A stretch of 64,000 nucleotides of DNA from Eledone cirrhosa (taxonomy: Eukaryota), in the NCBI GenBank assembly GCA_964016885.1, contig OZ024744.1, positions 33,852,001-33,916,000 of the forward strand, given 5' to 3'. The translations under genes and the position numbers were made by a program. Numbering within the stretch: position 1 is the first letter of the stretch; the number at the start of each line of letters is the position of its first letter. A model generated the notes under the pieces. The model did not search any database. It saw only the letters and a program-made list of their open reading frames with translations, and was not told the origin of the DNA. Of the stretch, positions 1 to 64,000 are shown one piece after another.

Positions 1-28730: not shown

Positions 28731-29380
28731 ACTATATCTCTTTCTCATATATCTCTTTCATTCTCTCTCCTTCTCTGGAAGAATAGGTTGTATTCAGACC
28801 TGGAAAGAGAATGGGCTCTGCTAGGTTTAAAATACCGAAGACACGTCCTATGTGGGATGCATTGCGATATCTAATTCAGCTCAATGTGATCTGAAATTAA
28901 ATTATTTTTCTTTTTGCCGAGTGTTGTATAGTAACACATGGTATCCGCAATGGAAAGACCAATAGAAATACTACTTCCTCTGTCGTCAGACTTGAAGATC
29001 GGCTCCTTTCTTTTTGAAGATATTTTATTCTCAAACGTATTTATGTGAGAACATTTCAAAGGTTTCTCATCCGTTTGATATTTATGAGGGTGTTGAGTTG
29101 GCAGAATTGGTTAAGCTTTGTACATTTTAAGTTAAAATCTGTCGAGGTCAACCTTGGCTTTCATTCTTCCGGGTTCCATAAAATAAAGTACCAGTCAACT
29201 GCTGGTGTTGATTTAATCAACCTTTCCTCCAAATTTGCTGGCCTTGTGAATAAATTAGGAGTCATAGTTATTTAATTCTTTTACTGTTTTCAGTCACTTC
29301 CTGCTGACATGCTGAGGGTAGGGCCTTAGAAACCAATATTTTTGTTAATAATATCTATATCTTCTGTCAATTTACTAAAT

Positions 29381-29570
29381 AATTGTTTCTACTATTGGCA
29401 CAAGGCCAGCAATTATCCCAGTGCATTACTGGTACTTTATTTTATCGACCTCGTAAGGATGAAAGGCAAAGTTAACCTCGGCGGGATTTGAACTCAGATC
29501 ATAAATGGAGGTAACTCTATGCTGCAAAGCATGGCGTCCGACCCTCTACCGATACTGCCAATCCACCGCC
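29381..29570 (-). mobile_element. SINE family A
   Basis: Full-length; TSD-like tttactaaataat/tttagtaaataat. Confidence 0.9.
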
Positions 29571-29884
29571 ATTGTTTAGTAAATAATGTTTTTTGTTTTT
29601 TGTTTTGATTTCTATATAATTATTTCTTGAAACTTGTAAGCTGAACATATTTTCTCAAATTAATTTCTATCTTAGTCAATCATTTCATTTTTCTACAGAC
29701 TTGTTTGACACTTGAGATACCAGCTTAAAACATTGTAGCCATTTTGTCCTTTAACTAAAGAGTGTTGACGAGAGTGAGATTTCTAATACCATAGATGACA
29801 AGAGAGTTACGTCAAGAAAGATATGATCAGCAACTGTTATGTGCATACCTTTCTAAATGTGCGCGCCGCATGGGATTGACCGCA

Positions 29885-30358
29885 AGAAGAGCAATAAACA
29901 TAATCATTGGATGCTGCAGGTTTCCCCTCCCAGCTCGAACCGGTGGGGATGGACCGAGGGGACGACAAAAGGCCAGACGGCAGGACCACCATGGTGGTAA
30001 ACCCCTCGTCTGGGATGCCACTTGCAGCGACACATTCTCCGACGGCAATCTGGTGCAGTCTCCGACGAACCCAGGTTCTGCTGCACTTCGGGCTGAGAAG
30101 AGTAAACTATCCAAGTATCGGACGCTCTCCGACAGGTTTGCAGTCGAGCTCCTAGCAGTTGAGACTTCTGGTGTCCTTGGCCCTAGGGCTACCTCCCTAC
30201 TTACCACCATAGGCGATGAGCTGATAAGCCGCAGGTGTGAGCCTCGTGAGATGGAATGGCTTTTCCAGCGCATTCCCCTTACCATCCTCCGGGGAAACGC
30301 CTTCTCCATTCGCCGGTGCCGTGGGGCGACCAGCACATGGGACCCCGTTTGCTCATAA
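29885..30358 (+). mobile_element. 3' fragment of RLE-type (CRE-like) non-LTR retrotransposon
   Basis: EPVGMDRGDDKRPDG, then after a frameshift GKPLVWDATCSDT...AEKSKLSKY...AVETSGVLG...LFQRIPLTILRGNA. This resembles a PD-(D/E)xK restriction-like endonuclease. Confidence 0.75.
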
Positions 30359-30359
30359 T

Positions 30360-30519
30360 AATTGTTTCTACTTTTAGGCACAAGGCCAGCAATTACCCAG
30401 TACATTACTGGTACTTTATTTTATCGACCTCGTAAGGATGAAAGGCAAAGTTAACCTCGGCGGGATTTGAACTCAGATCGTAAAGAGACGTAACTATGCT
30501 GGAAAGCATGTCTGACCCT
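30360..30519 (-). mobile_element. SINE family A, 5'-truncated
   Basis: Matches family A body and tail; the A-box head is missing. Confidence 0.85.
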
Positions 30520-30902
30520 AATGTTAGTTGGGAAGGGCGAGAGAGATGGAGGCATTGACAGTGGGAGTTCGGCTCCTCTGTTTTCGGACCTGGTGTACGT
30601 GTATGTGCATGCTTACTGTCTTATCATTTAGACTATATTATTTAGTCAAAATATTATGGTGTAACATAAGAGGTTTTTGTATAAAATTATGTTAGAATAT
30701 TTTAACATAATCATTATGTTGAACCATTTATTGTTGGTAGTTGGTGTGGTTTGATGTTGCGGTATTTAGTGTTGTTGTTGGCGGTGGTGTTGGTATTAGG
30801 GGGGGGGGAGGAACTTCATTGGGTTATCTGCTTGTGTATTTATGTCGTATTCGTTCGTGCCATTGTGTCATTTCTCTTATTACCAGTAATTGGAGTTCAT
30901 TT

Positions 30903-30958
<56 letters not shown>

Positions 30959-31076
30959 AATGTATGTATGTATATATATAGTGTTTATCATATGCAGCGT
31001 ATAAAGGTGTCAGGATAAATTAGCAGTGATACGAGAAATAAAAAAATAATATACATAAATATATACGCGTGTGTGC

Positions 31077-31112
<36 letters not shown>

Positions 31113-31247
31113 TTTATTAAGGTCATCAGACCCTGTGATAAACAGACGAAAAAGGAGTAACAAGACTAACTATATAACCTTAATAAAATGAATTTAAAAA
31201 TTGTACTTCGGTATTGCGTACTCTTTTCCCTCAGCCGTCAACCACAT

Positions 31248-31282
<35 letters not shown>

Positions 31283-32764
31283 CATATGTACATACATGCA
31301 CGTACATACATAAATACATACATACATACATACATACATACATACACACACACAGATATATGTACATATGTATTCGTGTATGAATATATCTTTCTGTATG
31401 TGTATATATAAGTATGTTTGTGTGTATGTATGCGATTATAAAGAAAGACAAATACTATACAAAAAAAATAAATAAATAAAATAATTTACTGATGAGATGT
31501 TAGTGAGAAATCAAGGAATGTTCTCGAAAGAATCATAGATTCTGTCTTGTTTTGGTTAAAGTGGAAGGTTTATGTATTTTTTATCCCAAATCTATTTCAA
31601 TTTAGAAGAAATGTTGGTTCCTTTTGTATAAATTGCCTTTGACACACGAACCTTACTGACCTCTTTTCACACGGATGAACTAACTCTGTAACCCCCAAAA
31701 CAAGTTATGCAAAATTCCATAACTTTGGTTAACCTAAAAAAAAAAGAAAATGAAAAAGGATCCCAGAAACAAGATATATCTTATCTTTAGAATTTAGGAT
31801 GCAAGTGGTGTGAATTAAAACACACACATATATATAGATACATACATACATACATACATACATACATACATACATACATACATACACATATATATACATA
31901 CATGTGTGTATTTGCAAATATATATATATATGTACACACACATATATATATATGCACACACACATATATATATAATCATATGTTTCCTTTCAGCTGTTTT
32001 AAGAGCATATGAGTATATTTATCCATTAAGTAATTAGGAAAACAATCATTGCTCAAAGATTCGGTCGATAATGAGGTCAAACAAGGGTTATATAAGCTAT
32101 CAAATTTGGTAATATTTTCCTACATTGATTACTTATGAAGGGAAGTAATATTGAATTACAAAGCAATGGCGGTGTTTTTGGTAGAATATGTAGAGGACCA
32201 GGCTAGCAAAGGCGTAAATGTATTTAGTAAATACTAGCGGGACCCGTGGAAATTCAAAAGACGAAATATTAAGAGGAGCTATTTAAGAGATGTCTAACTG
32301 TATATTATCTCTTCTTACCTGTTGTCCTAGTCTACCTTAGTTCTACAATGATATGTCTCCGTTCTTTCTTCATTTCCTCACCTCTCTGTACACATACATA
32401 CATATTACAATTGTGTGTCTATGTGTATATATATATACATTTATATGTATGAGTATATCAATATATACACACAAACACACAAACACACAAAACACGCACA
32501 CATACACTCAGACAAATGCACAGACACAAACACTCACAGAAAACATACACACATACACTCGCACAAAACATACACATACACTCACACAAGCGCTCACATG
32601 CACGCACACACACAAGTGTAGTTAATCTTGGAACGCCCATCGCTATAGCATTTCACCAGCCCCTTCCTTTCTCAATCATTACATACATGTGTGTGTATGT
32701 AATAATTATTTTGTATCATGTGTCTATTTATGAATATGTATGAGTAGATGTGTGTGTGTGTGTG

Positions 32765-32899
<135 letters not shown>

Positions 32900-32997
32900 G
32901 GTAAGCAGAAATAACAAAAATAACAAAACAAACGGCACAGTACATAGAAGAAGTATATTAGTTTAACGCTTGAAATAGCAGGAAGAGAGTCTTAGAG

Positions 32998-33033
32998 TCT
33001 TGACGTTTCGGACACTAGTCCTTCATCAGAAGA
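32998..33033 (-). ncRNA. Minimal type I hammerhead ribozyme motif
   Basis: Minus strand: tctt-CTGATGA-a ggac tagt gtcc-GAAA-cg-TC-aaga. Confidence 0.85.
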
Positions 33034-34355
33034 TAGAGTTAGAAATAGAAGATAAATCGAAAGTAAAGAGTGATGAGAGAAAGGAAAGGGGAAAATAAGA
33101 AAACAAAATGGGGAGAAAAAAAAACACACGTGCGTATTGAGAGGCTGGGAGTTCAATTTTCGGACCTGATGATGCATTGTGTCCTTGAGCAAAACATTTT
33201 ATTTCACGTTGATCCAATTTACTTTCAAATAGTTTTGAAAATAATCAAGAATTTTGTAAGAATTAGTAATATAACTACTTTTCTGATGATTAAGTTTGTG
33301 TTTAGAACCTAACTTAACAATGATGAAAGGATTTTAGATATTTATGAGGGAACGCTTGGTCCCGTAACTCCGAATGGGGTCGTTGAGGTACCGTATTGAC
33401 ATACCGCATTTCTAAGGCATCTTTAAAACTGACGGAGCCCATCTTTCCAGGTCTGAATAGAGCAAATTTCTTCTAGACAATGATAGTGATTAAGAGAATG
33501 GAAGTGAGAAAGATATATACGGGAAGAAGAATCGACCCCAGTATTTGACTTGCAGTTTTTTATCGACCCCGAATGCACGAAAATCAAAATTAACCTCGAC
33601 GGTATTTGAACTGAGGGAGCAGAGAGACGAAGCAAAAACCGCCAAGCATTCTATCTTACATTCTAACCACTCTGTCAATTCGCCACCTTTTTAGATATAA
33701 ACACTTCAAAATATGCCTTTTTGTATCATAGAATAAGGGTTGGCTCGGGGGCATTGTTATCAAAAAGGTTAAACTGTTGTTTGGGATATAATTTTAAAAG
33801 GTTTCTGAAATAAACTTGGGTTGGAAGGTTTTTTAATATTAATATAAACATTTTATAGCAAACGTCTTTGTATGGTAGAACAAAGGGTGGTTTCAGATGG
33901 TTTGGCATCAAAAGAGATATTAATCACTCCTTACAATGCTACAATGTAATCATTTGATAAAATACTAGTCATGAAACGATACAGATGTTCAGCGAACCGA
34001 ATCCACTGACGTTCAGTAAAAAAATCAAAACATTACAACTTCTGAGTTATCCACCTTTTCTCGAACTTTGTCACATTAACAACCCCTGGCCAAGCGAAAA
34101 CTCGTCAATGTTTCATTCATCTACAAATTACAACAATAGAGAATCAATACCAAAAATATAACGACTTGAAGGGCATTCTAATGATAATGTATGAATACAT
34201 GTGTATGTGTGTATATATGTGTATATATGAATATGTAAATCTCTCTCTCTCTCTCTCTCTCTCCCTCTCTCTCTCTCTCTCCAAAGTCAAAAATGTGCGT
34301 TGCGGGTGTTAATTTTAAGTTAAAATAAATTTTTTAAATGCCCGCGCAGCAGTTG

Positions 34356-34409
<54 letters not shown>

Positions 34410-34552
34410 AGTATATGTTGGTTGTATACCAACACATCAGTATGCAGGCTGGAGCACTCGACGAAGTGCGCAGGTTGGTTTGGTTACTCCGCAGTAATGT
34501 AAAATAAAATAAAATAAATAAGTCAAATGTTTAAAATTTAGCTTCATTTATT

Positions 34553-34607
34553 ACTGCTATATATATTTCGGTGACAGCCATCTTTGGCTGTGACTTCTTC
34601 AGGCAGT
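34553..34607 (-). ncRNA. Type I hammerhead ribozyme motif
   Basis: Minus strand: actgc-CTGAAGA-agtc acagcca aaga tggctgt cacc-GAAA-tatata-TA-gcagt. Confidence 0.85.
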
Positions 34608-35046
34608 CCGAATTAGTGTGGTAGAGACAAGAACATATGTTGTTGAGGTGTATAACTTTATCAATACTTTGATATGCCCAGTTCCTGGTTGGGTTATTTC
34701 ACTGAGGAACTGGAATCATATGAATTCAAACAAACGAATTTCAGTGTCAAAGGGCTTCTTCTCCTCTCATTGGTCAGTTGTTAGAACATTCCTCAGTCAA
34801 AAGTCTATAGAAATTCGTTCTGAGGCAAGCAATCTGTAGTCTTGTTCTTGTTATTGTTATGTACATCTGACCTCAATTCTTGTGTTGGTAGTGTTGTTAT
34901 TGTTGGAGTTAGCTCAAAAAAATTGATAAAGTGGTAGAAGGAATAAGGTGGTAAAGGAACAAAATAACAAAAAAATGTGGTTGGGGGGTTCTTCCATGTA
35001 TTTGAAGAAATATAAGGCAATAAAATTAAGAAAACAGAAAATAAAT

Positions 35047-35233
35047 AATTTTTTTCTACTTTAGGCACAAGGCCAGCAATTACCCAGTGCATTACTGGTA
35101 CTTTATTTTATCGACCCCGTAAGGATGAAAGGCAAAGTCAACCTCGGCGGGATTTGAACTCAGATCGTAAAGGGACGTAACTATGCTAGAAAGCATAGTT
35201 ACGACCCTCTACCGATACTGCCAATCCACCGCC
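35047..35233 (-). mobile_element. SINE family A
   Basis: Full-length; 21-bp flanking duplication agaaaacagaaaataaataat. Confidence 0.92.
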
Positions 35234-35639
35234 CTCAGAAAACAGAAAATAAATAATAAACAGAGAATAAAGAATAAATGAAAAATTTATGAAAAAGTAA
35301 TGAAAATGAATATGGAGAAGTGAAAAATAAAATGAAGATTCAAATAAAGTAAGATAAAGTGTGTGTGTGCTATAACCAATCTCAAGGTCAGAAATATGTT
35401 GGATAGATTGGTATGAGGAAACAAGATGTTAAAATAATAAAAGAATAAGATAATCAAATAAAATGTGTTTGTGTTATAACCAATCTCAACTTAGAAATAA
35501 ATATAAGGTGATAAAGTGAATATAACAGAAAACAAATAACAAATTAATAAAGAGAAATCAAGATTGAAAAATTGAAAAATTGAAAAATCAAAAATCAAGT
35601 AAATTAAAATGTGTTTGTGTTATAAAGATGTTGGCCAAA

Positions 35640-36190
35640 TTATAATGGCTGTATCCGAATCAATCTCTAGGCTATCATGGGGTCTTCTCAGCCTGGGTTG
35701 GTCCCTATGGCTTGAGGGGAGTTCTTAACCTAGGGTGTTGTTATTGCTCATATATCTTGAGGGAGGTCTGGCCGAGAGGAGTCTACATGTTCTGGAGAAG
35801 TCCCTATAGCTTGATGGGAGTTCACATCTTCTTGAGGAAGGTCCCAGCTCTGAGGTGTCTGCATGTCCCGAAGAAGTCGGTTCTGAGGTTTATCAGGCCG
35901 CTTCCACCTCTTAGTATCTCGAGGGTCTCGTTCAGGCATAGTTTGCATATACAAGATCACCCTTTATCGGGTGGTACTTTCCTGATTATGTACCAGGCCA
36001 GAGAGTACGGGGTCCTGTCCAGCTTAAGCTTCCAGATCAGGTCGGAGAGAGCCGTGCTTTTCCTTTTGGCCTCCTTATTGAAGAAATGGCGATGGTTGTA
36101 CCAGCGGTCTTTAAAGCTCGTTAAAACCCCCAACTCCGAACACCTCTACATAGGAGCCACATCAACGAGCTTTAAAGACCGCTAGTACAA
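35640..36190 (-). mobile_element. Penelope-like GIY-YIG fragment with inverted 5' piece
   Basis: Minus strand reads TSFKDRWYNHRHFF...STALSDLIWKLK...CKLCLNETLEI...TCRH. Plus strand 36123-36190 reads EHLYIGATSTSFKDR, overlapping in inverted orientation. Confidence 0.8.
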
Positions 36191-36231
36191 TTGTTGCTGT
36201 TGTTGTTCTTGTTGTCATTATTGTTGTTGTT

Positions 36232-36274
<43 letters not shown>

Positions 36275-36416
36275 TTGTTGTTGTTCTGGTTGGTGTTGTT
36301 TATATTTTGCATGTTATTGGTGTTTGTGTTAGTGTTGATGTTACAATCAACGTCCGACATCGTGTTTTCAAAACTGACGACATTTTCGATGTCTTTCAAT
36401 GATAGATAGATAGATA

Positions 36417-36673
36417 TGTTTCTTTATTAGCCACAGGGGCACAAAAGAAGGGGACAAATACAAAGGGGGAAGTTTACATACAATAAAAACGTGTAAAATG
36501 TTATCACAAATGCAATTTAAAAAATTAGTCGATTTTCAAAAATAGGGGGAGACAGTTCATAGAGTTGGCCAGTTCGTCTTCCACCATGCCTAGGGCTTCG
36601 CCGAGGGCGTCGTCGCATCTGCTAACCACCAGCCCTCTATAGAATGACGAGGTGGATTCTCCACTGACAGCCT
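36417..36673 (-). mobile_element. Short Tx1/L1 remnant (3' tail plus a piece of ORF2) between (GATA)n runs
   Basis: The tail tttctttattagccaca.gggcacaaaagaaggg matches the 3' ends at 36690 and 44710. 36566-36672 matches 37482-37588. Confidence 0.8.
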
Positions 36674-36921
36674 GATAGATAGATAGATAAATTTCTATTT
36701 ATTTTCCACGAGGGCACAATAGAAGGGGACATTTACACAGTGGGGGAGTTTACATAAATCGAGCAAAGAAAAAAGGAATAACAATAATAATATAACAATA
36801 AAAAGTCCTCAAAAGGGAGGGGGCGTGTTGGGGATTGCACATACCCCCGAAAAGTGTGCAACTCTTTTCGCGGGGGAAGCCCAGAGAGGAGGCGCTCCCC
36901 CTTTCCTCTTCACTTCTTCAC

Positions 36922-39900
36922 CTACAGAACAATGTAGAGAGAAGGCCCATTTACACGGGCCATTCTCGCTTCTTTCACCCACCTTTCATAAAACTGTCTG
37001 GGACCAAGCACTTCTCTCTCCATCCTGATTCTTCTTCCGAAGTGGTATCGGAAGAAGTAAACCAGGTGATGGCCGGAGAGAAAGTCACCCGACCTCAGAC
37101 CTTTCAGGCGCGTCCACCACACAACCTCTTTCATCATGGCTATTACGCACAGAAAGACCGCCTCTGCTTCATTTCTGAAGGGAGGAGGCGGCTTGATGTT
37201 CACCACAGACTCGGCGGTTAATCGAATCGGCGCCACACGCGACAGCAGTCGTTCGACGTAGCCCCACAGATCGGCAACGCCCGGGCAGTGTACCAGTGCA
37301 TGCGCAACGGTTTCCTCGTCGCGCACGCATCTGGGACAGATCTTTTTCGCGGGATCCCTGCCCGGGCGCCCGTGTCTGTAGAGCTTTTCTCGAACAGGCA
37401 GAGCCCCCCGGTAACACTGCCAGGCTAGGGACCTCTGGAAGTTGTCCATGGGTCCCGGGCCGAAAGTTCTACCGAACAGGCTGGCCAGTTCGTCCTCCTC
37501 CATGCCTAGCGACTCTCCAAGGGTGTCGTCGCCCCTGCTAGCCACCAACCCTCTATAGAATGTCGAGGTGGATTCTCCACTGACAGTCGGGTCCGCTTGC
37601 CAGATAGCCGTGAGCGCCTGGGCACACTCGGTGTGCCAGTTGTCCAGTTTTCTCGGTCTTTGCTTCACCCAGGATTGCAGTTCGGTGAGCGAGACGAGCT
37701 GTGGGAAGGCTCGCCTCACAAACGGGGTCCACACCGGCTGACCGTTGAGGAATACCTGTAGATGCCGTAGCCTCAATGCGTGCCTACGCATCAACAGCCA
37801 CGGCATACCCAGCCCTCCTTTCGAAGGGTGCTGGCAGCAGATGGATCTCCTCACCATGGGAGGCCGCTTCTTCCAGAGGAACTGGAAGAGCATGCGTTCA
37901 ATGATGGTGAGCTTTTCCTTGGGGCAAGGCACGACGGTCAGGTGGTAGTAGATGACGGACGCTATGTAAGCGTTCGTCACCTCCGCCCGACCTTTCAGTG
38001 ATAGTTTGCACTTGGCCCACTTCTGGGTCAGCGCAAACACCCTGATCGTCACCTCGCCCCAATTCTTCTCCACCTGAAGGTCCGGTCCGAACCAGACCCC
38101 GAGCAGCTTCACCGGGCCCTCCGTCCACCGCCCGACGACACCGTCTAACGGCATCGGTTTGCCACTCCACGTTCCGAGTTGCAAACCGACTGACTTGTCC
38201 TGGTTCAGCTTAGCCCCCGTCAGCCTTTCGTATTCCTCCAGTAGGGTGGCGATCGCCCCGATTTCCGAGGCGTCCGCCACCATTACTGTTACGTCGTCGG
38301 CATAGGCCGAGACCGCTTTGTGCAATCCCGGTTCCAGGGGTATGCCCCGCAGCAACTCCAACTTCCGCAGCAGTGGCTCGAGAGTCAATACGTACAGAAG
38401 GGAGGAGAGGGGGCACCCCTGTCTGATGGATCGGGTGATTTGAAACGGCTCCGAGAGGTAGCCGTTTAATTTAATCCTAGAGTAGATGTTGCCACTGTGG
38501 ATGGCAGAAATCCAGCCCCTGAAAACGGGTCCGAAGCCCGCCGCCGCTAGCACCGCATCCAGGTAACCATGGTCGACCCTATCGAACGCCTTAGATTGAT
38601 CCAAGTTGATCAGGGCCCCACCAAAGCCGGGTTCGTAGCCAACCCTCTCTATGATGTATCGCATGAGGTGGAGGTTGTCGTGAATGGACCTGGACGGGAT
38701 AGCGCATGTCTGCGCGTCTCCCACCAAACCACCCACCACAAGCGCCAACCTCTTCGCCAACACCTTGGCCAAAATCTGTAACTCTGCATTCAGCAGAGTT
38801 ATGGGCCTAAAGTTACTTAAGTCGTCCCCCTTGCTCTCGTCCTTCCTCACTAGCGTGACCACGCCCTTGGTCACAGAACAGGGAATTCTCCCGTTCTGTT
38901 GCCAGTTGCAATAGACAGCCTCGAGGAGTTCGGAGAACAAGACCGGCATAGCTAAATAAAGTTCGTATGGTAGACCATCGAGACCCGGGGATTTGCGTCT
39001 GCTGCATTGGCTGAGCGCTTCCCCGATTTCAGTGGCTGTGATTGGCCTTTCGCAGCACTCCGCTTCGCCGCTCGAAAGACGCGGTAGACCGTCGAGGTAT
39101 GGACCGAAGTCCACATCCCCGTCCGGCCCCCCGCCACCTCCGAACAGTCGAGCAAAGTGCCTTTGAAAGGTCTCGCACATTCGCTCAGGTTCAAGGATCA
39201 CCCGTCCATCCTGGTCTCGCAAAGACCGAATGGTGGATTTAATCCCACTCTTGGCTTCTGTCACGCGGGCCCAGCTAACAGCTTTGGTCCCCTCGTTTCC
39301 TAAAGCACGTATTTTACTTCGGACAACGCAGCCTTCGTGCTTCGCGTCAAAGAACTGGCTCAATGCCGTTCTCGTCGCTAACACTCTGGCTACGTCTCCG
39401 CTCCTAATCGCCTCTTCTAGTTTATCTGTTAATTCCCTTTCCCTCCTATTTCTATTCGCCGCTAGTTCCTTACTGTAACCTATCGAACTTACTCTAATCT
39501 CTCTCTTTAGAGATATCCACCACCTACTGTTGACGATCGCTCCCGTCAACCGCATCTTAACTAAGCTACTAATCCGGTTCCTGTAATCTTTCTTTGTCGG
39601 TAAGGACAAGTTCATCTTCCAGTAACCGGGACCCTGTCTATGCGTTCTATCAAGGTTGACCACGCAGGTCACTAATTTGTGATCTGAATAGCCAACCATG
39701 ATCAGTTCTGGACAACTGAATACGTCCCTATCCTTACTCCTAACCAAAAACCTATCTAGGTACGATCTAGATTGTCCACTGCGGTTTGCCCAGGTCCAGG
39801 TTGGCGCAGTTGGACAATCTAGTCGAAATCTATCGACCAGGTCGAATCGATCGAGTAACCCCTTGAGGCTGCTACACCCCCCTCTATCGGGACATGCCCC

Positions 39901-40354
39901 TGCATAGTCCCAACGCGCATCTAGGATTCCATTCCAGTCCCCCACTAAAAGCAGGGAACGCGACGTTCCTAGAAAAGTCTCCAGACGCTGGAAGAAGTCG
40001 GCTCTTTCCGCCCCGAAGGGAGCATAAAGACCGACCAGTCTGAAAGCCCCGCCTTCACCGCCTCCGACGTCCAGCACCAGTAATCGACCCCCCGGGTCCG
40101 AGTGAACAATCTGTACGTCGAGAGTCAGACGTTTATCCAGCAGTACGGCAACTCCCCCCCCCCCCGCCTCCGGGTTGACAGAGAGATGCGTGCATCTCAA
40201 AGTCATCGAAGGCGGGCGCCAGCTGTCTCACGCTGCTGATCCGACTCTCGCAAACAACCATCACATCTATACTTTGTGACCTGAGGTCACTTAGAAGCTT
40301 TGCTTGCTTCCAAGCTGAGCCCAGGCCACGCGCGTTCAAACAGCCAACTCTCAA
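36922..40354 (-). CDS. LINE ORF2: AP endonuclease, reverse transcriptase and C-terminal zinc finger; one frameshift at the homopolymer ~40154-40165
   Basis: GCLNARGL, VCES, GDWN, YLDRF and SDH (APE); PGLDG, FRPITLLN, DQSKAFDRV, RQGCPLS and YADD (RT); CPRC..ETVAHALVHC. Confidence 0.9.
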
Positions 40355-40359
40355 TTGAT

Positions 40360-42230
40360 CTATTTTGGTGTTGAAAGTGAAGAAAGAAAAGCACTTACCT
40401 CTCCGGGTTGCGTAATTTCCATGGCATCAGGTGTGTTGGGTGGAGGGATGTTTTGTGGTGGTGTGGGGGTACACGTGTGTGGTGGGGTTGGGGTATTTGG
40501 AGTTGTGTCAGGGAGGGGGGCGGTTATGGGGAAATCTTTCAAGAGGACGCGATTCAACGGTTTTAAACAGGGGGGGGGGGGGGGGGGGCTCACGTCCCGT
40601 CTAAATTGTTCTTTTAAGGAACGATAAAGGTCCAGAGGGACCTTTATCATTTTTAAATGGGTGAAGTTCTCTGTTGAGATAAAGTTTGGCCCTTCGGTCT
40701 GCACCATAGGGTTATTGTTTATTAATTTAACCAGTTTTTTGTTTTCTTTATTTATATGTGTGTATTGCAACGTCTTTTTTTGTGATGCTGTCAATGTTTC
40801 GGAGAGGGGAGGCGCAGATTTATTTTTGTTTGTTGAGGGTGGGGTGTTTTTGATTGGAGTTGGTGTTTGTGTGTGGGTTATTTGTGGTGTGCTGGGTGTG
40901 TGTTTTCTTTTTTTTCTTTTAACTTGTCTGAAGGCTTCTCCTCCTTCTTCTTCAGAAGTTGGGGGAAACTCTTCAGCGCTAGGTGGGAGGGACGTGTTGT
41001 GTGGTTGTTTTTTTTTTGCGGGAGGGGTAGATTTGTTACTGTTTTTTTTATTATTTGTTTGGAATGGGTTTTGTGGTGGTGGTGGTAATGTTTGTGTCGT
41101 GCTTGTGGTTGGTGATGGTGGTGTTTGTGTTGTGGTTGGTGGTGGTGATTTTTGTGTCGTGCTTGTGTTTGGTGCTGGTGGTGGTGATGTTTGTGTTGTG
41201 TTTGTGGTTGGTGGTGTCTGTATTTTGTTTGCTGTGTGTGGTATTAGTGTATTTTTGGAGGTGGGTGGTGTTGGTGTACTGTTTGTGGTGGGTGTGGGCA
41301 ATAGTCCTTTTTGGGGGATACGTTTCGGGCAGTTAGCCTTAACGTGTCCCCTTTCCATGCATAAATAGCATGCTGGTCTTCTCCCCTCTACAATTATGTC
41401 TATTGGGGTAAGGTCATCCAGCCAGATGCGATCCGGGATTTGTGCTATTCTTTCGGGCCTCATTTGGACTAGTATGTCGAGGCCCATTCCCAGGAACGCA
41501 TCTCCAGTTGCCTTCCCCATTGACAACATTGTGTCTTCGCCCATATCAATGAAGCCAGCAATAGCCCACCAGAAGTCCATTGTGGGCAGCATTGTTTTTA
41601 CTTTTACTCTCTGTGTTCTTCTACCCATGTAGGAGGGATAGAAGCTATATGTTGTCGATGAGAGTGGGCTTAAGGAAAGCTTCTCCGCCGTTTCCTTGTC
41701 TCTTGTTAGGACCGAAATGCTGCCATAGAGTCGGTCCTTTCGTATGAAGAGAATATTCTTCATATAGTCTTTTAGGACTAACTCTATTTCCATTTGGCTG
41801 GGCTGTGCTGGCTTTCTTGTCTGGTTCAGTATAGTTCTGTAGAGAACTGTGTTTTCTGCTCTGGCTTTCTTGAATTCTGGGGGGGGGGGGAGTTAATGGA
41901 AAACATTCCGTTCTCCCCCAAAACAATGTGTTTCTTTGCTTCGGCCAGTTTTTCTCTGGCGGCAGTTAGGTCAATTGGTGTGTATGTAATGGATTGTTTT
42001 GTTTTCTGGGCGAAAGTTGCCCTGTTGTTATTTGTATTATTTTCTGTTTGTTTGTTTTCTGTTTGCTCATTTTCCTTAACATTTGTTTTTTCATTTTCTT
42101 TGTTTGTTTCATTGTCTAATTTTGTTGTAATTATTTTTTGTTCTTCAGACTTGGGGGGCGTGGCAGAGCTAATGGCAGACATGTCTGCCATCTTTTCCGC
42201 CATGCTGCCAAGAAAGAAATTTTTCGGCAA
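40360..42230 (-). CDS. LINE ORF1 (CCHC zinc knuckle, P/T-rich tail); one frameshift at the homopolymer ~41879-41891
   Basis: CYLCMERGHVKANC. The GENGMFSINSPP segment joins PEFKK...KPAQPSQMEIELVLK as in the uninterrupted paralog at 54859-55965. Confidence 0.85.
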
Positions 42231-42613
42231 AAATAGATATTTATTTTACCCCCTAAAAAGGGGGTAAGTGCAAAAATGTTTCCCTAAAAAACAGGGGTTA
42301 GTGTTCCAAATGTGTTGCACTGAAAAATTTATCCGGTACTTGCAATAGTAAGGGTAAATCCCGATGGAATAGCGGAGCCGATGTGAAGCGTGTCTTACTC
42401 TATCAAGATAGATAGATAGATAGATATGTTTCTTTTAGATAGATAGATAGATAGATAGGCAGGCAGGTAGGTAGACAGATGGATAGACAGACAGGCTGAT
42501 AGACAAACAGACAGAGAGATAGATAAGTAGATAGATGAATGAATGGATGAATAGTGAGAGAATGAGAAAATGCGAGAGACGGATTGAGACATTAATAAAA
42601 TAGACAGTATATG

Positions 42614-42682
<69 letters not shown>

Positions 42683-42687
42683 ATAAA

Positions 42688-42787
42688 ATATTAAAAAAAT
42701 AATGAATAAAACAATGAAACAGTTCCTTATATTAAACAAAAAAAGTTCATTATTTAACGATCGTTTCTAGGATATATATGTGTTAGA
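42688..42787 (-). repeat. Second copy of the 598-690 sequence (3' half of a hammerhead plus tail)
   Basis: Reverse complement reads tctaacacatatatatcctagaaacgatcgt.aaataatgaa...taaggaactgtttc. It is bracketed by an inverted pair at ~42583-42620 and ~42849-42884. Confidence 0.75.
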
Positions 42788-42901
42788 ATATACATTTAGT
42801 TGAGCTCTTTCAATTGTCCATCATCCATATATATATATATATATATATACATACTTATACTGTCTATTTTATTAATGTCTCAATATATATATATATATGC
42901 G

Positions 42902-42981
<80 letters not shown>

Positions 42982-43211
42982 TATATATATACACACATAT
43001 ATATATATGTGTTTATATATATACATATATATATATACATATACATATATGTGTGTGTGTGTGTATGTTTGTGTGTGTGTGTGTGTCAACGAGTTAACCT
43101 GGGCAGGTACAAATTACTATTTTCTCATAATATAAGTGGGGGCGTATGTTTATAATCTGGCCTGAGAAAATAAGAAAAGGAAAGAAAAAAACAGGAAAAA
43201 ACAGACATAAA

Positions 43212-43301
<90 letters not shown>

Positions 43302-43307
43302 ATATAT

Positions 43308-43499
43308 ATAGGAACAAGTAAGACCCCGACGGCTGAGCTCAAGCCGTCTCGACGGCTAATTCTGAATTAGCCGTCGAAACGGCTTGAGCTCAGCCGTCGG
43401 GGTCTTACTTGTTCCTATTACCCACTCTACTACCTTAAGTATTGAGTACTTTGGTGCGTTATGGTCCACATGGTTCCTTACCACATTTCCTTCGTTATG
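43308..43499 (+). mobile_element. Fold-back element (palindrome ~43308-43418 plus tail); family member at 53762-53884
   Basis: ataggaacaagtaagaccccgacggctgagctcaagccg pairs with cggcttgagctcagccgtcggggtcttacttgttcctat. Flanked by (TA)n. Confidence 0.8.
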
Positions 43500-43589
<90 letters not shown>

Positions 43590-43718
43590 CAAATAACGAA
43601 ACGAAATTAAATTTTGTTTCGTTTGTAACTCACTTTTGTATGACTGACGCTTTAACTTTATTATATATATATATATTTATTTATATTTATATATATATAT
43701 ATATATATGTATACATAT

Positions 43719-43918
43719 NNNNNNNNNNNNNNNNNNNNNNNNNNNNNNNNNNNNNNNNNNNNNNNNNNNNNNNNNNNNNNNNNNNNNNNNNNNNNNNNNN
43801 NNNNNNNNNNNNNNNNNNNNNNNNNNNNNNNNNNNNNNNNNNNNNNNNNNNNNNNNNNNNNNNNNNNNNNNNNNNNNNNNNNNNNNNNNNNNNNNNNNNN
43901 NNNNNNNNNNNNNNNNNN
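43719..43918. other. Assembly gap (200 N)
   Basis: Run of n. Confidence 1.
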
Positions 43919-44310
43919 CCAGGACAAATTCATTTGTTCTGTGAGCTGTCCAGCTAATTGTTAGTGCACGCCTATACCATGACATTTCAAATGCACTCAG
44001 TCGTTTCAAGTCAGATGTCTTTAAAGTCCATGACTCACAAACATATAGGGCTACTGGCCACACTAATGTTTTGATTATTTTCTTTCTGGTGGACTTTGTA
44101 AGGGCTCTATCCTTCCAAAGGCTGCTGAGTGTGTTCAGGACTGTTCCTGCAGTTGCTGGTCTCACCCTTAGTTCCCAGCTTCCCTATGTCATCTACGCAA
44201 GTATTGGACCAAGGTATTTGAACTTCTCGGCATCTAAGCCTAGCATCTTGGCGCTGTATGTTCATTTCTTCCTTCTGTCTAATTGCTGCCATTATTTTTC
44301 ACTAATAAAA

Positions 44311-44497
44311 GGCGGTGGATTGGCAGTATCGGTGGTGGTCGGGACGCCATGCTTTCCAGCATAGTTACGTCCCTTTACGATCTGAGTTCAAATCCCGCCG
44401 AGGTTGACTTTGCCTTTCATCCTTACGGGGTCGATAAAATAAAGTACCAGTAATGCACTGGGTAATTGCTGGCCTTGTGCCTAAAGTAGAAACAATT
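44311..44497 (+). mobile_element. SINE family A inserted in the RTE fragment
   Basis: 16-bp TSD attatttttcactaat at 44291-44306 and 44495-44510. Confidence 0.93.
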
Positions 44498-44709
44498 ATT
44501 TTTCACTAATTGGTGTTGATCTCCACACTATATTCCCTTGAAATTCTGTAAACTTCATCCAGCAGTGTTTGTAGATTTGTTGGTGAGCTTGTTATGAACA
44601 TTATGTCGTCAACATGCCGCAGGTTGTTGATCTATTTCCCACCGACAGTAACCTCGATCCAGGAGAGCATATCTACTGACTTTCTCATCACCTCCTCAGA
44701 GTAAAGATT

Positions 44710-46006
44710 AATTTCTTTATTAGCCACAAGGGCACAAAAGAAGGGGGACAAATACAAATGGGGAGTTTACATACAGGTATATGAAAATAAAACTATTAAT
44801 AAAATAACAAATAACAATTGATATCCCCAATAAGGAGGAGGCATTACACAGGGGTTGTACACACCCCTAAAAAATGAACAACCCTCATCTCCAGGAGCAC
44901 CAAGAGTGAGTACTCTCTTCCTCTTTTTCCTCAACCTACAGGCTTATATAGAGAGAAGGCCCAACCACTGGGGTCATCTTTGCCACATTCACCCACCTTT
45001 TATAAAATTTACTGGGGTACAACACCTCTCTCTCCATCCTGATTCTTCTTTCAAAATGATATTTGAAAAAACGAATCAGTTGCTCGCCGGAGAGAAAGGT
45101 GTCTGACCTCAGCCCTTTTAACCTCGTCCACCTTATAACCTCTTTCACCATAGCCATAACACATAGGAAAACCGCCTCTCCCTCGTTTTTGAAGGTGGCG
45201 GTTTGATCTTGACAATGGACTGGGTAGTCAACTGGATTGGTCTCACCCGCGACAATAGTCGTTCTACATAGCCTCACAGGTTGGTAACGCCCGGGCAGTG
45301 TACAAATGCGTGCGCGACGGTTTCCTCGTCGCGCACGCATCTCGGACAGATCTTTTTCGAAGGGTCCCTACCCGGGCGCCCGTGTCTGTAGAGCTTGTCT
45401 CGAACTGGTAGAGCTCCTAGGTAGCACTGCCAGGCCAGGGACTTTTGGAAGTAGTCCATTGGTCCCGGGCGGAAGGTCCTACCGAACAGACTGCCCAGTT
45501 CGTCCTCTTCTACGCCTAGAGTTTCTCCGAGCGTGTCGTCGCACTTGCTGCGGACCAACCCTCTATAGAATGTCGAAGTGGAGTCTCCACTGATTGCCGG
45601 GTCCGTTTGCCAGAGGACTGTGAGCGCCTGAGCACATTCGATGTGCCAGTCGCCCATTTTCCTCGGTCTTTGCTTGACCCAGGACTGCAGCTCGGTCAGC
45701 GAGACGTGTCGTGGGAAGGCTCGCCTCACGAACGGGGCCCACACCGGTTGTCTGGTGAGGAATATGTGGGGGTGCCGCAGCCTGAGCACCGTTTTGCGCA
45801 TCGTCAGCCACGGCATCCCCATCCCTCCGTTTGAAGGGTGTTGGCAGCAGATGGATCTTCTCACCAAAGGAGCCCGTTTCTTCCAAAGGAATTGGAAGAG
45901 CGCGTGCTCCATTTTGGCTGGACAAGGCACGACGGTCAAGCGGTAGTAGATGACGGACGCTATAAAAGTGTTCGCCACCTCCGCTCGACATTTCAAGGAT
46001 AGTTTG
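44710..46006 (-). mobile_element. 5'-truncated Tx1/L1 copy inserted in the RTE fragment
   Basis: Homologous to the ORF2 C-terminus at 36922-38010. 13-bp TSD cagagtaaagatt at 44697-44709 and 46007-46019. Confidence 0.93.
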
Positions 46007-46452
46007 CAGAGTAAAGATTGAATGCTAAAGGCAACACCAGACATCCCTGTCAAACTCCCCTGTTTACTGCGAACCATTCAGTGAGCTCTGTGTCCACTCT
46101 CATTGCAGCTTGTTGCTCGTCATACAGATTCTTTAATAATTTTACCATTGTGCCGTTAACTTCCATCCCCTTCAATACGTTCAAATGCCTTTTTTCTATA
46201 ATCTACAAATGCTAAATACAATTAGAGGAATTTTTATGTCTCATTTTAAATTAAATGAATTGACGAGCGTATGTGTATGCCTGTGTCTATGTGTATGTAT
46301 GTGTATGAATGTGTGTGTGCACGAGAGAGTAAAAAGAAAGAGAGAGAGGAGAGCGAGAGTTGGGATATGTGCGTATATGTATATGCATAGGTGTGTTTAT
46401 TGTTTATTTTGTGTACGTGTGGTATATATATATCTGTCTCTTTCTCTCTCTC

Positions 46453-46613
<161 letters not shown>

Positions 46614-46813
46614 ATATATATGAGCGGAACAAGTAAACATTAAACAATCTTTTAAATAAATTAAAATACGATTTAAATATATACCTCTTCTAGTGCCATG
46701 ACCGACGGTTTCGCTTACCAAAAGATTGGAAATTCAGAGAATTTCCAATGGAAATATATATATCTGTCTCTTTCTCTCACTCTCTCTCTATATATCTATA
46801 TCTATATCTATAT

Positions 46814-47492
46814 AAATGTAAGTATGTATGTATACGTACATACATATATGTATACAGACGTACAGTAGCATGCATATATATATATACACATATATACACA
46901 CATGCACACAGGTACACATACATATATGCACGCATCAGTTTAGCCGACGTTTATTATAACGCAGCTTTGTTCGTTTGTTTGTCAACAAACAGAACAGCCT
47001 GAATTTATGCCATACGGTGTTAAGGCAACCACGTCACCTTTTTGTTCAACACTGACACAGGAACGATGTACTAGTTTCAAGCTTGTTAGCTATCATCAGC
47101 ACCGTTTACCCATCTGCCAGATAGTTGAACGTTCGAAAGTATATACTTTCCTTATGAAAATTAACGGCTCAGCAGCCTAATTTGCATATTGAGTGAGTTA
47201 AATCGGTCAGGCATACCGAAAACGATAAGTTGAAAAAAGATGAAAACGAAATTTCATTTCTCACTCTTAGTATGGCACTTACTTAAATGTAAGTATGTAT
47301 GTATACGTACATACATATATGTATACAGACGTACAGTAGCATGCATATATATATATACACATATATACACACATGCACACAGGTACACATACATATATGC
47401 ACGCATCAGTTTAGCCGACGTTTATTACTAAGAGTGAGAAATGAAATTTCGTTTTCATTTTTTTTCAACTTATCGTTTTCGGTATGCCTGAC
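46814..47492 (-). mobile_element. Partial-tandem plus inverted hammerhead-bearing element (~471-bp unit)
   Basis: 46814-46955 is repeated directly at 47285-47427, and 47206-47272 is repeated inverted at 47425-47492. One HHR lies inside. Confidence 0.8.
47062..47106 (-). ncRNA. Minimal type I hammerhead ribozyme motif
   Basis: Minus strand: aacggtg-CTGATGA-t agct aaca agct t-GAAA-ctag-TA-catcgtt. Helix I has 7 bp; helix III is palindromic (actagt). Confidence 0.88.
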
Positions 47493-47953
47493 ACGGGAGT
47501 AAATATTTCAAAAAACGTTACTCACTCATTTTCGATTAATTATTTTATTTACATCATTTTCTAAACCTGGAGCTGGAAATCATTTTGTTATTCTAAATAG
47601 AATATTAGTCCAATAATTTCTTTCATAGCATAAATGTGTTTTTGTCTTTGCAAGAAATTGTTCTTCTTGCTTTACATAATGACGTAATTATCCTCGCATA
47701 TTTTCGTCCATCGCCAGAGAACGTCTTCACGGACCAACGTATGGTTTTCCTATTTTCCTTCGGTTGTAACGTTTTTTGAAATATTTAATTATCTGTCTAC
47801 AGATTGATTTTTCTCAGCTTCAGAAGGTTACAGGGTTAAAGCAGCGATTCTTTGTTGAACATTTTCTAACCCCGAAAAAAAAACGGAAAAAAAAATATTT
47901 TACTTCCTAATAATCGTTTCTCTCTCTCTATATATATATTTATATATATATAT

Positions 47954-50110
47954 AGCAGTAGAAATTGAACCTAACAGTAGGACAGTAAACTTTTTAGATG
48001 TCACCCTAGAATTAGACTCTGGTCTCTACCGTCCATACCGCACACCTAATGAAAATCTTAAATACCCTAGGAGCATAATTAACTCAATAGTTAAAAGCGT
48101 TCCCAATAGAGTGTCCACCCTGACGGCTAATAGAACTATCTTCAACCTGCACGCGGAATACTACAACTCTGCACTTGTAAACGCTGGTTACATTGAGAAG
48201 ATTTCTTACAACGGCCCAAATAGAACCGTAACGCCGCCAAACATAACCGGCCCCTTAAAAACGAACATAGAAGAGGTCACCACACCTAGAACAAATAATA
48301 ACCTAAGACCCTCTGTAGCCGGCATGGCAGGCAGCGTTACACACAACTGCCAAGGAGATAAAGCTATACTCTCCAACCCCAATAAGGACTCCGACTATCG
48401 CACACGTTTACGTAGTAATAGAGACAAAAGACATAACGCCAACAGATTACTAGGAACCCCTATGACACATACGCCTAACCAAAACGCACGCAAACTACCA
48501 CCTAACCACAAAAACCTCACTAAACACTGCAGAGCCAGAAGTAGACCTGTCACGTGGTACAACGCCCCGTATTCTATACACGTTGCCACCAATATACCGG
48601 GAACCTTCTTCAGGGTTCTCGAACAATCTTTTCCACACACACATAAATACCACAAGCTCTTCAATAGACACACTGTAAAATTCTCTTTCTCCACAGCACC
48701 AAATCTAGGCCACACGATAGTACACACTAATAGGACAAACATACGAAAACACATGGTTGCCCCACAACAAACCACTACCACAACCCAGAACGAAACCACA
48801 TACACAACACAGCACAACAACCCACATGCCAGCTCCACACAGCATGCCGGCAACGTGCCACCACACCGGTAACACCCAACTGCAACTGCAAAAAACGGGT
48901 TGAATGCCCACTAAACGGGGAGTGCCTCGTTAAAAATATTGTTTACGGGTGCCATGTCACAGCCGCCAATAAAGAGTACTCATATATAGGTGCGACCTCC
49001 ACTACGTTTAAGGAGCGTTGGTATAACCATAGAAGCTTCTTTAAACATAGGCTGAAACGATCCCAAACCAGACTGGCCGATTTGATCTGGGACCTCAAAG
49101 ACAGGAACATCGAATCCCAGGTCACATGGTCAGTCGAAAGACGTGTGGCACAACTCCCCAGTGACAGAAACCACTGCAGGTTATGCCTGGCCGAGGCGGC
49201 AGAAATAATTAAATTAAAATCTGCCGTAAACTGTAGGTCGGACATAATTGTCAATTGTAGACACACCAGGATGAACACATTTTCTGCACAAACATTCGGC
49301 GGAGGGCCGCACACTAACCATGACCCAGCATAATAATAACCACCTCTTCCCCATCTCACCATCCCTCATCTCAGTGAATTTATTTTATTCTATTGCATGT
49401 AACCATTTGTAAGCCCGTATTTTGTATATCATGCCGCATCCATCACCCCAACCAAAAGACACATCGCCATACACCCCTCATCTTTGTAACATTGTGTTCT
49501 ATCTGTCCTCTCTGTCAGGTTTTACCTTGCAAACCATAGCAACATCTGATCCTGTAAATATAATGTCGATCATATCACCCCATCGCCACCACCACCACCA
49601 CCACCGCACACATCGTTATATATCTACCATCCCACACCCGCAACCTTACTCCCCCATGTTCCCTCTGTCTACCCTAACCTACAACCCCACGCAAAATTCG
49701 ATCCTGTAAATGTACTGTCGCACACACCACCACCGCCACCACTAGATACATCCACATACTTCAACAATCATTAACATCATTAACATCATCAACACATACA
49801 ATCCCTCACTCCCAGATCGACTGTGTTATATCTGCCCTCTGTCTGCCTTACCCTGTAACCCACCGTAACTTCTGATCATGTAATCATATTGTTGAACATA
49901 CCACCCTACCACCACCATGACCACAACACATATCGCTATACCCCCTCAAACCCTTTTCCCCGTGTTCCCTATGTCACCTTTTAACCTGTAACCCATCGTA
50001 TTATTCGATCCTGTATATTTTTGTCGCTCACAACTCCACCACCACCACCACAACAATCATTAACTTCATTAACACCGCCAACACATACCTTCCTCTCGAA
50101 CCAACGCAAG
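47954..50110 (+). mobile_element. 5'-truncated Penelope-like element (RT C-terminus, linker, GIY-YIG to 49333, repetitive 3' tail)
   Basis: VNFLDVTLEL, YYNSALVNAGY, WYNAPYS, HKYHKLFNRHTVKFSFS, CPLNGECL..IVY, YIGATSTTFKERWYNH, CRLCLAE and NCRH. Begins at (TA)n. Confidence 0.88.
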
Positions 50111-50152
50111 TGTGTGTGTCTGTGTGTAAGTATATTTTTATATATATGTACG

Positions 50153-50251
<99 letters not shown>

Positions 50252-50404
50252 ATAAATGCTCTGAAATAGCGATATATATGTGAATATAGACATAGAATAT
50301 TCGAAAATATTCTGTATGTTTATAATAAACATTTTGAAGACCTAATCGCTATAGAATAGAATACGTCACGTATTACAATTAGATTCTCGATAAAAACAAG
50401 GGAA

Positions 50405-50447
50405 GTAATCTACGCGTTTCATTCTTGTTAGAAATCATCAGGACCAC
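50405..50447 (-). ncRNA. Type I hammerhead ribozyme (also 50715-50757 and 51025-51067, minus strand)
   Basis: Reverse complement of the motif at 51377-51419. Confidence 0.88.
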
Positions 50448-51376
50448 ATATCCAGTGCTTTTATCGAGAATGACACAGCTAGAGACTTATAGAATACTTA
50501 GCTGTGTACAGGAACTGGTTTGAAAGAGCGGTTGCCGGTCCGGCAGAAATTAGAAATTGGAATAAATGCTCTGAAATAGCGATATATATGTGAATATAGA
50601 CATAGAATATTCGAAAATATTCTGTATGTTTATAATAAACATTTTGAAGACCTAATCGCTATAGAATAGAATACGTCACGTATTACAATTAGATTCTCGA
50701 TAAAAACAAGGGAAGTAATCTACGCGTTTCATTCTTGTTAGAAATCATCAGGACCACATATCCAGTGCTTTTATCGAGAATGACACAGCTAGAGACTTAT
50801 AGAATACTTAGCTGTGTACAGGAACTGGTTTGAAAGAGCGGTTGCCGGTCCGGCAGAAATTAGAAATTGGAATAAATGCTCTGAAATAGCGATATATATG
50901 TGAATATAGACATAGAATATTCGAAAATATTCTGTATGTTTATAATAAACATTTTGAAGACCTAATCGCTATAGAATAGAATACGTCACGTATTACAATT
51001 AGATTCTCGATAAAAACAAGGGAAGTAATCTACGCGTTTCATTCTTGTTAGAAATCATCAGGACCACATATCCAGTGCTTTTATCGAGAATGACACAGCT
51101 AGAGACTTATAGAATACTTAGCTGTGTACAGGAACTGGTTTGAAAGAGCGGTTGCCGGTCCGGCAGAAATTAGAAATTGGAATAAATGCTCTGAAATAGC
51201 GATATATATGTGAATATAGACATAGAATATTCGCATATATATCGCTATTTCAGAGCATTTATTCCAATTTCTAATTTCTGCCGGACCGGCAACCGCTCTT
51301 TCAAACCAGTTCCTGTACACAGCTAAGTATTCTATAAGTCTCTAGCTGTGTCATTCTCGATAAAAGCACTGGATAT

Positions 51377-51419
51377 GTGGTCCTGATGATTTCTAACAAG
51401 AATGAAACGCGTAGATTAC
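51377..51419 (+). ncRNA. Type I hammerhead ribozyme (also 51687-51729 and 51997-52039)
   Basis: gtggtc-CTGATGA-t ttc taacaa gaa t-GAAA-cgcg-TA-gattac. Helix I extends through an internal loop into gga/tcc and attctcgataaaagca/tgtttttatcgagaat. Confidence 0.88.
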
Positions 51420-52159
51420 TTCCCTTGTTTTTATCGAGAATCTAATTGTAATACGTGACGTATTCTATTCTATAGCGATTAGGTCTTCAAAATGTTTATT
51501 ATAAACATACAGAATATTTTCGAATATTCTATGTCTATATTCACATATATATCGCTATTTCAGAGCATTTATTCCAATTTCTAATTTCTGCCGGACCGGC
51601 AACCGCTCTTTCAAACCAGTTCCTGTACACAGCTAAGTATTCTATAAGTCTCTAGCTGTGTCATTCTCGATAAAAGCACTGGATATGTGGTCCTGATGAT
51701 TTCTAACAAGAATGAAACGCGTAGATTACTTCCCTTGTTTTTATCGAGAATCTAATTGTAATACGTGACGTATTCTATTCTATAGCGATTAGGTCTTCAA
51801 AATGTTTATTATAAACATACAGAATATTTTCGAATATTCTATGTCTATATTCACATATATATCGCTATTTCAGAGCATTTATTCCAATTTCTAATTTCTG
51901 CCGGACCGGCAACCGCTCTTTCAAACCAGTTCCTGTACACAGCTAAGTATTCTATAAGTCTCTAGCTGTGTCATTCTCGATAAAAGCACTGGATATGTGG
52001 TCCTGATGATTTCTAACAAGAATGAAACGCGTAGATTACTTCCCTTGTTTTTATCGAGAATCTAATTGTAATACGTGACGTATTCTATTCTATAGCGATT
52101 AGGTCTTCAAAATGTTTATTATAAACATACAGAATATTTTCGAATATTCTATGTCTATA

Positions 52160-52195
<36 letters not shown>

Positions 52196-52202
<7 letters not shown>

Positions 52203-52368
52203 ATACTTGGGGAGGGTCATATTTGTGTAATATTGCCAGAATTAATAACAGAACACACTCACTGTTTGGTTGGTTTTCGAAAAGCGAAAACCAACCAAAC
52301 AGTGAGTGTGTTCTGTTATTGATTCTGGCAATATTACACAAATATGACCCTCCCCAAGTATAACAATA
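52196..52368. repeat. Near-perfect ~170-bp palindrome; single-arm relatives at ~10100-10157 and ~25286-25345
   Basis: tattgttatacttggggagggtcatatttgtg... pairs with ...cacaaatatgaccctccccaagtataacaata. Centre ~52282. Confidence 0.9.
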
Positions 52369-52409
52369 TTTGTTTCGACACACGATTTCATATCAAAAAC
52401 CTCGCAAAA

Positions 52410-52469
<60 letters not shown>

Positions 52470-52581
52470 AATTAAAATACTAGAGTGTGTAGGAGTTAAA
52501 CACCCTCTTCGTATTATAGAAATGACAGTAAAGGTATAGCTCAATGTAATTAAACAGAGCCGAAGAATTATGAAAATAAAC

Positions 52582-52650
<69 letters not shown>

Positions 52651-53406
52651 GTGTGTGTGTATGTGTGTATGTGTATGTGTGTATATGTATATGTGTACGT
52701 GTGTGTATGTATGTGTGTATGTATGTGTATGTCTATATGTACGACACCATCTCCATTGATTCTCCCCCTCTATCTTTGTACTACGCCACCCCCACCGATA
52801 CTCCCCCTCTCTATATATATCCACACGCGCGCATGCATATATATGTGTGTGTATATATGCATATAAATATATGTATGTGTGGATGTATGTGGGCGTGTGT
52901 ATGTGTGTGTATATAAGTGTGTATGTATATATGTCAGTATATATGCGCATGTATTTGTATACAACGTATTTGTCAGACTAAGAGTGTCTAGGTATGTATC
53001 TCCCCATGGACTTTACACCACCAACACATCCACCACGCCACCACAAACGCCACTACCATAAACAACAACACCACACACAATAACCAGCCACAAATATGCG
53101 CCAACCTGTCTACCGACAATCCACTATCCCCGCACCACAGCCCAACGCAGCCAGCGACCGTCACCACCATCTTATCACACCCACCCCCACATACACTACA
53201 GGCGAAAGTCAATCCGCCACCCCTACATCATAGCCCATCGCAGCCAGCGACCGTCACCAACATCTCATCACATCCACCCCTACATACACTACAGGCCAAT
53301 ACATCCCTTTGATCTTTTCCACCAATCAAAACAACTCATATTGTCAAACTTATGAACTTCTGACTTTATCATATAGCGTGTATTCATTTTCTTATAGCAT
53401 TTTAAA

Positions 53407-53493
53407 GGGTCCGTCGAGCTGCCGATTATTGAGTCGGGTAAGATCGATACAGCTCGAACCTTGAGCTGATCAGTGGCGAAACGCGCGTCACCT
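53407..53493 (+). ncRNA. Diverged hammerhead-like motif with branched helix II
   Basis: gggt-CCGTCGA-gctgc[cgatt..agtcg; cagctc/gagctg]gtggc-GAAA-cgcgcg-TC-acct. The core differs from CTGACGA at two positions. Confidence 0.5.
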
Positions 53494-53540
53494 ACCAATA
53501 AATGTAATGAAGGAATAACCAATCGTCCTTGTAATCCTTT

Positions 53541-53608
53541 CAATATATTACACTCTGTATAACTCTACACCTCAACAGGTGTAGAGTTATACAGAGTGTA
53601 ATATATTG
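53541..53608. repeat. Perfect palindrome, followed by inverted and direct repeats of gtgtagtacagtgaattactc (53615, 53740, 53908)
   Basis: caatatattacactctgtataactctacacct caac aggtgtagagttatacagagtgtaatatattg. Confidence 0.9.
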
Positions 53609-53674
53609 TGTGTGTGTGTAGTACAGTGAATTACTCATGTTGCTACCAAATCAAGCACTCTATGCACAGTCCAG

Positions 53675-53716
<42 letters not shown>

Positions 53717-54138
53717 CATGAGTAATTCACTGTACTACACACACACACACACACACACACACGAAACGGCTTGAGCTCTGCCGTCAGGGTCATACTTTTT
53801 CCTATTACCCACTCTACTACCCTAAGTATTGAGTACTCTGGTGCGTTATGATCCATCTGGTTCCTTACCACAATTCCTTTGTTATATATATATATATAGT
53901 GTGTGTGTGTGTAGTACAGTGAATTACTCGTGTTGTTACCAAATCAAACACTCTATGCACAGACAAAATATATATAATAGAAAAAAAAAGGTTTCGTTTA
54001 CATATAAAAAAAATATTTATTGTGTATCGACCTGTTACGAGTCCATAACTCCTATAGTTTACCTTGAGTCAATCTTCTACGGAACGCGCATAGTAGGTCG
54101 ATACGCAATAAAAATCTCTCTATATATAAATCCCCCTT

Positions 54139-54285
<147 letters not shown>

Positions 54286-54304
54286 GTAAATCTATCTATC
54301 TATC

Positions 54305-57300
54305 TCGTATAGTATAGACGCGTATAACATCGGCTCCTGCCTTTTTGAATTTTTGCCCATTGACAGTAAGTGTTTGTCTCTTTATTGTGTTGTCTTCGTG
54401 CCTTTTAACCACCCGGCTAGGTCTGTAGACGGGTGGTCATCGTATTTTTACCCCTTTTGGGGGTAAAAACTACTCCAAAAATTTTTTTGCTGACTCACAT
54501 GGTAAAAAATTGACGCCACGTCTGTAGCACGTGTGGACGATAACGCCACGCTCACTAATGAAAAAGAGAGAAAGAAGCAAGCGGTACAAAGCGTTTTGCT
54601 TTCCCGCGTCAACGTTGTAAAAGACTTTGTAAAAGGCGATATGCCGGACAAACAATTAAATACGGGTGCAAACTCAATTAATTACAACTCAAACACTAAC
54701 AATGACAAAACAACACACCAAATGAGAAAGATAACAACAACAAAAATGAAAACAACTCAAACTACGAGAAACAGAACAACGAAAACAAAATATCTTTTGC
54801 ACAGACTGCTAAAATATCAGTCACATATGTACTTGAGGATATATCAAATGCAAAAGAAATGTTTGAAAAAGCAAAAAAATATGTATCTTTTGGCGAAAAT
54901 GGATCTTTTTCCATCAATTCGCCCCCAGAACTAAAAAAACAGACGGAATTACGAACTGTTGTATTCCGTACAATTGCAAACAAAACAAAAAAACCAGCAC
55001 AACCATCTCAAGCTGAAATTCAGTTGGTCCTGAAAGAGGCTATGAAAGACATAATTTTCATACAAAAGGATAAACTCTATGGGAGTTTATCCATATTGAT
55101 GAAAGACGAATTGGCGGCGAAAAAATACTCTGTGTCGCCAATTCGTTCCACACACTACACCTTTTTCCCAACCTACATGGGTAAAAAACCCCAAAGAATT
55201 TGGATAACCACCATCACCCCAAACATAAACTACTGGTGGTTACTAACCGGTTTCCTCAACTTAGACGAGGACAACCTTATATCAATAGGGAAGGCATCCG
55301 GCGACGCGTTCAGTGGAACGAGCATTGAAGTTCTGACCCAAATAAGGCCAGAACGTATCGCCCAAATCCCTGAGCGCGTCATGCTGGATGACCGTACCCA
55401 CCTCAACATTATTGTGGAGGGTAGGCGTCCCTCCTGTTACCTCTGTGGCAATAGAGGTCACCTGAGAGCTGCCTGTCCCCAGCTCACACCGAAAAAAACA
55501 TTGCTACCAACACCCCAACAACCAACACCACCACCACCTCAACAACAACAACAACAACAAAAACCAACAACACCACCACAACAAAAACAACAAACACGTG
55601 AAAAAACAACACAGAACACTGTCCCACCCAACCTCTCCCCACCCAAAACAAATACAAAAACACACACACCGCAAACACTACCAGAAAACATACCCGTCCC
55701 ACCCAACAAGAAAGACAAACCTCTTTCGTCGCAAGACGAAAAAGATCCCTTCCAAATAGTAAAAAGAAAGAAGAGGAGGCGCACCACAGACACACTTATT
55801 AACATTAACCCTCCCCAAGAGAACACAAACTATATACAAACCAACCCTCCCCGTCACACAACACTAACTGCTGCGCAAAAAAGACTTTACAATATACATA
55901 CAACAATACACAGACAACAAAGAACTAATGAACACAATTTCGTCAAACCCTTCGGTCCAAACTGAAGGGCCTAACTTTCTAACTGCTGTGGGACTACCTC
56001 ATTTACAAATGATTAAAGTCCCAATGAACTTATACAAAACGTTGAAAATAAATTTCACGGCAGGCTTCTGACCCGTTTTCAGGGGTTGGATCACTGCTAT
56101 GCACAGCAGCCGCATCTGCTCTAGAGTTAAGGTGAACGGCTACCTCTCGGAGCCATTCGAAATCGCGCGGTCCATCCGACAAGGGTGCCCTCTCTCCTCC
56201 CTTCTGTGTGTATTGACTCTCGAGCCACTACTGCGGAAGTTTGAGTTGTTGCAGGGCATCCCTTTGGAACCGGGATTGCGGAAAGCGGTGTCGGCCTACG
56301 CCGATGACGTGACAGTAATGGTGTCGACGGCCTCCTAAATCGGGGCGATCGGCACCTTACTGGAAGAGTACGAAAGGTTCACAGGGGCTAAGCTGAACCG
56401 GGACAAGTCGATCAGTTTGCAACTCGGCACATGGAGGGACAAACCGATGCCCTCCGATGGCGTCGTCGGACGCTAGACCGAGGGCCCGGTGAAGTTGCTC
56501 GGGGTCTGGTTCGGACCAGACCTCCAGGTGGAGAAGAACTGGGGTGAGGTTACGAACAGGGTGTTTGCACTGACCCAGAAGTGGGCCAGTTGCAAACTAT
56601 CCCTGAAAGGTCGGGCGGAGGTGGCGAACACCTATATAGCGTTCGTCATCTACTACCGCCTGACCGTCGTGCCTTGCCCAAGGGAAACCCTCGCCAAAAT
56701 GGAGCGCGCACTCTTCCAATTCCTTTGGAAGAAGCAGGCTCCTTTGGTGAGGAGATCCATCTGCTGTCAACACCCTTCGAAAGGAGGGCTGGGGATGCCG
56801 TGACTAATGATGCGTAAACACGCATTAAGGCTACGGCACCTCCACGTATTCCTCACCGGTCAACCGGTGTGGGCCCCGTTTGTGAGACGAACCTTTCCCA
56901 GACTCGTCTCACTCACCGAGCTGCAATCCTGGGTCAAGCAAAGACCGAGAAAACTCGGCGCCTGGCACACTGAGTGTGCCCAGGCGCTCACCGCCCTCTG
57001 GCAGGCGGATCCGGTTATCAGTGGAGACTCCACCGCGACATTCTATAGAGGGCTGGTACGCAGCAGGTGCGACGACGCCCTCGGAGAAGCCCTAGACATG
57101 GAGGAAGACGAACTGGCCAGCCTGTTCGGTAGGACATTCAGCCCGGGACCTATGGACAACTTCCAGAAGTCCCTGGCTTGGCAGTGCTACCGAGGGGCTC
57201 TACCCGTTCGAGAAAAGCTCTACAGACACGGGCTCCCGGGTAGGGACCCCGCCAAAAAGATCTGTCCCAGATGCGTGTGCGACGAGGAAACCGTTGCACA

Positions 57301-57842
57301 CGCATTGGTACACTGCTCGGGCGTAGCCGATCTGTGGGGCTATGTCGAACGACTGCTATCACGGGTGGGACCGATCCGGTTGACAACCGAGGCCATTGTA
57401 ACGATTAAGCCGCCTCCCCCCTTCAAAAATGAAGGAGAGGCGGTGTTTCTGTGCGTAATAGCCATGGTGAAAGAGGTTGTATGGTGGACGCGTCTGAAAG
57501 GACTGAGGTCAGGCACCTTTCTCTCTGGCCAACAACTGATCCGTTTCTTCCGATATCATTTCGGAAGAAGGATCAGGATGGAGAGAGAGGGGCTCCACCC
57601 CAGTCGTTTTTATGAAAGGTGGGTGAAAGTGGCGAGAATGGCCCGTGTGAATGGGCCTTCTCTTTACATCAGCTTGTAGGTGGAAAAGAGGAAGGAACGA
57701 GGGAGCACCCTCTCTCTGTGCTCCTGAGGAGAAGGGGTTGCGCACTTTTTTCGGGGGTGTGTGCGACCCCCCAAACGCCCCCTCCATATTGAGGACTTTA
57801 TTGTTAATTTTATATTTGTCATTTGTTTTCTTTACACGCGCG
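54305..57842 (+). mobile_element. Internally deleted Tx1/L1 LINE (5'UTR, frameshifted ORF1 ~54499-56050, 3' half of ORF2 ~56060-57679)
   Basis: CYLCGNRGHLRAAC, RQGCPLSSLL, YADD and CPRC..ETVAHALVHC. The endonuclease and N-terminal RT are missing and there are in-frame stops. Preceded by (TATC)n. Confidence 0.92.
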
Positions 57843-57906
57843 TAGACGATGCCAGCCGAACAACAGAGCTGCGATGGAGTTGTTCTGCATGGTTGTCTAA
57901 TGTGTG

Positions 57907-58178
57907 TTTTCTAAATTTAAGACAGTAGGGAGGGGTGTGATATGGGGGAGAGTTAGCTGCTTTTTCTAGCAGGTTTAGTGACCTCATAGAGGATATGTTT
58001 TCTAAATTTAAGACAGTAGGGAGTGGTGTGATATGGGGGAGAGTTAGCTGCTGTTTCTAACAGGTTTAGTGACATCATAGGGGATAAGTTTTCTAAATGT
58101 AAGACAGTAGGAGGTGGTGTGATATGGGGGAGAGTTAGCTGCTGTTTCTAGCAGGTTTATTGACCTCATAGAGGATAT
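57907..58178. repeat. Minisatellite, 3 x ~90 bp
   Basis: ttttctaaatttaagacagtaggga...gatatgggggagagttagctgc at ~57908, ~57998 and ~58089. Confidence 0.92.
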
Positions 58179-58741
58179 TATTGTGTATAGTAAATGAACT
58201 GATACTTCTTTCTTCCACGTTCATTGATAGATGTTTTAAAAAAGATTTATCGCTATTTTTTTTGTTGTTGAATAAATTTATCTGTTGCTTTTGAATAATT
58301 GTTGTTTCGTATGAAATGTAATAAGTTCTCTTTGTCATTGAAGTAAATAAATGTTTGACCGTTCCACACTAAAAAACAAACGTTCTCCCCCCCCCCCCCC
58401 CTTCTCTCTCTCTCTCCCTCTCACTCTCTCTCTCTTAAGGTTTGTAAGTTTAATCGTATATCAGAGAAAGTTGCAGCATGTATGAAGTTTTATCGAATTT
58501 TAAGAAGAGTAGAGTGAGGTAAACTGATTGTATTAGAGGGGTAAAACGTCATGTATTTAGTTTTATCGATTATTTCCGTAATTGTGGGTGAGTTTGAATG
58601 AAATAAATAGTCGTTGACCTAAGTTAGACCACTTACAACATTCTTACAGACATTCAGTCGAATCAGTTTGAAATTGTGCAAATGTGTAAACATGGAACAT
58701 GCACACACACACACAACAAAAACAATCTGCCTTTTATAGAT

Positions 58742-58928
58742 AATTGTTTCTACTTTAGGCACAAGGCCAGCAATTACCCAGTGCATTACTGGTACTTTAT
58801 TTTATCGACCCTGTAAAGATGAAATGCAAAGTCAACCTCGGCGGGATTTGAACTCAGATCGTAAAGGGACGTAACTATGCTGGAAAGTATGGCGTCCGAC
58901 CCTCTACCGATACTGCCAATCCACCGCC
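58742..58928 (-). mobile_element. SINE family A
   Basis: Full-length; TSD ttttatagataat. Confidence 0.92.
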
Positions 58929-58956
58929 TTTTATAGATAATGATATATATATACAG

Positions 58957-59045
<89 letters not shown>

Positions 59046-59269
59046 TTTTTTTTTTTAGACGAACGACTTTCGTCAAATCGGACCGAGGGAACAATGTTTC
59101 CGTTGGTCTTTCCAATTGCTAATACTATCTATCGGTCGCAACTCCAGGTAGAAGGAGCAACGTGAAATAAAGTGTCTTGCTGAAGGACATAACGCATCGC
59201 CTGGTGAAGGAATCGAACTCACAACCTTACGATTGCGAATCCAATTCTCTAACCACTCAGCCACACGCC
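59046..59269 (-). mobile_element. SINE family B
   Basis: Reverse copy of 10476-10696. Its head is duplicated inverted at 60045-60090. Confidence 0.88.
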
Positions 59270-59322
59270 TTCACTATATATATATGTATATATATATATG
59301 TATATGTATATATATATATATG

Positions 59323-60005
<683 letters not shown>

Positions 60006-60085
60006 CATATACATATATATATATACATATATATATATAGTGAAGGCGTGTGGCTGAGTGGTTAGAGAATTGGATTCGCAATCGT

Positions 60086-60134
<49 letters not shown>

Positions 60135-60313
60135 ATATCTATATCTATATATATTTGCAAGAGATGTCGACATGAATGGACCTGTTATTTTTATTTAAAG
60201 ACTTCTTTTCCTTTCCGAAACGTTAAGACCCTCTTCCTGCTATATCAAGCGTTAACCTAATATATCCCTTCCATGTACTGTACCGTTTGTGTTGTTATTT
60301 CTGTTTACCTTTT

Positions 60314-60347
<34 letters not shown>

Positions 60348-60393
60348 CAAAATAAAGATCCGAAGGCATGGTATAAATTTCCAATCATTTTAA

Positions 60394-60463
60394 TCACGAC
60401 ACATGTTTCAATAAGAGATCGATCGTGTGGTCATGATTGATTATCACTGATCTCATCAGGTGA
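60394..60463 (-). ncRNA. Type I hammerhead motif with long imperfect helix II
   Basis: Minus strand: tcac-CTGATGA-[43 nt]-GAAA-catgtg-TC-gtga. Confidence 0.65.
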
Positions 60464-61439
60464 ATAATGAAATATCATCAAATCTTTGATATGAGGGAGG
60501 GAAAAACTAACGATGTTCACTCACTAGAATTCTGTTCCCCATATGAAGATTCAGCAGCCAAAACACGCCAACTGCCATCGTCTTCAGTCAGGGTCATAAT
60601 TCTATCAAGTCTCTATCTGTCAATAGCTGTAAAAGACGCTGAACAGGTGTAATCTCAACATCAAATCTGTAGAATTTCGGTTGGTCACAATTAGTGTGAG
60701 TGAGTACACACCCACTCACACACACCGACGCGAGATCAGAGAAAAATATATATATACCAACATAGTATGCACCGAAAGTTAGGTTACGAAACAACAAATG
60801 TTATATTGGTCAAATCTTAACGATGTAAATTAGAAAAATTGGGCCAACCTCAACCCTACACACACGCAAGTAAATTCCGTTCAACGTTCTGTTATACGTG
60901 TATCGATTGAATTGTAACATCCGTATCGTCTAAATAGTGTATGTTTTGGTATATACACATCCATGTGTAGAGCAAGTAGTCAGCTCGTATCGAACTCTGT
61001 ATGTGCCGTTGTCCCGTTGAGAATCTGAGTCGCCGAGTCTGTGCGTGCAAGCACCCGCCATGTAGGCCACCAAGAGGCTCCATGTAGGGTTGGGTATTTG
61101 AGTTAAGGTGTCAGTGTGTGCCTTTTCCCGTCATATGGGCCCTCGGGCTTTTAAGATAAGTGTTTGAGTGGTGGCGGTGTGTTACCCAACACAAAATAAA
61201 ATAAAATAAAATAACAAAACCCCGGGGATGTGTGTAAGCCCATTGATGGCATGTAAGTAGTATTGTCCATTCAGCAACTGTGAGCACTCCATGATTAAAG
61301 GATCATAGACCAAAAACCTAGTGTAGTATTCAATTGATATTTAATTGATTTTTTAGACTTACTTTTTCCTAAAATAAGTCTAAAAAATCTACCATATGTC
61401 CTGGAAGCTGAAGCGTCTTTGGTGCCGGGAAATATGGTA

Positions 61440-61790
61440 TACTAGCAGTAGTACCTGACGTTGCACGAGATAAGGTATTTTGGAACGCGGGCCACCAACA
61501 GACCTAATCGTGGAAAAACTGCATGCCTGGACAATATGTAAAGAAAATAAATCGAATACTCTGATGGATGGATAATCTTTAAGATTTTCCTCGGTGAAGC
61601 AGGAAAACTGCAGGTTTTCACCTAATGCGGGCCCTAGGGCATCAAGAAAAGGAATTTATGTGCATAACACTCCCTGAAACATAAGTAATACACATGTAAA
61701 GTTTGAAAAACATCGGTTGGGTACTTCTGGAGTTTTAGGGATTCAAATTCACAGACACACAGACACACACACACACACACAGACAGACAT
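61440..61790. mobile_element. Possible non-autonomous Helitron/Helentron-like remnant
   Basis: Starts tactagc followed by a decayed GC hairpin and ends in an (acag)/(ac)n tract. Pattern-level resemblance only. Confidence 0.35.
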
Positions 61791-62361
61791 CCTCAGGGTA
61801 GCTCTCAGCCAACGTGTCTCACACACAAATTATTAAGAGGTGAAAAGATGGTTATTAGAAATAGCAGTCCACATCGATGTATAATAGAATGGTAGCATTC
61901 GGCTCATGTTTCCAAGTCCCATGGCAAGAAGAAAGCGATGGTAACAATGGTAGTGCCAAGAACCTTTAACGGACATTAAATGCCAGTATCTATTATACAG
62001 CGATATAGAGTAGCGAGCTGGATTGCGGCAGCCGCATGCGTAAACCAGTCTATTTCACAACTTCAAAGAGTGAGAGATAAATTAATAGCAGGAATTAGAG
62101 CGCATATCAAAACAAAACAATAAAAAAAGTGAAAAATTGTTTAACTTACTCTCATTAGTCCGCTAGTTAGGAGATAGTAATAATATATATATACTTTTCT
62201 ATGTGGTCTACCTTTCGTGGTAGGGCCTATACCATAGTTAGAACACAATGTAATCCATTTGCAAGTAGTTCAGAGAGATCCAGAGATTGATACCGTGTTT
62301 CGCTGGTCAATCTTTCAGATACAGAATCTGATATATTACATATTTATATTATATATATATA

Positions 62362-62673
62362 TATATTACATATTAGTTTATTTAACAATGACAACAAAGG
62401 TAAGTTATTTTACATATCTCATTCATTGTTTTACGATCGTTTCGGAGGGTTGATCATATCGACATATTGACTAATCTATAGCAGTTAGAAAACTATTACT
62501 ATCAGACATAATATATGGGTTCGATCATACCGTCTTCCGGAGTTCTGTAACTGCTATAGATCAGTCAATATATTAATATGATCAACACTCCGAAACCATA
62601 GTAAAACAATCAATGAGATATGTGAAATAACTTGCCCTTGTTATCATTGTTAAATAAACTAATGGGTAATATA
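62362..62673. repeat. Diverged fold-back palindrome whose arms carry a hammerhead 3' half
   Basis: attagtttatttaacaatgacaacaa pairs with ttgttatcattgttaaataaactaat. ctccGAAAcgatcgTAaaac (-) at ~62427-62446 and ctccGAAAccatagTAaaac (+) at ~62588-62607. Confidence 0.8.
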
Positions 62674-62979
62674 TATATAGGCAAAAGGGATATTTAATTT
62701 GTTGGTAATTCAACAAATATAAATGTTTATAACTGATTCAAAGCACTCAACAGTTTTCTGGGGTATAATATTCAATGATATTAAATAAATGGAAACTATA
62801 TTTATAAAACTATATTTATTCTATTATATATATATTTCAAGGTTGAGGTATAGGGCTGGAAAAAAACGTTATTTTTAGAATCTAGGTAGATTTAAATAAT
62901 TATTAGAATATATGTATGTATGTGTAAGAGGAAGAAAGAAAAAGAGAGAAAGAAGAGCTTGTATTTACGTTAATTTAAA

Positions 62980-63020
<41 letters not shown>

Positions 63021-63026
<6 letters not shown>

Positions 63027-63478
63027 TTGGAGCTCTGAAATAGCAATATATATATGGATGTATATATAATGTATTTTGCAATACACTTTATGCTTAATTA
63101 AAAGCATTTTGAAGACCGTATGCTATTGTTTTAGAGTAGTGACAAATTCACTTACTTTAATCTCAGCAAGCAGGGGAGATAAGCCGACAAGGCCTTGTTT
63201 CGCTTTTGTTGAAGCTTATCAAGGCTAACTACCCCTCCTGTCTACTGAGATTACTGATGTTATATTCTTATAGAATTCTAGTAAATAATCAGGAACTGAT
63301 TATACAGAGCGATTGTTGGTCAGGCAGAAATTAAAAATTAGAATTGGAGCTCTGAAATAGCAATATATATATATGGATGTATATATAATGTATTTTGCAA
63401 TACACTTTATGCTTAATTAAAAGCATTTTGAAGACCGTATGCTATTGTTTTAGAGTAGTGACAAATTCACTTACTTTA
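63021..63478 (-). mobile_element. 1.4 units of a ~317-bp repeat related to the 310-bp array, with a decayed hammerhead at 63182-63226
   Basis: ttagaattggagctctgaaatagc occurs at 63021 and 63338. Minus strand: agcc-TTGATAA-gctt caacaa aagc-GAAA-caaggccttg-TC-ggct. Confidence 0.8.
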
Positions 63479-63481
63479 TAT

Positions 63482-63537
<56 letters not shown>

Positions 63538-63612
63538 AACACCATATCACATATACACATATATATCCACACATATATATACTGATGTTTGAAAACTTAA
63601 AATATATATATA

Positions 63613-63773
63613 TACGATATTAACAAATGGAAACTATATTTATAAAACCATATTTTTATAAATATAGTTTCCATTTGTTAATATCGTATGTTTACTCCAA
63701 ATACTTGTTGAGTGCTTTATATCAGTTATAAAAATATTTGCTTGTTGTATCCCAACAATTTAAATAGAACTTT

Positions 63774-63776
<3 letters not shown>
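63613..63776. repeat. Palindrome 63613-63689 plus tail; diverged inverted relative at 62681-62810
   Basis: atacgatattaacaaatggaaactatatttataaaa pairs with ttttataaatatagtttccatttgttaatatcgtat. Confidence 0.85.
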
Positions 63777-63833
<57 letters not shown>

Positions 63834-64000
63834 TTAACACAAATCAATATATTTGATAAACACAAATATCCTCATATTTATGTTTGTATTGTAAATGACC
63901 AAGTTAGCTAGATAGAAATATACTAATAATAATATTACAGTTTGCCTATCATGACTTAAGATAATACATCATAAATCAACAAAAACAAATTGTACTGGCA

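Follow-up and report, generated by a model that had tools for sequence, protein, structure and literature searches.

The window, a 64,000-nucleotide stretch of Eledone cirrhosa contig OZ024744.1, contains a head-to-head array of a 310-bp unit. The left arm (50246-51233) is 988 bp long, or 3 x 310 + 58, and its opening 2 bases are also part of the TA tract; the right arm (51234-52163) is 930 bp long, or 3 units. Each arm matches the unit without mismatch, and the three complete units of the left arm show 0 mismatches among themselves, so that an earlier sequence-only reading of three units plus about 58 bp followed by three inverted, identical copies is exact. Both flanks of the array are (TA)n, and the RNA-sense 3' ends face outward. 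The GC content is 0.33 across 50001-52000. The longest stop-free stretch in the array is 59 codons, with no open reading frame (ORF) for a reverse transcriptase (RT) or GIY-YIG endonuclease, confirming the earlier claims that the array has no convincing ORF and is bordered by (TA)n on both sides. There is no LTR, as the arrays directly adjoin (TA)n, and in the loci examined the (TA)n flanks would mask any target-site duplication. The features are listed below, with unit position 1 defined as the base directly after the predicted ribozyme cut.

50131-50247, no strand: (TA)n target, left flank
50246-51233, minus strand: left arm, three full units and a further 58 bp; in the RNA sense its 3' end faces left and lies at unit position 165 (the "tail" end)
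51211-51233, no strand: unpaired 23-base centre; the 5' ends meet bluntly at 51233/51234 (unit positions 108 and 131)
51234-52163, plus strand: right arm, exactly three units; 3' end at unit position 130-139 (the "short" end)
51353-51440, plus strand: type I hammerhead, predicted cut after 51413; repeats at +310 and +620, and three on the minus strand
51414-51723, plus strand: predicted 310-nt monomer, cut to cut
51538-51648, plus strand: module of about 110 nt (unit positions about 125-235) that spans both end sites and continues 3' of them
52163-52198, no strand: (TA)n target, right flank

At the short end of the right arm, the AU-repeat of the unit blends into the (TA)n target. By the predicted cuts, two monomers could be released from each arm.

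Hammerhead ribozyme

The core CUGAUGA was found at 51383, 51693, and 52003 on the plus strand and is mirrored on the minus strand; it is intact in 6/6 units. Predicted cuts fall after 51413, 51723, and 52033 (plus) and after 51031, 50721, and 50411 (minus), and the cut previously proposed after GUA at 51413 agrees with the position of the core. The layout is a 16-bp outer stem, a 3-bp stem with a bulge, a 6-bp helix I, the core, helix II, and helix III, with helix I running via the bulge into the 16-bp stem. The base of helix II is U.U, and helix III is a single pair closed by the palindromic loop ACGCGU. This minimal helix III is absent from the sequence-only reading, which had otherwise correctly described one intact hammerhead per unit with helix I extended to a stem of about 16 bp, a description to which covariation can now be added. 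The folding z score of the monomer was -3.9, and 0/100 shuffles equalled it. Rfam gave 0 matches here at the gathering score and no hammerhead among the 49 matches at E <= 10; hairpin-type Rfam matches were rejected as chance. The hammerhead call therefore relies on the consensus core and on covariation.

A scan of the loci retrieved from the genome yielded two further repeat families with the same hammerhead spacing. We aligned 19 variants from the three families without gaps, excluding singleton variants except for two rows of the third family. In this alignment 93% of cells pair and two-sided changes occur in 10/14 pairs, compared with 32 to 52% paired cells in slid controls. The covariation score was reached by 0/500 shuffles, a figure that is not a probability and overstates independence, as the rows are related within three families. 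Past helix I, the UA-containing bulge and the 3-bp stem are kept in all three families with compensating changes, and this conserved loop 1 motif supports the earlier suggestion that the arrangement allows loop-loop contacts. The one-pair helix III with a palindromic loop (ACGCGU or ACUAGU) is likewise common to all three, and the common ribozyme variants keep or better the pairing (276, G.U to A-U; 287, U.U to A-U). Hammerheads with such a minimal helix III are described as cleaving efficiently only as dimers (PMC4209133, PMC7229834). Co-folding predicts an intermolecular helix between two ribozymes, and cleavage probably depends on two adjacent ribozymes. The array has the unit size of non-LTR retrozymes (tandem units of 150 to 450 bp) and their GC content (<50%), carries one hammerhead per unit, is noncoding, lacks an LTR, and belongs to a dispersed family.

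Genome-wide family and its two end classes

In the genome of 3.0 Gb, we counted 1,041 exact tail-end junctions and 1,241 short-end junctions, with 0 in reversed controls. The genome copy number, which the sequence-only reading had proposed as a check, is thus more than 1,000 insertions by exact junctions. A protein match to Octopus vulgaris (68%) suggests that the host is an octopod. An exact pattern for one ribozyme variant returned 5,587 units (reversed control, 0), and a similarity search gave at least 344 unit matches in the best 40 of 172 candidate regions. Loci were sampled by similarity (21), consecutively along contig C1 from their tail ends (58), by the short end (20), and by variant (7). 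The set of 20 was picked as short ends without an exact tail match and is enriched in single-armed loci. Two loci of a diverged subfamily (L109 and L110) were excluded from the end and variant counts.

Two arms with both ends visible were present at 20/21, 49/58, 13/20, and 6/7 loci of these sets, respectively, 88 in all. In each of the 88, the arms are head-to-head and their outer ends fall at unit position 164-172 on one side and at about 139 on the other, and 0 are symmetric; at the 13 two-armed loci picked by the short end, the opposite end was always at 165-172. The count is 87 without L196, which repeats L071 beside an assembly gap, and the second arm of L189 is only about 11 bases long. 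Left uncounted were 2 two-armed loci with the far end beyond the stretch, 3 loci running off the stretch, 2 ending at a gap, and 11 single-armed loci. Single-armed loci made up 1/21, 3/58, 6/20, and 1/7 of the sets, or about one in ten. The outer ends lie in (TA)n across the examined loci. The short end falls on an AU-repeat of the unit that is able to pair with a (TA)n primer, and in many copies the T of the primer stands there in place of the C of the unit; the tail end has only 1 or 2 matching bases. These loci directly show the array architecture, the existence of two end classes and the strictness of their pairing, and the targeting of (TA)n. The locus in the window is ordinary within its family, and nothing sets it apart. 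At two single-armed loci (L186 and L094), the inner end lies at about 164-173, the expected seat of the second primer; one run may have hit the other start site there.

Haplotypes, arm lengths, and inner ends

The family comprises at least nine haplotypes, of which four are common. Both arms carried one haplotype at 61/64 loci, against a mean of 7.7 and a maximum of 19 in 2,000 permutations; in the ordered C1 set, the arms agreed at 42/45 loci (permutation mean, 5.6). Of the three exceptions, two are mosaics and one reflects a misaligned junction. At L073, the arms differ at one site, with a mosaic in one arm alone. Rare variants fill whole arrays. The variant 15T is present in 6/6 units of the window array and has 2 other matches in the genome, both single units of another haplotype; 232C is present in 8/8 units of L088 and elsewhere in 2 single units in other haplotypes. 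A parent-unit search for 232C and 15T returned only single units in other haplotypes from this one assembly, from which parent arrays may be absent. The 77 occurrences of a 2-bp deletion all fall in 9 arrays, as runs spaced 308 bp apart, on an all-or-none basis. The variant 261G recurs in three backgrounds. We rejected 295G and 287A as private variants, as they are common subfamily alleles.

Within arrays, 124 unit-level substitutions were found in 211,882 bases, a count that omits 40 nt at the inner ends; this supports the earlier proposal that the retrozyme is young. Unit-specific variants at L044, L082, and L100 are in register and mirrored in both arms, and 47 unit-level substitutions are unmirrored between arms. 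Uniform arms extend up to 17 to over 24 units (L039, L063, and L086). The arm with the short end is the longer one at 28/69 loci, with an extreme of 5,919 versus 1,009 bp at L064. The phase difference between inner ends is uniform (Kolmogorov-Smirnov P = 0.88, n = 69), only 3/138 inner ends lie within 5 nt of the cut site, and centres palindromic within 30 nt number 16/69, against 13.6 expected by chance. Arm lengths correlated weakly, with a rho of 0.33 (P = 0.02, n = 49) in one set and a rho of 0.07 (n = 20) in the other. The random inner ends, the independent lengths, and the shared haplotype are direct observations.

The agreement of arm haplotypes, together with rare variants that fill arrays, indicates one template behind both arms, with one unit usually recopied. 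Evenly spread inner ends, the lack of excess palindromy, and the fact that either arm may be the longer indicate two independent runs rather than fold-back copying. Judged from these variants, one unit seems usually to have been copied over and over, as a circle would permit, and the genomic pattern favours a monomer template. Repeated monomer copying is the best account of the uniform arrays, in line with the earlier idea that rolling copying explains the tandem units. A monomer circle would be insufficient for the mirrored variants; L044, L082, L100, and L073 would instead fit uncut mixed multimer templates or conversion.

Penelope-like elements in the genome

Penelope-like elements (PLEs) show a comparable signature here. 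The criteria we applied for PLE mobilization were a one-sided tail with an inverted, 5'-truncated arm, found at 88/88 loci, and a microsatellite target, here (TA)n. This signature of two fixed outer ends is missing from the sequence-only reading. Immediately to the right of the array, a fold-back at 52199-52412 consists of the 3' ends, head-to-head and strongly 5'-truncated, of a young autonomous PLE, one arm being short and one tailed. This PLE has frames of up to 1,198 amino acids (aa), an asparagine-rich insert, and many equal-scoring copies, with full copies at L173 to L184. We mapped 11 of its loci, of which 7 are head-to-head with both ends seen; 6 of these 7 have one short and one tailed end, and at L179 both outer ends are short. 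A second fold-back lies within (TA)n at 59353-59792; it is 198 bp long with a one-sided tail of 41 bp, represents the 3' end of one more PLE-like family, and is asymmetric in the same way. Directly to the left of the array, 47859-50100 holds the 3' half, now decayed, of a PLE family of very high abundance, with 56,510 first-pass candidates and an 861-aa frame in L143; its sequence is unrelated to that of the unit.

The PLE call is based on motifs identified by eye (a YVDD-type core, a Cys linker, and YIGET/YIGAT), on a weak GIY-YIG match (E = 0.006), and on a relative annotated as "reverse transcriptase domain"; Pfam recognized neither PLE frame. Judged by motifs rather than by a tree, the clades would be Neptune-like and Hydra-like. 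A hammerhead beside L173 was rejected as part of the PLE at that locus, as it lies on the other strand and outside the mapped frame.

An older, 322-bp sister retrozyme is present at 63019-63461 and at L123 to L142, and its shared motif has 1,368 matches. In its hammerhead, the core contains a compensated U3-A8 variant, and helix III is a 12-nt palindrome whose pairs covary. The 110-nt module is the best conserved part of the unit relative to this sister, and the ribozymes of the two differ. Being common to both despite the differing ribozymes, the module is the likely candidate for an RT recognition signal. A coding remnant in the module was considered and dropped, as a stop interrupts the corresponding frame in the sister family. 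A profile of the module matched neither of two PLE families (the decayed left-hand family and the young 1,198-aa family), the comparison being confined to these two, with several other PLE families present in the genome.

Proposed insertion mechanism

We consider it probable that the array is a young non-LTR retrozyme insertion whose head-to-head form arose in a single event, by a PLE RT-endonuclease priming twice on one RNA. An older array would be transcribed, and neighbouring hammerheads are predicted to pair via the palindromic helix III and release the 310-nt monomer. The monomer would close to a circle, and incomplete cutting would leave multimers. A PLE protein, probably a dimer, would then bind the conserved module and cut both strands of a (TA)n tract. 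As the observed ends suggest, one DNA end would prime at 164-172 on a match of 1 or 2 nt, and the other would anneal to the AU-repeat and prime at about 139. Both enzymes would travel round the template for independent random lengths, and the cDNA ends would be joined centrally, in most cases either blunt or through a few bases in common. We infer circles as the template. In the full version of this proposal, which we favour by a small degree, one enzyme dimer uses two fixed starts of the same circular RNA, with each broken DNA end taking one of them, and rolls outward in both directions. If true, this version would explain the inversion and one-sided tail of PLEs generally and would be the first direct genomic sign of PLEs copying and inserting retrozyme circles.

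The same two-start insertion could have used a template that is always a linear read-through multimer, with the ribozyme as a passenger and no circle. The mirrored variants at L044, L082, and L100 point that way, as do the weakness of a one-pair helix III, the insertion of uncut RNA by the PAc enzyme with the hammerhead dispensable in vitro (PMC11167929), and the report that 8/9 Xenopus retrozyme dimers were uncleaved (bioRxiv 10.64898/2026.07.22.740005). However, a new variant on such a template could not become a whole uniform array, and arrays could only shorten, yet uniform arms reach the lengths given above. Moreover, both arms can be filled by a rare variant for which the assembly contains no parent array, and the common ribozyme variants keep or improve pairing. 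We therefore regard an exclusively linear template as unlikely. Self-priming, in which one arm is a fold-back copy of the other, was proposed for palindromic PLE junctions (PMC3846280) and would account at once for the shared haplotype and the mirrored variants; the tail arm is longer at all three mirrored loci, and the centre of the window array is itself nearly palindromic (23 nt). It is contradicted by the many loci, L064 above all, at which the short-end arm is the longer, by a frequency of palindromic centres near that expected, and by the 47 unmirrored substitutions. On these sequence patterns, fold-back copying seems largely refuted as a general route and is improbable here, but it could apply to a minority of loci.

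Growth of short insertions by unequal crossing-over, with homogenization by gene conversion, was proposed for retrozyme tandems (bioRxiv 10.64898/2026.07.22.740005), and a period-7 variant pair at L064 hints at local duplication. Such satellite-like growth is very improbable given that both inverted arms share rare variants, that divergence within arrays is so low as to make them too young for homogenization, and that outer ends are fixed at more than 1,000 dispersed sites. Read-through RNA of the window array is predicted to fold as a 946-bp perfect stem, as would suit a hairpin locus kept by the host for small RNAs or for two-way expression of circles. The same form at nearly every insertion, with random centres and no mark of age or conservation, leaves this idea scarcely tenable. 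The sequence-only reading had likewise taken the head-to-head form to serve expression in both directions. That part of it did not hold, as the form is the standard insertion product of this family and of autonomous PLEs here and is best read as an insertion scar rather than a two-way design. That reading had also raised the concern that the inversion might be an assembly or chimera artefact. Local misassembly does occur, as the L071 junction repeated in L196 beside a gap illustrates. However, 88 loci have distinct junctions with fixed biological ends, and among 6,370 contigs of sequencing run X1 there are nine left-arm-to-right-arm joints of low depth (6 to 27) and differing phases, the junction of the window array not being among them. 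Head-to-head junctions are thus present outside the assembly, although X1 may be from the same individual, and the probability of an artefact is negligible.

Relation to known retroelements

Metazoan non-LTR retrozymes (Cervera and de la Pena 2020, PMC7229834; Li, Clavereau and Pollet 2026, bioRxiv 10.64898/2026.07.22.740005) resemble this family in being noncoding, dispersed tandems of 150 to 450 bp with low GC content and a type I hammerhead per unit. The axolotl HHR_Amex1 shares the one-pair helix III with a palindromic tetraloop, and HHR_Amex2 shares the U.U at the helix II base. Published metazoan retrozymes are described as head-to-tail tandems, whereas the rule here is head-to-head with two fixed ends. 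The term "inverted" is absent from the main text of PMC7229834 and appears in the 2026 preprint only in a reference title, and the supplements may show inverted loci. A PLE origin and local amplification of retrozymes were proposed in the preprint, and circular RNAs were proposed as PLE templates in PMC4209133. In the published cases, the PLE link consists of co-occurrence and pLTR homology; here it consists of an insertion signature, and no homologous PLE was found between the two families compared.

Endonuclease-bearing PLEs (Penelope/Poseidon, Neptune, Hydra, and Naiad) also have an inverted, 5'-truncated copy with a 26- to 33-bp tail at one end only, (TA)n targets, and RT starting internally at two neighbouring sites. 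Inversion with a one-sided tail of 30 to 40 bp and a (TA)n bias is described in PMC8557442, where the route to inverted, tailed insertions is termed undefined, and inversion with a one-sided tail also in PMC3846280, where self-priming on an antisense template was proposed. According to PMC11167929, two internal start sites bound the PLE tail, both strands are cut and extended, and a dimer is predicted; the PAc enzyme in vitro had no strand preference at either start site, which counts against a strict proposal of one start per end. The array differs from these PLEs in having no RT or endonuclease gene and in that both arms are multiunit arrays of a small unit, whose variants reveal the template of each arm.

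In twin priming of LINE-1, both target ends prime on one RNA to give a head-to-head product. In LINE-1 only a minority of insertions take this form, with nonoverlapping segments and a second site that varies, whereas here the head-to-head form is the rule, with a fixed second site, and the same sequence is copied by both arms. The literature searched, which took in few subscription papers, contained no inverted retrozyme arrays and no paired use of two starts on one RNA. Retrozymes, tailed PLE inversions, and two PLE starts are thus known, and the strict pairing on one template, derived from DNA alone, appears to be new relative to that literature.

The use of PLE enzymes by animal retrozymes has hitherto been argued from co-occurrence and homology. 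More than 1,000 very young, variant-marked insertions turn the questions of PLE insertion and of the retrozyme-PLE relationship into counts, namely of both starts used once per event, of one template for both arms, and of arrays born long. The family argues against fold-back priming and satellite-style growth, and it supplies a 310-nt substrate for an in vitro test.

Other sequence data and neighbouring features

The unit was found, at 99% identity, under 17 organism labels in 16 studies, with 20 runs containing 54 to 78% of its words; no RNA run was listed among those containing the unit. These foreign-label matches may stem from close relatives, from transfer, or from contamination by a highly abundant RNA. 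Six runs (X4, X5, X7, X9, X13, and X18) each gave one 331- to 340-nt unit contig, of differing haplotypes. Because every tandem array collapses into a contig of this kind, these monomer-sized contigs are no evidence of an RNA circle. A bacterial promoter scan gave chance-level results and is irrelevant here.

The genome is unusually rich in hammerhead repeat families. At least three more, with a 6-nt palindromic helix III, were seen at L161, L172, L174, L176, L099, and L173 and in the window near 3000 on the minus strand. Elsewhere in the window, a non-LTR retrotransposon, Tx1-like by eye, occupies 36922-40227 and 40360-41892 on the minus strand, with an open ORF2 (endonuclease, RT, and zinc finger) and an upstream frame; pieces related to it lie at 44918-46077 and 54706-57688. 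A 6-kb CAA/CAC-rich minisatellite at 12400-18700 has very long open frames on both strands and an extreme strand skew. At 57905-58178, three 91-bp tandem units, 92% alike, end a retrotransposon fragment.
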